The notes under the pieces: model-generated
What the model was told of the DNA's origin: nothing
What the model saw: the letters and a program-made list of their open reading frames with translations, nothing else
The model's database searches: none
Made by a program: the position numbers and the translations under genes
From: Sphingobacteriales bacterium
GTDB lineage: Bacteria; Bacteroidota; Bacteroidia; Chitinophagales; Chitinophagaceae
Direction of reading: 5' to 3'
Assembly (NCBI GenBank): GCA_012270485.1
Contig: JAAXIF010000067.1
Location: 426 to 64,425 of the forward strand
Length of the DNA stretch: 64,000 nt
Shown: piece by piece, positions 1 to 64,000 of the stretch
Layout: each line of letters begins with the position of its first letter
Position numbering within the stretch: position 1 is the first letter of the stretch

Positions 1-13
1 AGATACTAGTGCA

Positions 14-1384
14 ATGCTGACGCCTTATCTTGATAGGCTGAATACCTTTCAAGCAGATTCATTCCCGGCAGTACAAAGTCGTATACAAACCAAATCTCCT
101 TTGGCTGGCTCGAGTGCCTTGATAACAGTGGGCACCATCACTACGGGTACATGGAGTGCTACTATAATAGACCCATCCAAAGGGGGTACCGGTGTGAATA
201 ATGGTTCCAGAACCATAACTTTAGGAGGTAATCTGACAACTCTTGGTGCATTCAATACCACATTCAATGTTTCCGGTGCGACCAATATAACCTTGCCAAC
301 TGCTGGTACGCTAGCTACATTAACAGGTACGGAAATATTGACCAATAAAACCATCAGTGGAGCCTCGAATACATTGACCAATATCGCTACATCATCTTTA
401 ACAGGTACATTGGCGGCTGGTCAGTTCCCTGCATTGACAGGTGATGTTACTACTACTGCAGGAAGCCTTGCTACTACCTTGGCAACAGTGAACAGTAATG
501 TGGGCACATTCGGATCATCCACGGCTATTCCAACGATCACTGTCAATGGTAAAGGCTTGGTAACAGGTGTAACAACCAATGCAGTAGTTGCTCCGGCGGG
601 CACCCTAACAGGTACTACTTTAGCTTCGGGAGTTGTAAACTCTTCATTGACGTCAGTAGGTACCTTAGGTAGCTTGAATGTATCAGGAACAGGAACTTTT
701 GGAACAGTGAGTGCAACCACTTTTAATGGTGTTGCGGCAGCTCAAAATATTCAAATTTATACCTCAGGCTCAGGTAATTACATTGTCCCAGCAGGCATTT
801 ACTCGATTATAGTAGAAGTTGTGGGTGGTGGTGGTGCTGGAGGCGGAACTATTAGTTCAGGTACAAGTGGTATTCAAGCTTCTAGTGGTGGTGGTGCTGG
901 TGGTTACGCACGTTCAGTTATTGCAGTTACTCCTGGACAAAGCATAAGTTACTCAGTAGGTGCTGCAGGTACTCCAGCAAGTGGAGCAGCTGGGGGAGCG
1001 GGAGGTAATACTACTTTCGGCGCACTAACAGCTAATGGAGGCGGAGGAGGGGCTGTCCAAGCAAACGGTGCAACCGTACTTAGAACTGCAGGTGGCACAG
1101 GTGGTACAGCTTCAGGTGGAAATTTGAATATTCAAGGTGGTGATGGAGATCCGGGTATGAGGTTTTCCGCAACTGTAGGCTACTCTGGTAAAGGAGGTAA
1201 TTCTAGACTTGGTTTTGGAGGCCAATCAGTAATTATAGCTAACTCTTCTATTGCCGGTTTGGTAGGTGATGGATTCGGAGCGGGAGGTAGTGGCGCATTC
1301 TTCCTACGCACTGGAGGTACACCGGCAGCACAATCTGGTGGTGCAGGTCTTGCCGGTGTTATTATCATTCACGAGTTTAAATAA
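14..1384 (+). CDS. Phage tail-fibre-like protein with C-terminal glycine-rich domain; N-terminus probably off-window
   Basis: 456-aa ORF. The N-terminal half is T/G/S/N-rich shaft-type repeats (IDPSKGGTGVNNG, LTNKTISGASNTLTNI, TLTGT). The C-terminal ~190 aa is a Gly-rich block (VVGGGGAGGG...GGGGAGGY...GGAGGNTTFG). There is no in-frame stop between nt 2 and the ATG at 14. Confidence 0.6.
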   Translation: MLTPYLDRLNTFQADSFPAVQSRIQTKSPLAGSSALITVGTITTGTWSATIIDPSKGGTGVNNGSRTITLGGNLTTLGAFNTTFNVSGATNITLPTAGTLATLTGTEILTNKTISGASNTLTNIATSSLTGTLAAGQFPALTGDVTTTAGSLATTLATVNSNVGTFGSSTAIPTITVNGKGLVTGVTTNAVVAPAGTLTGTTLASGVVNSSLTSVGTLGSLNVSGTGTFGTVSATTFNGVAAAQNIQIYTSGSGNYIVPAGIYSIIVEVVGGGGAGGGTISSGTSGIQASSGGGAGGYARSVIAVTPGQSISYSVGAAGTPASGAAGGAGGNTTFGALTANGGGGGAVQANGATVLRTAGGTGGTASGGNLNIQGGDGDPGMRFSATVGYSGKGGNSRLGFGGQSVIIANSSIAGLVGDGFGAGGSGAFFLRTGGTPAAQSGGAGLAGVIIIHEFK

Positions 1385-1502
1385 TGGTTGTTTTATTTAT
1401 TGACGAAAAATAATACTTATTAGTGTCAATTGGTTACTGATATCATTAACTTTATCGACATTTTTTTAAATATGAAGCGTTTACTTTAGACTATTTCAAT
1501 AG

Positions 1503-2198
1503 ATGAGAAAATTACTCAGCATACTATCTGTTTTTTTTACAACCATCTGTTTTGGACAAAAAGCTACTACAAAAACGCCCGTTACAAATAATACGATAAA
1601 ATTGGTTTCCATCAATGATTCCATTCAATACGCTATCGGCGCATTTGTAGCACAATGGATCAATAACAATAGTTTTATTATCAGCAATCCTACATTGTAT
1701 ATCAAGGGTATGGATGATGTATTTCAAAATAAACCCCGTTTGATTCCTGATTCTGTAGTGCCTGTAATGATCACCGCTTATCAGCAGGTTACTCAAAAAG
1801 ATCGTTCCTTAAAACTAGAACAACAACTCTTTACCAATATCAAACAAAGACCGGGTTTGGGAATACTACCCAATGGCGTACATTATTTTATTTTGAAATC
1901 TGCTCAAGGACAACGACCCTTGCCCTCTGATACGGTTACCATTCAATTGAGAGGTACATTAGCAGATGGTACCGTTTTTGAAGATACTTATCGTAAGTCG
2001 CCGGTGAAAATAACACCTGCTGAAATGGTTCCCGGTGTGAGTGAGGCCATACAAATGATGCCGGTAGGATCTAAATGGCAGATTTATGTACCCGCCATGT
2101 TAGCTTACGCTGATAAAGGAACTGCTGTAATTCCCCCAAACAGTGCATTAGTAGTAGAAATAGAATTATTGAATATCACCAGTCCCAAAAAAGATTAA
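1503..2198 (+). CDS. FKBP-type peptidyl-prolyl cis-trans isomerase, secreted
   Basis: Signal peptide MRKLLSILSVFFTTICFGQ. C-terminal FKBP fold motifs GTLADGTVFEDTY, VPGVSEAIQMMPVGSKWQIYVPAMLAY and IPPNSALVVEIELL. Confidence 0.85.
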   Translation: MRKLLSILSVFFTTICFGQKATTKTPVTNNTIKLVSINDSIQYAIGAFVAQWINNNSFIISNPTLYIKGMDDVFQNKPRLIPDSVVPVMITAYQQVTQKDRSLKLEQQLFTNIKQRPGLGILPNGVHYFILKSAQGQRPLPSDTVTIQLRGTLADGTVFEDTYRKSPVKITPAEMVPGVSEAIQMMPVGSKWQIYVPAMLAYADKGTAVIPPNSALVVEIELLNITSPKKD

Positions 2199-2267
2199 TT
2201 GAACATTGTTCGTGTAATATACATTCTATATATTTATAATATCTTATCGCTTAATAAATCACAAAAC

Positions 2268-2957
2268 ATGAAAACTTTATTACTCTTTGTTCTTTCCGCT
2301 GTAATGAGTGTGAGTCTACTTGCTCAAACCAAAACTCCTGCACAAATCGCTAAAGAAAAAGCAGATGCAGATACACTTCAGTATGCTTTGGGTGTATACA
2401 TGGTAAAATCATTGCAAAAAAACGGAGTGATCATTACTAACCCGACCATGTTCCAAAAAGCAGTAGATGATGTACTGGCCAAAAAGAAACTCATGATCAG
2501 TGAAGCAAGTGCTGAGTCCAAAATCAATAACTTTCAAAATGCCATCAATTCAGAAAAAGGATTGTTGATGGAACAAATGCTCTTTGCAGAACTCAATAAA
2601 CAATCAGGTGTTGTTCGCATGCCCAGTGGTGTGAACTATGCAGTGATCACAAAAGGAACCGGAAGAAATCCGGAGCCTGAAGATACCGTTGTAATTAACA
2701 TCGTTGGTAAATTACCCGACGGTACTGTATTTATCGACTCAGACAAAAACAAAGAATCTTTTCTAATTCTAGTGAAAGACCTGGTGTTAGGATTACAAGA
2801 CGCAGTACTGAGAATGAAAGAAGGTTCTGTTTGGCGCGTATTTATTCCCGCAACATTGGGTTTTGGCGCATCCGGTAATGGTTCTTCAGTTCCTCCTTAC
2901 ACACCATTGATATATGATATTGGATTGATTTCTGTACGTTCGGCCAAAGCTAAGTAA
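2268..2957 (+). CDS. FKBP-type peptidyl-prolyl cis-trans isomerase, secreted (tandem paralog)
   Basis: The ORF track starts at a TTG (2199). The internal ATG at 2268 gives the signal peptide MKTLLLFVLSAVMSVSLLAQ. FKBP motifs GKLPDGTVFIDSD, GLQDAVLRMKEGSVWRVFIPATLGFG and PPYTPLIYDIGLI. Confidence 0.85.
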   Translation: MKTLLLFVLSAVMSVSLLAQTKTPAQIAKEKADADTLQYALGVYMVKSLQKNGVIITNPTMFQKAVDDVLAKKKLMISEASAESKINNFQNAINSEKGLLMEQMLFAELNKQSGVVRMPSGVNYAVITKGTGRNPEPEDTVVINIVGKLPDGTVFIDSDKNKESFLILVKDLVLGLQDAVLRMKEGSVWRVFIPATLGFGASGNGSSVPPYTPLIYDIGLISVRSAKAK

Positions 2958-3019
2958 GCTATCCTTGATTCTTATGATGGCAAAAATCCATCTAATAATT
3001 TGATTATCAATTTTTTAAG

Positions 3020-3053
3020 AAAAGCCTTGGGATTTTACCCAAGGCTTTTTTTT
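3020..3053 (+). terminator. Rho-independent terminator after the FKBP pair
   Basis: GAAAAGCCTTGGG-atttta-CCCAAGGCTTTTTTTT: a 12-bp stem followed by a T8 run. Confidence 0.8.
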
Positions 3054-3089
3054 CGGGGATAATTTAATCTGACTGCTATTATTAGGGAA

Positions 3090-3110
3090 TTGGTATTATT
3101 CCTACCTTTG
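3090..3110 (+). promoter_or_regulatory. Candidate fusA promoter (-7 box TACCTTTG)
   Basis: TACCTTTG at 3103-3110 matches the Bacteroidetes sigma-A -7 consensus TAnnTTTG, ~58 nt upstream of the fusA ATG. The -33 element is unclear. Confidence 0.35.
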
Positions 3111-3168
3111 CCGCCTTGAAAATGGGAGCGTATGCTTCCTGCAAAAAAATATTTAAACAAGCACTTTT

Positions 3169-5319
3169 ATGGCTGACTTGAAATTTCAACGCAACTTTGG
3201 TATTGCCGCACACATCGATGCCGGTAAAACCACTACTACCGAGCGTATCCTGCGCTACACCGGTATGATTCACAAAATTGGTGAGGTACATGATGGTGCC
3301 GCTACTACTGACTGGATGGAGCAGGAAAAAGAAAGAGGTATCACCATTACTTCTGCTGCTGTTAGCTGTCAGTGGAATTTCCCAACTGTAAAAGGGAAAG
3401 CTGATGCCAATACAAAGAGCTATTACTTTAATATCATTGATACTCCGGGTCACGTGGATTTTACCGTAGAGGTAGAACGTTCTATGCGTGTACTGGATGG
3501 CTTGATTGCCCTTTTCTCTGCTGTGGATGGTGTTGAGCCTCAATCTGAGACAGTATGGCGTCAGGCGAACCGTTACAAAGTTCCTCGTATCGGTTTCGTA
3601 AATAAAATGGACCGTTCCGGTGCCGACTTCCTGAATGTAGTCAATCAGGTAAAGGAAATGTTGGGTGCAAAAGCTGTTCCTTTACAATTACCGATTGGTG
3701 CTGAAGATAATTTCAAAGGTGTAGTTGACCTGATCAAAATGAAAGGGATCATCTGGCACATGGAAACAGAAGGAATGACTTTCGATGAGATCGATGTTCC
3801 GGCTGATATGAAAGAAGATGTAGAATTCTGGAGACAGAATTTAATTGAAGCAGTAGCTGAATATGATGATACATTGATGGAGAAATTCTTCGATGATCCA
3901 AACAGCATTTCTGAAGATGAAGTTCATGAAGCAATTCGTAAAGCTTGTATCGATTTGAGCATCGTTCCTATGATGTGCGGATCCTCATTCAAGAATAAGG
4001 GTGTACAAACTGCACTGGATGCTGTTTGTCGCTACCTGCCTTCTCCCGTTGATATCGAAGATACCGTAGGTACTGATCCTGACACAGGTGAAACCATTAC
4101 TCGTAAACCTAGTGCAAAAGAACCATTTGCGGCACTGGCATTTAAGATCATGACAGATCCTTTCGTAGGTCGTCTGGCCTTCTTCCGTTGTTACAGTGGT
4201 CACCTCGATGCGGGTTCTTATGTGTTGAACGTAAGAAGTGGAAAGAAAGAGCGTATCAGCCGTATCATGAAGATGTTTGCCAACAAACAAAACCCAATCG
4301 ACTTCATCGAAGCGGGTGATATTGCAGCAGCTGTAGGGTTCAAAGAAATTAAAACCGGTGATACCCTTTGTGATGAGAATCATCCAATTACTCTTGAGAA
4401 CATGTTCATCCCTGAGCCTGTAATCGCGATCGCTGTTGAGCCTAAAACACAGGCCGATGTAGATAAAATGGGTATGGCTATCGCTAAACTGGTAGAAGAA
4501 GATCCAACACTGCGTGTAAATACGGATGAAGATACAGGTCAAACCATCCTTCGTGGCATGGGTGAATTGCACCTTGAGATCATCGTAGATCGTATGCGTC
4601 GTGAATTCAAAGTAGAAGTAAACCAGGGTGCGCCTCAGGTTGCTTATAAAGAAGCATTCGGAACCACTATCGAACACCGTGAAGTGCTGAAGAAGCAGTC
4701 TGGTGGTCGTGGTAAGTTCGCGGATATCCAATTCTCAATCGGTCCTGCTGATGAAGAATGGCTGAAAGAAAACGAAGGAAAGCATTTCCAATTCGTGAAT
4801 GATATCTTCGGTGGATCGATCCCCAAAGAATTCATCCCTGCTATTCAGAAAGGTTTTGAAACCGCAATGACTACAGGTGTTCTGGCAGGTTATCCGGTGA
4901 ACAATATGAAGGTTCGTGTATTCGACGGTAGCTACCATGATGTGGATTCTGATTCAATGTCATTTGAATTGTGTGCGAAGTCTGGTTTCCGTGAAGCAGG
5001 ACGTAAGGCAAAACCAACATTGTTGGAGCCGATCATGAAAGTAGAAGTATTGACTCCGGATCAGTACATGGGTGATGTAACAGGTGACTTGAACCGTCGT
5101 CGTGGTATGTTGGAAGGTATGGATAGCCGTGCTAACCTGCAAGTGATCAAGGCGAAAGTTCCTTTGAGCGAAATGTTTGGTTATGTAACCCAACTGCGTT
5201 CATTGTCTTCTGGTCGTGCCACTTCAACCATGGAGTTCTCACACTATTCTCCTGCACCCAACAATATTGCAGAAGAAGTGATGGCAAAGAACAAAGGAAA
5301 AGTAAAGATCGAGGAATAA
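3169..5319 (+). CDS. fusA: Translation elongation factor G
   Basis: 716 aa. G1 motif [15 protein letters not shown], plus DTPGHVDF and NKMDR. Full EF-G domains II-V are present ([25 protein letters not shown]). Confidence 0.97.
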
Positions 5320-5337
5320 GATTCCTTGCTCACATAG

Positions 5338-5369
5338 AAAAAGCCCCGGCAGTGATGTTGGGGCTTTTT
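5338..5369. terminator. Bidirectional intrinsic terminator between fusA and the convergent ligase gene
   Basis: AAAAGCCCC-ggcagtgatgtt-GGGGCTTTTT, with an A-run upstream and a T-run downstream. Confidence 0.75.
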
Positions 5370-5372
5370 AGT

Positions 5373-5408
5373 ATAGTCCATAGACCATGGTCCATGGGCT
5401 ATGGTCTA
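5373..5408. repeat. GWCYATR heptamer palindrome (REP-like), copy 1
   Basis: ata|GTCCATA|GACCATG|GTCCATG|GGCTATG|GTCTAC. It overlaps the stop codon of the 5406..7898 gene. Confidence 0.85.
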
Positions 5409-7898
5409 CTTACAATACTGCACAATGATATTATTCGCATCCGCATAGTTTTTGGATTTAGAAATCTGAAGGGTTTGACAACCCACTTCTTTTTCTCCGA
5501 GGTTGATATGACTCACGCCTTTAAAAAATTCAGATTTGCCATCATTGGTGATTTTTAAAGCGATTACTTTATCAAAATAGTAGATGGCTCTTCTATATTG
5601 TTTCATGTTAAAATAACTGACACCTGCGTTCTCATAAATAGCATAGTTGAATGCATTGATCTCTGCTGCACGAACAAATTTTGCAGCGGCTGTTTGATAA
5701 TCTTGTTTAGCAAAAGCAGCAACGCCTTCATTATAGATCTGAGTTGCTTTTTGTAGGGCGGCGGCATTTTGTTCTACACTATTCCCAACTGCACCCGAAA
5801 AATTCAGGTTGCTGGTGATCTCCTGTTTTCTTTTCAGTAAATTGGCATAATCAGCTTCACTGGCAGGTCTGTTTCCTTTTCGATCAAACAGCGTGAGTGC
5901 ACTGTCAGCCAGTTTCAATAATTCAGGAGTAGCTCTTTGTTGCGCGTTTAACATGCCCATCAAATATAAATTCCAGGCAAAGGGCTCATTGCGGTATTTT
6001 GTATAGGTTCTGAATGCTTTGGCAACACCGGCAGTATCTCTTCTTTTTGCATGCACAGCCACCAATGTTTGATAATAGGTATTAGCCCTTGGTTTATTAT
6101 AGTAGGCCAGCTCCGCGTAATACTTGGCACTATCCATTTGATTGGTGTTGAAAAATACATTCGCCATCAAAAACTGACTATAATAAATATGCGGATTATG
6201 GGGAATAGATTTCCTCAGCAAACGAAGCGCTTCATCATACTGTTGGTTTTCAGAATAATACCTTCCTAAAATGGCTTCAATGGGTTGAGAAGAAGAAGTA
6301 AGATTGGGAATAGGAGGAAACATGGTTTTTACTTCTGCCAGCGGAATGCTCATTGGCTCATTCTTTAGATCAGGAACCACGCGAAGTTGTCCTTTCAATG
6401 AAATGTAGGTGAGATAGGTAATGTAAGTGGCAGGCAATAACATTAATATCGTGATCATTCCATATAAGGGATGGGCAAGGGTAAAGGTTTTATTAGCAGG
6501 TTTTGTATCGCCAACCTGTACTTCTTCTCGCCCTTTGATATAAGTACCAAGATTGATGGCTGTTACACAAGCAAAAAATACCTGCATGATGGCTCTTTCA
6601 ATAGGAAAGTTGAATCCTGCATCCACAGCATATACAATCAATGCCATGAAGGAAAACAAAGCGATCAGTTTTGTTTCTTCGGAAGCAGCAGATCGTAAGG
6701 TTTTAATTGTGCAAAAGAAAAGACAGACATACAGTGATAAGTATAATAATCCACCCAGCAAACCTAATTCAGCTGCATGTTCTAAAAAATCATTGTGAGC
6801 ATGTGCAGGTACATTCAGGTCATCAATGTATTCTTTCTCATAAGGAATAGAAGCCAGTTTCCAATTACCATAACCGCAACCCATTAAGGGGTTTTCAGCA
6901 ATATAATCGAATGCATGTTCCCATAATTTAAAACGATAACTCGAAGCGTCGTTTGTAAGTGCAATGGAACTGATATTTGCAATCACACTACCATAACGAC
7001 CACTGTTGCTTTCTTGTAAGGTAGTTACTTGTGTATTGATAGCTTGGGTAATAAAAAAAGCAGATACCAGGGGTAATAACAAATAAGCTGATTGCAATAA
7101 CAATTGATCTGCTTTTTTATGTTGACGGAATTTCACCAACACAAATCCTAAGAATACAATCGATACTAAAATTAAGCTAACATAAGAAGCACGTGCACTG
7201 GCCATGAAAATGGTGGCGATACCCAGTGTTAGGGCGAGAATATGGAAAATACGTTCTGCCAGTTTTGCATGATAGAGCGCATACAGTACAAACGGTATTT
7301 TAATAACCAGACTAGCCGCGAAAATATTTTTATTACCCGTATTGCCATTGAGTGAGTTGACCAAGGCGCCTAGTGAGGTTTCGGCGATACCATCAAAAAA
7401 TTTATCAAAGTATTGGATGGATTCTACCAATAAAACAGCAGATAATAGTCGACATATCAGGGTGAAGGATCCTTGTTGATGAACAAACAGTACTGCCAGA
7501 TTAAAAAAGGCAATGATGGTAATGATAAACCTTACGAAGCAAACCCAGGCTTCCACCTGATTCATGGCAAAGAAAATCGACAAACCCGCGAGTAAGAAAA
7601 GCGATAAATAGAGTTTTGAATAAAGTTGTCTGAAAATGGTAATGATTACATCCTTGTACAGGTCTTTTCTGGCCCAGGTATACACCACCACAAGAATGTC
7701 TAATAAAGCTAAATACAGCCATTGAGGTCCCATTACATCAATGGAGTTCATATTATTGATAAAATGAACAGCCATATACAGCCCCATGATGACCATGGGT
7801 ATCCAGGAACTCTTATGCTCAGTTTTAAAATTTGTAGAACCTTGTTTATCAGCAATTTGCTTATCAGAAAAGGGGGAAACGGGTTTCTTTCTGGCCAT
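5406..7898 (-). CDS. O-antigen ligase (Wzy_C)-like polytopic membrane protein fused to C-terminal TPR repeats
   Basis: 830 aa with about 10+ hydrophobic helices. Ligase-type loop AHAHNDFLEHAAELGLLGGLLYLSLY. The C-terminal ~330 aa has TPR-like repeats (YDEALRLLRKSI, YYAELAYYNKP, YRRAIYYFDKVIAL). Confidence 0.8.
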   Translation of the reverse strand: MARKKPVSPFSDKQIADKQGSTNFKTEHKSSWIPMVIMGLYMAVHFINNMNSIDVMGPQWLYLALLDILVVVYTWARKDLYKDVIITIFRQLYSKLYLSLFLLAGLSIFFAMNQVEAWVCFVRFIITIIAFFNLAVLFVHQQGSFTLICRLLSAVLLVESIQYFDKFFDGIAETSLGALVNSLNGNTGNKNIFAASLVIKIPFVLYALYHAKLAERIFHILALTLGIATIFMASARASYVSLILVSIVFLGFVLVKFRQHKKADQLLLQSAYLLLPLVSAFFITQAINTQVTTLQESNSGRYGSVIANISSIALTNDASSYRFKLWEHAFDYIAENPLMGCGYGNWKLASIPYEKEYIDDLNVPAHAHNDFLEHAAELGLLGGLLYLSLYVCLFFCTIKTLRSAASEETKLIALFSFMALIVYAVDAGFNFPIERAIMQVFFACVTAINLGTYIKGREEVQVGDTKPANKTFTLAHPLYGMITILMLLPATYITYLTYISLKGQLRVVPDLKNEPMSIPLAEVKTMFPPIPNLTSSSQPIEAILGRYYSENQQYDEALRLLRKSIPHNPHIYYSQFLMANVFFNTNQMDSAKYYAELAYYNKPRANTYYQTLVAVHAKRRDTAGVAKAFRTYTKYRNEPFAWNLYLMGMLNAQQRATPELLKLADSALTLFDRKGNRPASEADYANLLKRKQEITSNLNFSGAVGNSVEQNAAALQKATQIYNEGVAAFAKQDYQTAAAKFVRAAEINAFNYAIYENAGVSYFNMKQYRRAIYYFDKVIALKITNDGKSEFFKGVSHINLGEKEVGCQTLQISKSKNYADANNIIVQYCK

Positions 7899-7938
7899 AG
7901 TTGGGTTATTGCCGTGAAATTAAGGATTTTGCTATGAG

Positions 7939-8070
7939 TTCACTATGGATTCACTATGGTTTCTCTATGGTTTTCCTATCATTTCACTATGATTCTCTTA
8001 TGACTCTCTTATGAAGCTCTTATCACTGTCGTATCTCTGCCATAACCCTTACTTAACCCATTACCGACCT
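7939..8070. repeat. Degenerate tandem array with 11-bp period (~12 units, consensus TTCACTATGGW)
   Basis: Units read ttcactatgga / ttcactatggt / ttctctatggt / tttcctatcat / ttcactatgat / tctcttatgac / tctcttatgaa / gctcttatcac and continue, decaying toward 8070. Confidence 0.8.
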
Positions 8071-8261
8071 TCTCAGTTATCTGTCAATATCCGGTCAGTT
8101 CCCTGTCATAAGACTATCTATACATTCCAATAACCCTCAAAAAACGCGCTCTAACCATCGAAAATTCGTATAACCCAGTACCTCGTACCCAGTACCTAGC
8201 ACCCAATTGCTTCAAAATCCCGTAGAACTTCCGTTTTTTCTTAAAAATATTTACAAATTTC

Positions 8262-8292
8262 TTGACCATTCCATTACAGTCCCTTACCTTTG
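8262..8292 (+). promoter_or_regulatory. Candidate promoter of the S10-spc ribosomal cluster
   Basis: TTG (8262-8264), a 20-nt spacer, then TACCTTTG (8285-8292). This fits the Bacteroidetes TTG-N(17-23)-TAnnTTTG consensus, ~30 nt upstream of the rpsJ ATG. Confidence 0.55.
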
Positions 8293-8322
8293 CAACCCCA
8301 ATCAGAAAATTGGGTTTCGACT

Positions 8323-8628
8323 ATGTCTCAACGTATCAGAATCAAATTACAATCTTACGATCACAATCTGGTAGATAAATCTGCTGAGAAAATCGTAAAA
8401 ACAGTGCGCAGCACTGGTGCCGTAGTAACTGGTCCAATTCCCTTGCCTACACACAAGAGAATCTTCACTGTACTGCGTTCACCACACGTGAATAAGAAGA
8501 GTCGTGAGCAGTTTCAACTGGCTACTCACAAGCGTTTGCTGGATATCTATACTTCTTCTTCTAGAACAGTAGATGCCCTAAGCAAATTGGATCTGCCTTC
8601 TGGTGTTGAGGTAGAGATCAAAGCCTGA
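8323..8628 (+). CDS. rpsJ: 30S ribosomal protein S10
   Basis: [25 protein letters not shown]...[13 protein letters not shown]. The ATG at 8323 lies inside a TTG-initiated track ORF. Confidence 0.97.
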
Positions 8629-8634
8629 TAAATA

Positions 8635-8666
8635 GGCTACAAGTTTCAAGCTACAAGCTGCAATTG
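8635..8666. repeat. Heptamer word array (AGCTACA type)
   Basis: ggctaca|agtttca|agctaca|agctgca, immediately after the rpsJ stop. Confidence 0.6.
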
Positions 8667-8756
8667 AAACAAAAGTTCTTAAAAATAAATTACTCATCTG
8701 CCAACTCTCTACTCAAAATAGAGAAGAAAGCAGCTCTGAATAAATAAACGGTCTCA

Positions 8757-8797
8757 GATTTTTGATTTTCAATCAAGAAATCAAAAAATCAAAGATC
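8757..8797. repeat. GATTTTTGATT / AATCAAAAAATC inverted repeat
   Basis: GATTTTTGATTT-tcaatcaaga-AAATCAAAAAATCaaagatca. The right arm is near-identical to 46955-46974. Confidence 0.7.
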
Positions 8798-8805
8798 ATA
8801 CATAT

Positions 8806-9011
8806 AAACAGGCCCTTCGAGGTTTGTTTACTTCCGGTACTTCCTCGATCACCATAGCTTTAGCAACGGTGATCCAGCTTAGAAAAAGCATCCACTTTCG
8901 CCAAGGCTACGGTGGATAGAAAAGGGAAAAGGTCGGCAGCGAACAAGGATTGAATCCCGCTTCATCGGTGGGATGTCCTCTTTAACCTTGCGGGGCATAA
9001 ACCGCAAAACG
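8806..9011 (+). promoter_or_regulatory. Candidate structured intercistronic leader upstream of rplC
   Basis: GC-normal 200-nt block inside a 383-nt rpsJ-rplC spacer. Hairpins seen: GATCACC(8847)/GGTGATC(8868), ATCCAC(8890)/GTGGAT(8912), and TTGCGG(8988)/CCGCAA(9002) abutting the ATG. Confidence 0.35.
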
Positions 9012-9629
9012 ATGAAAGGTATTATTGGTAAAAAAATCGGGATGACCAGCATCTTCTCGGCAGATGGTAAGCAAACAGCTTGCACCATCATCGAAGCTGG
9101 TCCATGTACCGTAACACAGGTGAAGACCCAGGATACTGATGGTTACACCGCACTACAATTGGCATTTGGCGACAAAAAAGAAAAGCACTCCACGAAAGCT
9201 GAGCTGAATCACTTCGCAAAAGCTCAAACAGCCGCCAAAAAATTCGTAAAAGAATTCCGTAATTATTCCATAGAGAAAGCATTGGGAGAAACTGTTACTG
9301 TTGACATTTTCGCTGAAGGCGAAAGCGTTGAAGTAGTAGGTACTACCAAGGGTAAGGGTTTCCAGGGTGTTGTAAAGCGCCACGGTTTCTCCGGTGTGGG
9401 TGAGCAATCACACGGTCAACACGATCGTCAGCGTGCTCCGGGTTCTATCGGTGGTTCTTCTTATCCTTCACGCGTATTCAAGGGCATGAGAATGGCCGGA
9501 CGTATGGGTGGTGACAGAGTAAAAATGAAGGGATTGAAAGTAGTGAAGATCTTCCCTGAAAAGAACTATATCCTGATCAGCGGTTCTGTTCCTGGTCATA
9601 ACGGTTCAATCGTTTTAATCCAGAAGTAA
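9012..9629 (+). CDS. rplC: 50S ribosomal protein L3
   Basis: [15 protein letters not shown]...[14 protein letters not shown]...QRAPGSIG. Start taken at the ATG at 9012. Confidence 0.97.
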
Positions 9630-9644
9630 TCACAACTTAATTGA

Positions 9645-10283
9645 ATGACCATGCAAGTAGATGTATTAAATATAAAAGGACAGAAAACCGGCAGAACGGT
9701 TGAATTACCGGCTGAGGTTTTCGGTATCGAGCCAAATGATCATGTGATCTACCTGGCTGTAAAACAGTACCTGGCTGCAGGCCGTCAGGGTACACACAAA
9801 GTAAAAACCCGTGCTGAAGTGCAGGGTGCTAGCCGTAAGCTGCACAAGCAAAAAGGTACCGGTGGTTCTCGTAAAGGTAATATCCGTAACCCTTTGTACA
9901 AGGGTGGTGGTACGATCTTCGGACCAAAACCTCACGCTTACGATTTCAAATTGAATCGTAAAGTGAAAGACCTCGCTAAGATCTCTGCACTGAGCTATAA
10001 AGCAAAGGAAAGCGCGATCGTAGTGGTGGAAGATATTCAGATGGACGCACCTAAAACCAAACAATTGGTGGAAGTGATGAAGAACCTGAACATCGCCGAT
10101 AAGAAAACACTGGTTGTATTACCGGAGTACAATGATAATCTGTACCTGAGCACTCGTAACGTGCCAAATGTTGCCAGCACTTTATTGGCCGACATCAACA
10201 CTTATGAGATCATGAATGCAGATGTACTCGTAATCACAGAAAACACTGCTAAAATCTTCGCAGAAGAAGAGGCAGTAGCTTAA
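9645..10283 (+). CDS. rplD: 50S ribosomal protein L4
   Basis: QKGTGGSRKGNIRNPLYKGGGTIFGPKP signature. An alternative start lies at 9651. Confidence 0.95.
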   Translation: MTMQVDVLNIKGQKTGRTVELPAEVFGIEPNDHVIYLAVKQYLAAGRQGTHKVKTRAEVQGASRKLHKQKGTGGSRKGNIRNPLYKGGGTIFGPKPHAYDFKLNRKVKDLAKISALSYKAKESAIVVVEDIQMDAPKTKQLVEVMKNLNIADKKTLVVLPEYNDNLYLSTRNVPNVASTLLADINTYEIMNADVLVITENTAKIFAEEEAVA

Positions 10284-10312
10284 CCAATTAGAAACGTTTC
10301 AACCGAAATACA

Positions 10313-10612
10313 ATGAAACTGAGTGAAGTATTAGTAAAGCCTATTTTAACGGAGAAAGCAAATGCTCAACAAGAAAAGTTGAGAAGATATGCTTTCAAAG
10401 TAAATCGTAAGGCGAACAAACTCGAGATCAAAAAAGCAGTAGAAGAATTTTATGGTGTGAATGTGATCGATGTGAACACTGCTGTTGCTCCCGGTAAAAA
10501 CAAAACCCGCTATACCAAAGCCGGTTTTATTCAGGGTGCGAAACCTGCTTATAAAAAAGCATTCGTAACCGTAGCCGAAGGAGAAACCATTGATCTGTAC
10601 GCTAACATTTAA
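10313..10612 (+). CDS. rplW: 50S ribosomal protein L23
   Basis: VLVKPILTEKA...YAFKVNRKANKLEIKKAVEEFYGV. Confidence 0.95.
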   Translation: MKLSEVLVKPILTEKANAQQEKLRRYAFKVNRKANKLEIKKAVEEFYGVNVIDVNTAVAPGKNKTRYTKAGFIQGAKPAYKKAFVTVAEGETIDLYANI

Positions 10613-10736
10613 TTCCCCCGCCCTGAAGGGAGCCGGAGGAAACAGAATGATAAAGTATGGTAGTTCAACTACCGCAAAAGTTGATTAAAAAACAAGACCT
10701 AGCACCCCTTTAGGGGCTGGGGGTAAAACAAAGAAA
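10613..10736 (+). promoter_or_regulatory. Intercistronic two-hairpin module (copy 1, rplW|rplB)
   Basis: Post-stop C-rich hairpin CCCCCGCCC-TGAA-GGGAGCCGGAGG (10615-10639). Central hairpin GGTAGT/ACTACC. Pre-start CCCC-TTTA-GGGG-CT-GGGGG (10702-10723). Confidence 0.5.
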
Positions 10737-11576
10737 ATGGCACTGAAGAAGTACAAACCGATGACAGCAGGAACACGCTGGAGAATCGGAAATGCTTATG
10801 CTGAGATCACTACCAACAAGCCTGAAAAAAGCCTGTTGGAGCCACAAAAGAAAACCGCAGGTCGTAACTCACAAGGTCGTCGTGCAATGCGTTATATGGG
10901 TGGTGGTAGCAAGCAGCATTATCGTATCATCGATTTCAAAAGAAACAAGAGAGATATTGCTGCAACAGTAGTATCTATCGAATACGATCCGAACCGTACT
11001 GCGTTTATCGCATTGGTTCAATATACGGATGGAGAGAAAAGATACATCATCGCTCCTCAAGGAATTCAGGTGGGTGCAAACATCATCGCTGGTGATGAAG
11101 TAGCTCCTGAGATCGGAAATGCCTTGATGATGAAAAATATGCCATTGGGTACTATGATTCACAACATTGAATTGCAGCCCGGACAAGGTGGTAAAATGGT
11201 AAGAAGTGCCGGTGCATCTGCTCAGCTGGCGAACAAAGAAGAGAAATACGCAGTATTGAAAATGCCTTCTGGCGAATTGCGTAAAGTATTGATCAATTGT
11301 TACGCAACTGTAGGTGTGGTTTCTAATAGCGACCATAACTTGGAAACAGCAGGTAAAGCAGGTAAGAATCGTTGGAAAGGTATTCGTCCACGTGTGCGTG
11401 GTGTTGCGATGAACCCGGTAGATCACCCAATGGGTGGTGGTGAAGGTAAAGCTTCAGGTGGTCACCCACGTAGCAGAACCGGTAAGTATGCAAAAGGTGA
11501 GAAAACACGTACAAAAGGAAAAGGCAGTGATAAACTGATCATCCAGAGAAGAGACGGTAAAAAATTAGCAAAGTAA
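10737..11576 (+). CDS. rplB: 50S ribosomal protein L2
   Basis: GRNSQGR..., [23 protein letters not shown]. Confidence 0.97.
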
Positions 11577-11677
11577 TTTGAAAGTGTGGCGATTTGAAAA
11601 TTTGAAAATGAAAACCTCAAATTCTCAAAGCCCCGAAACAAACACTTTCAATTTTCAAATTTTCAAATTTTCAAATT
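11577..11677. repeat. TTTGAAAA-word inverted-repeat element (copy 1)
   Basis: TTTGAAAGTGTGGCGATTTGAAAATTTGAAAATG, ~40 nt, then CACTTTCAATTTTCAAATTTTCAAATTTTCAAA. It starts directly at the rplB stop. Confidence 0.8.
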
Positions 11678-11688
11678 AACTCATTACT

Positions 11689-11958
11689 ATGGGTCGTTCG
11701 ATTAAAAAAGGTCCTTACGTTGATGCCAACTTAGAAGGTAAAGTTGAAGGTATGAATGATGGCAAAACCAAGAAAGGTGTGATCAAAACTTGGAGCCGTC
11801 GCAGTACAATCACTCCTGATTTTGTTGGACACACTTTTGCAGTGCACAACGGTAACAAGTTCATCCCAGTTTATGTAACCGAATTCATGGTAGGTCACAA
11901 ACTTGGTGAATTTGCTCCAACTCGCAACTTCAGAGGACACGCAGGAACTAAAAAGTAA
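11689..11958 (+). CDS. rpsS: 30S ribosomal protein S19
   Basis: [11 protein letters not shown]...[27 protein letters not shown]. Confidence 0.97.
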
Positions 11959-12029
11959 TCACTTGGCGTATGGTTGATGGTTGATAGCGAATAGCAGAAC
12001 CGGATGCAATACCCTAAACAAATAAAGAA

Positions 12030-12374
12030 ATGGAAGCAGTAGCTAAACTGAACAATTATCCTACAGGGCCACGCAAAATGCGTTTGCTGGCTGATGTGAT
12101 CCGTGGAATGGAGGTAGAGAAGGCATTGGCTATTCTCGAGCACCACCCACAGCACAATGCAGTGCCTTTGGCAAAATTGCTGAAGAGTGCGATCAGCAAC
12201 TGGGAGCAAAAAAATAATGGCGCCAGTGCTGCAGACAGCAGTCTGGTGGTAAAAACTGTATTCGTTGACGGAGGTCGTGTACTGAAGCGTATGCGCCCTG
12301 CACCTCAAGGCCGTGGCTACAGGGTACGTAAGCGCAGTAACCATGTAACATTAATCGTAGATTCTAAAAACTAA
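12030..12374 (+). CDS. rplV: 50S ribosomal protein L22
   Basis: [13 protein letters not shown]...[24 protein letters not shown]. Confidence 0.95.
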
Positions 12375-12389
12375 TTGTAAAACCACTAT

Positions 12390-13190
12390 ATGGGTCAGAA
12401 AGCAAATCCAATTGGTAACAGGTTAGGTATCATCCGCGGATGGGAAAGTAACTGGTATGGTAGTAAGAAAGACTATGCTACCAAGTTAATCGAGGATCAT
12501 AAGATCCGTACTTACCTGAACGCCCGTATCAACAAGGGCGGTATTGCCAAAATTGTAATAGAGCGTACCCTGGGTAAGCTGATCGTTACAATCCACACCT
12601 CTAAACCAGGTATCATCATCGGTAAAGGTGGCGGAGAAGTAGACCGTATCAAAGAAGAGTTGAAAAAATTAACCGGTAAGGATGATGTTCAGATCAATAT
12701 TCTCGAGATCCGTCGTCCTGAACTGGATGCCAATATTGTAGGCGATACCATCGCTCGTCAGATCGAGAACCGTATCAACTTCAAACGTGCTACTAAAATG
12801 GCGATCGCTTCTACACTCAGAATGGGTGCTGAAGGTATCAAGATCAAGTTAAGTGGTCGTTTGGGTGGTGCTGAGATCGCTCGTAGCGAAGAGTTCAAAC
12901 AGGGTCGTGTGCCTTTGCATACTTTCCGTATGGACATCGACTATGCGAACGTATACGCTCAAACCGTTTACGGTAAGATCGGTATTAAAGTATGGATCTG
13001 TAAAGGTGAAGTACTTGGAAAGCGTGAACTGAATCCAAACTTCGTAGGTGGTAAGAATGATATGAGTGAAAGAAGAGGTGGTGAAGAAAGAGGTGGCGGA
13101 CGCGGAGACAGAAGAGATGATCGCGGCGGCGGTCGTGGTGGAGATAGAAGAGATAACCGCGGCGGAGGCGGAAGAGACAATAGAAGATAA
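12390..13190 (+). CDS. rpsC: 30S ribosomal protein S3 with C-terminal Arg/Gly-rich tail
   Basis: [18 protein letters not shown]..., KH domain [14 protein letters not shown]. Tail [40 protein letters not shown]. Confidence 0.97.
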
Positions 13191-13304
13191 TTTGAAAATG
13201 TGGCAATTTGAAAATTTGAAAATGTAAAAAACAAATTTTCACTACGCCAGGAATAAACTACTTCCACTCATTTTCAAATTTTCAAATTTTCAAATTTTCA
13301 AATT
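13190..13304. repeat. TTTGAAAA-word inverted-repeat element (copy 2)
   Basis: TTTGAAAATGTGGCAATTTGAAAATTTGAAAATG ... CATTTTCAAATTTTCAAATTTTCAAATTTTCAAATT. The left arm is almost identical to 11577-11610 and again starts at the stop codon. Confidence 0.8.
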
Positions 13305-13311
13305 GTAATAA

Positions 13312-13731
13312 ATGTTACAGCCTAAAAGAAGTAAACACAGGAAACAGCAGAAAGGCCGCATTCGTGAAGTGGCTAAGCGTGGTACTTCCATTTCATTTGG
13401 TTCATTTGCTTTGAAAGCGATGGAACCCATCTGGTTAACCAACCGCCAGATCGAGTCTGCCCGTCAGGCAATGACCCGTGCCATGAAGCGTGAAGGTAAT
13501 GTGTGGATCCGTGTATTTCCTGATAAGATCATTACCCGTAAGCCTCTTGAGGTAAGGATGGGTAAAGGTAAAGGTAACCCTGAATTCTGGGCTGCTGTAG
13601 TAGAACCAGGACGTATCATCTTCGAATGCGATGGTGTATCTCAGCAGGTAGCTCAGGAAGCGATGGAACTCGCTGCTCAGAAATTACCGATCAAAACCAA
13701 ATTCATCGTAAGAAGAGACTTACAAGCATAA
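13312..13731 (+). CDS. rplP: 50S ribosomal protein L16
   Basis: [16 protein letters not shown]...[16 protein letters not shown]. Confidence 0.97.
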
Positions 13732-13774
13732 TTTTATCTCGCCTTAGGCGAGACAAATTTTCAAATTGAAGAAA

Positions 13775-13987
13775 ATGGCAAATAAAAAAGTTGAATTCAA
13801 TAAAGGTCTGAAAGACATGAATGTCGCAGATCTGCAGGCAAGAATTCAGGAAGATCAGTTAAGACTGAAAAAATTAGAATTCGCACATGCAATTTCTCCA
13901 TTGGAGAACCCGATGACTGTTCGTGGTTTGCGCAGAGATATTGCTCGTCTGAAGACTGAGTTGAAGAAAAAACAATTAGGAATTTAA
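13775..13987 (+). CDS. rpmC: 50S ribosomal protein L29
   Basis: LQARIQEDQLRLKKLEF...RRDIARLKTEL. ATG at 13775 lies inside a TTG-initiated ORF. Confidence 0.9.
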   Translation: MANKKVEFNKGLKDMNVADLQARIQEDQLRLKKLEFAHAISPLENPMTVRGLRRDIARLKTELKKKQLGI

Positions 13988-14067
13988 AGCTTCAAGCTTC
14001 AAGTTCCAAGCGACAAGCTTATCAAAAAAAACTTTGCTCACAGCTCATAGCTCGGAGCTCATAGCTT
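13987..14067. repeat. Heptamer word arrays (AAGCTTC x5, then CTCATAG x4)
   Basis: aagcttc|aagcttc|aagttcc|aagcgac|aagctta ... ctcacag|ctcatag|ctcggag|ctcatag. Confidence 0.75.
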
Positions 14068-14080
14068 AAAAAAATAAACA

Positions 14081-14341
14081 ATGGCTGAAGTAAGAAATTT
14101 ACGCAAAACAAGGATCGGGGTTGTTACCAGCGATAAGATGGACAAGACCATCACTGTTGCGGTTGAAAGAAAAGTAAAACACCCTATCTACGGAAAGTTC
14201 GTAAAGAAAACCACGAAGTTCCATGCTCATGATGAAAAAAGTGAGTGCGGTATCGGTGATGTGGTAAAGATCATGGAAACTCGTCCGCTGAGCAAAACAA
14301 AGCGTTGGAGACTGGTTGAGATCGTAGAAAAAGCAAAATAA
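14081..14341 (+). CDS. rpsQ: 30S ribosomal protein S17
   Basis: [41 protein letters not shown]. Confidence 0.96.
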
Positions 14342-14354
14342 TAATCGTCCGCTT

Positions 14355-14400
14355 CAGGCGGATTCAAGCTGCAAGCTGCAAGAATTTGAGCTGTAGCCTC
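14355..14400. repeat. Heptamer word array (GCTGCAA type)
   Basis: gattcaa|gctgcaa|gctgcaa|gaatttg|agctgta, preceded by the hairpin TCCGC-ttcag-GCGGA (14348-14362). Confidence 0.6.
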
Positions 14401-14461
14401 TGATAAATTGATAAAAAATCTGGCGAGGAAATTTCTAAGCCGGAAGCTAAAAGCTAAAACA

Positions 14462-14830
14462 ATGATTCAGCAAGAAAGTAGATTGAATGTAGCTGATAAC
14501 AGTGGTGCTAAGGAAGTGCTTTGTATCAAAGTACTCGGTAATAGCGGTCAGGATTATGCCAAAATTGGTGACAAGATCGTTGTAACTGTTAAAGATGCAA
14601 TTCCTGCAGGCGGTATCAAAAAAGGTACTGTATCAAAAGCGGTAATCGTTCGTACCAAAAACAAATTGCGTCGTAAGGATGGTTCTTATATCCGTTTCGA
14701 TGACAACGCAGTGGTATTATTGAACAACTCAGATGAGCCTCGTGGTACCCGTATCTTCGGACCAGTAGCAAGAGAACTTCGTGATAAAGGTTACATGAAG
14801 ATCATCTCTTTGGCTCCGGAAGTATTATAA
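14462..14830 (+). CDS. rplN: 50S ribosomal protein L14
   Basis: [18 protein letters not shown]...[11 protein letters not shown]. Start taken at the internal ATG 14462. Confidence 0.96.
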
Positions 14831-14952
14831 GCCCCTGCCCCTAAAGGGGTATGGTTTAGCAATAAACGACTTAGAAAATCACAACCGAACCTATAAGTTA
14901 GGTTAAAACATAAAAAACAAAACTCTCCCTTCAGGGAGACGGAGGGACAAAA
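14831..14952 (+). promoter_or_regulatory. Intercistronic two-hairpin module (copy 2, rplN|rplX)
   Basis: GCCCCTGCCCC-TAAA-GGGG (14831-14850). Central AACCTA-taagt-TAGGTT. TCTCCC-TTCA-GGGAGA-C-GGAGGG (14924-14946), then acaaaa and the ATG. Confidence 0.5.
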
Positions 14953-15291
14953 ATGAGTACAAGATTTAAACCCAAATTCAACATCAAAAAAGGAGACACC
15001 GTAGTGGTGATCGCCGGTGATGATAAGGACTTGAAAAAGCCCCGCAAGGTGTTGGAAGTTATCGTGGATAAAGGTCGTGTGGTAGTAGAAGGTGTTAATA
15101 TCGTAACAAAACATACCAAGCCTTCTGCGCAGAATACAAAGGGTGGTATCGTTAAGATCGAAGCACCGATTAACATCAGCAATGTGATGTTATGGGATGC
15201 TAAAACGAGCAGCGCTACCAAAGTAAAGCGTAATCGTGAAGAAGGTAAATTAGTTCGTATATCTAAAAAATCAGGGGAGGTAATCAAGTAA
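14953..15291 (+). CDS. rplX: 50S ribosomal protein L24
   Basis: [15 protein letters not shown]..., KOW motif. Confidence 0.95.
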
Positions 15292-15866
15292 TGAGTACTG
15301 CAAAATACACTCCGAGATTAGCAGACAAGTACACCAAAGAGGTAGTACCTGCTTTAATGAAAAAGTTTGCTTACAAAACTGTAATGCAAGCTCCTAAGTT
15401 GGAAAAAATCTGTATCAACCGTGGCGTAAATGGCGCGGTGAATGATAAGAAACTGGTAGACATCGCTGTTGATGAGCTGAACATGATCACTGGTCAGAAA
15501 GCAGTTCCTACTATGTCTAAAAAAGATATCTCCAACTTCAAACTCCGTAAAGGAATGCCAATCGGTGCGCGTGTAACACTGAGAGGAGAGAAGATGTATG
15601 AATTCTTAGACAGATTGGTATCTGTTGCGTTACCTCGTGTACGTGACTTCAAAGGTATCAGCGATAAGGCTTTCGATGGTCGTGGTAACTACACATTAGG
15701 TGTTACCGAGCAGATCATCTTCCCTGAGATCGATATCGATAAAGTGAACAAGATCACCGGTATGGATATTACTTTCGTAACTACTGCTCAAACCAATGAA
15801 GAAGCATATGAGTTACTGAAAGAACTGGGAATGCCTTTCAAAGGAGCAAAAAAAGACAATAACTAA
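15291..15866 (+). CDS. rplE: 50S ribosomal protein L5
   Basis: The TAATG overlap couples it to rpl[13 protein letters not shown]...[20 protein letters not shown]. Confidence 0.97.
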
Positions 15867-15934
15867 AAAGTAACTGGTAGCAGCCGGTTTGTAAACATCA
15901 AATCCGGAACCTACTCAAATCTAAACATAAAACA

Positions 15935-16204
15935 ATGGCAAAAGAATCAGTAAAAGCCAGACAAAGAAAGCGTGAAGCCCTGGTAGCCCAGTATGCAGAG
16001 AAGCGTGCAGCCCTAAAAGCAGCAGGTGATTATGCAGCATTGGATAAACTTCCTAAGAATGCGTCACCTGTTCGTTTAAAGAACCGTTGTCAGCTTACCG
16101 GACGTCCGAAAGGTTATATGAGATACTTTGGTCTCTCAAGGGTAATCTTCCGTGATATGGCCCTGAATGGTAAAATTCCAGGTGTTAAAAAAGCAAGCTG
16201 GTAA
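15935..16204 (+). CDS. rpsN: 30S ribosomal protein S14
   Basis: [14 protein letters not shown]...[25 protein letters not shown]. Long form with no Zn-ribbon cysteines. Confidence 0.95.
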
Positions 16205-16273
16205 AACTACCCTGCCCCGATCAAGATCGGGAAATTGGTACAAAATTTTGAACACGAATTAATTCTAATAAAA

Positions 16274-16672
16274 ATGGTAACTGATCCTATAGCAGACTTC
16301 TTAACCAGAATCCGTAACGCACAGATGGCTGGTCACAGACTGGTAGAAATTCCTGCTTCTAATCTGAAAAAGCGTATGACAGAGATCCTGTACGAACAGG
16401 GTTATATCCTGAAATACAAATTTGAAGATGATAACAAACAAGGACTGATCAAGATCGCGTTGAAATACGATCCTTCTACTAAACAACCTGCGATCCGCTC
16501 TCTGGAAAGAGTGAGCCGTCCGGGTCTGCGTCAATATGCTAAACCTGCTGAAATCAAAAGAGTAATCAATGGTTTGGGTGTGGCTATCTTAAGTACTTCT
16601 AAAGGTGTACTGACTGATAAGCAAGCAAAAGCGCAGAATGTAGGTGGTGAAGTTCTTTGCTACATCTCTTAA
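16274..16672 (+). CDS. rpsH: 30S ribosomal protein S8
   Basis: MVTDPIADFLTRIRNA...GLGVAILSTSKGVLTDKQA. Confidence 0.96.
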   Translation: MVTDPIADFLTRIRNAQMAGHRLVEIPASNLKKRMTEILYEQGYILKYKFEDDNKQGLIKIALKYDPSTKQPAIRSLERVSRPGLRQYAKPAEIKRVINGLGVAILSTSKGVLTDKQAKAQNVGGEVLCYIS

Positions 16673-16760
16673 TTAAGTTATTGTCCTGTCTGACAATTAA
16701 GCTTTTAGTCGGAGCTGAACACGGTCAGGATTTTAGTTGAACAATAAAAAAGAAACGACT

Positions 16761-17315
16761 ATGTCTCGTATTGGAAAAAAACCGGTAACCATTCCAGCAG
16801 GTGTAACCATCACTGTTAGCAAGGAGAATGAAATTACTGTAAAAGGCCCTAAGGGTGAATTGAAGCAGCAGATCGATAGAGATATCACTGTTACTATCAA
16901 AGACAATGAAGTAGTATTTGAACGTCCTACTGATCAGATCCGTCACCGCGCTATGCATGGCTTATACCGTGCATTGGTAAGTAACATGGTAAAAGGTGTT
17001 ACAGAAGGTATCAAAAGAGAATTGGAACTGGTGGGTGTGGGTTTTAAAGCCGCTAATACCGGAAACATTTTGGATCTGGCATTGGGTTACTCTCACAATA
17101 TCATTTTCGAAGTTCCTAAAGAACTGAAAGTAGCAACTGTTACTGAAAAAGGTCAGAACCCAAAGATCCTGTTAGAAGGTATCGACAAACAATTGATCGG
17201 TCAGGTAGCTGCTAAATTGAGAAGCTTACGTAAGCCAGAACCATACAAAGGTAAGGGTGTGAAATACGCCGGTGAGATCCTGAGAAGAAAAGCAGGTAAA
17301 GCAGCAGGTAAATAA
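16761..17315 (+). CDS. rplF: 50S ribosomal protein L6
   Basis: MSRIGKKPVTIPAGV...PEPYKGKGVKYAGE. Confidence 0.96.
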   Translation: MSRIGKKPVTIPAGVTITVSKENEITVKGPKGELKQQIDRDITVTIKDNEVVFERPTDQIRHRAMHGLYRALVSNMVKGVTEGIKRELELVGVGFKAANTGNILDLALGYSHNIIFEVPKELKVATVTEKGQNPKILLEGIDKQLIGQVAAKLRSLRKPEPYKGKGVKYAGEILRRKAGKAAGK

Positions 17316-17408
17316 GCCCCTAGCCCCTAAAGGGGTATAAAGTGGGTGTTTAAATATTTTAAAAATTTCCCTAGCCCCCTTCAGGGGGTTGGGGGTAAAT
17401 AAAGCAAA
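17316..17408 (+). promoter_or_regulatory. Intercistronic two-hairpin module (copy 3, rplF|rplR)
   Basis: GCCCCTAGCCCC-TAAA-GGGG (17317-17336), an AT spacer, then CCCCC-TTCA-GGGGG-TT-GGGGG (17375-17395), then taaataaagcaaa and the ATG. Confidence 0.5.
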
Positions 17409-17759
17409 ATGGGTAAATTAATTCAAAGGCAAAAAATCAGATACCGCATTCGTAAGAAAGTGGCTGGTACAGCTGTTAAGCCACGCTTATCTGTATTCAG
17501 AAGCAATGCTGATATTTATGCACAGTTAATCGATGATGATAATGGTCAAACACTGGCAGCAGCTTCATCTCGCGATAAAGATATCGCTGCTCAGAAAGTA
17601 ACCAAGATCGAAAAAGCGAAACTGGTTGGTGCGGCAATCGCACGTAAAGCCACTGAACTGGGATTGAATACCGTAGTATTCGATCGTGGTGGTAACCTGT
17701 ATCACGGCCGTGTTAAATCCGTAGCCGACGGTGCAAGAGAAGGTGGTCTGCAATTCTAA
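17409..17759 (+). CDS. rplR: 50S ribosomal protein L18
   Basis: [19 protein letters not shown]...[25 protein letters not shown]. Confidence 0.96.
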
Positions 17760-17788
17760 TCTGCTAACAACAATTAATCGTTAGATAA

Positions 17789-18310
17789 ATGTCTAAAGTA
17801 AACGTAAATAAGGTAAAAGCCGGTGGCGACATGGAACTGAAAGAGAAAGTAGTTGCCATTAACCGTGTGGTGAAAACCACTAAAGGTGGACGTACCTTCA
17901 GCTTCTCAGCACTGGTAGTAGTGGGTAATGAAAGTGGTGTGGTTGGACAAGGTCTGGGTAAAGCAAAAGAAGTTCAGGAAGCTATCACAAAAGGTATCGA
18001 AGATGCCAAGAAGAACCTGGTAAAAGTACCTGTAATGCATGGAACCGTTCCTCACGAGCAGTGGGCGAAAGATGGTGCTGCGAAAGTCTTGATCAAACCA
18101 GCCGCTCATGGTGCGGGTGTGATCGCGGGAGGTAGCATGCGTGCCGTTCTGGAAAGTGCAGGTGTAACAGATGTACTGGCGAAAAGCCTGGGTTCTGCCA
18201 ACCCTCACAACGTGGTAAAAGCTACTATCAAGGCCTTGAGCCTGTTGCGTGAACCCGTTCAGGTGGCTAAAACCCGTACGATCAAGCTGAGCAAAGTATT
18301 TAATGGATAA
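17789..18310 (+). CDS. rpsE: 30S ribosomal protein S5
   Basis: [24 protein letters not shown]...[15 protein letters not shown]. Confidence 0.97.
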
Positions 18311-18320
18311 TCATTGGTTG

Positions 18321-18366
18321 TTAGTCCATAGTCCATGGTCCATGGTCTATGGACTATAGACTAACT
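18321..18366. repeat. GWCYATR heptamer palindrome (REP-like), copy 2
   Basis: tta|GTCCATA|GTCCATG|GTCCATG|GTCTATG|GACTATA|GACTAA, between rpsE and rpmD. Confidence 0.85.
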
Positions 18367-18379
18367 CAATAAAGTAGTT

Positions 18380-18562
18380 ATGAAAAAGATCAAGATCACA
18401 CAGATTAAAAGCGGTATCGACAGATCTGAGCGTCAAAAACAAACTTTGATCGCTTTAGGTTTGAAGAAGTTAAATGCTTCAAGAGAAGTAGAAGCTACTC
18501 CTCAGATCCTGGGTATGGTGAATAAAGTAAGCCACCTGGTGAAGGTTGAAGAGATCGCTTAA
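18380..18562 (+). CDS. rpmD: 50S ribosomal protein L30
   Basis: KITQIKSGIDRSERQKQTLIALGL. Confidence 0.93.
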   Translation: MKKIKITQIKSGIDRSERQKQTLIALGLKKLNASREVEATPQILGMVNKVSHLVKVEEIA

Positions 18563-18604
18563 TCCAATCAGATAAGATAGAATTTGTTCCGTGTCATACG
18601 GGAT

Positions 18605-18635
18605 GAAAATGAGTCAATTTACTTGATTCATTTTC
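18605..18635 (+). terminator. Hairpin (possible attenuator) in the rpmD-rplO spacer
   Basis: GAAAATGAGTCAA-tttac-TTGATTCATTTTC: a 13-bp stem with one G.U, followed by a weak T tract (tgttta). Confidence 0.35.
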
Positions 18636-18729
18636 TGTTTATAAAAATCAAAATTCTCTCTGTCACTGACAACACATTTTCAAATCATTTGCGAGGGGTG
18701 ATTCCCCGAAAGTTCAAAATCAATACAAC

Positions 18730-19179
18730 ATGAAACTACACAATCTGAAACCTGCAGAAGGTTCTACACACAAGCAAAAACGTTTAGGTCGTGGTGAAGC
18801 ATCCGGTAAGGGTGGTACATCTACAAAAGGTAACAAGGGTGGACAAAGCCGCGCCGGTTACAAGAGCAAGATGGCTCACGAAGGTGGTCAGATGCCTATT
18901 CAGCGTCGTATCCCTAAGCGTGGATTCAAGAACAACAACCGTGTTGAATTCGTCGTATTTAACCTGGGTCAAATCGACCAATTGGTAGAGAAATATGGCT
19001 TCACTGAATTCAGCCTTGAGAATTTATACATCAATGGTTTGATCAGCCGTACCGATAAAGTAAAAGTATTGGCCAACGGTGAACTGAAAGCCAAAGTAAC
19101 TTTCAAAGTGAATGCAGCCAGCGAAAAAGCAAAAACTGCTATCGAAGCTGCAGGTGGTAGCGTTGAAATTATCAAGTAA
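18730..19179 (+). CDS. rplO: 50S ribosomal protein L15
   Basis: MKLHNLKPAEGS...GRGEASGKGGTSTKGNKG. Confidence 0.96.
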   Translation: MKLHNLKPAEGSTHKQKRLGRGEASGKGGTSTKGNKGGQSRAGYKSKMAHEGGQMPIQRRIPKRGFKNNNRVEFVVFNLGQIDQLVEKYGFTEFSLENLYINGLISRTDKVKVLANGELKAKVTFKVNAASEKAKTAIEAAGGSVEIIK

Positions 19180-19196
19180 TTTTATCGTAACTTGCC

Positions 19197-19221
19197 AGAC
19201 GCACAACGTGCGTCTTTTTTT
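19197..19221 (+). terminator. Intrinsic terminator between rplO and secY
   Basis: AGACGCAC-aac-GTGCGTCT followed by T7. Confidence 0.65.
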
Positions 19222-19256
19222 GGTTTAAGACTATTAACGCTTACAATTGCATTCAA

Positions 19257-20606
19257 GTGAAAAAACTAGTTCAGACATTAAGGAATATTTGGACGATAGA
19301 GGAGCTTCGTAACAAGATCATTATTACACTTGCACTGGTTCTTACGTATCGTTTTGGTACCCACATCGTATTACCGGGTATCGATCCTAATAAAATTGAA
19401 GAAGCACAGAAATCTGCCCAAAGTGGTGGAGGTCTCTTAGGCATCTTCGATATGTTCGCAGGTGGAGCCTTTTCTCAGGCTTCTATCCTTGCATTGGGTA
19501 TCATGCCCTATATCTCTGCTTCTATCTTCATGCAGCTGATGACCATCTTGGTTCCTCAGTTACAGAAAGTACAAAAAGAAGGAGATAGCGGACGTAAAAA
19601 AATCAATCAGTGGACACGTTACCTCACCGTAATCGTTACTGCGTTTCAGGCGGGTGCATATGTTGCCTACCTGAACAGTCCGGGTTATGCTGAAGCAATT
19701 ATGCCTGCTTATGCACCTTACTTCTGGTTCTCTACTGTTATTACATTAACAGCAGGTACCATGTTTGTTATGTGGTTGGGTGAAAAGATCCAAGACAAAG
19801 GATTGGGTAATGGTACATCTATCATCATCATGGTAGGTATCTTGGCTCGTCTTCCTCAATCATTGATCCAGGAATTCAGTGCGAAAGGTGAAAGAGCCGG
19901 TGGTGGTTTGTTGATCTTCTTGATCGAGATCGCTATCCTGATTGCTATCATCCTTGGATTGATCGTGCTGGTACAAGGTGTTCGTAAAATACCTGTTAAC
20001 TATGCAAAGCAGATCATTGGCAACCGTCAGTTTGGTGGTGCTCGTCAGTTCTTGCCGATCAAAGTAAACAGCGCCGGTGTAATGCCGATCATCTTCGCTC
20101 AAGCGATCATGTTCCTGCCTACACTCGTATCATTTACCAATCTTGATTCTGCTCAAGGTATCGTAAAGATCTTCAATGATCATAGCAATACCTGGTATAT
20201 GGTGATTTACTCAATCATGGTAATCGGATTTACTTTCCTTTACACTGCATTGATATTTAACCCTAAACAAATTGCAGAAGACCTGAAACGTAACAACGGT
20301 TTTATTCCAGGTGTAAAGCCCGGACAACCCACTGCTGATTATATCGGATCTGTAATGGACAGAATTACTTTACCGGGTGCTATCTTCTTAGCATTGGTAG
20401 GTATTATGCCAGGATTCGCTCAGCGTTTGGGTGTTACACAAGGATTCAGCACTTTCTTTGGTGGTACTTCATTACTCATCATGGTAGGTGTGGTATTGGA
20501 TACACTACAGCAAATTGAAACTTACCTGTTGATGCGTCAATACGATGGATTGATGAAAGGTGGTCGTATACAAGGCAGACAGACTGTTTCTACTTCAACA
20601 ATTTAG
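19257..20606 (+). CDS. secY: Preprotein translocase subunit SecY
   Basis: 449 aa from a GTG start, 10 TM segments. Motifs LGIMPYISASIFMQL and GEKIQDKGLGNGTSIII. Confidence 0.96.
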   Translation: MKKLVQTLRNIWTIEELRNKIIITLALVLTYRFGTHIVLPGIDPNKIEEAQKSAQSGGGLLGIFDMFAGGAFSQASILALGIMPYISASIFMQLMTILVPQLQKVQKEGDSGRKKINQWTRYLTVIVTAFQAGAYVAYLNSPGYAEAIMPAYAPYFWFSTVITLTAGTMFVMWLGEKIQDKGLGNGTSIIIMVGILARLPQSLIQEFSAKGERAGGGLLIFLIEIAILIAIILGLIVLVQGVRKIPVNYAKQIIGNRQFGGARQFLPIKVNSAGVMPIIFAQAIMFLPTLVSFTNLDSAQGIVKIFNDHSNTWYMVIYSIMVIGFTFLYTALIFNPKQIAEDLKRNNGFIPGVKPGQPTADYIGSVMDRITLPGAIFLALVGIMPGFAQRLGVTQGFSTFFGGTSLLIMVGVVLDTLQQIETYLLMRQYDGLMKGGRIQGRQTVSTSTI

Positions 20607-20610
20607 TCGA

Positions 20611-20645
20611 TTAGTCCATAGACCATGGTCCATGGACTATGGACA
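20611..20645. repeat. GWCYATR heptamer palindrome (REP-like), copy 3
   Basis: tta|GTCCATA|GACCATG|GTCCATG|GACTATG|GACa, 5 nt after the secY stop. Confidence 0.85.
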
Positions 20646-20662
20646 GAAAATACGATATTTGC

Positions 20663-20706
20663 AAACCTGTCGTCTCGCTGATAGCGACGACAGGTTTCTT
20701 TTTTTA
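20663..20706 (+). terminator. Intrinsic terminator after secY
   Basis: AAACCTGTCGTC-tcgctgatagc-GACGACAGGTTT followed by cttttttt. Confidence 0.8.
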
Positions 20707-20726
20707 TCATGTCGAGAAGAATAAAT

Positions 20727-21530
20727 ATGATCATCTATAAAACAGAAGCGGAAATAGCCCTGATGAAAGAAGCGGCGCTTTTAGTAAGTAAAACACTTAC
20801 CGAAGTGGCCAAGGTATTGAAACCGGGTATGACAACGATCCAAATCGATAAACTTTGTGGTGACTTTGTCAAAGACCATAAAGCAGTTCCTTCTTTTTAT
20901 AATTATAGAGGATATCCTTTCAATGTATGTGCTTCTGTGAATGATGTGGTTGTTCATGGATTTCCCAATGATATCCCTCTCAAAGATGGTGATGTGGTTT
21001 CTATTGATATGGGAGTGATTCTCAATGGATGGCATGGTGATCATGCTTATACATTTATGATAGGTGAAACTGATCCGGAGATCATTCAATTAGTAAAAGT
21101 TACGAAAGAGTCTTTGTACAAAGGCATTGAGAAAGCCATCGTAAATAATAGAGTCGGAGACATCTCTTTTGCCATTCAAGAGCATGCTGAAAAAAAACAT
21201 GGCTATGGAGTAGTAAGAGAGTTGGTTGGGCATGGGTTAGGTCGCAGCTTACATGAAGACCCGCAGGTTCCCAATTATGGTAAACGTGGAAATGGTCCGA
21301 AGATGAAAGAAAATTTGGTGTTAGCTATTGAACCCATGATGAATCTGGGTGCAAGGGAAGTATATACCGATGATGATGGATGGACAGTGCGTACACAAGA
21401 CGGGAAAGCAGCTTGCCACTTTGAACATGATGTATGCGTAAAGCGTGGACAAGCATTGGTACTTTCTGATTATAGCATTATTGAGGCAGCGGAGAAAGCG
21501 AACGCAAACCTCAATACCTCTTATTATTAG
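20727..21530 (+). CDS. map: Type I methionine aminopeptidase
   Basis: MIIYKTEAEIALMKEA...VVHGFP...DMGV...HGDHA...VGHGLGRSLHE...LAIEPM...EHDV. The 20709 ATG abuts the terminator, so 20727 is preferred. Confidence 0.93.
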   Translation: MIIYKTEAEIALMKEAALLVSKTLTEVAKVLKPGMTTIQIDKLCGDFVKDHKAVPSFYNYRGYPFNVCASVNDVVVHGFPNDIPLKDGDVVSIDMGVILNGWHGDHAYTFMIGETDPEIIQLVKVTKESLYKGIEKAIVNNRVGDISFAIQEHAEKKHGYGVVRELVGHGLGRSLHEDPQVPNYGKRGNGPKMKENLVLAIEPMMNLGAREVYTDDDGWTVRTQDGKAACHFEHDVCVKRGQALVLSDYSIIEAAEKANANLNTSYY

Positions 21531-21560
21531 ACAATTCAGTCTACTATAAAACTGCTGTCG

Positions 21561-23093
21561 ATGAAAACATTATTGTTGCTTCTCGCGCTGTGTACACAGC
21601 CTTTTTTGTTGCTATCACAGGTAACTGATATCGAAAAAGTGAGAACGCTCAGACAGCAAAAAGAACACGCATGGTTACAAGAATTCATGCAGTTATTGTC
21701 TATTCCCAATGTAGCTTCCGATACCTACAATATTCAACGCAATGCATCGATGATTATGGAATTGATGCGTAAGCGTAATATCCAAGATGTAAAACTACTC
21801 ACACCTGAAACTAAAAATGCGCCACCGGCTATTTATGGAGAGATTAAAGTGCCCGGTGCTGTTAAAACCATCATCTTTTATGCGCATTATGATGGACAAC
21901 CGGTAGATCCTTCCAAATGGGCAAAAGGCTTTCAGCCCTTTGTACCGGTATTGGTGAATGGAACAACTGCTGATGCAGAAAAAATCATTCCGCTTCCTTC
22001 ATCTAGTAATAATATCAACGAAGACTGGAGAATTTTTGCCAGAGGTGCTTCTGATGATAAGGGTGGTGTAATGGCTATTTTATGGGCGTATGAAGCCATT
22101 GTGCAGTCAGGACAGTTACCGAAGTGTAACATCAAATTCTTTTTCGAAGGTGAAGAAGAAGCGGGTTCACCACATTTGCAGGAAATTTTACTCAAGTATC
22201 CAACGGAATTACAATCAGATATCTGGGTTATCTGTGATGGCCCTGTTCATCAGTCGGGAAATAAACTGGTTTGTTTCGGCGTAAGAGGGGATGCGAATAT
22301 GGATGTAACGGTATATGGTCCTTTGAGACCATTACACAGTGGTCATTATGGTAACTGGGTACCGAACCCCGCATTAATGATGGCGAAGTTATTGGCATCT
22401 ATGAAAGATGAAAATGGTAAAGTAACCATTAAGGGTTTTTATGATGATGTAACACCTTTATCACCCACAGAGAAAGCCGCTATTGCCAGTATACCCATGG
22501 CAGATGAACAGATGAAAAAAGAATTGGGATTCATCAAGCCGGAAATGGATGGGTATACTTTACAGGAGTCGTTGATGTTGCCATCGCTCAATATCAATGG
22601 TATACAAAGTGCCAATGCCGGTAAATTGGCTGCCAACGTAATTCCTACTACTGCCATTGCAACACTGGATCTTCGTTTGGTGAAAGGAAACGATTATCAG
22701 CTTCAGCAGCAACGTGTAGTAGATCATATCAAAGCTCAGGGTTATTATGTAATAGATAGAGATCCGACCATCGAAGAGAGAAATCAATATCAAAAAATAG
22801 CTAAAGTCATAAAACACGATGGTTACAACGCGCAACGTACACCGATGGATTTGCCCATTGCACAGGAAATAGTAGCCGCTGTTAAAAAAACAACCAATGG
22901 GACATTGGTAATAGTTCCTTCTCTTGGGGGTAGTTTACCACTGTATAAGTTTGAGAAATTTTTAAAAGCCAATACCATCAGTGTACCTATTGCTAATCAT
23001 GATAATAACCAACACGCAGAAAATGAAAATATCCGTATCCGTAATTTATGGAATGGGGTAGAAACAATGGCTGCGATTATGTTGATGAAATAA
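21561..23093 (+). CDS. Secreted M20-family metallopeptidase (dipeptidase-like)
   Basis: Signal peptide present. Motifs FYAHYDGQP, GASDDKGG and FEGEEEAGSP. Confidence 0.8.
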   Translation: MKTLLLLLALCTQPFLLLSQVTDIEKVRTLRQQKEHAWLQEFMQLLSIPNVASDTYNIQRNASMIMELMRKRNIQDVKLLTPETKNAPPAIYGEIKVPGAVKTIIFYAHYDGQPVDPSKWAKGFQPFVPVLVNGTTADAEKIIPLPSSSNNINEDWRIFARGASDDKGGVMAILWAYEAIVQSGQLPKCNIKFFFEGEEEAGSPHLQEILLKYPTELQSDIWVICDGPVHQSGNKLVCFGVRGDANMDVTVYGPLRPLHSGHYGNWVPNPALMMAKLLASMKDENGKVTIKGFYDDVTPLSPTEKAAIASIPMADEQMKKELGFIKPEMDGYTLQESLMLPSLNINGIQSANAGKLAANVIPTTAIATLDLRLVKGNDYQLQQQRVVDHIKAQGYYVIDRDPTIEERNQYQKIAKVIKHDGYNAQRTPMDLPIAQEIVAAVKKTTNGTLVIVPSLGGSLPLYKFEKFLKANTISVPIANHDNNQHAENENIRIRNLWNGVETMAAIMLMK

Positions 23094-23097
23094 GTGT

Positions 23098-24324
23098 ATG
23101 CAAAAAACACTCGTTGTAATAGGAGGTGGGGCTGCCGGATTTTTCTGCGCAGTGAATGCATCAAGAATAAACTCTTCGTTAAAGGTATTGTTGCTCGAGA
23201 AATCCAATAAACTGCTATCGAAAGTAAAAGTAAGCGGTGGCGGGAGATGCAATACAACACATGCATGTTTTGAGATTCCGGAGTTGGTGAAAAAATATCC
23301 ACGCGGACAAAACTTTTTAAAAAAATCATTTCATCAGTTTTATACGCAGGATACGATTCAATGGTTTGAAGAAAGAGGAGTGCAGTTGAAAACAGAAGAA
23401 GATGGTAGAATGTTTCCGGTTACAGATAATTCTCAAACCATCATTGATTGTTTATTGAAAGAAGCAGACAAATATAAAGTAGCAGTACAATTACAAACAG
23501 GTGTTACTTCCATTCAGAAAAAAGAAAACAAATTTGAACTTCAATTAAGCAATGGTGATATTATTTCGGCAGACTTTGTATGCGTTGCTACAGGAGGTTT
23601 CCCCAAAGCCAATATGTTTGATTGGCTGACTACCACAGGACATACCATTGCTACACCGGTGCCATCACTTTTCACATTCAATATGCCGGGTAATCCTATC
23701 ACTTCTTTGATGGGGGTTAGTGTGGAACGTGCGATCGTTAAAGTAGCAGGTACCAAACTGCAAGAAGAAGGTCCGTTACTGATTACGCATTGGGGTATGA
23801 GTGGTCCGGTGATTTTAAGAACTTCTGCATGGGGGGCAAGAGAATTGGCAGATAAAAATTATCATTTCAGCATTCTTGTGAACTGGATACCCCATTACAC
23901 TGAACATATGTTACGAGATGAGTGGCAAGAGATCCGAGAACGATCAGGCGCTCAAAAAATAAGCAATAAAAATCCGTTTGCATTACCCAATCGTTTATGG
24001 TCATACCTCTTACAAGTATCAGAGATCGATCCGGAATGCAGGTGGTCAGATCTTCCGGCAAAGCAACAAAACAAACTTATCAAACATCTAACAGCGCAGG
24101 AGTTTATTGTACAAGGTAAAACAACATTCAAAGATGAGTTTGTGACGGCAGGCGGTATTCTGCTTAGTGAAATTGACCCCCAAACCATGCAAAGCAGAAA
24201 GCTGCCCGGATTGTTCTTTGTGGGGGAAGTCATGGATGTGGATGGCATTACCGGTGGGTTTAATTTTCAGCATGCATGGACCAGTGGGTTTATTGCTGCG
24301 AAAGCCATTGCCGCCATCGTATAA
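23098..24324 (+). CDS. HI0933/BaiN-like NAD(P)/FAD-dependent flavoprotein
   Basis: VVIGGGAAGFFCA, KVKVSGGGRCNTTH, and the C-terminal GEVMDVDGITGGFNFQHAWTSG. Confidence 0.85.
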   Translation: MQKTLVVIGGGAAGFFCAVNASRINSSLKVLLLEKSNKLLSKVKVSGGGRCNTTHACFEIPELVKKYPRGQNFLKKSFHQFYTQDTIQWFEERGVQLKTEEDGRMFPVTDNSQTIIDCLLKEADKYKVAVQLQTGVTSIQKKENKFELQLSNGDIISADFVCVATGGFPKANMFDWLTTTGHTIATPVPSLFTFNMPGNPITSLMGVSVERAIVKVAGTKLQEEGPLLITHWGMSGPVILRTSAWGARELADKNYHFSILVNWIPHYTEHMLRDEWQEIRERSGAQKISNKNPFALPNRLWSYLLQVSEIDPECRWSDLPAKQQNKLIKHLTAQEFIVQGKTTFKDEFVTAGGILLSEIDPQTMQSRKLPGLFFVGEVMDVDGITGGFNFQHAWTSGFIAAKAIAAIV

Positions 24325-24443
24325 AGACGAGGTTTTTTACCATCTATTTTATCGCTAAGTCAAGACCGGTTGTTAAAAAATTGCCACTTATCCATTCTGC
24401 TGTAAAATCCTGATACAGATTAGCTATTTTGATCGTCAACTAA

Positions 24444-27047
24444 ATGAAACGCTCTATGAGAAGACTCTTGCTTGCCGCATCTGCGTGTGCGGTATTTATG
24501 GGCTCAGCCCTATATGCCCAACAACCTCCGGCCGGAATGCCAGCCGGTACTCGTCCACCGGGCGATTCCTCTAAAACGCCTCCAGCACCCAAAAAACCGA
24601 CAGTTGCTGAAAAAACAAAAGGCAATAAAAAGATCGAAGGCTTATTTACCCTGTATCAGGATACTGCTACCGGTAGTCTTCAGATGTATATCAGAAAAGA
24701 CCAGCTTGATAAAGAATTCATTTATCAGAGTTTTTCCATCAATGGACTTACTTCATTGTTCTTACATCAAAGTATGCACCGTGCAACAGCCGTGTTTAAA
24801 ATGAAGAGAGCATTTGATAAAATCGAATTCTCTCAAGTGAATACCGGCTTTTTCTATGATAAGAATAATCCTGTGAGTAAGACCGCAGATGTAGATAAAC
24901 CCGAGGCGGTTTTTTACAACGATAAATTCAGTATCGAAGATTCATTGGGTTATTTGGTGAGTGTAGATCAGTTATTCCTGAGTGAAAAACTGGATCCTGT
25001 AAAACCCATCATACCACCAAGCCCATTGGCAATGTTCACTTTTAATTTGGGTGGATTGAATCCTACCAAATCGAAATATGCCAATATCCGTTCCTTCCCG
25101 AATAATACGGATGTGGTAGTGGATCTATCTTATGATAATCCAAGTACACTTGCAAGCGGAGGCCCTGATGTAACAGATCCTCGTTATGTACGTGTACGTA
25201 TGCAACATAGCTTTATTGAAATGCCTAAGAACGATTTCCGTTCACGCAGAGACGATCAGCGTGTGGGATATTTCTTGGATCAGCGTAATAACCAAACCAG
25301 TACCAGTCCTGTTCCGTATAAGGACATGATCAATCGCTGGAATTTGGTGAAGAAAGATCCATCTGCAGCCATCAGCGAACCTGTTGAGCCAATTGTATTC
25401 TGGGTAGAAAATACCACTCCACATGAGTATCGTCAAACCATTATCGACGCTGGAGTGAAATGGAATGAAGCATTTGAAAAAGCAGGATTTAGAAATGCTG
25501 TTCAAATGAAGATCATGCCCGATGATGCAACCTGGGATCCCGCAGATATTCGTTACAATGTAATTCGTTGGGTATCTTCTGCAAACCCTCCTTATGGAGC
25601 CATTGGACCCAGTTTTACCAATCCACGTACCGGACAAATACTCGGAGCTGATATTACTGTAGAATGGTTCTCAGGAAGTGCTACGCCACTTTTTGATGAG
25701 TTGGTTAACGGTCCGTCTATGCAAAGTGCAGCGGATTTACAGTTCCCGGGCATGCCAATGAAAAATCATACTGCTTGTACATTGGCAGGAGAGTTGAAAG
25801 CTCAGTTCATGACCGGACATACCACCCTCGAAGCCATGGATGCACCGGAAGGAGAGATCAAAGAAATGCATAAGCAATTCCTGATTTATTTGATCATGCA
25901 TGAAATGGGACATACACTCGGATTGAACCACAATATGAAAGCCAGTCAGATGTTATCGCCTGCAGATATCAACAACACTTCGATTACACGTTCTATCGGA
26001 TTGATTGGTTCTGTAATGGATTATCCTGCGATCAATGTGTCATCAGACAGAAGCAAGCAAGGTGATTATTATACTACCAAAGCAGGTCCTTATGATCTGT
26101 GGGCAATTGAATATGGTTACACACCATTCTCTGAATCACAGGAAGAAGCAGGACTTACCAAAATATTATCACGCAGTACGGATCCTAAATTAGCATTCGG
26201 TAATGATGGTGATGATATGAGAGCTCCGGGTAAAGCCATCGATCCTCGTGTGAATGTGAATGATCTTACCAATGATGCTATTGGTTATGCAGAAGATCGT
26301 TTCAAACTGGTAAATAATTTGATGGGTAAATTGGTACAGAAATATACCAAGCCCGGACAATCCTATGTAGAAGTACGTGCACGTTATGGGGTGTTGAATG
26401 GACAACGTAATAGCATGATCAATGCCGTAAGCCGTTATGTAGGTGGCGTGTATATTGATAGAAGCAATCCGGAGCAAAACTCAGGTAACAAGCCTTACAC
26501 ACCTGTACCGTTGGCTACTCAAAAGAAGGCAATGGATGTGTTGAGTAAATATGTATTTGCACCGAATGCTTTTGATGCAGATGCACAAGTATATCCATAT
26601 CTCGCATTCCAGCGTAGAGGATTTAATCAGCCGGGTAATGGTGAGGATTTTAAACTTACCAATAATGTACTGGGTCTTCAGGCAGGTGGTGCATTGGGAC
26701 ATATCCTGCATCCGATAACCTTACAGCGTATTACCAATACTCGTTTGTATGGTAATCAGTATAGTGTAGCCGATGTAATGGGTGATTTGGTGAAAGGAAT
26801 TTTTGATGCTGATATCAACGGTAATGTGAATGTTCACAGACAATACCTGCAAACTACCTTTGTAAAGGGTGCTGCTAATTTGTTGAACCCACAAGCACCG
26901 ATTGATGATGTATCTAAAGCTGCAGCGTTGTACACCATCAAGAAATTGAAAACCAAACTGGCAGCTGCCGTTTCAACCAACGAAGAAACCAAAGCGCATA
27001 GAGCCAATCTGATTTTCTTGATTGATAAGGCGCTGAAAACAGACTAA
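24444..27047 (+). CDS. Secreted zinc-dependent metalloprotease (DUF5117/DUF4953-type)
   Basis: 867 aa with a signal peptide. Zinc site HEMGHTLGLNHN. Confidence 0.8.
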   Translation: MKRSMRRLLLAASACAVFMGSALYAQQPPAGMPAGTRPPGDSSKTPPAPKKPTVAEKTKGNKKIEGLFTLYQDTATGSLQMYIRKDQLDKEFIYQSFSINGLTSLFLHQSMHRATAVFKMKRAFDKIEFSQVNTGFFYDKNNPVSKTADVDKPEAVFYNDKFSIEDSLGYLVSVDQLFLSEKLDPVKPIIPPSPLAMFTFNLGGLNPTKSKYANIRSFPNNTDVVVDLSYDNPSTLASGGPDVTDPRYVRVRMQHSFIEMPKNDFRSRRDDQRVGYFLDQRNNQTSTSPVPYKDMINRWNLVKKDPSAAISEPVEPIVFWVENTTPHEYRQTIIDAGVKWNEAFEKAGFRNAVQMKIMPDDATWDPADIRYNVIRWVSSANPPYGAIGPSFTNPRTGQILGADITVEWFSGSATPLFDELVNGPSMQSAADLQFPGMPMKNHTACTLAGELKAQFMTGHTTLEAMDAPEGEIKEMHKQFLIYLIMHEMGHTLGLNHNMKASQMLSPADINNTSITRSIGLIGSVMDYPAINVSSDRSKQGDYYTTKAGPYDLWAIEYGYTPFSESQEEAGLTKILSRSTDPKLAFGNDGDDMRAPGKAIDPRVNVNDLTNDAIGYAEDRFKLVNNLMGKLVQKYTKPGQSYVEVRARYGVLNGQRNSMINAVSRYVGGVYIDRSNPEQNSGNKPYTPVPLATQKKAMDVLSKYVFAPNAFDADAQVYPYLAFQRRGFNQPGNGEDFKLTNNVLGLQAGGALGHILHPITLQRITNTRLYGNQYSVADVMGDLVKGIFDADINGNVNVHRQYLQTTFVKGAANLLNPQAPIDDVSKAAALYTIKKLKTKLAAAVSTNEETKAHRANLIFLIDKALKTD

Positions 27048-27160
27048 GGAAGAGGAACAGAGAAATAAGAAACAGAGGAATAAGGAATGAGAAAGTAGTG
27101 GTGAGAATCAACTACTTTCTCATTCCTTATTTTTTATTCGATATTTCTTATTCTCCTCCA
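27047..27160 (+). terminator. Long GGAATAAGAAATA-word hairpin acting as terminator
   Basis: Perfect 21-bp stem AATAAGGAATGAGAAAGTAGT (27079-27099) / ACTACTTTCTCATTCCTTATT (27111-27131) followed by a T run. The outer arms are purine/pyrimidine word repeats. Confidence 0.75.
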
Positions 27161-27210
27161 CTTGCACAATTCAAAACCAAGTATTATATTAAGGAATTAA
27201 AACGCTTGTC

Positions 27211-27639
27211 ATGAGAAAAGTAAGTAATGTATTGCAACGCAAAGGAAACAGAGTAGCTACCGTTCCACCTGAAATGACGGTGATTGATGCCTTGAAGTTG
27301 ATGGCTGAACAGAATATTGGTTCAGTAGTGGTGATGAAAGATGAAAAATTTGCCGGTATTATGACAGAGCGCGATTATTCGCGAAAAGTGATATTGAAAG
27401 GACGCCATTCCAGTGAAACAAAAGTAGGAGAGATCATGTCTACCGATTTTCCTTATGTATCCATGAATGATACCGTAGAATCTTGCATGCAATTAATGAC
27501 TTCTCATCGTTTGAGATATTTACCGGTGATTGAAAATGAACAATTGGTGGGCATTATTTCCATCAATGATCTGGTTACAGAAACCATATTAACACAGGCA
27601 GAAACCATTAGTCAGTTGCAGAGTTATATACAGTCCTGA
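27211..27639 (+). CDS. CBS-pair domain protein
   Basis: 142 aa with two CBS motifs (IGSVVVMKDEKFAGIMTERD; LRYLPVIENEQLVGIISINDL). Confidence 0.85.
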   Translation: MRKVSNVLQRKGNRVATVPPEMTVIDALKLMAEQNIGSVVVMKDEKFAGIMTERDYSRKVILKGRHSSETKVGEIMSTDFPYVSMNDTVESCMQLMTSHRLRYLPVIENEQLVGIISINDLVTETILTQAETISQLQSYIQS

Positions 27640-27652
27640 TAATTTTGTTTGT

Positions 27653-28288
27653 TTACCAATGGGTTTTCACTTTCATTAGAATATATTCAAATCGATCTAT
27701 TTTGTTTAAAATAGAGGGTAGCAAATGGTGTAACCAGAAAAGGAATGATCTGATTTCTTTGTAAACGGATTCTAAATAGTTGAAGTTGCGAAAGATGGGT
27801 TCGTAGTGGTACACTCGGTTACGAATGTTTCGAATGCGATGGAGAGATTCGTCGATGTTTTTTCTTTGTTTTTCTTGTTTGGGAAGATGTACAAAAATGG
27901 TACGCAAAGGTTTCCAAAGTAATTTGGCATGATACCGATTAAAGAGCCGATTCCAAAAGCCAAAGTTTAATTCTGCTATAATGCCATCTGCAGTAACAGT
28001 TTTTTGCTGAAACTGAATTTTTTGTTCAGCCCTTTGTATGGCAGTTTGAAATTCTTTAGGAAGCTTATTTTTAAACCAAAAATCATCTTTGAAATATGCT
28101 TTCAGCTTTTGATGAATAGCATTTCTCAATGAAATTTCCAACAAAGACAAAGCCGGATACAACGCTTCGGATAGTTCGATGTTTGTCAGGTATAATTGAT
28201 ATGCAGCGTTGGTATTATAATTGGCTTCTTCTAAATAAATATTGAATCGGGGATGTGAAATAAATGACTTAATTTCTTCCGTAATCAT
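27653..28288 (-). CDS. Abi_2 (AbiD/AbiF-like) abortive-infection family protein
   Basis: N-terminal SHPRFNIYL...YQLYLTNIELSEALYPALSLLEISLRNAIHQKL, central LNFGFWNRLF, and C-terminal IRNIRNRVYHYEPIF. All are characteristic of Pfam Abi_2. Confidence 0.8.
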   Translation of the reverse strand: MITEEIKSFISHPRFNIYLEEANYNTNAAYQLYLTNIELSEALYPALSLLEISLRNAIHQKLKAYFKDDFWFKNKLPKEFQTAIQRAEQKIQFQQKTVTADGIIAELNFGFWNRLFNRYHAKLLWKPLRTIFVHLPKQEKQRKNIDESLHRIRNIRNRVYHYEPIFRNFNYLESVYKEIRSFLFWLHHLLPSILNKIDRFEYILMKVKTHW

Positions 28289-28450
28289 TTTTTTTGTTTT
28301 AAGTTAAAAATAATTATACCTTTACCTCATGATGCCAGTTACTCCTCTCCCGGCTCTTTTACCGGTGATGAAACTGGTTTTTTTATTTTTAGGGCTACCT
28401 TATTTTTTTTTCTTTAGCAAGTATTGATCCTAAAATTGCACAGTTCTACA

Positions 28451-28478
28451 ATCGTATTTCCCGCAAATTTGATGAACA
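28451..28478. repeat. Islet box copy 1 (ATCGTATTTCCCGCAAATTTGATG)
   Basis: Matches 29335-29358 exactly over 24 nt and 30214-30241 with one mismatch over 28 nt. Lies 162 nt upstream of the Abi start. Confidence 0.9.
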
Positions 28479-28665
28479 GTTAATTGACTTCGTTTCAAGT
28501 GAAATGAGAGGAGCATTGATCACGCAACTGATCATCTGCGACGAAGGATCTGACTATTAGTGTGAGTTTTATGGTATAAGAGAGAAGCAAAACAAAATGT
28601 TACATCTCAGCTGTGCAACATGCAGAGTTCCCTCATATCTAGGGAGACATCTGCGACGAATTTTT
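28479..28665. repeat. Islet non-coding module, copy A (short form)
   Basis: Aligns with 30242-30273 plus 30441-30600. A 45-nt core is identical except for 1 nt. It ends in T5 at the mazF stop codon. Confidence 0.85.
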
Positions 28666-28999
28666 ACAGATCCAAAACGATCAGTAAATTCTTTTTTAGT
28701 AATTGGATTTGATCTTGATTGAGTTTGCCAATTCTTTGTATCAGTCTTTTATTATCAATGGCCCTAATTTGGTCAATGAGAATGTCACTCTGTTGATCCA
28801 ATTGCGATTTTTTTAAATGCACACGTAGAATATTCATGTCAGGTTGAATATTGGTAGTAATGGGACAAACAATCGTTGACAAATGGGTATCATTCAATAG
28901 ATCCGTTTGTACAATAACAACAGGTCTGGTTTTACCCGGCTCAGTTCCTTTACCGGGATTCAGATTGGCTAGCCATATATCATACTGCTTAATCTTCAT
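28664..28999 (-). CDS. mazF: MazF/PemK-family type II toxin (endoribonuclease)
   Basis: MKIKQYDIWLANLNPGKGTEPGKTRPVVIVQTD...IVCPITT...IDQIRAIDNKRL. The ATG at 28999 overlaps the antitoxin stop by 11 nt. Confidence 0.85.
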   Translation of the reverse strand: MKIKQYDIWLANLNPGKGTEPGKTRPVVIVQTDLLNDTHLSTIVCPITTNIQPDMNILRVHLKKSQLDQQSDILIDQIRAIDNKRLIQRIGKLNQDQIQLLKKNLLIVLDL

Positions 29000-29219
29000 C
29001 AGCCAATTTTTCAAACTCACGTAAGATGTTCATGGACTCTCTTCTCGTAAGGGCAGATTCTTTTGCGAGAGCATGCTTCAATAACTTTCTCTGATGATAA
29101 CGATTGTAGAGATCTACCGCTTCATTGATATAGCGATTACGGGCTATGTTCAATTGAGCTGTTATAGACTCAGCCTCTTCAAATGTATGATCATCCAGTT
29201 TGAGTGATAAAGTTTTCAT
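28989..29219 (-). CDS. RHH/CopG-like antitoxin partner of MazF
   Basis: MKTLSLKLDDHTFEEAESITAQLNIARNRYINEAV. Position and overlap are typical of a type II TA pair. An alternative start lies at 29282. Confidence 0.7.
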   Translation of the reverse strand: MKTLSLKLDDHTFEEAESITAQLNIARNRYINEAVDLYNRYHQRKLLKHALAKESALTRRESMNILREFEKLADED

Positions 29220-29334
29220 ACCATTACTTTTTGTAAAGGTATATACTTTTGGTGTATACTCTGAGAAAATTGGCTCTTGCATAGCTTTTTTTTAAGCGTG
29301 ACATTCAGTAGTTCCGAAAATAGTAATATGCCAC

Positions 29335-29358
29335 ATCGTATTTCCCGCAAATTTGATG
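29335..29358. repeat. Islet box copy 2
   Basis: ATCGTATTTCCCGCAAATTTGATG. Lies 52 nt (or 115 nt) upstream of the antitoxin start and 16 nt after the KilA-N stop. Confidence 0.9.
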
Positions 29359-29373
29359 TGCGTATTATAAATG

Positions 29374-30189
29374 TTACTGGAGTGCTTTTGTGGCTTTCCT
29401 GTTTAACAAAGTTTGCATTTGCTGAATCGCCACTTTATTTAATAATAGTAGTCTCTCGCTGAATGAGATTCCTTGATGTATAAGAACGGCATTCAAGCTT
29501 TCTAAATTGGAAAGTATGACCAGTTGCTCTAGTGTGGCATAGTCTCTGATATTACCGGTAGTATTTGGGTTTTCTTTTCTCCATTGTGTTGCTGTTTTGC
29601 CGAACAATGCCATATTCAATAAGTCGGCTTCTGTTGCATATTGTCTAACACTTTCAGTAGCGGATAATAATTTGGGTATCAGGGTTTCTTTAATGGCATC
29701 TGTAAGAATATGATAATTGATTTTTGATAAAGTCCCTTGTAGACTCCATCCGGATTGTAAATGTTTTTCATCGGCTGACTTTAGTCGCTGAAATTCTTTG
29801 ATAAGGTAGACTTTGAACTCCGGTGAAATCCACATGCCAAATTCAAGAGCTATATCCACATGTGCAAAAGTGCCGCCATATCGACCTGCTCTAGATCTGA
29901 TACCAATTGCATTGGTTTTTTCTATCCATTCTTTGGCACTCAGTTTATAGCTATTTAAACCGGCCTGTGTTTTAATTATGGCGAATTCGCCATAATTAAA
30001 ATGGGGGTTATTAACGGTTTCCCAAATGCCAAGAAATTCAATGGTATTTCTGTTTCTAAGCCAATCGGAAATAAAGAAATCACCGTCTTTTGCTTTGAGC
30101 ATATCTGTTAATGAGATATAGTCAGCCTCTTGTTCTTTGAACATGGAAATGGCAACGCCCTTTACCTCGATACTTGTATTCTTTTTCAT
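29374..30189 (-). CDS. KilA-N domain DNA-binding protein
   Basis: MKKNTSIEVKGVAISMFKEQEADYISLTDMLKAKDGDFFISDWLRNRNTIEFLGIWE...GRYGGTFAHVDIALEFGMWISPEF. Start taken at the internal ATG 30189; the upstream track extension runs through non-coding repeats. Confidence 0.8.
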   Translation of the reverse strand: MKKNTSIEVKGVAISMFKEQEADYISLTDMLKAKDGDFFISDWLRNRNTIEFLGIWETVNNPHFNYGEFAIIKTQAGLNSYKLSAKEWIEKTNAIGIRSRAGRYGGTFAHVDIALEFGMWISPEFKVYLIKEFQRLKSADEKHLQSGWSLQGTLSKINYHILTDAIKETLIPKLLSATESVRQYATEADLLNMALFGKTATQWRKENPNTTGNIRDYATLEQLVILSNLESLNAVLIHQGISFSERLLLLNKVAIQQMQTLLNRKATKALQ

Positions 30190-30213
30190 GCAAGCAACAT
30201 CGTAAAGAATACA

Positions 30214-30241
30214 ATCGTATTTCCCGCAAATATGATGAACA
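30214..30241. repeat. Islet box copy 3
   Basis: ATCGTATTTCCCGCAAATATGATGAACA, 24 nt upstream of the KilA-N ATG. Confidence 0.9.
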
Positions 30242-30600
30242 ACTGTTTGACTTCGTTTCAAGTGAAGTGAGAGAAAAGTGAACCGTCTTATCACCTCCTT
30301 CGTCGTAATGCTTCCTTCATTACATTCAGGATAAACCTCAGAATGACGGAGCAAGTCGACAAAAAAGCAGTGTTGGCAAAGCCAACACTGCTTGAACACC
30401 ACACCACGAAAATGTCATCCTGTCCCAAGGACTCCCACGGAGAGGAGCATTGATCACGCAAGTGATCATCTGCGACGAAGGATCTGACCATTATGGGGAG
30501 TTTTATGTCTATCGTAGAGAAACAAAACGAACTAGTACACCTTAGCTGTGTAACAAGCAGAGTACCCTGTACTTCGGACTATATCTGTGGTAAGCTTTTT
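30242..30600. repeat. Islet non-coding module, copy C (long form with 167-nt extra segment 30274-30440)
   Basis: The flanks align with copy A. The extra segment is bounded by a GAGAG direct repeat. Confidence 0.85.
30359..30393 (-). terminator. Perfect 13-bp hairpin with T-run on the minus strand
   Basis: AAGCAGTGTTGGC-aaa-GCCAACACTGCTT, preceded on the + strand by A6 (a T6 tail when read on the minus strand). Confidence 0.55.
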
Positions 30601-30757
30601 ATTATCAACTCTATAGAAAAGAACAAGATAAAGCAGTAAGTATGAGATGTCTAGTACTTCTATTAACCGGAGATATGCTCGTATGGTATGGGGAGTATAG
30701 AAGGGGGGCTGAAAGAAAGGAAAAAGGATACTAAATGAGACTAGGATCTACAACGCA

Positions 30758-30801
30758 CTTGAAACGGACTTATAACGGACTTATAACGGAGTTGAAACGC
30801 A
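30758..30801. repeat. Four 11-bp tandem units (iteron-like)
   Basis: CTTGAAACGGA / CTTATAACGGA / CTTATAACGGA / GTTGAAACGCA. Confidence 0.8.
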
Positions 30802-30905
30802 GATAAACCTTTTCCTGAGGAGTTGTATGGCTATAGGGAGAAGTAAAATTCTAAGAGATGCAATTATTGTTTTTTCGTATGTTTAATGACATCAAATATT
30901 TCAAT

Positions 30906-31328
30906 ATGAAGTTTTTGTTTTCATTGTTACTTGCATTTACTATGGTGAATGGAGTAGCAGCTCAGGATTCTATACCGTATTGTACAATTTATATCTATCG
31001 GCCTCAAAGGTTTGAAGGATCATTACTCGGCTATGATCTTAATTTTTCAAATGCAATCATTAAAGAGGGTATACTAGTTGCTAAAATCAGGAATAACACC
31101 AAAACAATTCTAAAACTCAATCAGGAAGGAGAAGGAGAATTTTGGGCAAACATTGGGGTAACTAGATCAGTAAAAGTAAAACTAGAATATGGTAAATCAT
31201 ATTATCTTAAATGTGAACTAGAACCTGGAATTTCTATTGGTCGTCCTGTTCTGACATTAATGACTGAGGAGCAAGGAAAGAATGAATTTGAGCAGGTTAA
31301 GAAAGTTAAAAAACCAGAAGTTGAATAA
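30906..31328 (+). CDS. Hypothetical secreted protein
   Basis: Signal peptide MKFLFSLLLAFTMVNGVAAQ followed by a beta-rich ~120 aa. No family recognised with confidence. Confidence 0.6.
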   Translation: MKFLFSLLLAFTMVNGVAAQDSIPYCTIYIYRPQRFEGSLLGYDLNFSNAIIKEGILVAKIRNNTKTILKLNQEGEGEFWANIGVTRSVKVKLEYGKSYYLKCELEPGISIGRPVLTLMTEEQGKNEFEQVKKVKKPEVE

Positions 31329-31468
31329 CACAGTTAAAAGAATTAGTAATCATTTTATGATTAAATATTGCTCATTAAATCACTTTCATAAAGAATTGAT
31401 TAGCAAAATAGCTCACATCCGGTAATTTATTATATAGATATAAGAGAAGCCCCCCAGGGAGAATGTAA

Positions 31469-32236
31469 TTATCTTTGCTTGTTGTTGCTATTACTAGTTG
31501 TGCTATCCTTTTTTTGTACTTGTTGTTGGAAATTTTCCTTTATCATCTGGGGACTAGACGGCTTTACATCATTAACATTTACTCCCGGTAACTGCGATGT
31601 TGTTTGTTGTGGCGTTGTTGTCGATGTATTATCATCCTTCGGCATGATCGGAATTTTATTAAAGGTACTGATTTTATTATAATTGATTATTTCTACTTTT
31701 TGGGTATCTTCCGCTTTGTATGAAAAATGAAAAATAAGGCAGATAACATATGGTACACAACAAATTAGGCCACTAATTAAGGCGCGATAATAGAAAAACC
31801 CTTTTCGTTTAAACAGCGAATTATTTATTGATACCGCTTTTTCTAGTTCATTTATATAAGAAGCTTTAACTAAAAGATCAGCTTCATTCTTATTTTTCCC
31901 TTCAGCCTCATACTCAAGTCTAAAATCTACGTAATACGTTTTAGGCTCAATTAAATATGCGACTTCAACTGGGATTAAAAGTTTTATAGTATAGAATAAA
32001 GAATAAAGGAAAAGTGATGTAAAAAGTGAAAAGCAAACATAATTTAACCAAATTCTTTCACTACCAAAAAAGAGAGACTGTGTAAGTGGAACTATAAAAA
32101 CAGCAATTGCGGAATAAATAATTAAGATATTAGTAAACTTGTTTAAGTTCTTTTGATATGCGTCTGAAAATTGCGATAAGCGTTTTTCGTTAAGTTCTAT
32201 TATATAATCTAGATTGTAAAATGAATTTTTGTCCAT
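31469..32236 (-). CDS. Hypothetical 3-TM membrane protein with T/S/Q/N/K-rich tail
   Basis: Hydrophobic segments ILIIYSAIAVFIVPL, NYVCFSLFTSLFLYSLFYTIKLLI and ALISGLICCVPYVICLIFHF. Very AT-rich codon usage. Confidence 0.6.
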   Translation of the reverse strand: MDKNSFYNLDYIIELNEKRLSQFSDAYQKNLNKFTNILIIYSAIAVFIVPLTQSLFFGSERIWLNYVCFSLFTSLFLYSLFYTIKLLIPVEVAYLIEPKTYYVDFRLEYEAEGKNKNEADLLVKASYINELEKAVSINNSLFKRKGFFYYRALISGLICCVPYVICLIFHFSYKAEDTQKVEIINYNKISTFNKIPIMPKDDNTSTTTPQQTTSQLPGVNVNDVKPSSPQMIKENFQQQVQKKDSTTSNSNNKQR

Positions 32237-32459
32237 TAATGTGAATTTTATTACATGGTATTTAAAAATATTACCCTATAAAGTCGTCAGCTTATTTAAC
32301 TAAATAAAGAGAATGAACTCAGTTAAATACAGATAAGTAAACCTACAAAATCATTGTCATATGTAAAAATATTCTAACTTAATAGCATTATGTCTACTAC
32401 AAAATAGAATTCTCCTAATTCTTCCTATTACAAAAAGACCAAATTCCCCCAATTTTCCC

Positions 32460-32467
32460 TACTTTTG
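32460..32467 (+). promoter_or_regulatory. Candidate -7 box of rpsA promoter
   Basis: TACTTTTG matches TAnnTTTG, 35 nt before the ATG. The hairpin CCCGAT...ATCGGG lies in the short leader. Confidence 0.35.
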
Positions 32468-32501
32468 CACCCCCGATTCATTAAACCATCGGGACTATTT
32501 T

Positions 32502-34403
32502 ATGAACATTTTTCGTAAACAATTAAACGCAGATGCTCAGGACAACGCGGGTACACCCGAAGTTGCTACTGCGACAACAAAAGCACCTGAAGCAGTCTCG
32601 CCTAAGGTCGAGATTGTAGAAACTGCGCATGATGATTTTGACTGGAGCATTGACAAGCGTAATGTGAGTCACTATGCAGAAGCTGAAAGAGTGAAGTATG
32701 ACAAAGTGTATGATAACACTTTCGTACAGATCGAAGACGGCGAGATCGTTCGTGGTGGTGTGGTTGCCCTCACCAAAACAGATGTGGTTGTAAACATCGG
32801 TTTCAAAAGCGATGGTCTGGTTTCACTGAACGAATTCCGTGATGTACAGGGATTGAAAATTGGTGACGAAGTAGAAGTAATGGTTGTTGAGAAAGAAGAC
32901 CGCAATGGTAATCTGCACCTCAGCCGTAAGTCTGCCCGCATCTTCCGTGCATGGGAGCGTATCGTGGAAGTACACAAAACTGGTGAAGTGATCACCGGTA
33001 CTGTTACCAGCAAAACAAAAGGTGGTTTGATCGTGGATGTATTCGGTATGGAAACATTCTTACCGGGTTCTCAAATCGACGTGAAGCCTGTAACTGATTA
33101 CGATCAGTTCGTAGGTAAGACCATGGAATTTAAAGTTGTGAAGATCAACGAAGCCATCAAGAATGCCGTTGTATCTCACAAAGCACTGATCGAAAGCGAT
33201 ATCGAAGCACAGCGTGCAGAGATCATGAGCAAACTCGAGAAGGGCCAGGTATTGGAAGGTGTGGTGAAAAACATCACAGATTTCGGTGCTTTCATGGACC
33301 TCGGTGGTTTGGATGGTCTGTTGTACATCACCGATATTTCATGGGGTCGTATCTCTCACCCAAGCGAAGTGGTGAAGATGGATCAGAAATTGCAAGTGGT
33401 GGTATTGGATTTCGACGACGACAAAAAGCGTATCAGCTTAGGTCTCAAGCAACTGACGCCACATCCATGGGATGTGCTGCCTGAAGGTTTATCTGAAGGA
33501 TCAGTTGTGAAAGGTAAAGTAGTAAATATTGAAGATTACGGTGCATTCCTGGAAATTCAGCCGGGTGTTGAAGGACTGGTACACGTATCTGAGATCACTT
33601 GGGCAAATACTCCGATCAACGCGAAGGAATTCTTCAAGTTGGGCGATGAGTACGAAGCAAAAGTGGTAACCTTAGATAAAGATGCACGTAAGATGAGTCT
33701 GAGCATCAAACAAATGAGCGAAGACCCATGGAGCACCATCGAGAACAAGTTCCCTGAAAACAGTAAGCACAAAGGTTTGGTGAAAAACATCACTCCATAT
33801 GGCGTATTCGTTGAATTGGAGCCGGGTATCGGTGGTATGATCCACATCAGCGATCTGAGCTGGTTGAAGCGTTTCAATCACCCAACTGATTATACCAAAG
33901 TAGGTGAGCACATCGATATCATCATCCTCAGCATCGACAAAGAAAACCGTAAACTGCAATTAGGACACAAACAGTTGGAAGAAGATCCTTGGAATGCCCT
34001 GGAAGAAACTTTCGCTATTGGTAGTCTGCACGAAGGAACCGTTACCCGTAAGGATGACAAAGGTGCCTTGGTACAATTGCCTTATGGTTTAGAAGGTTTT
34101 GCACCTAACCGTCACCTGAACAAGGAAGATGGTTCTCAGGTGAAAGCTGATGAAACTGCACAGTTCATGGTGATCGAATTCGATCGCAATGAAAAGCGCA
34201 TTGTTCTGAGCCATGCCCGTATCTGGGAGAAAGTAGTTGCTGAAGAAAAGGAAATTGCGAAGAAAGAAGCGAAAGCAGAATCTGACAATACCAAGAAAGC
34301 AGTGAAAAACATCCAGGCGAAGGTAGAAAAAGCAACCTTGGGTGACCTGGGAGCTTTAGCTGAGATCAAAGCCAAACTGAAGGAAGGAGAAGGCGAGAAC
34401 TAA
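32502..34403 (+). CDS. rpsA: 30S ribosomal protein S1
   Basis: 633 aa with six S1/OB repeats (GxVxxxxxxGxxVD/L motifs such as GTVTSKTKGGLIVDV, GVVKNITDFGAFMDL, GKVVNIEDYGAFLEI). Confidence 0.96.
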   Translation: MNIFRKQLNADAQDNAGTPEVATATTKAPEAVSPKVEIVETAHDDFDWSIDKRNVSHYAEAERVKYDKVYDNTFVQIEDGEIVRGGVVALTKTDVVVNIGFKSDGLVSLNEFRDVQGLKIGDEVEVMVVEKEDRNGNLHLSRKSARIFRAWERIVEVHKTGEVITGTVTSKTKGGLIVDVFGMETFLPGSQIDVKPVTDYDQFVGKTMEFKVVKINEAIKNAVVSHKALIESDIEAQRAEIMSKLEKGQVLEGVVKNITDFGAFMDLGGLDGLLYITDISWGRISHPSEVVKMDQKLQVVVLDFDDDKKRISLGLKQLTPHPWDVLPEGLSEGSVVKGKVVNIEDYGAFLEIQPGVEGLVHVSEITWANTPINAKEFFKLGDEYEAKVVTLDKDARKMSLSIKQMSEDPWSTIENKFPENSKHKGLVKNITPYGVFVELEPGIGGMIHISDLSWLKRFNHPTDYTKVGEHIDIIILSIDKENRKLQLGHKQLEEDPWNALEETFAIGSLHEGTVTRKDDKGALVQLPYGLEGFAPNRHLNKEDGSQVKADETAQFMVIEFDRNEKRIVLSHARIWEKVVAEEKEIAKKEAKAESDNTKKAVKNIQAKVEKATLGDLGALAEIKAKLKEGEGEN

Positions 34404-34430
34404 TAACGCCTTCGTTTGAATAGGTAAAGA

Positions 34431-34466
34431 AAAAAGCTGTTCTGCTCCGCAGGGCAGCTTTTTCTT
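34431..34466 (+). terminator. Intrinsic terminator after rpsA
   Basis: AAGCTGTTCTG-ctccg-CAGGGCAGCTT (11 bp including two G.U) followed by TTTTCTTT. Confidence 0.75.
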
Positions 34467-34470
34467 TAAC

Positions 34471-34550
34471 AGAGGAATAAGAAATAGGAAATAGGAAATA
34501 AGAAATAAGGAAATAAGAAATAGGAAATGAAAATGAAAAATGAGGAGGAA
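34471..34550. repeat. GGAAATA/AGAAATA heptamer array (left arm of IR bracketing 34559..34942)
   Basis: aggaata|agaaata|ggaaata|ggaaata|agaaata|aggaaata|agaaata|ggaaatg|aaaatg... Confidence 0.85.
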
Positions 34551-34558
34551 GTAGGGGG

Positions 34559-34942
34559 TTAGTCAGAGGATGAGGGGCGTTTATTATTTTTTCTGGCAGT
34601 ATCGATGCTTTTGAGGAAAATATAGATAAGCTCTGTACACTCTTTTCTAATTTCTGATAGATTGATAGAAATATCCCAATTCAATTTTTCAATGATAGCT
34701 AAACAATTCCTGGTTTCACGTAACTCTTTGAGTGCTATTTTCATTTTATGGATAAAGTCTGTTCTGGATTCTGCCGATTGAGCTTCACCATATTGTAAAG
34801 CTGGTGAAGATCCGCTTCTTGTTAATTGACCTCCTAAATGGTTTCCGGCAAATGTTCTGGGAAGTTTCTCAGCTATCTGAATACAGTTCACCGCAAATAG
34901 TATAAGTCTTTCTTCAAGATAAAATTTTTGTTTAGGCTCCAT
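34559..34942 (-). CDS. Four-helix-bundle protein (23S rRNA intervening-sequence protein / Avd-like family)
   Basis: LEERLILFAVNCIQIAEKLP...GNHLGGQLTRSGSSPALQYGEAQSAESRTDFIHKMKIALKELRETRNCL. This is the typical TIGR02436/PF05635 signature. Confidence 0.85.
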   Translation of the reverse strand: MEPKQKFYLEERLILFAVNCIQIAEKLPRTFAGNHLGGQLTRSGSSPALQYGEAQSAESRTDFIHKMKIALKELRETRNCLAIIEKLNWDISINLSEIRKECTELIYIFLKSIDTARKNNKRPSSSD

Positions 34943-35045
34943 GTCATTTCTTTATGCTACAAATTAAAACCTTACAATAATCTAAAAATCAGGTATTTAT
35001 ACCAGCTATTTATACGCGTTTTTGAACCTTTTTATAGTTTCAATT

Positions 35046-35090
35046 CTCTTCATTTCCTATTTCTTGTTTCTTATTTCTTATTTCTCTGTT
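35046..35090. repeat. TATTTCC/TATTTCT array (right arm, reverse complement of 34471-34550)
   Basis: CTCTTCATTTCCTATTTCTTGTTTCTTATTTCTTATTTCTCTG. Confidence 0.85.
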
Positions 35091-35157
35091 TTATGCTTTT
35101 CTTAACTCCCTGATAATCAATTCCTCAATTCAAGTTTCTAAATTGCCCATAATTAAC

Positions 35158-35165
35158 TAATTTTG
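35158..35165 (+). promoter_or_regulatory. Candidate -7 box of bamD promoter
   Basis: TAATTTTG is a perfect TAnnTTTG match, 10 nt before the ATG at 35175. The same TAATTTTGCC string precedes pckA. Confidence 0.35.
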
Positions 35166-35174
35166 CCAACTTGT

Positions 35175-35999
35175 ATGAAGAGGATCGTTGTCTTTTTATT
35201 GGCTGCTGTTTTACTGGTATCGTGCTCGAATAAGTTCTCAAAGGTTTTGAAGAGCAAGGATTACGAGTACAAATACAAAATGGCAGAACAGTATTATGCT
35301 AAGAAAGATTATACGAAAGCACAAGTGCTCTTTGAAGACATTTTTCCTTATGTAAAAGGTACTGCTCGTTACGAAGACATGTATTACAAGTTCGCCTATT
35401 CCTACTATTACCAGAACGATTTCATGAATGCTGAGAATCTGTTCAAGAGTTTTGTAGAGAATTTTCCGAACAGTACCAAAGGTGAGGAGTGCGATTACAT
35501 GCGAGCGTATTGTTATTTCAGACAATCGCCCAAGATTGATTTGGATCAGACCAGTACGAATAAGACCATGCAGTTGATGCAGGCTTTTATCAATACACAC
35601 CCTACTTCTACTCGTGTACAGGAAGCAACGGATATTATTGATAAGTGCAGAGAGAAACTGGAAGCAAAAGAATTCAAAAGCGCGCAATTGTACTACAACT
35701 TAGGTTTTTACAAAGCTGCGGCCATTGCTTTTGGAAATGTATCCGATAATTTTCCGGATTCAAAGAAAGCAGATGAATACAAACTGCAGGTGATCAAATC
35801 ATATTTCCGTTATGCGGAGATGAGTTATGAAGAAAAGCAGATCGAACGTTTCCAGAAAGTGATCGAAGAATGTCAGGATTTTTCAGACCGATATGCAGAT
35901 AGTAAGTATCTGGAAGAAGTCAATAAATTGAAATTACAATCAACAAATTATATTAAAAACCAGAAAAATGAGCAAGCTAAGAAGGCAAATGAGCGCTAA
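35175..35999 (+). CDS. bamD: Outer-membrane assembly lipoprotein BamD (YfiO)
   Basis: Lipobox LLVSCSN and TPR-like repeats (YKMAEQYYAKKDYTKAQVLFEDI...). Synteny with rpoZ-coaBC is typical of Bacteroidota. Confidence 0.85.
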   Translation: MKRIVVFLLAAVLLVSCSNKFSKVLKSKDYEYKYKMAEQYYAKKDYTKAQVLFEDIFPYVKGTARYEDMYYKFAYSYYYQNDFMNAENLFKSFVENFPNSTKGEECDYMRAYCYFRQSPKIDLDQTSTNKTMQLMQAFINTHPTSTRVQEATDIIDKCREKLEAKEFKSAQLYYNLGFYKAAAIAFGNVSDNFPDSKKADEYKLQVIKSYFRYAEMSYEEKQIERFQKVIEECQDFSDRYADSKYLEEVNKLKLQSTNYIKNQKNEQAKKANER

Positions 36000-36312
36000 T
36001 ACCGCTAGTGTGGTTGAAACCAAAAGCCTGATTTCTATTAAAGGAAAAACAGGTAACCTGTATGAATCAATCGCCATTATTGCGCGCAGAGCTAATCAAA
36101 TCAATGTTTCATTGAGAGAAGAGCTGCACAATAAACTGGAAGAGTTTGCAAGTCATACAGACAGTCTGGAAGAAATCCATGAGAACAAAGAGCAGATCGA
36201 GATCTCAAGAGCTTACGAGAAAATGCCAAACCCGGCTATCCTCGCTACGCAGGAATTCATGGAAGACAAAATCTACCACAGAAAGAACAACGATAACGAT
36301 CTGTTCAGATAA
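35968..36312 (+). CDS. rpoZ: DNA-directed RNA polymerase omega subunit-like protein
   Basis: NLYESIAIIARRANQINVSLREEL. Position between bamD and coaBC. The start is uncertain (35968 or 35989). Confidence 0.6.
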   Translation: MSKLRRQMSANTASVVETKSLISIKGKTGNLYESIAIIARRANQINVSLREELHNKLEEFASHTDSLEEIHENKEQIEISRAYEKMPNPAILATQEFMEDKIYHRKNNDNDLFR

Positions 36313-36337
36313 GATCGTATCCCCGTATAATTTTATG

Positions 36338-36368
36338 AAAAACGACAGTTATTGAACTGTCGTTTTTT
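36338..36368 (+). terminator. Intrinsic terminator after rpoZ
   Basis: AAAAACGACAGTT-attg-AACTGTCGTTTTTT. Confidence 0.85.
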
Positions 36369-36387
36369 GTTACTTTGAGGGGAGATA

Positions 36388-36538
36388 GGTGAAATGTCAA
36401 TGGTGAATTGTGAATTGTGAATGGTGAATGAGGGGAGAGATTCATAAATCCAAATCATCATTGGTAAGGCAGTATAATTTTTGCCGTCATTATGTATGAA
36501 ATAAAAAACATTCACCATTCACAATTGACCATTCACAA
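36388..36538. repeat. GTGAATK heptamer inverted repeat abutting the coaBC start
   Basis: Left arm ggtgaaatgtcaatGGTGAATTGTGAATTGTGAATGGTGAATG. Right arm CATTCACCATTCACAATTGACCATTCACAA. A ~78-nt loop separates them. Confidence 0.8.
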
Positions 36539-36540
36539 AC

Positions 36541-37737
36541 ATGCTTAAAGGAAAAAAAATACTCGTTGGCATCACTGGAAGTATCGCTGCTTATAAGACC
36601 ATCACATTGGTTCGCTTACTCATCAAAGCAGGTGCTGAAGTAAAAGTGGTGATGACCAACGCCGCACGTGAGTTTGCTTCACCGGTTGTACTCTCTACAC
36701 TATCTAAAAATAAAGTCATCAATGACCTGGTAGAAGGCGATGAATGGTCTAACCATGTCATGCTCGGACGTTGGGCAGATGTATTTGTCATCGCTCCACT
36801 CAGTTGCAATACCATGGCTAAAATGGCGAATGGATTATGTGATAATGTTTTATTGGCTGTGTATTTATCTGCTACTTGTCCGGTAGTGATAGCACCCGCC
36901 ATGGATGAAGACATGTGGCACCATCCTTCCACCAAAAGAAACCTTGATCAGTTGGAGAAAGATGGTAATCAAGTCATCAGGGTAGGGAATGGTGAACTGG
37001 CGAGTGGCTTATTTGGAGAAGGAAGAATGGCAGAGCCGGAAGAAATTTGTCAGTACCTGATCGAACATTTTTTTCGTACCGAAGAATTGAAAGGTAAAAA
37101 AGCCATTGTTACTGCCGGACCCACTTATGAAGCGATAGATCCCGTTCGATTTATTGGTAATCACTCTTCCGGTAAAATGGGTTTTGCTATTGCGGAAGAA
37201 TTATACCTGCGTGGTGCGGAAGTACTGTTGATCGCAGGCCCTACCCATCAAAAGACCAATTACAAAGGAATACAAGTACGCGCAGTGGTATCGGGTGATC
37301 AGATGTATGAAGTAGCTACCCAAGAGTTTAGTGATGCGCATATCGCAGTGATGTCTGCAGCAGTTGCAGATTATAAACCTGTTAGTGCAGCAACCGATAA
37401 GATCAAAAAGAAACAAGATGCATGGGAAATTGCATTGGTGAAGAATAAAGACATCTTATTGCAACTGGGGAAAGATAAAAAGCAAGGTCAGTTTTTAATG
37501 GGCTTTGCATTGGAAACAAGCAATGAAAAAGAAAATGCATTGAGTAAGCTGCAGTCTAAGAATGCAGATGCTATTGTGCTCAATTCACTGAATGATAAAG
37601 ATGCCGGATTTGGTATTGATACCAATGACGTCACTATTTTTCATAGCAATGGAATCGAAGTAAAGACCGGCATAAAATCAAAGAAAGAAGTAGCAACCGA
37701 TATTGTTTCATTCATCATAAAACACCTACATGCGTAA
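36541..37737 (+). CDS. coaBC: Bifunctional phosphopantothenoylcysteine decarboxylase / phosphopantothenate-cysteine ligase
   Basis: ILVGITGSIAAYK..., PAMDEDMWHHP, VTAGPTYEAIDPVRFIGNHSSGKMG, AAVADYKP. Confidence 0.95.
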   Translation: MLKGKKILVGITGSIAAYKTITLVRLLIKAGAEVKVVMTNAAREFASPVVLSTLSKNKVINDLVEGDEWSNHVMLGRWADVFVIAPLSCNTMAKMANGLCDNVLLAVYLSATCPVVIAPAMDEDMWHHPSTKRNLDQLEKDGNQVIRVGNGELASGLFGEGRMAEPEEICQYLIEHFFRTEELKGKKAIVTAGPTYEAIDPVRFIGNHSSGKMGFAIAEELYLRGAEVLLIAGPTHQKTNYKGIQVRAVVSGDQMYEVATQEFSDAHIAVMSAAVADYKPVSAATDKIKKKQDAWEIALVKNKDILLQLGKDKKQGQFLMGFALETSNEKENALSKLQSKNADAIVLNSLNDKDAGFGIDTNDVTIFHSNGIEVKTGIKSKKEVATDIVSFIIKHLHA

Positions 37738-38650
37738 GAATTGGATGATCATGATTTTGTTTGCTTGTTTGGGTCTTGGCGTAAAAGCGCAGGAACTGCA
37801 GGCAAGGGTTACTGTATTATCAAATAGAGTAACCACGAATATTGATCGTAAAATATTCACCACGTTGCAAAATCAATTAACCAATCTGTTGAATAATCGT
37901 AAGTGGACAACGGATGCATACAAGCAAAATGAAAAAATTGAATGTAGTTTTATCTTGAATATTGAGAGTGTAGTGGACCCCAATATTTATAAAGCAACTT
38001 TGAATATTCAAGCAGCCCGTCCGGTGTATCATTCTTCCTACCAGGCAGCTTTGGTGAATTTTCAAGATCCGGATGTCACATTCAAGTACCTAGAATTTCA
38101 GCCGGTAGAATTCAATGAAAACAGAGTGCAGGGCACTGATGCAACAGTGGCAAATCTGACAGCTGTCTTCGCTTTTTATGTGTATACAATTCTAGGATTG
38201 GATTATGATTCTTTTTCACCCAAGGCCGGAGATTCTTATTTCAGAAAAGCACAAAATATTGTTGTCAATGCACCGGAGGGAAGGGGTATTTCCGGATGGA
38301 GAATTTTTGATGGATTGCGCAACCGATATTGGTTGAATGAAAACTTAATTAATACTCGCTATAACAGAATACATGATGTGATTTATGGTTATTATAGAAA
38401 TGGGTTGGATAATTTGTATGATAAAGAAGCCGAGGCTAGAAAAGGTATTTTAGATGCATTGATTCAATTGCAGTCTTTTGGCAAAGAGAATCCGAATACC
38501 ATGATCCAACAGTTTTTTATGCAGGGGAAGTATCAGGAATTGGTAGGTATCTTTAAAAAAGCACCATCAGTAGAAAAAGCAAAAGCTGTAGAACTATTGA
38601 GTGAGTTGGATGTGATCAATGCGGCAAAATATAAAGAGGAGTTGAGATGA
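37730..38650 (+). CDS. DUF4835-family secreted protein
   Basis: Signal peptide present. Position after coaBC is conserved in Bacteroidota. The family assignment is from memory of that synteny and sequence style. Confidence 0.5.
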   Translation: MRKNWMIMILFACLGLGVKAQELQARVTVLSNRVTTNIDRKIFTTLQNQLTNLLNNRKWTTDAYKQNEKIECSFILNIESVVDPNIYKATLNIQAARPVYHSSYQAALVNFQDPDVTFKYLEFQPVEFNENRVQGTDATVANLTAVFAFYVYTILGLDYDSFSPKAGDSYFRKAQNIVVNAPEGRGISGWRIFDGLRNRYWLNENLINTRYNRIHDVIYGYYRNGLDNLYDKEAEARKGILDALIQLQSFGKENPNTMIQQFFMQGKYQELVGIFKKAPSVEKAKAVELLSELDVINAAKYKEELR

Positions 38651-39006
38651 TGAAGAAATTATTGCTTTGTTGTTTAATGGGTACTATCATCGGATGCTCA
38701 AATGATGTTGATGGTCGTATTATTCCCATGGATAGCATGCAGGTGATCATGTGGGATATGATGAAGGCAGACGAAGTTTTTATTAGAAAGTTAGTTGCTG
38801 ATACCAATGCAACAAAAAATAAAGAAGATGTGAAGCTGTATGAAACCGTTTTTCGTATTCATAAAATAAGCAAGGATCGTTTTTTTGAGAGTTATCGGTA
38901 TTATGAAGCGCATCCAATCTTAATGAAAGAGATCATTGATTCAATTGATTCCAAGTCAAATCGTGAGCGTATTGAACGCTACAGTGGTAAAAGAAACAAA
39001 CTTTAA
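38647..39006 (+). CDS. DUF4296-like lipoprotein
   Basis: Lipobox IIGCSND, then MQVIMWDMMKADE...FESYRYYEAHP. Confidence 0.5.
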   Translation: MMKKLLLCCLMGTIIGCSNDVDGRIIPMDSMQVIMWDMMKADEVFIRKLVADTNATKNKEDVKLYETVFRIHKISKDRFFESYRYYEAHPILMKEIIDSIDSKSNRERIERYSGKRNKL

Positions 39007-39008
39007 TA

Positions 39009-39719
39009 TTGCAAGCTATGAATAAAGTATTTGCAAGTGCAGAAGCAGCGATACAAGATATACATGATGGAGCAACGCTGATGCTGGGCGGATTTGGATT
39101 GAATGGGATCCCTGAAAATACCATTGCTGCATTGGTAAAAAAAGGTGTGAAAGACCTTACTTGTATTTCCAATAATGCAGGTGTGGATGATTTTGGTCTG
39201 GGTTTACTCTTGAAGACCCGACAGATCAAAAAAATGATGAGTAGTTATGTGGGAGAGAATGCAGAGTTTGAGAGACAGCTCTTAAGTGGAGAATTGGAAG
39301 TTGATCTGATTCCACAAGGCACTTTGGCAACACGTATTCAGATGGCGGGAATGGGTATCCCTGCATTTTTTACACCCGCAGGCTATGGAACGGAGATCGC
39401 AGAAGGAAAAGAAGTACGTGTATTCAACGGGAAGCCGCATCTCATGGAAATGGCATTACATGCAGATTTCGCCATTGTGAAAGCATGGAAGGGCGATACT
39501 TTAGGAAATCTGGTATTCAGAAAAACGACCAGAAATTTTTCTACTTCCATGGCAAAAGCAGGAAACATCACCATTGCAGAAGTAGAACAGCTCGTTCAAC
39601 CCGGAGAATTAGATCCTGATGAAATTCATGTTGGAGGTGTATACGTGCATCGCATCTTTGAAGGCAAGGGATATGAGAAGCGAGTAGAAAGAAAAACAGT
39701 TAAATTAAGTGAAAAGTGA
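39009..39719 (+). CDS. 3-oxoacid CoA-transferase subunit A
   Basis: GATLMLGGFGLNGIPEN..., SNNAG..., GELEVDLIPQGTLATRI. Confidence 0.93.
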   Translation: MQAMNKVFASAEAAIQDIHDGATLMLGGFGLNGIPENTIAALVKKGVKDLTCISNNAGVDDFGLGLLLKTRQIKKMMSSYVGENAEFERQLLSGELEVDLIPQGTLATRIQMAGMGIPAFFTPAGYGTEIAEGKEVRVFNGKPHLMEMALHADFAIVKAWKGDTLGNLVFRKTTRNFSTSMAKAGNITIAEVEQLVQPGELDPDEIHVGGVYVHRIFEGKGYEKRVERKTVKLSEK

Positions 39720-39786
39720 AAGGTGAAAAGTGAAACGGTTGTAAAAGATAATTTCTTCTTTTCACCTTTCACTTTTCACGTTTCAC
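39709..39786. repeat. GTGAAAR heptamer inverted repeat between CoA-transferase A and B
   Basis: GTGAAAA|GTGAAAG|GTGAAAA|GTGAAAC ... CTTTTCACCTTTCACTTTTCACGTTTCAC: about 21 bp of perfect pairing. The subunit A stop codon lies inside the left arm. Confidence 0.85.
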
Positions 39787-39800
39787 AAAAAAAATCTCCT

Positions 39801-40457
39801 ATGGCTTTAGATAAATTCGGAATTGCGAAAAGAATCGCGCAAGAATTGCGGGATGGTATGTATGTGAATTTGGGGATCGGTATTCCTACCTTGGTATCCA
39901 ATTTTATACCCGAGGGAATGACAGTGATTTTTCAGAGTGAGAATGGTATTCTTGGCATGGGACCTTATCCCACAGATGATCAAGTAGATGCAGATCTGAT
40001 CAATGCCGGTAAAGAAACAGTAACCGTGATACCCGGCGGTGCATTTTTTGATAGTGCAGAAAGTTTTGGAATGATACGTGCAGGCAAAATTGATTTAACA
40101 GTATTGGGTGCCATGGAAGTGAGTGAGAAAGGCGATATCGCCAATTGGAAAATACCCGGTAAAATGGTGAAAGGAATGGGTGGAGCCATGGATCTGGTCG
40201 CCAGTGCCAGGAATATCATTGTTGCCATGATGCATACCAATCCGAAAGGAGAAAGTAAACTACTTCCTGCTTGTTCACTTCCTTTAACGGGTGTGGGTTG
40301 TGTTAAAAAAGTAGTGACAGAACTGGCAGTACTGGATATCACAGGGGAGGGATTTGTCTTATTGGAAAGAGCGCCGGGTGTTACCGTTGAGGAAATCATC
40401 GCTAAAACAGCCGGAAAACTTATCGTACCTGATCATGTACCGGAGATGCAATTATAA
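39801..40457 (+). CDS. 3-oxoacid CoA-transferase subunit B
   Basis: Start at the internal ATG ([16 protein letters not shown]). Motifs [10 protein letters not shown] and GGAMDLV. The upstream track extension is translated repeat. Confidence 0.93.
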
Positions 40458-40538
40458 TAACGGTTTATTTGTCTTGCAACTTTTATCTTTGAATCTTGTT
40501 TGTCTATTTATCTAATCATCATCAATAAAATACAACTT

Positions 40539-41012
40539 ATGAGTATTCAGGCTGGTGCAGTAGCACCTCAGTTCTCTCTTTTTGATACCGATAAAAACAA
40601 AGTATCACTGGCTGATCAGAAAGGAAAAAATGTAGTCGTGCTGTTTTTCCCGTTAGCATTCACCGGTGTGTGTACAGCGGAACTTTGTAATGTAAGGGAT
40701 AATATCGCTCTTTATAACAATACCAACGCCATTGTATTTGGTATATCAGTGGATTCATTGTTCTCTTTGGGTAAATTCCGTGATGAGCAAAAATTGAATT
40801 TCCGGTTGCTGAGTGATTTCAACAAAGAAGCTGCGAGTGCTTATGGTGTGCTTTATGAAACTTTCCCTGCTTTTGATATGCTAGGTGTAAGCAAACGTGC
40901 GGCATTTGTGATTGATAAAGAAGGAGTGGTTCGCTATGCAGAAGTATGTCCAACCCCTGGTGATCTTCCCAATTTCGAAGCCATCCAGCAAACACTCAAT
41001 AGTCTGAATTAA
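40539..41012 (+). CDS. Peroxiredoxin (AhpC/TSA, BCP-like)
   Basis: VVLFFPLAFTGVCTAELC active-site context. Confidence 0.85.
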   Translation: MSIQAGAVAPQFSLFDTDKNKVSLADQKGKNVVVLFFPLAFTGVCTAELCNVRDNIALYNNTNAIVFGISVDSLFSLGKFRDEQKLNFRLLSDFNKEAASAYGVLYETFPAFDMLGVSKRAAFVIDKEGVVRYAEVCPTPGDLPNFEAIQQTLNSLN

Positions 41013-41034
41013 GCTGTTTTGATCTGTTGATAAG

Positions 41035-41093
41035 TCCGCTGTCTATGAAGTTTAGCTTAAAAAAGTAGCTTCCAGACAGCGGATTTTGTATTT
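41035..41093 (+). terminator. Probable terminator after the peroxiredoxin gene
   Basis: TCCGCTGTCT, a 29-nt loop, AGACAGCGGA, then TTTTGTATTT. Confidence 0.55.
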
Positions 41094-41162
41094 CCGGGGT
41101 CATTTTAACGTAGGTTTTTGCATAAATCGACGTCTTTGACTATTTTAGAGTATTATTAACCT

Positions 41163-41525
41163 ATGGGAAATCGTTACACAGTCATCTTATTGATTTGTAT
41201 GATCCTCGGAAGCAGTTATGCTCCCGACACAGTTTCCTATACCAACAACGAAATTCCTTTCGGAGAAACCGCTTCAAAAGTTACCCGTTTCTATCCCAAC
41301 CCCGCTACTACTGTCATTAATTTTGAGTTTGACAAAACTGTTGATAGAACCTATACTTTATTGATCACCAATTTTCTAGGAAAGCGTATGACCGAGCTGA
41401 GGATCAATGAGTCAAAAATCACGGTGTCTTTGGATGATCAGTACTATCGTGGACTGTATATCTATCAACTAAGAGACCAAAGCAATCGCATTATTGAATC
41501 CGGACGTTTTCAAGTGGTGAAATAA
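41163..41525 (+). CDS. Small secreted protein with T9SS C-terminal sorting domain
   Basis: FYPNPATTVINFEF...LYIYQLRDQSNRIIESGRFQVVK matches the Por secretion CTD pattern. Confidence 0.75.
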   Translation: MGNRYTVILLICMILGSSYAPDTVSYTNNEIPFGETASKVTRFYPNPATTVINFEFDKTVDRTYTLLITNFLGKRMTELRINESKITVSLDDQYYRGLYIYQLRDQSNRIIESGRFQVVK

Positions 41526-41604
41526 CCACTTCGGGCTTCTCTTTTTATTTTCCTTATATTTAATCTTAACCTACGGGTTATTTTTTTATTAATACCAAAG
41601 CCAT

Positions 41605-44600
41605 ATGAAAATGCTGCTACGTAGCGTACTGCTATCGCTTACTTATTTTCTGTTCTTATCTGCATTTGCACAAAACAAAACTTCAGGAGTGGAGTGGAAT
41701 GCAGGAACCTTTTCCAATCTAAAATTCAGATCCATCGGTCCGGCAGTGACTTCCGGACGAATTGCTGATTTTGCTGTAAATCCTGCCAATACCAGTGAGT
41801 ATTATGTTGCTACGGCAGCCGGCGGTGTTTGGAAAACAACCAATCACGGTGTTACTTTTCAACCTGTATTTGATGCACAAGGATCTTATTCTATTGGTTG
41901 TGTTACCATTGATCCTAATAATAGTAATGTGGTGTGGGTGGGTTCAGGAGAAAATAATAACCAGCGCTCCGTTTCTTATGGCGATGGCGTTTATAAGTCT
42001 GAAGATGGCGGTAAGACCTGGAAAAATATGGGTTTGAAAAACGCTGAGCATATTGCTGAAATCATTGTAGATCCTACGAATTCCAACATCATTTATGTGG
42101 CCGCTTATGGACCGGTTTGGAATGAAGGAGGAGATCGCGGTGTGTATAAATCAGTGGATGGCGGACAAACATGGAACCTCATCAAATCAATCAGTGCTTA
42201 TACCGGTTGTAATGATTTGGTAATGGATCCTCGTAATCCGAATGTGTTGTATGCTGCTTTTCATCAGCGAATGAGAAAAGTGTTCACGTATATCGGTGGT
42301 GGACCTGAATCAGCACTCTATAAAACAACAGATGGTGGTACTACCTGGAAAAAAATGGAAGGTGGATTTCCGGGTGGAGAACTGGGGAGAATCGGATTGG
42401 CGATCAGTCCTGTGAATCCGGATGTATTGTATACTGTTATAGAAGCAAAAGACAACAAAGGCGGTATTTATTTATCAAGAGATAAAGGTGTGAGTTGGGA
42501 AAAAAGAAGTGGTTATGCAACTTCAGGTAATTACTATCAAGAAATTACTTGCGATCCTGTGGATGTAAATCGCATTTTTATTACAGACGTATATTATAAA
42601 GTGAGTGATGATGCAGGTAAATCTGTATACAATCTCGGAGAAATCAATAAACATATCGATAACCATGCTATCTGGATCGATCCTACTGATACCGATCATT
42701 TGATGGTAGGTTGTGATGGGGGTATTTATGAAACCTGGGATTTTGCGAAGAGTTGGGATTTCAAATCAAATTTACCGGTTACACAGTTTTATAAAGTAGC
42801 TACTGATAATGCATATCCATTTTATAGTGTACATGGCGGTACACAAGATAATTTGAGTTTAGGTGGACCCAGTCGCACCACATCTGCAAATGGTATTGTA
42901 AATGCAGATTGGTATATCACGTCTATTGGTGATGGTTTTGAAACACAGGTAGATCAATCCAATCCTGATATCATCTATGCCCAAAGTCAATATGGTGGAC
43001 TCGTTCGTTTTGATCGTAAAAGTGGAGAATATCTTTCCATCAAACCATCGGAAGGAGAGAATGAACCTGCGTATCGTTGGAATTGGGATGCACCATTACT
43101 CATTAGTCAGCACGACAATGCTCGCTTATACTTTGGAGCCAATAAATTATTCAGAACAGATGATAGAGGCAATAGCTGGAAAGTGATCAGTCCTGATCTT
43201 ACACGTCAGGTAGATAGAAATAAATTTGAAGTGATGGGCAAAGTATGGTCGGTAGATGCCATCGCAAAAAACGGTAGTACAGATATATACGGACAGCTCA
43301 CGACTGTTGCAGAATCCAAATTGAATCAGAATATGATCTGGGTGGGTACTGATGATGGCTTGATTCAACTGACGACAGATGGTGGTGCCAATTGGACAAA
43401 ATTTGATAATCTTCCGGGTGTACCACCGATGAGTTATGTACACCAGATCATCGCATCATTGCATGATGTGAATACGGCATATGTTTGTTTCAATCAGCAT
43501 CGTAATGGTGATTTTAAACCTTATGTACTCAAGACGACCGATGCAGGTAAGACATGGAAACCCATTCAATCGAATTTGCCACAAAGAGGAAGTGTATATA
43601 CCATTGCAGAAGATCATGTTGATCGCGATCTGTTATTTGTAGGAACTGAATTTGGTGTATTCTTCTCAAATAATGGCGGACAAGAATGGACGCAATTAAA
43701 AGGCGGCTTACCGGTAGCGGCTGTACGTGATATGGAAATTCAGCGTCGAGAGAATGACCTGGTGATTGCAACATTTGGTCGTGGGTTTTATATTTTGGAT
43801 GATTATAGTGTATTGAGAAATTTCAAAAAAGAAACACTCAATAAAGACGCTGTGATTTTCCCTGTGAAAGAAAGCTTGATGTTCATTGAAAGATATCCAT
43901 TAGGCTTACGTGATAAGGGACATTTGGGTAGTAGTTATTTCAGTACACCCAATCCCTCTGTAGGTGCAGTATTTACTTACTACGTAAAAGAAGACAGTAA
44001 AAAGTTACGTGATCTTCGATTGGAACAAGAAAAGGCGAAAGGAGAGAAGGGAGAGAAAATATATTATCCATCCATGGATAGTTTACGAATGGAAGACAAT
44101 CAACCTGAACCCTATTTGTTATTTACGATTCGAGATAAAGCCGGAGATGTGGTTCGTCATTTAAAAGCACCGGCGAAAAAAGGGTTACAAAAAATTGTTT
44201 GGGATTTCCGTTACGCTACACCGGCACCTGTACTGGGTAGAGTAACACTTGCTCCTGATCAATTATTTGGGGGAGAAGAAAAGGGACATCTGGCTATGCC
44301 GGGAGAATACACTGTTTCATTATCAAAGTATGAAGACGGCAAACTCACTGAACTTACAAGTCCGGTAAGCTTCACTTGCAAATTGTTACAGCAAAGCAGC
44401 TTACCGGTGAATATGGAAGAGAATGTGAAGTTCTATAAACAAGTTGCTGCACTCAGAAAAGCTGCAAGTGCTACGTCAGATCTCTTTAATAATATGCGTA
44501 ATCGATTGAACAATATCAATACTGCTACGAATGATATGTTAGCAGCGCCAAAATCAATACTGGAAAGAGCGTATGCATTGACGCAAGAATTGAATACGAT

Positions 44601-44883
44601 TGGTATTCAGCTCAATGGTGATCAATCAGTTGCAAGAAGAGAATTTGAAACCGCTCCATCTATCAATGGAAGAATAGGTGATGTTGAGGGGGGTATTTGG
44701 AATTCTACGTCTGTGATTACAGAAACATTTAAAAAAGATTATGCAATTGCTTCTAAAGGATTAACCGCTGTGCTTACAGCCATGCGTAAACTTGATACGG
44801 CCATAACAGCATTGGAAAAAGAACTGGACCTGAATAAAGCACCTTACACACCGGGCAGATGGCCTGAGTGGGGGGAGAGGTGA
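41605..44883 (+). CDS. Sortilin/VPS10-type BNR-repeat beta-propeller protein (GH74-like)
   Basis: 1092 aa with a signal peptide and repeated Asp-box motifs (SEDGGKTW, SVDGGQTW, TTDGGTTW, SRDKGVSW, TTDGGANW, TTDAGKTW, SNNGGQEW). Confidence 0.8.
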   Translation: MKMLLRSVLLSLTYFLFLSAFAQNKTSGVEWNAGTFSNLKFRSIGPAVTSGRIADFAVNPANTSEYYVATAAGGVWKTTNHGVTFQPVFDAQGSYSIGCVTIDPNNSNVVWVGSGENNNQRSVSYGDGVYKSEDGGKTWKNMGLKNAEHIAEIIVDPTNSNIIYVAAYGPVWNEGGDRGVYKSVDGGQTWNLIKSISAYTGCNDLVMDPRNPNVLYAAFHQRMRKVFTYIGGGPESALYKTTDGGTTWKKMEGGFPGGELGRIGLAISPVNPDVLYTVIEAKDNKGGIYLSRDKGVSWEKRSGYATSGNYYQEITCDPVDVNRIFITDVYYKVSDDAGKSVYNLGEINKHIDNHAIWIDPTDTDHLMVGCDGGIYETWDFAKSWDFKSNLPVTQFYKVATDNAYPFYSVHGGTQDNLSLGGPSRTTSANGIVNADWYITSIGDGFETQVDQSNPDIIYAQSQYGGLVRFDRKSGEYLSIKPSEGENEPAYRWNWDAPLLISQHDNARLYFGANKLFRTDDRGNSWKVISPDLTRQVDRNKFEVMGKVWSVDAIAKNGSTDIYGQLTTVAESKLNQNMIWVGTDDGLIQLTTDGGANWTKFDNLPGVPPMSYVHQIIASLHDVNTAYVCFNQHRNGDFKPYVLKTTDAGKTWKPIQSNLPQRGSVYTIAEDHVDRDLLFVGTEFGVFFSNNGGQEWTQLKGGLPVAAVRDMEIQRRENDLVIATFGRGFYILDDYSVLRNFKKETLNKDAVIFPVKESLMFIERYPLGLRDKGHLGSSYFSTPNPSVGAVFTYYVKEDSKKLRDLRLEQEKAKGEKGEKIYYPSMDSLRMEDNQPEPYLLFTIRDKAGDVVRHLKAPAKKGLQKIVWDFRYATPAPVLGRVTLAPDQLFGGEEKGHLAMPGEYTVSLSKYEDGKLTELTSPVSFTCKLLQQSSLPVNMEENVKFYKQVAALRKAASATSDLFNNMRNRLNNINTATNDMLAAPKSILERAYALTQELNTIGIQLNGDQSVARREFETAPSINGRIGDVEGGIWNSTSVITETFKKDYAIASKGLTAVLTAMRKLDTAITALEKELDLNKAPYTPGRWPEWGER

Positions 44884-44896
44884 AAAGTGAAAAGTG

Positions 44897-44931
44897 AAAA
44901 CTCTGTGGTAAAATAAACCACAGAGTTTTTT
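44897..44931. terminator. Bidirectional terminator between convergent genes
   Basis: AAAACTCTGTGGT-aaaataa-ACCACAGAGTTTTTT, preceded by GTGAAAA word repeats (44879-44901) that contain the stop codon. Confidence 0.85.
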
Positions 44932-44956
44932 ATAAATCAGACATCCGACATTCTCT

Positions 44957-46132
44957 CTATCTATCCGTAACCTCCACAATCAAAAATTTCAAATAGTTGG
45001 TGTTCTCCAACCCCCAAATGATCGGATGATCACTGGCTTGTGCTTGGAATGTAACCTGTCTAATCTTTTTACGGGCATCTTTCGCGGCCATTTCGATGGT
45101 CTGTAAAAACAGTTCGGGTTGAACGAGATTGGTACAACTGGAAGTCACTAAAAATCCTCCATTGCGAATCAGTTTCATACCTCTGAGGTTGATCTCTTTA
45201 TAACCTGTAATGGCTTTTTGAATATTTTCCCTGCTCTTGGTAAAGGCAGGTGGGTCTAACATTACCACATCATATTGTCTGCCATCCTTACCCCATTGTT
45301 TCAATACATCAAATGCATTCATGGCTTCAAACTTGCAAATGTTTTCAAGTCCGTTGAGTGCTGCATTTCTATTAGCTTGAGTCACTGCATTTTCAGAAAT
45401 ATCCAAACCTAAAACAGATTTTGCTCCGTAATGTGCGGCATGAATTTCAAAAGTGCCGGTATAGGTGAAAGCACCTAATACTTCTGCACCTTTTACAATA
45501 TGCTGAATGGCTCTTCTGTTATCTTGTTGATCTAAGAAGTAACCTGTTTTTTGTCCGTTCTCAATATCTACATGAAACTTTAATCCATTTTCTTGGATGA
45601 TGATATTGGTATCGAATGATGCAGATAAAAATCCTTTCTGCTGTGTTAATCCCTCCAGTTCACGAACGGGTACATCATTTCTTTCATAGATGCCTTTTGG
45701 GGAGAATATAGATTCCAGCGCTTTTACAATGGCAGGTTTCCATTGATCCATTCCATATGACAAGGTTTGTAAAACAAAATAGTCATTGAATTTATCGATG
45801 ATGAGTGCAGGCATTTGATCGGCTTCTCCAAAAATCAAACGGCAATTTTCTGTATACCCGATTTTTTGTCGGTACTGCCAAGCATTGGCAATACGGTCAT
45901 GAAAAAACTGGTCATTGATCTCTTCCTGTTTGCGGGTGAGCAGCCTGACCATGATCTGCGATTTTGGGTTTGCATATCCTCTGCCGGCGTATTTCCCATC
46001 TGCATAATAGACATCCACAATCTCTCCGGCTTCAACAGGTCCGGTTACCCTCTCTACCTCATTTCCAAATATCCAAGGGTGCCCGTTGGCAATACGCTGG
46101 GCGATTTTTTTTCTAAGATATACTTTCGTCAT
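44957..46132 (-). CDS. rlmI: 23S rRNA (cytosine-C5) methyltransferase RlmI-like (PUA + class I SAM MTase)
   Basis: RIANGHPWIF..., GAEVLGAFTYTGTF, VMLDPPAF. Start at ATG 46132. Confidence 0.85.
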   Translation of the reverse strand: MTKVYLRKKIAQRIANGHPWIFGNEVERVTGPVEAGEIVDVYYADGKYAGRGYANPKSQIMVRLLTRKQEEINDQFFHDRIANAWQYRQKIGYTENCRLIFGEADQMPALIIDKFNDYFVLQTLSYGMDQWKPAIVKALESIFSPKGIYERNDVPVRELEGLTQQKGFLSASFDTNIIIQENGLKFHVDIENGQKTGYFLDQQDNRRAIQHIVKGAEVLGAFTYTGTFEIHAAHYGAKSVLGLDISENAVTQANRNAALNGLENICKFEAMNAFDVLKQWGKDGRQYDVVMLDPPAFTKSRENIQKAITGYKEINLRGMKLIRNGGFLVTSSCTNLVQPELFLQTIEMAAKDARKKIRQVTFQAQASDHPIIWGLENTNYLKFLIVEVTDR

Positions 46133-46311
46133 GCCGCGAAGATAATCCACACCCTCCAAGCCCTGTTCTTTGGCAGCTAAAAACCTGAAAAACAGGGCAT
46201 TTGACTGACAGGAAGCCTTGATTTATCAGGCAGACTGTCAATTTTTCCCGTTTCTTTGCATCGGCAAAATTTTTGACAGTCTTGCCCCGAAAAGTATTCA
46301 ACAAAATAATT

Positions 46312-46881
46312 ATGGAAGAGCAGGCAACAACACAGACACCCGTGAACGAAGAAACACAAGCCAATATTGATATCAATGCGGATGAGAATGCAGCTGGTAC
46401 TTCTCATTTGAATGAGCCGGTAGCAGAGGAAAATCAGTTGGAAAAACTGCAGGCTGAGTTACAAGAGCAGAAGGATAAATACCTCCGTCTCATGGCTGAG
46501 TTCGATAATTTCAGACGTCGTACTGCCAAAGAGCGTATTGAATTGATTCAAACAGCTGGGAAAGATGTGATTGTTTCATTGCTGGATGTGTTGGATGATT
46601 GTGATCGTGCAGAGAAACAATTGCAAAGCAATGATGATATTGCCGTACAAAAAGAAGGCATTCAATTGGTCTTTAATAAACTTCGTTCTAACCTTCAATC
46701 AAAAGGAGTGAAAGCCATGGAAAGTATCCATGCAGAGTTTGATGTAGAGAAACACGAAGCCATCACAGAAATTCCGGCTCCCACTGAAGAGTTAAAAGGA
46801 AAAGTACTGGATGAAGTCATGAAAGGATACTACCTCAATGATAAGATCATTCGTTTTGCAAAAGTGGTGGTAGGGAAATAA
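46312..46881 (+). CDS. grpE: Nucleotide exchange factor GrpE
   Basis: YLRLMAEFDNFRRRTAKE...GYYLNDKIIRFAKVVV. ATG at 46312. Confidence 0.95.
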   Translation: MEEQATTQTPVNEETQANIDINADENAAGTSHLNEPVAEENQLEKLQAELQEQKDKYLRLMAEFDNFRRRTAKERIELIQTAGKDVIVSLLDVLDDCDRAEKQLQSNDDIAVQKEGIQLVFNKLRSNLQSKGVKAMESIHAEFDVEKHEAITEIPAPTEELKGKVLDEVMKGYYLNDKIIRFAKVVVGK

Positions 46882-46883
46882 AG

Positions 46884-46974
46884 TTTGAATTTTTGATTTC
46901 TTGATTTTTCGATTCAATTAGTTAGGTCAAGAAAAACAAATCAAAAAATCAAACATCAAAAAATCAAAGATCAA
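46884..46974. repeat. GATTTTTGATT / AATCAAAAAATC word inverted repeat filling the grpE-dnaJ spacer
   Basis: TTTGAATTTTTGATTTCTTGATTTTTCGATTC ... CAAGAAAAACAAATCAAAAAATCAAACATCAAAAAATCAAAGATCAAA. Confidence 0.8.
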
Positions 46975-46975
46975 A

Positions 46976-48139
46976 ATGGCTAAAAGAGATTTTTACGAAA
47001 TATTGGGTGTGGGCAAATCAGCTTCTGCCGATGAGATTAAAAAAGCTTATCGTAAGGTAGCTATGCAATACCATCCTGATCGTAACCCGAATGATAAAGA
47101 GGCAGAAGAAAAATTTAAGGAAGCTGCCGAAGCCTATGAAGTGCTGAGTGATGCGGATAAGAAAGCCAAATATGACCGATATGGACATGCAGCTTTTGGT
47201 CCGGGTACCGGCGGTGGTGCAGGTGGTTATAGTAATATGGATGATATCTTCAGCCAGTTTGGAGATATTTTCGGTGATGATATGTTCGGAAGTTTCTTTG
47301 GTGGCGGCGGAAGAAGAAGTAGTGGTGGTGGTGGAAGAGCCCGTGGACAAAGAGGAAGCAACCTGCGCATCAAACTGAAATTGAATTTTGAAGAAATTGC
47401 GAAAGGAGTCACCAAGAATGTAAAAGTGAAAAAACATGTCTTGTGCAATACCTGTGGCGGTAATGGTGCAAAAGATAAAAATAGTGTTCAGAATTGTGGA
47501 ACCTGTGGTGGTAGCGGACAAGTGAGAAGAGTGACCAATACTTTTCTTGGACAAATGCAAACCGTAACTACCTGTCCAACTTGTAATGGTGAAGGTTCCA
47601 CTGTAACTGCTAAATGTGGTGCTTGTAAAGGAGAGGGTAGAATGTATGGAGAAGAAACTATTGGCATTGATATTCCGGCAGGTGTTTCTGAAGGAATGCA
47701 GTTAAGTATGAGTGGAAAAGGAAATGCAGGAGAGCGCGGTGGATTTGCAGGAGATTTAATCATTCAAATTGAAGAAGAAACACATCCTGAATTACAGCGC
47801 GACGGATTGAATGTTGCTTATGACCTTCATATCTCTTTTCCGGATGCTGTTTTCGGAACACAAGTAGAAGTGCCTACCATTGATGGGAGAGCAAAAATTA
47901 AAATTCCTGCTGGTACACAGAGTGGTAAAATATTTAGACTCAAAGGCAAAGGATTTCCGGAAGTACAAGGGTACAATAAAGGAGATCAATTGATTTATGT
48001 CAATGTTTGGACACCACAGCAAGTGAGCGATGAAGAGAAACAGATATTGGAGAAACTAAGTCATAGTCCTAATTTTAAACCTCAACCTACGAAGAGCGAT
48101 AAGAGTTTTTTTGATCGTGTAAAAGAAGCATTCAGTTAG
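46976..48139 (+). CDS. dnaJ: Molecular chaperone DnaJ
   Basis: J-domain DFYEILGV...YHPDRNP, a G/F region, and four CxxCxGxG zinc motifs. Confidence 0.97.
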
Positions 48140-49896
48140 TCTGATTTTCTTTTTTTCTTTGATGGGTTGTAAAGTTGCATGGCTTTCTCCAGCAGATGTT
48201 GAAATTCCTGTTGGAGGATATTGTTGGGTGAGACAGTATGTTTACTGAATAAAGCCACATCTTCCAACTGGAATCCCTGCGTGAACTTTGATTTTCGTAA
48301 AATATTGCCAAACATTGCAACAGCGGCGGCAAAACGATAGATACTATCTGTTTGTTCAATTTTTCGTCCGCGATACGGTGCTGTAAAATATTGTTCTTTT
48401 TGATTACCACTGAAAGGATCTTTAAAACGTAGTATTACTTCCGCTAAAGGTGAATTCGCGGAAGTACTGCTGTCTTTTGCAGGAATGATTTCAGCAATCG
48501 CCATGATGGCGTGTCCGCTGCCTATTTCTCCCCCTTCTAATGTACTACTGCTATCTTCTAATGCAGTTTTTTTATTGTCAAATCCTACCAGCCGATATGC
48601 TGCAACAGTTTCCGGATTGAATTGAAGTGTAATGGATGCATCATTGGCAACAGTAAAAATATTTTTGGTAAACTCTGTTACCAATACTTTTTCTGCCTCT
48701 CTGATTTGATCGATATATGCAAAATTACCATTGCCTTTTTTAGATAATGTTTCCAATTTGCTGTCTTTGTAATTACCCATTCCTACACCTAAGCAGGTAA
48801 GATATATACCACTCATTTGATAACGCGTAATGAGTTCTTCCAGTTCCTTTTCTGATGATTGTCCCACATTGAAATCTCCATCAGTCGCCAGTATCACCCT
48901 ATTGTTTCCCCCTTTGATAAAATTTTTCTTCGCAGTTTCATAAGCCAACTGAATGGCTCCAGCGCCTGGTGTATCACCTCCGGCAGATAAGGAATCAATG
49001 ACTTTTTTGATCAGATCTTTATGTTGTCCACCCGTAGGTGCCAATACCATCGCTACGCCGCCACCATATGTAATAATAGAAACAGTGTCGATAGGTCTCA
49101 GATTATTAATGAGTAAACGAAATCCGGATTGTAATAAGGGCAATCGATTGGGCTTATCCATCGAGCCGGAAATATCAATTAGAAAAACCAGATTGGAAGG
49201 CGGGACTTCATGGAGTGGAATGGTAGGTGCTTGTAATTGTAAGAACAATAGTTGGTGTTGAGGGTTCCATGGACAACTACTATGTTCATACGCATATGAA
49301 AATCTTTTTTCTGTCTGTAGGCTATTGGGTGGAAGTGGTAAACTGAAATAGTTCAGCATTTCTTCAATACGTACTGCATCTTGTGGAATCATCATTCCAT
49401 TATTGATGAATCTTCTGATATTGCTGTAAGAGGCATTGTCGATATTCAAAGAAAATCCTGTTTCAGGAAATGTTTTAGTTTTCATCAACTCATTCTCGAT
49501 GATGCTGGTATAACTTTCTCCCAAACCCAGACTATTGATGACAGCGCCTGTAGAGAAATTTTTTACAATAGAAGTTTTATAGTTTTTATACACTTTCGAA
49601 GTGCCCGAACTTGATTTCATCTGTAGTAGTTGAAACTGTCGGCTGTCAACATATATACTTAATGGATCATAGCCTTCAAAGCTTAAGTGGATACTATCTT
49701 TCACAGAAGGTATCGGGATACCAAAGGATCCACTTCCTCCCGAAAAAAAAATGAGACTGGGTTTGGAACTGATTTTTATTTTGACACCACTCAATAAAAC
49801 ACCTTGCTCATTTCTGATCTCACCGCGTAAATAATATTGAGCGTGTGCAGCATGGGTCAGCGATAGCAATAGCAATATCCAAATGAATGAGCGCAT
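48136..49896 (-). CDS. Secreted von Willebrand factor type A protein (YfbK-like)
   Basis: Signal peptide, CarboxypepD_reg-like N-terminus, and MIDAS motif [10 protein letters not shown]...TDGDFN. Confidence 0.8.
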
Positions 49897-49968
49897 TTGG
49901 CAGGGGTTTACATAACAAGTTAACGTAAAAATGCTGCTACTCTGTATGTATAAGGCGTTAAAGCCTTG

Positions 49969-50511
49969 TTATGCTTCGTCTTTGAGCTGATAGATTTCTC
50001 GAATATTCCTACCCAAACCATCATAATCCAGTCCGTAGCCAAGTACAAAACGGTTGGGGATGGTAAAACAGCAATAATCAATCTGTACCGGATACTTCAT
50101 GGCATCGGGCTTATGTAGTAGTACCGCCACTTTTAAAGAGAGTGGTTGTTGATTGACAAGTTGCGGCAGAAATTCACTGAGTGTTTTACCGGTATCAATA
50201 ATGTCTTCCAATATTACAACATGTCGGTTATTGATCTCTGTATCTAATCCAATGGCAGTAATAACATGTCCGGTAGATTTGGTACCCTTGTATGAAGCCA
50301 ATTTAATAAAGCAAATTTCAGCTTCAATCGATAACTCTTTGAACAAATCAGCAGAAAACATGAACGATCCATTCAAGATAGAAATGAACAAAGGTTTTTT
50401 ACCCTGATAATCTTTATCTAATTGAGCTGCCAGTTCTTTGATCTTTTTATGGATCAATGTTTCCGGTAAATAGGGAATGAATTCTTTGTCATGAACTTTG
50501 ATTACCTGCAT
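49969..50511 (-). CDS. hpt: Hypoxanthine phosphoribosyltransferase
   Basis: PRPP loop VVILEDIIDTGKTL, plus GYGLDYDG. Confidence 0.93.
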   Translation of the reverse strand: MQVIKVHDKEFIPYLPETLIHKKIKELAAQLDKDYQGKKPLFISILNGSFMFSADLFKELSIEAEICFIKLASYKGTKSTGHVITAIGLDTEINNRHVVILEDIIDTGKTLSEFLPQLVNQQPLSLKVAVLLHKPDAMKYPVQIDYCCFTIPNRFVLGYGLDYDGLGRNIREIYQLKDEA

Positions 50512-50518
50512 GGATCTA

Positions 50519-51691
50519 TTATTTTGTAGATTTCTTTTTTGTTCCTTTATTGATCTCAGTAGGGGAGCGTAAAAATAATTTTTGTCCGGCAGAAAGCTGA
50601 CTGTCTTTCTTTAACTTATTATACTCTAATAAACTCTCCATTCTAATACCTTCTTTCTGACAAACATCATGTAAGTTTTCACCCGCGGTTACTTCATGAA
50701 AATCAGAAGCACCTCTTTTTTGTTTTTTCTCAATGAAGAGTACCCGATCGATATCGAGTATGTCGATCTCAGATAATTCATTGAACTCAAAAAGTTTGCT
50801 TAAGCTAATATCATATTGATGTGCCAATGCTAACAAAGAAGTGCCCTCTTTAGCATGTACAGCTTTTGTATGATTGATGGTAAATACGCCTTCCGGATAA
50901 GCAACTATTTTCTTTTCTTCAGCAACAGTGCTTGTTTTTTTATCTGTCTCTTCTGTTGGTTTTATTTTTTTAACACTTGTATTAGCTGTTTGAAGCTCTG
51001 TTTGCGGGGCATCTGTTTCCTCTTTTACTACAGCTGTTTTTTGGGTATCATTTTTAATGGCAGCTTCATTTTTGATGGCAGGTACAGATACTTGCTCTGT
51101 AGTTACATGGGGGGCCGTTGTATTTTGTACTGATACTGTAATGGGAGCAGTTTTATTTTCCATCATAGCAATGCCCTGAATCGTATATTGATTCAAATGA
51201 TAGTCTTCAATGACGCGTAATAATTTTTCAGGATAGGTTTTATTCGTGGCATAACCTGCTCTTTTTAATCCGTATGCCCAACCTGTAATATCGGTTAGTT
51301 CTAATTTAAAGAGGAAAGAATAGTGTGGACGTGTCTTTAAAAAATCAGAATGATCGCGGTAAGATTCTTCCGGTGATTTATATACACGGAAACATTCTCC
51401 TTTTGCATCATCATCCTGGAATATTTTATCTCCGGTCCATTCAGTTTTACATTTTATACCGAAATGATTATTGGCATTTTTTGCCAGTGTGCTTTCTCCA
51501 AACTGTGATTCCAGAATACCTTGCGCCAACTTGATGGAAGCAGGTACGCCTGTGCGTATCATTTCCTGAATGGCAAGGTCTTTATAGCTATTGATATAAG
51601 CTTCTGTTCTTTCTTTCACACTGTTACTCTGTGCAACTGAAGTTATCAGTGCAGCGTTGAGTAGTGTGATCAATAAGAAGATTTTTTTCAT
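50519..51691 (-). CDS. Glucosaminidase-domain peptidoglycan hydrolase with two C-terminal LysM domains
   Basis: ASIKLAQGILESQFGESTLAKNANNHFGIKC, plus two LysM-like blocks (HAKEGTSLLALAHQYDISLSKLFEFN; VTAGENLHDVCQKEGIRMESLLEYN). Confidence 0.8.
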   Translation of the reverse strand: MKKIFLLITLLNAALITSVAQSNSVKERTEAYINSYKDLAIQEMIRTGVPASIKLAQGILESQFGESTLAKNANNHFGIKCKTEWTGDKIFQDDDAKGECFRVYKSPEESYRDHSDFLKTRPHYSFLFKLELTDITGWAYGLKRAGYATNKTYPEKLLRVIEDYHLNQYTIQGIAMMENKTAPITVSVQNTTAPHVTTEQVSVPAIKNEAAIKNDTQKTAVVKEETDAPQTELQTANTSVKKIKPTEETDKKTSTVAEEKKIVAYPEGVFTINHTKAVHAKEGTSLLALAHQYDISLSKLFEFNELSEIDILDIDRVLFIEKKQKRGASDFHEVTAGENLHDVCQKEGIRMESLLEYNKLKKDSQLSAGQKLFLRSPTEINKGTKKKSTK

Positions 51692-52341
51692 GTCGTTTTC
51701 TTTTTTACCATCAGTAATCCGTCTCTGATGGTGAGTAAAACCTGTTCAGTTCTAGGGTCTTGTTTCACATGTTCATTGAATGCATGTATGGCTTTGGCAT
51801 TCTTTCCACTAATAGGGTCTTCCAATACCTGTCCGTGAAACAGCACATTGTCTGCAAGAATGATACCATTTTCGGCTATACGTGGAATCAATTGTTCATA
51901 GTAGCCTATATACCCCGTCTTATCCGCATCAATGAAAACCAGATCCCATGGATGATTCAGCGTAGGAATGATTTCCCCCGCATTTCCGATGTGCAAATGT
52001 ATTTGATCCTTTCTGTAGCTTTTGCTAAAATAGTTCCGGGCTATTTGGGCATCTTCCTCCCTGCATTCGATGGTATGAAGTTCTCCATCGTTCTGTAGAC
52101 CTTCTACCAGACAAAGCGCACTGTATCCGGTAAAAGTTCCTATTTCTAAAACGTATTTTGGACGTAGAATAGTACTTAGGAAAGCAAGGAATTTTCCCTG
52201 AACCTGTCCACTCAGCATATGGGCATGGGGGTGATGGGCTTTTGTATACTCCTCAATCTCGGTCAACAACGCATCATCAGCCGAGGTAAATAGCTGTGCA
52301 TAGGCTTCTGCCTCAGGGGAAACGATCAGGGGGGTAGACAT
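51688..52341 (-). CDS. Class I SAM-dependent O-methyltransferase (family 3)
   Basis: VLEIGTFTGYSALCL..., FIDADK. Confidence 0.8.
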   Translation of the reverse strand: MSTPLIVSPEAEAYAQLFTSADDALLTEIEEYTKAHHPHAHMLSGQVQGKFLAFLSTILRPKYVLEIGTFTGYSALCLVEGLQNDGELHTIECREEDAQIARNYFSKSYRKDQIHLHIGNAGEIIPTLNHPWDLVFIDADKTGYIGYYEQLIPRIAENGIILADNVLFHGQVLEDPISGKNAKAIHAFNEHVKQDPRTEQVLLTIRDGLLMVKKKTT

Positions 52342-52365
52342 GGGGCAAAGATAGGGATAGGTGGT

Positions 52366-52397
52366 GGTTCATGGCTAATGGTTCATAGTCCATGGTT
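52366..52397. repeat. GWCYATR heptamer repeat (degenerate), copy 4
   Basis: g|GTTCATG|GCTAATG|GTTCATA|GTCCATG|gtt. Confidence 0.65.
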
Positions 52398-52638
52398 TTA
52401 GTGAGTAGGTAATAAAAAATTTTAAAATTATTTGTGAAACTGACTATGATTTACGATTTATCAATGTGTATGAAAAATTATTTTCTCTACATATTGATTA
52501 CTTGAATTGCGGCAAATTATATCCAATGATAATAGTGTCTTTTGCGATTTTTTAAATCTCATATAATTACTTGTCTAATCATGAAGATAATTTATTGATT
52601 TGAAATGATTTATAAATATTTTATATATATTCCAATAG

Positions 52639-52661
52639 TTATCTATATTGCATATAGATAA
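52639..52661. promoter_or_regulatory. Perfect 10-bp palindrome upstream of the AT-rich cassette (operator-like)
   Basis: TTATCTATAT-tgc-ATATAGATAA, 28 nt before the ATG at 52690. Confidence 0.4.
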
Positions 52662-52689
52662 TAAAATATTCATAAATAAAATATGAAAG

Positions 52690-53247
52690 ATGTTGCTTAA
52701 AATAGCTTTTGCTTTGATATCATGTAGTTTCTTATATACCTCCTTTTCTCAGGATGTGAAAAAGGATTCACAAAAGACTGAAACTAAAATGGATGTATTG
52801 GCATCTAAAACTGGTGTAATAGTTAAGTTTATTGATTATAAATTACCTGACTTAAAATTGTCTTATGGTTCGGTAGCTGAAACAAGAATAAGAAAGATTA
52901 TAAGTGGTACTGAGATAAAATTTTTTTATCAAATCGAAAGTCAAGGAAAATATAGTAGCAGTACTGCATCTATCGACTATACCGATTTAATTGATATTAT
53001 TAATGCTTTAAAAGCTTTAAAAAGTGAAGTTGATAAAGATGTTTTACTTAACCCAGACTATTTAGAAAATAAATTTTCTACGCTTGATGGATTTCAAGTT
53101 GGCTATTATGTAAGTAAAAATAAGGTTAGCTGGTATTTAAGACTTGAAAAGTATGGATCTGACGCAACGATTTTTATTAAAGACGGTGAAGTCATTGAAA
53201 ATGCTTTTAATGACGCGAGAATAAAAATAGAAGAATTGAAGAAATGA
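52690..53247 (+). CDS. Hypothetical secreted protein (AT-rich cassette gene 1)
   Basis: Signal peptide MLLKIAFALISCSFLYTSFSQ. No recognisable family. Confidence 0.6.
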   Translation: MLLKIAFALISCSFLYTSFSQDVKKDSQKTETKMDVLASKTGVIVKFIDYKLPDLKLSYGSVAETRIRKIISGTEIKFFYQIESQGKYSSSTASIDYTDLIDIINALKALKSEVDKDVLLNPDYLENKFSTLDGFQVGYYVSKNKVSWYLRLEKYGSDATIFIKDGEVIENAFNDARIKIEELKK

Positions 53248-53285
53248 GTTTTTATTTCAGATTACAACTCTAAAAAAAATCTATA

Positions 53286-54710
53286 ATGAGTTTTCATTCA
53301 CAATCATCAGCTTTAAAAAGGTATATTAAAGATACTTTTGAACAGTTTGTTTCACCAATAGAAACTGTGCAATGGTCAACATGGGAAACCAATGATGATA
53401 TGCCTGACGGGAAACATATCATTTGGGTAGGTTTTTATACTCTTTCTATGGCATTATCAAATATTGACAATCATTTTTCTATAGATGAAGTTGACTTTTT
53501 TCGTGATATAAAAAATATATTCGATGTAGAAGATTCTAACGTCGCAGCTTTACCATCAGAAAAGCTTTTACATATTTACAAAGATAATTTTGAAGAAAAT
53601 CGTCATTTGTTTGGAGAGATTAAGGTGCCAATTGCAGTAGAATATTTGGATATCTACGATAATGCTTACGGAACTGACTTTGGACAAAGTGCAAGAACTA
53701 TGTATTTCCGATTTGCTAATGCCTTTGTAAAAGCTGACGGGACTGTGAATGAAGCTGAAGTTGAAGCGCTTGAAAAATTAAAAAGTTTATTATATCCATT
53801 AGAAAATGATACAGTTGAAGTTTCAAGTATTTCGTTTGGTTCCCCAAAAAATGAAGAAACAAGCCCTCGTTCTTTTGATGAATTAATGGCTGAGCTAGAT
53901 AACTTAATCGGATTAAATAATGTGAAGAGAGATGTTCTTGAAATGATTAACTTTCTCAAAGTTCAACAATTAAGGGAAGCTAAAGGGTTGTCGGTTACGC
54001 CTACTACAAAACATCTAGTTTTTTATGGAAATCCCGGAACAGGGAAAACTATGATAGCAAGACTTTTAGCAGAAATTTACAAAGAGTTGAATGTCATAAA
54101 TAAAGGACATTTAGTGGAAACAGATAGAGCTGGTTTAGTAGCAGGTTATGTAGGTCAAACTGCTTTAAAAGTTCATGAAGTTGTTAATAGGGCATTAGGA
54201 GGGGTTTTATTTATTGATGAAGCTTATACTTTGAAAAGTGATAGTGGTGATTTTGGAGCAGAAGCAATTGATACTTTATTGAAACTAATGGAAGATAATA
54301 GAAATAATCTTATTGTTATTGTAGCGGGTTATACTGAAAAAATGAAGGCGTTTCTTTCAGCAAATCCTGGATTAAAATCGAGATTTAATAAATATCTTTT
54401 TTTTGAAGATTATTCTCCTGAAGAGTTAAAAAATATTTTTCTTAAGCTGTGCCAAGATGCTAGTTTTCATGTAACAGACACTGCTAAAGAAAAAATATTT
54501 GGAATATTTAATATTCTCTCCAAACATAAAGATGAATCTTTTGGAAATGCACGATTGGCAAGAAATATCTTTGAAAAAGCAGTGAATAATCAGGCTAATC
54601 GAATTATTGTTATTAGTGAAATAACAGAAACGATCTTATCAACAATAGAAGTATCAGATATTCCTGACGAATTAGAGATTCAGTTGTCTATATCATCAAT
54701 TTACAAGTAA
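53286..54710 (+). CDS. AAA+ ATPase of the CbbX/SpoVK type with ~230-aa N-terminal domain (possibly TerB-like)
   Basis: Walker A GNPGTGKT, Walker B VLFIDEAY, then LIVIVAGY and NPGLKSRF. The N-domain contains FANAFVKADGTVNEAEVEALEKL. Confidence 0.8.
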   Translation: MSFHSQSSALKRYIKDTFEQFVSPIETVQWSTWETNDDMPDGKHIIWVGFYTLSMALSNIDNHFSIDEVDFFRDIKNIFDVEDSNVAALPSEKLLHIYKDNFEENRHLFGEIKVPIAVEYLDIYDNAYGTDFGQSARTMYFRFANAFVKADGTVNEAEVEALEKLKSLLYPLENDTVEVSSISFGSPKNEETSPRSFDELMAELDNLIGLNNVKRDVLEMINFLKVQQLREAKGLSVTPTTKHLVFYGNPGTGKTMIARLLAEIYKELNVINKGHLVETDRAGLVAGYVGQTALKVHEVVNRALGGVLFIDEAYTLKSDSGDFGAEAIDTLLKLMEDNRNNLIVIVAGYTEKMKAFLSANPGLKSRFNKYLFFEDYSPEELKNIFLKLCQDASFHVTDTAKEKIFGIFNILSKHKDESFGNARLARNIFEKAVNNQANRIIVISEITETILSTIEVSDIPDELEIQLSISSIYK

Positions 54711-54746
54711 AAAAATAGTATGTGAATTTGTCGTAGTTCAGAAAAG

Positions 54747-56207
54747 CTAATTGTGTAAATTTTTTTTCTTCGAAATCAGCATCAATCCTGAGAAAGTAAT
54801 AGCTCCATTGATAATCAGGAGTTCCAATCCAATTTCGAAGGAGCCGAATATTTGTTTTTGGAATTTATCCAACATCAGACAGATCAATGGCGAGGCAATA
54901 CAAACGATGGGAACCAGTGTATCATTTACTGAACGTTTCAATAAAATACCAAAAGTAAAAAGACCTAATAATGGTCCATAAGTATAAGCAGCCACTTTCA
55001 ATATAACACCGATCATACTGCTGCTATCGATCCATTTATACACCATTACAAATAACAAGAATATTCCGGCAAATACGAGGTGTACTCTTTGTCTGATTTT
55101 TTTCTTTTGTGCGTCTGTCCAGTCATCTCTTCTTTGTAAACCAATGATATCAATACAAAATGATGAGGTCAATGCTGTAATGGCCCCATCGGCACTCGGG
55201 AATAATGCGGAGATCAGGGCGATGATGAATATCACAGATACCAAACTTGGCATATGGTTGAGTGCAATCGTAGGGAAGAGTTTATCGCCTGTTGCAGCTA
55301 TTCCTTGTGCATCGGCATACAAGTGTAAGAGTCCACCTAGGAATAAGAACAAACCGATTACCGCCAACATGATAAATCCTAAAGTCACTACATTCTTTTG
55401 TGAGTCTTTCAAAGTCTTCACAGAAATGTTTTTTTGCATCATCTCCTGATCCATTCCTGTCATGGTGATGGTTACAAAAGCACCTGCAAGAATTTGTTTC
55501 AGGAAAAAGAAACGGCTTTCAGGTTCAGTAAAGAATATTTTGGAATATCCTTTATCACCCATGGCAGCAAAGCTTTCAGAGATACCCATATCCAGCTGAC
55601 TCAAAATATACACCACGCAAATCACTAGTCCAATTAACATACAGGAAGTCTGTAATGTATCGGTCCATACGATTGTTTTTACACCTCCTTCATACGTATA
55701 CAATAAGATCATCGCCAGAATGATGAGTGTGGTTGCCCAGAAAGGCACATGAAAACTTTCCAGGATTGCATCTTGTAAAATACGCACCACCAAATAAAGA
55801 CGTGCAGTGGCACCCAGTGTTCGGGATAAGATAAAAAAGGATGCGCCCGTTTTATAGGAGTTCACTCCCAAGCGAGAGCTTAGATAGTTGTAGATGGAAG
55901 TGAGGTTCAATTTATAATACAGAGGTAATAATACAAATGCAATTACCATATAACCAATCAGGTATCCCAATGTAATTTGCATGTACGCAAATGATTCTTT
56001 GGCAACAGCTCCCGGCACACTTACAAAAGTGACACCACTCAATGAAGTGCCGATCATACCAAATGCCACCAGCATCCAGTTACTATTTCTGTTACCGATA
56101 AAGAAAGAATCGTTGTTACTGTTTCTTCCGGTATACCAGGCAACTACCAATAAGATTAAAAAGTAAATGATCACAAAGGAGAACAACAGGAGTGGAGACA
56201 TATCCAA
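54747..56207 (-). CDS. Sodium:solute symporter family transporter
   Basis: 486 aa with about 13 TM segments and an SSF-style N-terminus (WYTGRNSNNDSFFIGNRNSNWMLVAFGMIGTSLSG). Confidence 0.8.
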   Translation of the reverse strand: MDMSPLLLFSFVIIYFLILLVVAWYTGRNSNNDSFFIGNRNSNWMLVAFGMIGTSLSGVTFVSVPGAVAKESFAYMQITLGYLIGYMVIAFVLLPLYYKLNLTSIYNYLSSRLGVNSYKTGASFFILSRTLGATARLYLVVRILQDAILESFHVPFWATTLIILAMILLYTYEGGVKTIVWTDTLQTSCMLIGLVICVVYILSQLDMGISESFAAMGDKGYSKIFFTEPESRFFFLKQILAGAFVTITMTGMDQEMMQKNISVKTLKDSQKNVVTLGFIMLAVIGLFLFLGGLLHLYADAQGIAATGDKLFPTIALNHMPSLVSVIFIIALISALFPSADGAITALTSSFCIDIIGLQRRDDWTDAQKKKIRQRVHLVFAGIFLLFVMVYKWIDSSSMIGVILKVAAYTYGPLLGLFTFGILLKRSVNDTLVPIVCIASPLICLMLDKFQKQIFGSFEIGLELLIINGAITFSGLMLISKKKNLHN

Positions 56208-56360
56208 AGGGTTTATGGCGTTAATACGATCGTTCCCGATAAAGATAGGGGTTGTTTGCGTTTTATTGCAGGTTTTAGTTTTTAAAATTCATAAATAAAA
56301 TACATCCTCTAATATTCTGCAAACATATTCATGCTTACATTGCGACGTAAATTCAAATCA

Positions 56361-56900
56361 ATGCAGGTAAAGCATGTTGCAGTTTTTTGCGGTTCAAAAA
56401 ATGGGAATAACCCTCTTTTCGTGGCAGATGCCTCGAGATTGGGCAGGTTAATGGCTGAAAAGAAAGTAACACTGATCTATGGCGGTGGTAATAAAGGATT
56501 GATGGGTGCTATTGCCAATGCAGTGATGGAACATGGCGGAAAGGCCATTGGTGTGATACCGGAAGTGTTATTGGAATGGGAACATCAACATGAGGGTATT
56601 ACAGAATTACATGTGGTGAAGGATATGCATATTCGAAAAAAAATGATGTATGAATTATGCGATGCTGCGATTGTATTGCCCGGTGGTAACGGTACATTGG
56701 ATGAATTGTTTGAAATGCTTACCTGGAATACATTGAATATCCACAATAAAAAAATTATCCTGCTGAATTCAGCAGGATATTATGAGTCATTGATTGATCA
56801 TATTGAAAAAATGACCGCAGAAGGTTTTCTATATGAAGACTGGCGGAAACGTTTGATTGTGGCCGACAGTGTTGATGAAGCACTTACTTCTTTCGATTGA
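56361..56900 (+). CDS. LOG-family (TIGR00730) nucleotide phosphoribohydrolase
   Basis: VAVFCGS..., LIYGGGNKGLMG, LPGGNGTLDELFE. Confidence 0.88.
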   Translation: MQVKHVAVFCGSKNGNNPLFVADASRLGRLMAEKKVTLIYGGGNKGLMGAIANAVMEHGGKAIGVIPEVLLEWEHQHEGITELHVVKDMHIRKKMMYELCDAAIVLPGGNGTLDELFEMLTWNTLNIHNKKIILLNSAGYYESLIDHIEKMTAEGFLYEDWRKRLIVADSVDEALTSFD

Positions 56901-57480
56901 GATACATACCAAATCCTGCTCTGAAAACCGGTAATGGATCATTGAACTGATCACGATAAGGGGAATTGATATTTTGTAACACATCAATCATCAATGTTAC
57001 ATAAGAATATTGAGAGCCAACCATTCTGGAACCATAACCAATACCTACCAATAAACTTTCTGCGCTATAGTTGTATTTAAATGTTTGTCCCGATATCACA
57101 TTCTTTTGTGAGGAGTTAATCCAGTTATATTCCGGTTGTACTTGGACATGTAAAAAATTCACCGGCCAGATACGCAGAAAAGTACCCGCCCCATAATTAA
57201 AATTCCGAAAACGTGTATTGCTGAAATCAGAAGCATTTTGTGAAAAATAATTCACGTTCAGTGCTACTCCAGCATCTAACCAGTTATTGAAACTGTATCC
57301 AATTTCCGGGTTGACACCTACATTAAAAAAGCGATTACCCAAAGAAAGATTGACGGCGGCACCCAAAAAAGTATTTTCTCTTTTAAACTTTCCTTTCTTT
57401 TCATCTGCCTCATTGTTTTGTGCCATAGAAGACAAGCAAAGCAACAAACAAAGAGAGGTTAACAGTATACTGTTTTTCAT
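56884..57480 (-). CDS. Hypothetical outer-membrane beta-barrel protein
   Basis: Signal peptide, alternating aromatic/hydrophilic strands, and a C-terminal aromatic-rich strand. Confidence 0.55.
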   Translation of the reverse strand: MKNSILLTSLCLLLCLSSMAQNNEADEKKGKFKRENTFLGAAVNLSLGNRFFNVGVNPEIGYSFNNWLDAGVALNVNYFSQNASDFSNTRFRNFNYGAGTFLRIWPVNFLHVQVQPEYNWINSSQKNVISGQTFKYNYSAESLLVGIGYGSRMVGSQYSYVTLMIDVLQNINSPYRDQFNDPLPVFRAGFGMYLNRKK

Positions 57481-57510
57481 AGTTGCAGGTGTTTCATCAA
57501 AAATACGTTA

Positions 57511-58971
57511 CTAGTTCAGGTCAAAAATCTTTCCGGCATTTAAAATATTGTTAGGATCAAATGCTTTTTTGATTTCTCTCATCAAATACATATTGGCATC
57601 ACGGAAAACAGTAGATAGATACGGTTTCTGGATCAAACCAATACCATGTTCACCACTAATGGTTCCGCCTAATTTTTGTACCAATTCGAATAACGCCCTT
57701 AATGCTTGCGTCATTTCTTCGTTACCATGACTATTCTTAATGGTAGGGTGATTGATTCTGATATGCAGATTACCATCACCGGCATGTCCATAACAAACAG
57801 CATGGAAACCATATTGTTTACCCAATTCTTTGACTCCTTTGATTAGTGCGGGTAATTCAGCACGAGGTACTACCGTGTCTTCTTCAATGGTATAACCACT
57901 GGTTTTCACCGCTTCTGCCACACGGCGACGTAGTTTCCAGAGTTCTGCTTTTTGTTGTGCGTCATCTGCAAAGAATATTTCTCCTGCATCAAATTGCGTC
58001 AAGAGTTCTGCAATGGATTCCATCTCACTCATCAATACATCCATATTGTTGCCATCTACTTCAATGATGAGATGTGCTGCAATAGAATCATCAACAGGAA
58101 CAGCGGTACTATCTACCATTTGACTTACAATCTTCAATGCATCTATCTCTACCAATTCCAATGCACTTGGTACAAAACCCGCACGGAATATAGCACTTAC
58201 GGCTTCACTTGCTTTTTCCAAAGAAGCGAATGGTACCAACATCAGCAGATCATATTTTGGGAAAGGAATTAGTTTCAACACAATTTTGGTGACAATTCCC
58301 AACGTGCCTTCACTACCTACCATTAACTGGGTTAGATTATAACCTGTTGAATTTTTTAAAACATTCGCTCCTGTCCAAATGATTTCTCCGTTGGGTAAAA
58401 CCACTTCAAGATTCAATACATAGTCTTTTACTACACCATATTTTACAGCTTTCGGTCCGCCACTGTTTTCTGCGATATTTCCACCGATAAAACAACTGCC
58501 TCTGCTACTCGGATCGGGAGGGTAGAATAACCCCTTTTCTTTTACAGCATTTTGTAATACTTCTGTAATCACACCCGGTTCAGTGATGACTTGTAGATTT
58601 CTTTCATCGATCGATAGAATACTGTTCATTCTTTCTGTCGATAATAGTACTCCACCCAAATGTGGCAAAGCACCACCACTTAAACCTGTACCTGCACCTC
58701 TAGGAGTTACAGGAATACGGTCTTGGTTACAGATCGACATGATGGCAGCAATTTCTTCGGCCGTTCTAGGTTTTAATACCACTTCCGGTAGGAACAAGAG
58801 TCTTTCTGTTTCATCGTGCCCATAATGATTCAAATTTTCTTCATCTACTAACACATAGGCGTCCCCAACAATAGATTTGAATTTTTCTACATGTGCAGTT
58901 GTAATCAATCCCTTTCCGGCTATAACCCCCATATCTGAATAATTTTGGTAAAAATAATTCCTGTCAGGCAC
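57511..58971 (-). CDS. FAD-linked oxidase (GlcD / D-lactate dehydrogenase-like)
   Basis: PVTPRGAGTGLSGGALP FAD-binding motif and GGTISGEHGIG at the C-terminus. The start is uncertain (58971 or 58932). Confidence 0.88.
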   Translation of the reverse strand: MPDRNYFYQNYSDMGVIAGKGLITTAHVEKFKSIVGDAYVLVDEENLNHYGHDETERLLFLPEVVLKPRTAEEIAAIMSICNQDRIPVTPRGAGTGLSGGALPHLGGVLLSTERMNSILSIDERNLQVITEPGVITEVLQNAVKEKGLFYPPDPSSRGSCFIGGNIAENSGGPKAVKYGVVKDYVLNLEVVLPNGEIIWTGANVLKNSTGYNLTQLMVGSEGTLGIVTKIVLKLIPFPKYDLLMLVPFASLEKASEAVSAIFRAGFVPSALELVEIDALKIVSQMVDSTAVPVDDSIAAHLIIEVDGNNMDVLMSEMESIAELLTQFDAGEIFFADDAQQKAELWKLRRRVAEAVKTSGYTIEEDTVVPRAELPALIKGVKELGKQYGFHAVCYGHAGDGNLHIRINHPTIKNSHGNEEMTQALRALFELVQKLGGTISGEHGIGLIQKPYLSTVFRDANMYLMREIKKAFDPNNILNAGKIFDLN

Positions 58972-59137
58972 AAGTGTGCAGGAATCTGCGCTTTTACGCT
59001 GAATTTTTTATAAAAACTTCAATTTTTTCATGATCAGAGCATAAAATTCACCTGAGTCTGTTGGATTTTTTGAATATCCTACAATGATTTCCGCAAACGA
59101 TTGATAAACTATAACGTGTAGATATTACATAAAAGAA

Positions 59138-59166
59138 TTGGTGAAATGATTAAACGGTTAATTTTG
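59138..59166 (+). promoter_or_regulatory. Candidate pckA promoter
   Basis: TTG (59138-59140), an 18-nt spacer, then TAATTTTG (59159-59166), 26 nt before the ATG. Confidence 0.45.
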
Positions 59167-59192
59167 CCCAACTAACTAACGATTGTTCGTAT

Positions 59193-60797
59193 ATGACTGA
59201 ATCTATGACCCAATTGAATCTGCAACAAATCACAGCATTAGGTTTAACCGGTACCCATCAGCTTCATTATCAATTAAGTCCGGAAGTATTGACTGAGCAA
59301 GCCGTATTGAGAAACCAAGGAACGCTGAATGACACAGGCGCTCTTTGTATCAATACCGGAGAGTTTACCGGTCGTTCTCCTCAGGACAAATTCATTGTGA
59401 AGGACAGTATCACTGAAAACACTGTTCATTGGAATAATTTCAACATTGCCATTGAAGAGCGATACTTTTTTCAGTTGAAAGAAAAAATGATGCAATACCT
59501 CAATGGTAAAGAAGAACTATGGGTTCGTGATGCTTATGCTTGTGCTGATCCTGCCTATCGCATGAATATCCGTGTGATCAATGAAAATCCATGGAGTAAT
59601 TTATTCGCTTATAACATGTTCCTTCGTCCAACAGAACAGGAATTGGACAATTTCCAACCTGAATGGCATATCATTCAGGCGCCTGGCTTCAAAGCTGATC
59701 CTGCGGTGGATGGAACACGTCAGCATAATTTTGCGGTTGTTTCATTTACACACAAAACCATTCTGATTGGTGGCACTGGCTACACCGGTGAAATGAAGAA
59801 GGGAATTTTTACCATCTTGAATTATGTATTACCACAACAGAAAAATGTATTGAGCATGCATTGTAGTGCCAATATGGGTAAGGATGGTGATGTGGCTATT
59901 TTCTTTGGTTTGAGTGGAACCGGAAAAACAACTTTGAGTGCGGACCCTAATCGCAAACTGATTGGTGATGATGAACATGGTTGGACTGCCAACAGCGTTT
60001 TCAATTTTGAAGGCGGTTGTTATGCAAAGACCATTGACTTAAGTGAAGAAAAAGAACCGGAGATTTATCATGCTATTCGTCCGGGTGCATTGGTGGAGAA
60101 TGTTGGTTTTGAAAATGGCAGCAATAAAATTGATTTTGCGAGTAAAAAAATTACAGAAAATACACGTGTAAGTTATCCGCTTCATTTTATCAGCAATGCT
60201 GCTGAACCTAGTATTGGAGGCTTACCTAAAAATATTTTCTTCCTGACTTGTGATGCGTATGGTGTTTTACCCCCGATCAGTAAACTAACGCCGGGACAGG
60301 CAATGTATCAATTCATCAGTGGATACACAGCCAAAGTTGCAGGAACGGAAGCAGGTGTTACTGAGCCTAAGTCTACTTTCAGTGCATGTTTTGGCGCACC
60401 TTTCTTGCCTTTACATCCCGGTAAATATGCAGAGATGTTGGGGAACAAAATGAGAGAACATGCAGTGAATGTGTGGATGATCAATACCGGATGGAGTGGT
60501 GGATCTTATGGCGTTGGCAGCAGAATGAAACTCAGTTATACCAGGGCTATGATTACAGCAGCTTTGAATGGTGATTTAGATCATGTTCAATTTGAAGCGC
60601 ACCCCGTATTTGGCATGATGATGCCTGTAAGCTGTCCGAACGTGCCTTCAGAAATGTTGAATCCACGTAATACTTGGGCTGATACGAATGCCTATGACGT
60701 AAAAGCAAAAGACTTGGCACAACAATTCATCAATAATTTCTCTAAATATGCAGCGGGTGTAAGCGAAGAAATTTTACAAGCAGCCCCTCTTGCTTAA
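59193..60797 (+). CDS. pckA: Phosphoenolpyruvate carboxykinase (ATP)
   Basis: FTGRSPQDKF, GLSGTGKTTLS, GDDEHGW, NTGWSGG. Confidence 0.96.
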   Translation: MTESMTQLNLQQITALGLTGTHQLHYQLSPEVLTEQAVLRNQGTLNDTGALCINTGEFTGRSPQDKFIVKDSITENTVHWNNFNIAIEERYFFQLKEKMMQYLNGKEELWVRDAYACADPAYRMNIRVINENPWSNLFAYNMFLRPTEQELDNFQPEWHIIQAPGFKADPAVDGTRQHNFAVVSFTHKTILIGGTGYTGEMKKGIFTILNYVLPQQKNVLSMHCSANMGKDGDVAIFFGLSGTGKTTLSADPNRKLIGDDEHGWTANSVFNFEGGCYAKTIDLSEEKEPEIYHAIRPGALVENVGFENGSNKIDFASKKITENTRVSYPLHFISNAAEPSIGGLPKNIFFLTCDAYGVLPPISKLTPGQAMYQFISGYTAKVAGTEAGVTEPKSTFSACFGAPFLPLHPGKYAEMLGNKMREHAVNVWMINTGWSGGSYGVGSRMKLSYTRAMITAALNGDLDHVQFEAHPVFGMMMPVSCPNVPSEMLNPRNTWADTNAYDVKAKDLAQQFINNFSKYAAGVSEEILQAAPLA

Positions 60798-60861
60798 CTG
60801 CTGAAGGGTACGCTATAAAGATACTAAACTCGGTCTCTTCGATTGCTTTGTCTGTTTGAGT

Positions 60862-60894
60862 GAAATCCCGTCCTCGTGGCGGGATTTCTGTTTT
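60862..60894 (+). terminator. Intrinsic terminator after pckA
   Basis: GAAATCCCG-tcctcgtgg-CGGGATTTC followed by TGTTTT. Confidence 0.75.
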
Positions 60895-60900
60895 GGTCGA

Positions 60901-61014
60901 TGGTCCATAGTCCATAGCCCATGGAGGATATCATATAGATCATAGTTTCTTGCGCATAATCTTAAAACTATACGCAATAAACTATATGCCATGGACCATG
61001 GACTATGGTCTATG
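60901..61014. repeat. Split GWCYATR palindrome (copy 5) with ~62-nt hairpin-containing insert between the arms
   Basis: Left arm GGTCCATAGTCCATAGCCCATGG. Right arm CCATGGACCATGGACTATGGTCTATG. The insert carries nested IRs ATAGTTT/AAACTAT and TTGCGCATA/TATACGCAA. Confidence 0.8.
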
Positions 61015-61692
61015 TTCTCTCCGATGTAACTCAAAATAATACCCGATCTGAATAAAGTCCCTACCTGTTTCATCGTTGATTTTGTAATCAAACTGGTGAA
61101 GGAATCCTAATTGAAGTGTTGTTGTTGCAGAAGTTTTGTATTGAAGACCTAGCGCCATTCTGTTTCTCTCAAAAAAAGGTTCTCCATCTGTGAGGAAGAT
61201 TTCATTATTGAAATATACTTGCCATGGTTTTGTTTGTGATGTTGATGAACCGAAAGGATAGGAGACACCGAATCTATACCTGAATCTATTGCGATAACCA
61301 TTCGAAGTGAATCGTAACTCTGCACGATAGCGTTGCTCTATTTTAAAATTCCCTAATGATTGTGTCAATAATACCTGTGGCCAAATTCTGAATTCGTCAT
61401 TGTTCTTTGGTTTCACAAAATTACCACCCTCTTTATAGGTTTGATAAGACCCCGCGGCTAATGACAACATTAAATTATTATTCGCTTTGTAATTAACTCC
61501 TCCTTTGTACTCATAATAATGAAACTGATTGTACAATTTCAGAGAACGAATCTGACCTTCACCAAATACACTCCATTTTTGATTAATACTATAACGGAGG
61601 TTCAAGATATTCCAAGTGCCGATATCAAGCCCCTGTGCTTTGAGAACTAACGATGTAACAAAAAGTACTAAAACAAGGAATAGTTTTTTCAT
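61003..61692 (-). CDS. DUF2490-like outer-membrane protein
   Basis: Signal peptide MKKLFLVLVLFVTSLVLKAQ and beta-strand-rich Y/F/N composition. The last ~4 codons and the stop lie inside the repeat arm. Confidence 0.6.
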   Translation of the reverse strand: MKKLFLVLVLFVTSLVLKAQGLDIGTWNILNLRYSINQKWSVFGEGQIRSLKLYNQFHYYEYKGGVNYKANNNLMLSLAAGSYQTYKEGGNFVKPKNNDEFRIWPQVLLTQSLGNFKIEQRYRAELRFTSNGYRNRFRYRFGVSYPFGSSTSQTKPWQVYFNNEIFLTDGEPFFERNRMALGLQYKTSATTTLQLGFLHQFDYKINDETGRDFIQIGYYFELHRREHRP

Positions 61693-61785
61693 GTCAATAC
61701 TCACAAAATTATTAGTAAATCACCTTACAACTCACCTAGTGTAACTCCGTGTTCAACTCTGCGTAACACTGTGGTTATACCAATA

Positions 61786-63054
61786 CTATTTTTTGAATTC
61801 AATGACATACTCAGACATATACTTCCCTAAATCCGAGTACTTAAAAAATAAACGAGCTTTTTTCCCCAAACGCATGCTGGTTCGTTTTGCTGCAATATCC
61901 TCAGGGGTATTCAAAGGTTGTAAGGAAGGATACCACAATACATGTCCGGGTTTCTGCAATAATAATTGTGGGGTACTCCATTGTTGTGAATGATCATCTT
62001 TACCTAGGTCTTTGTGTGGATTGAATGAGATATAGAGTTTATCACCCACCCATGATTGTCCTTCTACACGTCCCATTAACATCACCCAACACTCCAAGTA
62101 TTCATTCCAGCTAACAGAGGGTCCCCAGTGAAAGCCACCTTTAGGCGATGAAGCGGCGCCTCCTCCTTTTTCTATCGGTATCTGAAGTGATGCGATGGGT
62201 TTGCCTGTTCCATCCCAAGGAGCATGGAAGCCTTTGCCATCCCAACGTTTCGCTTTTCCTTGTGGATGATCTAAATCCGTTAAAGCGATTTTCGCAATAC
62301 TGATACATTGTCCACCCCATTCTTGTTTTGCATCATAGCTGAGTGAATCATAACTATCCGGATAACCATATTCACCATAAAACAAATAGAGATCATTACC
62401 CACAGCTACCGCTGAAGGATCGCCTACACCACCTGCAAAGGTTTTTGAAGTATTGTGTGGTTTCAGGATCATGCGTGGTTGTTTATCTTCCAGAAACAAT
62501 CCCTTATTCTCCCAACTCCATCCACCATTGGTAGATTTCATGATACCAATTCTACAAACAGCAGCAGGGGTGATTCTTTCTGTTAATCCTAATGGCCATT
62601 TATGATCTATATATCCTTCTTTTGTTGCACTGTCATAGGGTAATGTTTCCGGATAATTTTCATTGTGATAAACAGCATACAATGTTTTACCGGTTTTGTC
62701 TTTTGTATCCTGATACACGGTTTCAAACCAAACAGCACCATGTAATCCGGGTTTCCCTTTGGCTGCATTTAAGGGCATTGTAGGGGCTATGTAAGCAGAT
62801 GCCGGACTTGCGAACACTTCATCTGCATTTTTTCCTGAAGCAAATTTTAAATCATGTGCTTCACCCCAAACCGGGTCTTCACCATATTTGCCGGGAAAGA
62901 TGCGAAGTGTGTCACCAATCCAAGCTTCAGCCATATTGCAATCCACGAAATTGTTAAAGTGGAAAGTATCCGTGGCTGTCAATGTAAACTCAGGAAGTTT
63001 CGTGGAGGTTGATTGACAAGAGATGAGGAATAAAAAAGGAAGCAGACGTTTCAT
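61786..63054 (-). CDS. Hypothetical lipoprotein
   Basis: Lipobox FLFLISCQS, 422 aa with W/G/D-rich propeller-like composition. No family recognised with confidence. Confidence 0.6.
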   Translation of the reverse strand: MKRLLPFLFLISCQSTSTKLPEFTLTATDTFHFNNFVDCNMAEAWIGDTLRIFPGKYGEDPVWGEAHDLKFASGKNADEVFASPASAYIAPTMPLNAAKGKPGLHGAVWFETVYQDTKDKTGKTLYAVYHNENYPETLPYDSATKEGYIDHKWPLGLTERITPAAVCRIGIMKSTNGGWSWENKGLFLEDKQPRMILKPHNTSKTFAGGVGDPSAVAVGNDLYLFYGEYGYPDSYDSLSYDAKQEWGGQCISIAKIALTDLDHPQGKAKRWDGKGFHAPWDGTGKPIASLQIPIEKGGGAASSPKGGFHWGPSVSWNEYLECWVMLMGRVEGQSWVGDKLYISFNPHKDLGKDDHSQQWSTPQLLLQKPGHVLWYPSLQPLNTPEDIAAKRTSMRLGKKARLFFKYSDLGKYMSEYVIEFKK

Positions 63055-63089
63055 CTTTCGGATTTTGCTTCCTAAGTTATTTATTTATT

Positions 63090-63148
63090 GCCACTGAAAG
63101 CACAGAAATACACATAATCATTCAGTGGATTTCTGTGCTTTCAGTGGC
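63090..63148. repeat. Perfect 20-bp inverted repeat
   Basis: GCCACTGAAAGCACAGAAAT, 19 nt, then ATTTCTGTGCTTTCAGTGGC. Confidence 0.85.
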
Positions 63149-63180
63149 ATTTTAAAATAAAACCACAGCATCCTACAAAA

Positions 63181-63226
63181 GAAAAAGCCTCAGATACATT
63201 TGCAGATGGAAAACGTATCTGAGGCC
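63181..63226 (-). terminator. Intrinsic terminator after the deoxynucleoside kinase gene
   Basis: Minus-strand reading: GCCTCAGATAC...GTATCTGAGGC followed by TTTTTC. Confidence 0.75.
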
Positions 63227-63241
63227 TTATAGAATAGGGCT

Positions 63242-63877
63242 TTAGAATAAGCCAAACAACATACCATCTACTTTACTAATGATCTCTCCAAAATGTTCTT
63301 CACTTTCTGCAAATTTATTTTTGTCGCAATCGATCACCAGCAACTGACCTTCTTTATAACCATCAATCCATTTATTATAGTACTCATTCAATCGTTTCAG
63401 ATAATCCAAACGAATATTCTCTTCATATTCTCTTCCTCTTTTTTGGATTTGTGCAACTAGCGTAGGTACGGATGCTTTCAAATAGATCAAAAGATCCGGA
63501 GGTTGTACCATGGTTTTCAAAGTCTGAAAGAATTGATAGTAGTTATCAAAGTCACGTTTACTCATCAGTCCCATTTCGTGCAGATTGGGAGCAAAGATGT
63601 TGGCATCTTCATAAATGGTTCTGTCTTGTATAACAGTCTCAGTCCCATGATGAATATCCAATAGTTGGTTCAGTCGGCTATTCAGAAAATAGATCTGCAG
63701 ATTGAAGCTCCAGCGAGGCATATCCTCGTAAAAATCCATCAGATAAGGGTTGTGATCAACATCTTCAAACTGAGGAATCCAGCGGTAGTGCTTACTCAAC
63801 ATCTCCGTAAGCGTCGTTTTACCCGCACCGATATTTCCGGCTACGGCTACATGTTTTGGTTTCTTAGGTTTCGCCAT
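63242..63877 (-). CDS. Deoxynucleoside kinase
   Basis: P-loop VAVAGNIGAGKTTL, plus the DRTIYED motif. Start at ATG 63877; the track N-terminal extension is translated repeat. Confidence 0.88.
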   Translation of the reverse strand: MAKPKKPKHVAVAGNIGAGKTTLTEMLSKHYRWIPQFEDVDHNPYLMDFYEDMPRWSFNLQIYFLNSRLNQLLDIHHGTETVIQDRTIYEDANIFAPNLHEMGLMSKRDFDNYYQFFQTLKTMVQPPDLLIYLKASVPTLVAQIQKRGREYEENIRLDYLKRLNEYYNKWIDGYKEGQLLVIDCDKNKFAESEEHFGEIISKVDGMLFGLF

Positions 63878-63928
63878 AAAAATGAAAATACGAAAGTTGA
63901 GAGAATTGGGGGGAGAATTTTGGGGAGT

Positions 63929-63978
63929 CAGTCCATAGTTTATAGTCCATAGACCATGGTCCATGGACTATGGACTAA
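63929..63978. repeat. GWCYATR heptamer palindrome (REP-like), copy 6
   Basis: ca|GTCCATA|GTTTATA|GTCCATA|GACCATG|GTCCATG|GACTATG|GACTAAT. Confidence 0.85.
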
Positions 63979-64000
63979 TAATCCATCCCCACAGCCGTTC

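Follow-up and report, generated by a model that had tools for sequence, protein, structure and literature searches.

Between the CBS gene and rpsA, the 64,000-nucleotide stretch of DNA analysed here (the window) carries an islet whose GC content is 0.28-0.38 compared with 0.42-0.46 in the flanks, in keeping with the lower-GC insert noticed in a sequence-only reading of this DNA. The islet, in a freshwater Sediminibacterium, exemplifies a variable array of defence/addiction cassettes, which occupies a conserved hotspot from the CBS gene to rpsA in Sediminibacterium and related Chitinophagaceae. The cassette order in the window is Abi-MazEF-KilA-N, and the features are as follows.

27653-28288, minus strand: AbiF-like (Abi_2, HEPN) toxin gene, 211 aa, assigned by Pfam, PADLOC and fold match
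28334-28378, minus strand: leader hairpin, candidate cis-encoded antitoxin RNA (AbiFr-like), from conservation and covariation
28451-28474, minus strand: Box 1, 162 nt upstream of the Abi start codon; orthologous copies exist
28475-28509, no strand: P1 of module copy A, adjoining the box in every case, on its gene-distal side
28510-28554, no strand: 45-nt core of copy A, palindrome right arm
28555-28665, no strand: U unit of copy A, with an A-rich tract, a GTTACA..TGTAAC-type hairpin, a second hairpin and T5
28664-28999, minus strand: mazF/PemK toxin gene (Pfam PemK_toxin, E 1.3e-28)
28989-29282, minus strand: candidate MazE-position antitoxin, 97 aa, upstream of mazF and overlapping it
29335-29358, minus strand: Box 2, upstream of the antitoxin, without P1 or module
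29374-30189, minus strand: KilA-N domain protein, 271 aa (Pfam KilA-N, E 9e-23)
30214-30237, minus strand: Box 3, 24 nt upstream of the KilA-N start codon
30238-30273, no strand: P1 of module copy C, from the module alignment
30274-30443, no strand: palindrome left arm V1 and central hairpin HP1 of copy C, from inverted repeats
30444-30488, no strand: 45-nt core of copy C, palindrome right arm, including the TGATCA hairpin
30489-30600, no strand: U unit of copy C, with a hairpin at 30556-30589 (AGCAGA..TCTGTG) and a T run at 30596-30600
30601-30857, no strand: non-coding tail, belonging to a longer repeat unit duplicated in strain variants

Pfam matches bear out the earlier gene identities for CBS, Abi_2, PemK/MazF and KilA-N. 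The toxin of the MazEF cassette (111 aa as called in related loci) was confirmed in this way, and its partner, previously described as an RHH antitoxin, was not: the 97-aa protein, for which a 76-aa form from an internal ATG is possible, has no RHH or other significant family match in Pfam or NCBIfam, so the label was a guess from position. The KilA-N protein matches the candidate defence family PDC-S22 of PADLOC over its full length (E 2.5e-125). Across several genera, the cargo of the hotspot includes PD-T4-5-like Abi, PDC-S22, YhcG nuclease, AbiJ and a kinase, with the Abi gene as the constant end of the array, adjoining the CBS gene.

The Abi toxin and its leader

The Abi protein scores 26.9 bits against Pfam Abi_2, just over the 25.6 cutoff, matches PADLOC PD-T4-5 (E 7e-18) and contains an Rx4H motif (RNRVYH). 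Its AlphaFold2 model (pLDDT 88.6) has a sole significant fold match in the PDB, 8vz6_A (PbAbiF with its ncRNA; probability 1.00, TMq 0.64), to which sequence searches gave no link. Within the 162-nt Abi leader lies a hairpin missed by the earlier reading, GCCAGTT-TCATCA-CCGG-loop-CCGG-GAGAGGAGT-AACTGGC, which occurs once in the window and recurs in unrelated genomic contexts before Abi homologues of 53-69% identity, at a distance of 45-110 nt. The covariation sought in homologous loci is clear for this hairpin across distant homologues: paired cells make up 96.4% of alignment A3, and six of 11 pairs change on both sides, values reached by none of 500 shuffles, and RNAalifold predicts the same fold.

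In published AbiF systems, a promoter is followed by a structured ncRNA in the leader and then by the toxin gene (PMC12373285; PMC12737573). As in the type III AbiF/AbiFr systems (C. difficile AbiF-RCd22 and Prevotellaceae PbAbiF-ncRNA, 8vz6), the islet toxin is an Abi_2/HEPN protein of about 210 aa with the PbAbiF fold, and, on the same strand, the ~160 nt of leader that separate a promoter-like element from the toxin start hold a structured, covarying hairpin. Unlike them, the islet hairpin is missed by the Rfam abiF model (RF03085), and it is present in one copy compared with two in RCd22. The match to 8vz6 and the covariation support the Abi cassette as a candidate type III toxin-antitoxin-like AbiF system, with the leader hairpin at 28334-28378 as its RNA partner.

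This role had previously been proposed for the ~190-nt module beyond Box 1, as an RNA partner or leader of the toxin that might correspond to the abiF motif. One copy of the module does adjoin the Abi gene in all Sediminibacterium loci, and AbiF toxins have RNA partners (PMC12373285), but the comparative data contradict the proposal and leave it very improbable. Read in gene orientation, the module comes before the box, outside the leader; it also precedes mazE and KilA-N, stands alone beside unrelated genes, occurs as partial copies on either side of unrelated cargo, and is absent both from the Abi-proximal box of L028 (one of the numbered related loci), which has neither core nor U unit, and from the vicinity of Abi homologues elsewhere, which retain the leader hairpin. 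An Rfam scan including RF03085 found no abiF motif anywhere in the region, and the covarying leader hairpin is a separate element. Of the co-regulated defence/addiction unit originally envisaged, the module as Abi RNA therefore falls away; its defence/addiction nature (PADLOC PD-T4-5 and PDC-S22) and a shared promoter or operator stand.

The 24-nt box

The box ATCGTATTTCCCGCAAATWTGATG occurs in three copies (28451, 29335 and 30214 in + strand coordinates), all recovered by a window search allowing up to three mismatches, which found no further copy in 64 kb where 0 are expected by chance. The distances reported from box to start codon, 162 nt (Abi), 52 or 115 nt (antitoxin) and 24 nt (KilA-N), agree with the ORF coordinates. 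Box 2 lies 15 nt from the KilA-N stop codon and, unlike it, the mazE box of other species carries the full module.

The box carries a -7-like CAWWTTTG followed by an invariant GCGGGAAATAC around the expected transcription start. An invariant 13-mer of the box, TTGCGGGAAATAC, usually with TTTG just upstream, is found at the same hotspot in several species and genera, where it precedes KilA-N, Abi, mazE, YhcG and DUF6934 genes. In other genera (Abi identity 65-69%), the box is kept in gene orientation before KilA-N, Abi and YhcG, and most copies retain the TTTG in that orientation. Of the two candidate binders of the box named in the earlier reading, KilA-N and the antitoxin, the first has no gene near the box in three loci (L033, L022 and L027). 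Exact-box matches in species-representative genomes and core matches in metagenome contigs of up to 184 kb all fall in the same syntenic place, and neither box nor core was found in viral contigs. The possibility that the box is a generic dispersed repeat is countered by the lack of genome-wide dispersal in the representative genomes.

The box copies of Abi and YhcG align with the KilA-N promoter, leader and ATG, and are duplicates of the KilA-N promoter and leader. Given these copies and the survival of the box in other genera, before several gene types at the same hotspot, it is best read as a putative shared, gene-oriented promoter or operator, as had been suggested. No -33 TTTG is apparent at the usual spacing. 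The box is at its most invariant downstream of the TTTG, so that an operator or another promoter type fits equally well.

Palindromic repeat units and cassette order

Alignment of the two modules reproduces the layout described earlier, with a 167-nt insert in copy C (30274-30440), and the only difference between the two 45-nt cores, at 28510 and 30444, is indeed the C/G beside the TGATCA hairpin loop. As reported, the T5 that ends copy A spans 28661-28665 and runs into the mazF stop codon at 28664-28666. In copy C, the segment 30274-30443, which is the insert plus three bases, contains V1 (30291-30305, complementary to 30473-30487) and HP1, a 13-bp hairpin at 30365-30393 followed by T6 and flagged as a minus-strand terminator-like site; the adjacent tail contains an 11-nt tandem repeat (30752-30799). 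In copy A, the left arm and central hairpin are missing, and the second hairpin of the U unit spans 28621-28655 (TGCAGA..TCTGCG).

The ~190-nt module belongs to a mosaic of palindromic repeats that is restricted to this locus and in every case lies upstream of a box. Its components are P1, a nested imperfect palindrome of about 200 nt (left arm V1, central hairpin HP1 and a right arm equal to the core) and at least one U unit of about 107 nt (A tract, two hairpins and T tract). With z of -10.0 and -9.7, the full palindrome is highly stable on either strand. Folding of 30280-30500 in copy C gives z of -7.2 (+ strand) and -4.0 (- strand). The outer stem of the U unit is 89% paired, with CGCAGA/TCTGCG swapped for CGCCGA/TCGGCG, and the inner core hairpin is TGATCAC/GTGATCA in some copies versus AAACC/GGTT in others, with seven of eight pairs kept and the flanks conserved; in L028 and L033 the inner core stem is altered in sequence and largely retains its pairing. 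Conservation of the core flanks GTCATCCTGAGGAGCATTG and ATCATCTGCGACGAAGGATCTG is stricter than the role of a terminator or recombination substrate would require, which counts against both roles.

Another reading makes the module a structured sRNA gene of about 190-360 nt on the + strand of the window, divergent from the box and ending at the U hairpin and T run; its RNA would serve, for instance, as a regulator, decoy or RNA antitoxin, acting on the cassettes either in cis or in trans. The strong conservation of the core across genera, with its inner hairpin resequenced and pairing largely kept, agrees with this, as do the G.T cells of the U outer stem (16, against five A.C), which favour the + strand, the hairpin followed by T5-T7 that ends most U units on that strand, a G.U-compatible change in the V1-core helix of L019, and the palindromic -7-like CAAATTTG of Sediminibacterium, which could fire both ways. 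Nevertheless, no + strand promoter is conserved, TTTG being lost on that strand in copy 3, L028 and L030, and the folding energies of 30 U copies have no strand bias (13 versus 17, p = 0.6). Wobble pairs in other helices favour the opposite strand, the palindrome folds equally well on either, and the truncated copy A, without its left arm, folds no better than shuffles (z -0.45 on the + strand, +0.28 on the - strand). RNAalifold gives no global consensus structure on either strand, nor is there an Rfam match, and an sRNA gene is considered rather unlikely.

Cassettes meet at these repeats, and which cassettes are present, and in what order, varies from species to species. L024 has the order Abi-[four-gene set]-KilA-N-MazEF, KilA-N precedes MazEF in L021, and L027 is without KilA-N. 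The strain variant L004 has an extra 3.3-kb gene set between direct repeats of module and tail, and hybrid U/core units occur in L003. Recombination between repeats is suggested by comparison of assemblies, some of them metagenomic.

Permuted, mostly co-oriented cassettes with hairpin-forming repeats between them, sharp homology boundaries and cargo typical of integron cassettes (toxin-antitoxin and defence genes) might also reflect site-specific recombination sites, like integron attC or dif modules, served by a recombinase encoded elsewhere. This is improbable: the secondary IS110 insertion aside, none of the loci examined has an integrase or recombinase gene in or beside the array, and no RYYYAAC/GTTRRRY pair was found in the units. 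The copies are mosaic, variable in length and in part hybrid, which looks like homologous rather than site-specific exchange.

In three assemblies, an IS110-family transposase sits at a fixed point in the U hairpin, indicating that the repeats attract mobile DNA. This insertion, the nested inverted repeat of the body, typical of MITEs, and homology that stops abruptly at the gene-facing edge of the box, at an identical base whichever cassette follows, would suit a non-autonomous MITE-like element with an outward promoter at its end, inserted before each cassette. There is only a slim chance that this is correct, as the copies occupy one locus in one orientation, with none dispersed in 64-184-kb contigs or elsewhere in representative genomes, no target-site duplication was seen at the long-form ends, and the two ends have only ~60% inverted similarity. 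In L028 and L030, the duplicated segment does not stop at the box but takes in the leader and start codon of KilA-N, which points to local segmental duplication.

A possible origin of the array

Anatomy, conservation, covariation and cassette permutation are observed directly, and from them we infer that parts of the array promote and terminate transcription, recombine, and serve as an RNA antitoxin. The favoured account, about as probable as improbable, is a defence cassette array with a KilA-N-derived shared box, palindromic boundary repeats and an AbiF system with a leader RNA. The box would first have belonged to the KilA-N (PDC-S22) gene and been copied before other cassettes, sometimes together with the KilA-N leader and start codon, so that all cassettes would be driven from the same signal. 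The repeat units would most likely be cassette boundaries, acting as strong, largely bidirectional terminators or insulators, such that each toxic gene would depend on its own box, and would also provide stretches of homology for duplication, deletion and re-ordering of cassettes. The partner of the Abi toxin would be the minus-strand RNA hairpin in its own leader (28334-28378).

Parts of this arrangement have parallels elsewhere. As in enterobacterial BIME/REP and ERIC and in the Correia elements of Neisseria, hairpin units resembling terminators are combined modularly in intergenic DNA, and a long imperfect palindrome folds on either strand. REP sequences are targets for some IS110 members, and the islet repeats are likewise the target of an IS110-family element. 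Members of those families are scattered through each genome by the tens to hundreds, whereas all copies found of the islet repeats occupy one hotspot in one orientation and are physically tied to a promoter-like box. Like chromosomal integron arrays (attC/VCR), the islet has mostly co-oriented, variable cassettes, often of toxin-antitoxin or defence genes, with conserved, structured ~100-nt repeats between them, and their order varies among relatives. It differs from them in its mosaic repeats and in having no integrase or attI site and no R''/R' core sites found, and each cassette has its own promoter copy in place of the single Pc promoter of integron arrays. Low-GC, strain-variable defence genes between the same core genes in several genera are shared with defence-island hotspots; unlike these, the present hotspot has its own repeated promoter box and boundary repeats, which are not known to have been described for hotspots of this kind.

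Module copy C is flanked by divergent genes, with no obvious co-oriented upstream gene to terminate, and some U units (type 2) have no T run on the + strand; both count against a terminator role. The T5 of copy A abutting the mazF stop and the terminator-like score of HP1-T6 were counted in favour of the boundary-repeat account.

Cassette content and order at the CBS-rpsA hotspot

The islet between the CBS gene and rpsA is a variable array of cassettes, arranged in the window as Abi, MazEF and KilA-N. The sequence-only reading had identified CBS, Abi_2, PemK/MazF and KilA-N and had noted a GC content below that of the flanks; Pfam confirmed the former, and the lower GC was also found. The features referred to below are as follows.

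Features of the islet and its border, in window coordinates
27079-27131, perfect 21-nt inverted repeat with an 11-nt loop
28334-28378 (-), leader hairpin, inside the 162-nt leader between box 1 and the Abi start codon
28451, box 1 (24-nt promoter-like string), upstream of Abi
28510, 45-nt core of module copy A, near mazF and Abi
29335, box 2, upstream of the antitoxin gene
29374-30189 (-), KilA-N gene
30214, box 3, upstream of the KilA-N gene
30444, 45-nt core of module copy C, beyond box 3
30752-30799, 11-nt tandem repeat

Comparison of related loci establishes the anatomy of the locus, its conservation and the permutation of its cassettes. In the mechanism that we infer, the box would be a promoter or operator present in a separate copy for every cassette and driving that cassette's expression; the intervening repeats would serve as insulating terminators and also as homology for cassette duplication, loss and re-ordering; and the Abi cassette would be an AbiF-type RNA-antitoxin system using the leader hairpin. 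The chances that this whole mechanism, with shared box, insulating and recombining repeats and AbiF leader RNA, is correct are judged to be about even.

The MazEF cassette resembles type II systems in combining a PemK/MazF-fold toxin (Pfam PemK_toxin, E 1.3e-28) with a small overlapping upstream gene, a 97-aa ORF whose product had no family match in Pfam, NCBIfam or PADLOC, which leaves the RHH fold named in the sequence-only reading a conjecture. The KilA-N protein matched the profile of the PADLOC candidate defence family PDC-S22 over its full length (E 2.5e-125, residues 1-270 against profile positions 1-273 of 281). Homologues that are 45-60% identical occur in Aeromonas, Pasteurella, Xenorhabdus and Bacteroidales plasmids, as well as in Staphylococcus phage EW and Streptococcus satellite phages, and this conservation across phyla is unusually high. 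The window's species includes assemblies (L002 8100-8915, L009 and L010; e.g. GCA_943370745.1) in which the KilA-N gene is broken into ORFs of 87 aa and 153 aa, so that part of the population probably carries a pseudogene. Two further non-coding features were noted. The inverted repeat at 27079-27131, just past a peptidase gene ending at 27047, is probably the terminator of that gene. Past copy C, the non-coding tail contains the 11-nt tandem repeat, 4.4 copies of a AACGGACTTAA-like unit spaced by one helical turn; it is kept in strain variants and looks like an array of protein-binding sites.

Exact-protein look-ups found the islet in numerous metagenome assemblies and MAGs, in every case in the CBS-rpsA interval. 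Its constant end is formed by Abi adjoining CBS, with a box and module upstream, and beyond this the order varies. Sediminibacterium sp. Gen4 carries Abi, a four-gene set, further genes, KilA-N and MazEF; another species has KilA-N before MazEF; and some loci (L022 and L027) have no KilA-N. Further cassettes include a DUF6934 protein with its own box, and a strain variant of the window's species contains an extra 3.3-kb gene set between direct repeats made of part of the module and a tail of about 400 nt. The cassette junctions carry full or partial repeat units, with hybrid units in L003.

Several small genes accompany the array. A gene for a 98-aa predicted membrane protein is found with MazEF or KilA-N cassettes (L020 3680-3750 and 5070-5140; L022 330-611; L023 2485-2781), and in Gen4 part of the 5' end of this gene is duplicated. 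The DUF6934 gene is present in full, with its own box, at L025 534-986. Just beyond rpsA, a gene of the 23S_rRNA_IVP (four-helix-bundle) family varies among assemblies of one species in both its strand and its length (L001 3347-3730 (+) versus L002 3310-3684 (-)), marking a second small variable spot.

The box as a candidate promoter or operator

The window contains exactly three copies of the box, with no other match at three or fewer mismatches and none expected by chance, and the distances to start codons described earlier (162 nt for Abi, 52 or 115 nt for the antitoxin, 24 nt for KilA-N) agree with the ORF coordinates. An alignment of eight copies contains the invariant 13-mer TTGCGGGAAATAC. 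In other genera, at three loci of the same hotspot with Abi homologues of 65-69% identity (L028, L030 and L033), the box takes the form TTCAAAATACC-N6-AT(C/A)AAWWTTGCGGGAAATAC in gene orientation, and is found ahead of KilA-N, of Abi and of a gene for a YhcG/DUF1016 nuclease. In L028 and L030 the Abi and YhcG copies run on through the KilA-N leader to its ATG, and are therefore duplicates of the KilA-N 5' region. L028 also retains, between box and YhcG gene (6322-6365), what is left of the start of the KilA-N coding sequence, its initiation codon and the next few codons (ATGAAAAAAAGCGCTG...), with a more decayed remnant before Abi (4740-4760); we read these remnants as traces of promoter-module copying.

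The KilA-N homologue of a Haliscomenobacter plasmid has neither box nor module in its upstream region, so the box belongs to the locus and not to the protein family, and the idea that KilA-N homologues elsewhere carry it was rejected on this plasmid copy.

Promoters recognised by the Bacteroidota sigma-A factor have the consensus -33 TTTG and -7 TAnnTTTG. The sequence-only reading had seen a gene-oriented -7-like element in the box, and the wider set of copies supports this: TTTG is kept on the gene strand in nearly all of them, whereas the opposite strand has lost it in copy 3 and in the other genera. The strings CAAATTTG, CATATTTG, CAATTTTG and AAAATTTG agree with five of the six specified positions of the -7 element in nearly all copies, the consensus being short and loose, and one copy has ATATTG instead. 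At the expected spacing of 19-21 nt upstream, the aligned copies show no -33 TTTG. Constraint is strongest immediately downstream of TTTG, and an operator or start-site element would fit this equally well. Other promoter classes were considered and set aside. A sigma-70 scan, using a model that does not apply to Bacteroidota, returned sites no more numerous than in shuffled sequence, and an ECF-like reading of two blocks in the alignment of box regions (GGGAAAT, about 16 nt, yGATkT) lacks the AAC core that ECF-type promoters carry.

Should the box prove to be a shared promoter or operator, several toxins and defence genes with no relation to each other (AbiF, MazEF, PDC-S22 and YhcG) would be placed on one signal, and new cassettes would gain their wiring by duplication of the promoter module, a simple route to a co-regulated defence island.

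Palindromic repeats at the cassette boundaries

The module was previously described from two copies; its anatomy now rests on about 25 distinct ones. In the window the 45-nt core has two copies, alignment of the two modules agrees with the layout first described, including a 167-nt stretch present in copy C only, and the T5 run of copy A does overlap the mazF stop codon. From the box outwards the order is P1, then, in the long form, the left arm V1, a hairpin of 13 bp (HP1) at the centre and a right arm. The 45-nt core corresponds to the right arm, of which the left arm is an inverted degenerate copy, and the insert of copy C consists of the left arm and HP1. Beyond the core stands at least one U unit, about 107 nt long and also found alone and in tandem, in which an A-rich tract is followed by a GTTACA..TGTAAC hairpin, a second hairpin and, in most copies, a T run (absent from type-2 units) at 7 nt from the main stem.

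Long forms of the module are strongly palindromic. In the L025 copy, perfect arms of 14, 12 and 13 nt are nested within each other, and this copy folds with -91 and -105 kcal/mol on the two strands (z -10.0 and -9.7); copy C gives z -7.2 and -4.0, and copy A, which has the right arm only, folds no better than shuffles. Nested inverted repeats forming so long a hairpin are what a MITE with an outward-reading promoter would contain. Against such an element, or any dispersed palindromic repeat, the box scan of species-representative genomes returned five stretches in four genomes (three of the four records titled Sediminibacterium or Chitinophagaceae, the fourth Brevundimonas) and the core scan of metagenomes another five. 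All of these shared one syntenic position, the longest contig being 184 kb, and target-site duplications were not observed. Box and module are thus repeats of one locus and not generic dispersed repeats, the outcome that the sequence-only reading had named as fatal to its proposal, and the MITE explanation is improbable. Viral contigs had no match to box, core or leader hairpin, which leaves a phage or satellite origin of the repeats unsupported.

The preferred reading is that the module would act as a bidirectional terminator, since a palindrome flanked by an A tract and, at its opposite end, a T tract has that appearance; HP1 with its T6 run was also flagged as terminator-like on the minus strand. 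The U unit departs from the usual form in its 7-nt gap between stem and T run and in the type-2 units that have no T run. The outer stem of the U unit covaries (CGCAGA/TCTGCG versus CGCCGA/TCGGCG), with 89% of cells paired, 12 cells changed on both sides and the observed value reached by 0 of 500 shuffles. In this stem G.T cells outnumber A.C cells by 16 to 5, which favours the window's plus strand and is weak evidence for it; wobble pairs in individual helices point to either strand, and folding energies gave no strand bias among 30 U copies. RNAalifold gave no global consensus structure of core and U on either strand, and recovered the TGATCA hairpin only. In L018 (about 2330-2360) the HP1 loop is inverted (GCTTCGC versus GCGAAGC in other copies) between flanks in their usual orientation, and such a flip is typical of DNA-level palindromes. 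A coding role was rejected: a short frame is common to copies A and C across U, but many copies have no start codon, and unit types differ in length by amounts that three does not divide.

Insulating terminators do not explain one feature of the module, the strict conservation of the core flanks, which are near-identical base for base in other genera; the inner hairpin has changed in sequence and keeps 7 of 8 pairs. This keeps two further readings in play. One is a divergently transcribed structured sRNA, an explanation that is unlikely though far from negligible. The other is a site-specific cassette system, to which only a small probability is given: against an integron array, no integrase appears in any locus gene table and no RYYYAAC/GTTRRRY pair, as in the R''/R' core sites of attC, was seen in the units. 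A broader and rather unlikely possibility is a so far undescribed layout for a defence island, an integron-like array that works without an integrase. One promoter or operator would have been copied to every cassette and would put them under common control, possibly by the KilA-N protein, and structured repeats of about 100-200 nt would be both insulators and exchange sites; in a variant of this, the core would be a new structured regulatory RNA.

The boundary repeats offer a tractable case for studying the insulation of toxic cassettes from each other and hotspot turnover in which no dedicated recombinase takes part. We know of no described defence hotspot in which a locus-specific promoter-like box is copied ahead of every cassette and mosaic palindromic repeats mark the boundaries. 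The components themselves are familiar: neither the single genes nor the pairing of AbiF with an RNA is new, and no major concept is changed.

The U hairpin is itself an insertion site. In three assemblies (L026, L007 and the end of L020) an IS110-family element is inserted at a fixed point in it, between GAGACATCT and CGTATG; in L026 the transposase gene (Pfam DEDD_Tnp_IS110 and Transposase_20) occupies 3049-4086 (-), with the junction near 4280 and about 190 nt of non-coding DNA ahead of the gene. This insertion may explain why several contigs end there.

The AbiF-like protein and the Abi leader hairpin

The Abi protein scored just above the Pfam cutoff for Abi_2 (26.9 versus 25.6 bits), matched PD-T4-5 in PADLOC (E 7e-18) and contains RNRVYH, an instance of the Rx4-6H motif of HEPN proteins. 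Single-sequence and profile searches did not link it to a solved structure; the fold search alone succeeded, with one significant match for the predicted model (pLDDT 88.6), namely 8vz6_A, PbAbiF bound to its ncRNA (probability 1.00, TMq 0.64). By its modelled fold, the protein is AbiF-like. Published AbiF systems belong to type III of the toxin-antitoxin systems: the leader of the toxin gene contains the structured RNA that serves as antitoxin (PMC12373285; PMC12737573).

The sequence-only reading had offered the module as an RNA partner or leader of the Abi toxin. This did not stand: in gene orientation the module lies upstream of the box and so outside the Abi leader, is found equally with mazE and KilA-N, and is missing at the Abi-proximal box of L028, which makes such a role very improbable. 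Covariation in homologous loci, which that reading had suggested checking, points instead to a hairpin in the Abi leader. The leader hairpin recurs upstream of Abi homologues of 53-69% identity overall, and of 53-59% in unrelated contexts. It is 96.4% paired, with 6 of 11 pairs changed on both sides (0 of 500 shuffles reach the observed values) and compensatory changes in both stems, and its internal-loop bases UCAUCA and GAGAGGAG are invariant. The leader hairpin, and not the module, is thus the inferred candidate partner of the toxin.

The cassette resembles the AbiF/AbiFr type III arrangement in pairing an Abi_2 HEPN toxin carrying Rx4-6H with a same-strand, cis-encoded structured RNA in its leader, and differs in that the hairpin has no match to RF03085. 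The correspondence to the abiF motif raised earlier was accordingly not found with Rfam, whose models gave nothing relevant at gathering thresholds on the whole window or at E <= 10 on three shorter stretches, namely the islet, the Abi leader and the leader of a homologue. To type III systems of the AbiF kind the hairpin would add an RNA element that covaries clearly and occurs across Bacteroidota; the current Rfam abiF model misses it, which matters for annotation. Pairing or mimicry between core and leader hairpin was also considered, as the strings UCAUC and GAGGAG are common to both, and was rejected because duplex energies were no better than those of shuffles. Outside the hotspot, Abi homologues have small DUF6804 or DUF6934 genes upstream (L031 4587-4880 and L032 219-416; L034 6182-6319).

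Follow-up and report, generated by a model that had tools for sequence, protein, structure and literature searches.

A low-GC island in a hypervariable slot of a Sediminibacterium genome carries two adjacent accessory genes that are probably functionally independent

We analyzed a 64-kb stretch of DNA (here, the window) from Sediminibacterium, a member of the Bacteroidota, and found in it a low-GC island that was acquired and fills a hypervariable slot in the genome. The island holds two genes: gene 1, for a small protein with a signal peptide, and gene 2, for an AAA+ ATPase with a putative TerB-like N-terminal domain. The explanation that best accounts for the whole, and that we consider probable, is that these are two functionally independent accessory genes lying head to tail in one acquired slot. 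Both open reading frames and the gene 2 motifs are present exactly as an earlier note on this DNA described them. The features of the locus are as follows, in window coordinates, with the evidence in brackets.

52354..54764, no strand: strain-specific low-GC island in a hypervariable intergenic slot (break in homology to a sister contig, GC content, contents of the slot in relatives)
52363..52397, + strand: degenerate copy of a heptamer-based REP-like repeat (comparison with intact copies)
52400..52689, + strand: A/T-rich spacer, GC 0.20, presumed promoter region (composition)
52639..52661, no strand: perfect palindrome TTATCTATAT-tgc-ATATAGATAA with 10-nt arms (within an inverted repeat, 52608-52624 / 52661-52677)
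52690..53247, + strand: gene 1, exported 185-aa protein (open reading frame, signal peptide, (beta4-alpha)x2 model, family spread)
53286..54710, + strand: gene 2, 474 aa, 38 nt from gene 1
53286..53801, + strand: gene 2 N-domain, aa 1-172, seven helices, TerB-like (profiles, alignments, model)
53802..53876, + strand: gene 2 linker, aa 173-197, low-confidence and unstructured (pLDDT falls to ~70 past residue 170)
53877..54710, + strand: gene 2 AAA+ module with AAA_lid_6, SpoVK/CbbX/EccA clade (profiles, motifs)

The slot lies between the start codon of an O-methyltransferase gene (52341, minus strand) and the stop codon of an SSF symporter gene (54747, minus strand). The earlier note had remarked on the strikingly low GC of ~2.3 kb between these two genes, and the lowest-GC 2.3 kb of the entire 64 kb indeed starts at 52400 (0.293 versus 0.397). 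The island as delimited here has a GC content of 0.29 (versus 0.40); values across 52400-54800 run from 0.23 to 0.35 and those of the flanks from ~0.38 to 0.42. By part, gene 1 is at 0.289, gene 2 at 0.316, and the spacer at 0.20. Comparison with sister genomes, a check that the note had suggested, showed that the slot differs among Sediminibacterium relatives. The closest sister contig (L133; 91-92% nucleotide identity) is homologous to the window up to 52353 and again from 54765, and between these flanks it has an unrelated OMP-like ORF of 195 aa. A JGI contig has an empty slot, with a methyltransferase-symporter gap of 121 bp, and at four further loci (L128, L129, L131, and L132) the slot is filled with a 91-aa product, LysR, isocitrate dehydrogenase, and two small ORFs. 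Because slot contents differ among such close relatives, with other contents or none between flanks of 91-92% identity, horizontal acquisition of the island is supported, as the note had proposed from composition and position. The slot type with gene 1 and gene 2 is fixed inside the window's own population. The borders of the island lack direct repeats, a tRNA, and an integrase, and the genes around it are housekeeping genes. An apparent variant with an inverted ATPase gene (L106) turned out to be an assembly chimera, the pieces of which map to 53156-54680 and, inverted, to 46688-53287.

The two genes do not keep company elsewhere in the loci that we sampled. A tblastn search with either half of gene 2 found no gene 2-like sequence within ±6 kb of gene 1 relatives in any of 80 genome loci, and ORF clustering gave no AAA+-type neighbor of gene 1 in 17 viral loci. 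Gene 1 was likewise missing from all 19 loci of the gene 2 family (including L081, L088, and L089-L102), its absence from the two plasmid records among them resting on the lack of a match in the whole plasmid collection. The proposal of the note that a secreted partner and an ATPase form one system therefore fails by the note's own criterion of co-occurrence (0/97 gene 1 loci and 0/19 gene 2-family loci). The locus lies outside any defense island, and apart from generic AAA+ similarity no PADLOC system was matched by either protein.

What speaks against independence is the arrangement of the genes within the island. They are on the same strand, 38 nt apart, with no terminator-like site between them, and they are probably co-transcribed. 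Contigs from RNA runs have flat coverage over genes and spacers, as either transcription or contaminating DNA would give. The two genes may have arrived jointly from an unsampled donor, since both are similarly low in GC, and a functional link specific to this lineage is conceivable.

Gene 1 was earlier described as a 185-aa signal-peptide protein without a recognizable family. We agree with this description: gene 1 has no Pfam, NCBIfam, or PADLOC match, and the Pfam models PUR and DUF3276 give none. The signal peptide spans about residues 1-20, with predicted cleavage between SFS and QD at an invariant Q21, and the mature product is ~160 aa long. The structural model (pLDDT 81) has a (beta4-alpha)x2 topology, for which DSSP assigns strands 45-56, 62-72, 75-85, and 90-96 and helix 97-120 to repeat 1, and strands 124-130, 135-142, 145-152, and 160-163 and helix 166-184 to repeat 2. 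The best PDB match was PUR-alpha repeat I-II (E 7e-3, probability 1.0, TM 0.44-0.52); matches to PUR-alpha repeats had probabilities of 0.95-1.0, and MRP1/2 was also among the best PDB matches. A Foldseek search against BFVD returned no significant match. The fold is predicted to consist of two beta-beta-beta-beta-alpha repeats and to be PUR/Whirly-like. The gene 1 model shares repeated beta4-alpha units with PUR-alpha and Whirly proteins, but sequence identity is merely 9-12% and TM 0.4-0.5; moreover, PUR/Whirly proteins are intracellular nucleic-acid binders, whereas the gene 1 product carries a signal peptide for export. A common function appears doubtful because the signal sequence and the invariant Q21 argue for export.

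The gene 1 family is well conserved in Bacteroidota and has no Pfam model. We collected 335 homologs at 57-75% identity, distributed sporadically among Chitinophagia, Sphingobacteriia, Flavobacteriia, Cytophagia, and Bacteroidia. The homologs share no synteny with the window flanks, and no neighbor recurs in more than 16 of the 80 genome loci; neighbors include other small secreted hypothetical proteins. The GC content of gene 1 is below that of its flanks in 56 of 60 loci, and at one locus (L023) gene 1 forms a ~600-bp island of GC 0.35 in a contig of ~70% GC. Gene 1 is also present in 17 IMG/VR contigs; in phages of the L117 type, it is flanked by the genes for a tail protein and for the tape measure, with a divergent Ant anti-repressor alongside. 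No match was found among INPHARED phages or PLSDB plasmids. Gene 1 spreads on its own, as one AT-rich gene, among Bacteroidota and their temperate siphophages, and it takes a moron position in phages. We suggest that its product, a Sec-exported protein, most likely acts in the periplasm or at the cell surface, either as a factor of lysogenic conversion or exclusion, or as an orphan protective factor. The family is a candidate for lysogenic-conversion/exclusion factors, which are poorly known in Bacteroidota.

The product of gene 2 has no transmembrane segment and falls into two parts, with a domain boundary at the linker region in every family member. Its C-terminal module contains Walker A (GNPGTGKT, aa 248-255), the pore loop (GYVGQT, aa 287-292), Walker B (VLFIDEAY, aa 307-314), sensor-1 GY (aa 348-349, within AGY 347-349), NPGLKSRF (aa 360-367; NPGLKSR, 360-366), and sensor-2 GNAR (aa 420-423). 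The N+4 position is K in gene 2 and R, K, E, or Q across the family, in which the SR arginine alone is invariant. Gene 2 retains an intact Walker A and B, YVG in the pore loop, GY at sensor-1, and the invariant SR arginine. The SpoVK/CbbX/EccA clade is defined by sensor-1 GY, an Asn that is conserved upstream of the arginine finger, and a sensor-2 Arg; its members are specialized chaperones whose clients are narrow and whose N-terminal recruiting domains vary (PMC11513918). Gene 2 has an AAA+ core with Walker A and B, AAA_lid_6, sensor-1 GY, the Asn upstream of the arginine finger, and the sensor-2 Arg. Pfam matches were to AAA (5e-20) and AAA_lid_6 (1e-15). Scores against the NCBIfam models were 278.7 bits for SpoVK (TIGR02881; E 3e-83; cut-off 422.95), 236.2 bits for EccA (TIGR03922; E 7e-70; cut-off 466.65), and 225.6 bits for CbbX (TIGR02880; E 7e-67; cut-off 459.25), all three below the cut-off. 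Hence, the earlier assignment to an AAA+ module of the CbbX/SpoVK/EccA type was right, with the clade motifs present and the equivalog cut-offs not reached. The closest solved structure is CbbX (PDB 3zuh/3syl; E 1e-54, over the C-terminal 270 aa); EccA (PDB 9lur) gave 4e-47.

CbbX shares with gene 2 the Y-hydrophobic-G pore loop, the NPG..SR motif, and the AAA_lid_6 lid, but it lacks a TerB-like N-domain, and its gene accompanies RuBisCO genes, none of which occur in the window neighborhood. SpoVK, the sporulation chaperone of MurG in Bacillota, gave the top NCBIfam score and belongs to the same clade with sensor-1 GY and variable N-terminal recruiting domains; however, it has a short N-domain of three strands plus a helix and is restricted to sporulating Bacillota, whereas the host of gene 2 is a member of the Bacteroidota (PMC11513918). 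EccA, the AAA+ chaperone of type VII secretion, shares the clade and a helical N-domain with a substrate-specific role, but its N-domains are TPR and beta-helix and it belongs to ESX loci; the N-domain of gene 2 is TerB-like, and there is no type VII secretion system here. PADLOC matches of gene 2 were to AAA+ models only (IetA, DolB, TRIP13, and mad8). The likeness to IetA of the Ietas system (3e-12 in PADLOC) is generic classical AAA+ similarity; the NCBIfam IteA model gave 31.3 bits against a cut-off of 510, and no IetS protease is encoded near gene 2.

The N-domain, with FANAFVKADGTVNEAEVEALEKL at aa 143-165, was earlier suggested to be TerB-like. Its model (pLDDT 92.6) has seven helices, and it contains two acidic helix-loop-helix motifs, D61..E68 and D151-G152..E158. 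Both are conserved across alignments A2 and A3, and in the window protein the G of the first motif is an N. Against Pfam TerB (PF05099), the window N-domain scored 12.9-15.6 bits, below the cut-off of 24.4. Its relatives scored higher: 24 of 35 N-domain family members matched the profile, three relatives passed the cut-off (P0130, 30.8; P0142, 26.5; P0125, 24.5), and the alignments of P0125 and P0155 cover most of it. A Foldseek search of the N-domain model against the PDB gave a best E value of 0.9 and no TerB entry. The PDB sequence-profile search returned noise, plus 2h5n at E 0.79, a hypothetical protein of P. gingivalis that we take to be TerB-like. The suggestion is therefore supported by family-level profiles but not by the fold search, and the N-domain would be TerB-like by a membership that is transitive via its relatives. 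It shares with the TerB superfamily the paired helix - D-G-x-x-x-x-x-E - helix motifs, and relatives span nearly the whole profile; it differs in its greater length of ~170 aa, which includes an additional helix at the N-terminus and an insert, and in being fused to a SpoVK-clade AAA+ module. The defense systems Shango, Bunzi, and Dionysus contain TerB proteins, but gene 2 has no PADLOC match to SngA/BnzA, and none of the partner genes of these systems (helicase/ATPase, transmembrane protein, pore former) lies near it.

The N-domain family comprises ~110 clusters. It was revealed by an exhaustive search of representatives; a word-index search gave four matches with the sequence and seven with the profile, and the metagenome scan used an alignment of 10 closer sequences. 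The ~170-aa all-helical domain occurs once or twice before the AAA+ module or free-standing (architectures N-AAA, N-N-AAA, Trx-N-AAA, and free N), and the AAA+ halves of gene 2 family members are ~60% identical across loci. The context sample for gene 2 was small, at 19 loci, many of them short. One relative lies beside TIR_2-REC and DUF4407 (L097), two have XRE/HigA-like HTH genes immediately downstream (L098 and L099), another is next to a DDE transposase (L100), and a relative on a Methylibium plasmid is near Sir2, HNH, a phosphorothioation-dependent restriction enzyme, and integrase remnants. Other contexts are ordinary: in Bacteroides, for instance, the neighbors are an MFS transporter and YchF, and in another case an ECF sigma factor and a kinase. 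Neither gene 2 nor its N-domain had any match in viral contigs.

In our best reading, gene 2 encodes a TerB-like/SpoVK-clade remodeler without a fixed partner. The product would be a cytoplasmic ATPase, presumably hexameric, with catalytic and pore-loop residues intact. Most likely, the TerB-like N-domain either brings in a single dedicated client or detects a signal linked to the membrane or to a metal, upon which the AAA+ ring would remodel the client by pulling on a peptide segment, in the manner of CbbX on RuBisCO or SpoVK on MurG; this client would not be gene 1. The family is coherent and unnamed, annotated merely as "AAA family ATPase", and it unites a TerB-like domain with the SpoVK/CbbX/EccA clade. 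It may offer a new recruiting or sensing domain for a clade whose members serve one dedicated client each, as well as a biochemical handle on the ligands of TerB-type domains.

For each gene taken alone, we weighed a different role. Gene 2 could by itself be a conflict or defense module and not a dedicated chaperone of the housekeeping type, its TerB-like domain watching a membrane or metal signal and its AAA+ ring disassembling a phage or host complex. The conflict-type or mobile genes beside some relatives (L097-L100 and the Methylibium plasmid) agree with this, as do the patchy occurrence of the family in low-GC islands, the presence of TerB in known defense systems, and the weak IetA similarity. 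We nevertheless think it unlikely: there is no conserved partner or island type and some contexts are ordinary, the family was not found in viral contigs, the IetA/IteA scores are far under family level (31 bits versus 510), and the known clade members are chaperones, not effectors. Gene 1, in turn, might confer immunity to an interbacterial toxin as an orphan periplasmic protein, instead of acting in phage benefit or exclusion. This would fit its small size, export, high conservation, and sporadic distribution, as well as its travel as a single gene and its place among other small secreted hypothetical proteins. However, no toxin or secretion-system gene recurs beside it, it is carried within phage structural modules, and its fold is nearer to the nucleic-acid-binding PUR/Whirly repeats than to any immunity fold in the PDB search, which makes this role quite unlikely.

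Readings that join the two genes fare worse. Gene 1 as a periplasmic sensor or effector and gene 2 as a cytoplasmic TerB-like AAA+ remodeler could form one two-component stress, conflict, or defense system; adjacency on one strand, with just 38 nt and no predicted terminator in between, the low GC common to both in a single acquired island, and the TerB domains of Shango, Bunzi, and Dionysus all point that way. Yet none of the 97 gene 1 loci or the 19 gene 2-family loci examined contains the pair, gene 1 travels singly (in phages and as the one-gene island of L023), the gene 2 family keeps its architecture without gene 1, no PADLOC system matches, the neighbors are housekeeping genes, and the products are predicted in different compartments; we regard such a system as highly improbable. 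A further reading is also very unlikely, namely that the gene 2 family is a self-contained conflict or stress module in which one or more TerB-like domains would respond to membrane or metal perturbation (e.g., phage entry) and control an AAA+ unfoldase that takes a specific complex apart, and that this module was captured here with a phage-derived exported PUR-like protein, the two cooperating across the inner membrane. We therefore retain two independent accessory genes as the preferred reading, and the locus serves as a caution that adjacency within an AT-rich island does not equal an operon-level unit. Neither what we report on the gene 1 family nor what we report on the gene 2 family settles a long-standing question.

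Upstream of gene 1, the + strand of the spacer has no Bacteroidota-type TAnnTTTG motif, and sigma-70-like matches in it are no commoner than in shuffles. The palindrome described in the earlier note is real (52639-52661), but it is only marginally past chance for such AT-rich DNA, with an arm of at least 10 nt in 71 of 2000 spacer shuffles (3.6%). No comparable palindrome lies upstream of gene 1 homologs elsewhere, and we rejected it as a conserved operator, being not conserved and marginally non-random. The element that the note had called a degenerate REP copy is acceptably so named: 52363-52397 is a decayed form of a repeat family of the window that is built from GTCCATAG/ACCATGG heptamers (12 matches versus 2.95 expected), with intact copies at 5387, 18335, 20625, 60900, 60989, and 63956.

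The AT-rich two-gene island picked out in the earlier note was confirmed, and its interpretation was partly supported: the AAA+ type, a TerB-like domain and horizontal acquisition stood, and the proposed two-gene system did not, as the pair never co-occurs elsewhere in our sample. Both ORFs and the GC profile (0.23-0.35 over 52400-54800 vs 0.38-0.42 on either side) bear out the description. The 2.3 kb from 52400 form the window's lowest-GC stretch of such length (0.293 vs a window mean of 0.397), with 0.289 in gene 1 (signal-peptide protein), 0.316 in gene 2 (AAA+ ATPase) and 0.20 in the 290-nt spacer. The genes lie 38 nt apart on the same strand.

Features of the island and its repeats
52363-52397: decayed copy of the REP-like repeat
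52608-52624 / 52661-52677: second inverted repeat, enclosing the palindrome
52639-52661: palindrome TTATCTATAT-tgc-ATATAGATAA, in the spacer before gene 1
52690..53247, + strand: gene 1 ORF, 185 aa
53286..54710, + strand: gene 2 ORF, 474 aa
5387, 18335, 20625, 60900, 60989 and 63956: REP-like repeat copies (GTCCATAG/ACCATGG heptamers)

The perfect palindrome reported for the spacer is real; however, its 10-nt arm was attained by 71 of 2000 spacer shuffles, only marginally unusual for DNA so AT-rich, and nothing resembling it lies upstream of gene 1 homologues elsewhere. It may be a local operator, and on this evidence we do not count it as a defining feature of the island. The degenerate REP copy was likewise fairly described, being a decayed version of a palindromic, tandem-heptamer repeat (..GTCCATAG-ACCATGG-TCCATGG-ACTATGGAC..) that occupies at least six intergenic sites of the window. 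With 12 matches to its core motif vs 2.95 expected, the repeat appears to be a REP-like element of the Sediminibacterium genome. On the minus strand, TATCTTTG (52346-52353) matches the Bacteroidota -7 promoter motif TAnnTTTG and lies only 5-12 nt ahead of the start codon of the methyltransferase; on the + strand, neither gene 1 nor gene 2 is preceded by such a motif.

We retrieved sister genomes through variants of the DnaJ encoded 4.5 kb upstream, whose 90%-identity cluster has Sediminibacterium MAGs as its named members. A conserved GrpE-DnaJ-VWA-HPRT-glucosaminidase-methyltransferase block leads into a slot with differing contents. A 119-kb JGI contig has none, its symporter lying 121 bp beyond the methyltransferase. 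Sister contig L133, with flanks 91-92% identical to the window, carries an unrelated 195-aa OMP-like ORF, homology ending at 52353 and picking up again at 54765. Four others (L128, L129, L131, and L132) hold a 91-aa ORF, a LysR regulator, isocitrate dehydrogenase and two small ORFs, so that a core-metabolism-looking enzyme is among the site's variable content. In these four, the LysR regulator is divergent from the isocitrate dehydrogenase gene, in the slot equivalent to 52354-54764. In L134 and L135 the region is rearranged. Gene 1 and gene 2 are both absent from all these relatives. Because slot contents differ and both genes are missing from relatives, the suggested horizontal acquisition is supported: the slot is hypervariable, and in the window an acquired island fills it. 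The borders of the island are marked by neither direct repeats nor a tRNA or integrase.

Exact copies of the gene 2 protein and of the methyltransferase were each found on contigs from about 40 sample blocks, with an identical arrangement around them in all but one, L106 (JGI 3300076230). We rejected this contig as a true allele: it is an assembly chimera, equivalent to window 46688-54680, in which 53156-54680 is fused with 46688-53287 in inverted orientation, giving the false appearance of a 471-aa ATPase variant that converges on gene 1.

Homologues of gene 1 number 335, at 57-75% identity. Scanning a single genome per species yielded 101 loci; we kept 80 of them, spread over Chitinophagia, Sphingobacteriia, Flavobacteriia, Cytophagia, and Bacteroidia. 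Searching ±6 kb of these 80 loci by tblastn with each half of gene 2, which does recover gene 2 in the window itself, gave no match. Neighbours recurring there (a TPR histidine kinase with a LuxR regulator, SNase, an HSDR_N nuclease, and several unannotated proteins) occur in no more than 16 of the 80 loci and reflect lineage synteny; at other loci, gene 1 does not have any of the window's flanking genes beside it. Conversely, gene 1 is absent from L081, the locus of the closest relative of the gene 2 N-domain, and from L088 and 14 metagenome loci (L089-L102) with gene 2 relatives. It has no match in the entire plasmid collection, and hence none in the two plasmid records that bear gene 2 relatives. 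The earlier note had named a pair that never co-occurs elsewhere as the result that would speak against its two-gene system, and across both sets of loci that is what we found. The gene 2 family is independent of gene 1, and our data lend no support to a cassette that acts as one functional unit.

Gene 1 belongs to an unnamed but widespread family, with no match in Pfam, NCBIfam or PADLOC and one weak match in PHROG. The family is mobile: at 56 of 60 loci its GC is lower than in the flanks, with a mean difference of 5.6 points, and 17 viral contigs (IMG/VR) carry a homologue. In the siphophage contigs L117-L124, the homologue lies in the gap separating a tail protein from the tape-measure gene, a classic moron position, adjoined by a divergently transcribed Ant-type anti-repressor. 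Both phage groups (L117-L124; L110 and L112-L114) have gene 1 beside a divergent Ant/KilAC-type anti-repressor; in the former, annotated group, both genes lie in the late region, between tail genes and tape-measure gene. At L023 (5900-6600), the homologue is a single-gene AT-rich island of ~600 bp (GC about 0.35) in a ~70% GC contig, which is binned as Flavobacteriales; the case is a remarkable transfer of a single gene across phyla unless the contig is chimeric or mis-binned.

Bacteroidota signal peptidase I sites commonly have Gln next after the cleavage point. Gene 1 has a typical N-terminal signal sequence (Kyte-Doolittle maximum at residue 1) and an invariant Gln at position 21, directly after a small-residue c-region (..SFS|QD), and its product is therefore probably exported. 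An AlphaFold model from 20 sequences (pLDDT 81) predicts two beta-beta-beta-beta-alpha repeats. Foldseek against PDB placed PUR-alpha repeat I-II at the top (E 7e-3, probability 1.0, TM 0.44-0.52), followed by Whirly-type MRP1/2; the modelled likeness is one of fold only, at about 10% sequence identity. Gene 1 is probably an exported accessory factor borne by phages and islands. A role in exclusion or lysogenic conversion is our guess, as the most economical reading; its main rival is an orphan immunity protein.

The C-terminal 270 aa of gene 2 belong to the SpoVK/CbbX/EccA clade, as the earlier note had proposed. NCBIfam scores were 279 (SpoVK), 226 (CbbX), and 236 bits (EccA), each well under the equivalog cut-off, and the best solved structures were CbbX (1e-54) and EccA1 (4e-47). 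AAA_lid_6 is found, together with the clade signatures: sensor-1 GY, a sensor-2 Arg, and an Asn ahead of the arginine finger (PMC11513918). Lys occupies the N+4 "first finger" position, which varies as R/K/E/Q across the family, whereas the SR arginine after it is invariant. The ATPase and pore-loop motifs are intact, GYVGQT matching CbbX YIG, and there is no hydrophobic segment; we infer a cytoplasmic, hexameric, threading-competent ATPase. It is nevertheless not CbbX, SpoVK or EccA, falling under all three cut-offs with the wrong context and N-domain for each; nor IetA (31 bits vs 510, IetS not nearby); nor a component of Shango, Bunzi or Dionysus, with no PADLOC match and no partner genes. 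A fusion of TerB to SpoVK/CbbX/AAA+ is undescribed in full-text searches, the 2012 Ter-system survey lying outside their scope. On these grounds we file gene 2 as a new N-domain architecture inside a known chaperone clade.

Its first ~170 aa constitute a family of their own, with 110 clusters (exhaustive search, 1.84 billion representatives), arranged as N-AAA (about 470 aa), N-N-AAA (650-680 aa), thioredoxin-N-AAA or free-standing N (170-200 aa). The window protein alone scores 12.9-15.6 bits against Pfam TerB (cut-off 24.4 bits, 118 positions), but 24 of 35 family members match it (best E-value 2.6e-7). Three relatives exceed the cut-off, P0130 (30.8 bits), P0142 (26.5), and P0125 (24.5), and the alignments of P0125 and P0155 cover profile positions 4-107. 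Conservation peaks in the acidic helix-loop-helix motifs D61...E68 and D151-G152...E158. The confident seven-helix AlphaFold model (pLDDT 92.6) gave no Foldseek match in PDB better than E 0.9. This conserved domain with its TerB-type signature is thus putatively TerB-like; transitive sequence evidence supports the assignment, structure not yet.

P0142 (563 aa) has a thioredoxin domain before the TerB-like domain and AAA+ module, which hints at a redox-linked variant. At L088, free-standing N-domain proteins lie immediately upstream of an N-AAA-AAA gene. There (6455-10210, a higher-GC organism), two TerB-like proteins of 246 and 230 aa precede a gene with a short TerB-like motif and two tandem SpoVK-clade AAA+ modules, broken by an apparent frameshift at about 8723. 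The closest N-domain relative, P0121 (L081, 8001-8852; 58% identity), is a remnant truncated just after Walker A, suggesting that the family is subject to turnover and decay; the remnant sits in a low-GC patch of unannotated genes, one with a signal-peptide-like N-terminus.

No conserved partner was found across gene 2 loci. Neighbours include a TIR_2-receiver protein and DUF4407 (L097), XRE/HigA-like HTH genes directly 3' (L098 and L099), an AIG2-like cyclotransferase (L098), a DDE transposase (L100), and an ECF sigma factor with a Ser/Thr kinase (L091-L093). On a Methylibium megaplasmid, the full-length member WP_011831427.1, annotated solely as "AAA family ATPase", lies near Sir2, HNH, a phosphorothioation-dependent restriction enzyme and integrase remnants. 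In Bacteroides finegoldii the neighbours are ordinary genes, and in the window housekeeping genes. Conflict or mobile neighbourhoods are thus a hint, nothing more.

Characterised members of the clade are dedicated chaperones whose variable N-domains recruit one client (PMC11513918). In gene 2, the TerB-like domain may crown the hexamer and bind a dedicated client or sense a membrane- or metal-linked cue, and the client would then be remodelled through ATP-driven pulling. The free-standing N-domain proteins of some loci could serve as adaptors or competitors.

The identical 2.3-kb sequence (52400-54720; 100% of sampled words) occurs in public metagenomes (subsurface, coral-reef, freshwater, drinking-water, groundwater, soil, and seawater), as well as in DNA and RNA runs whose labels name many other organisms. 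This distribution and the Sediminibacterium identity suggest a strain that is ubiquitous and associated with water or reagents, and that may be a common contaminant.
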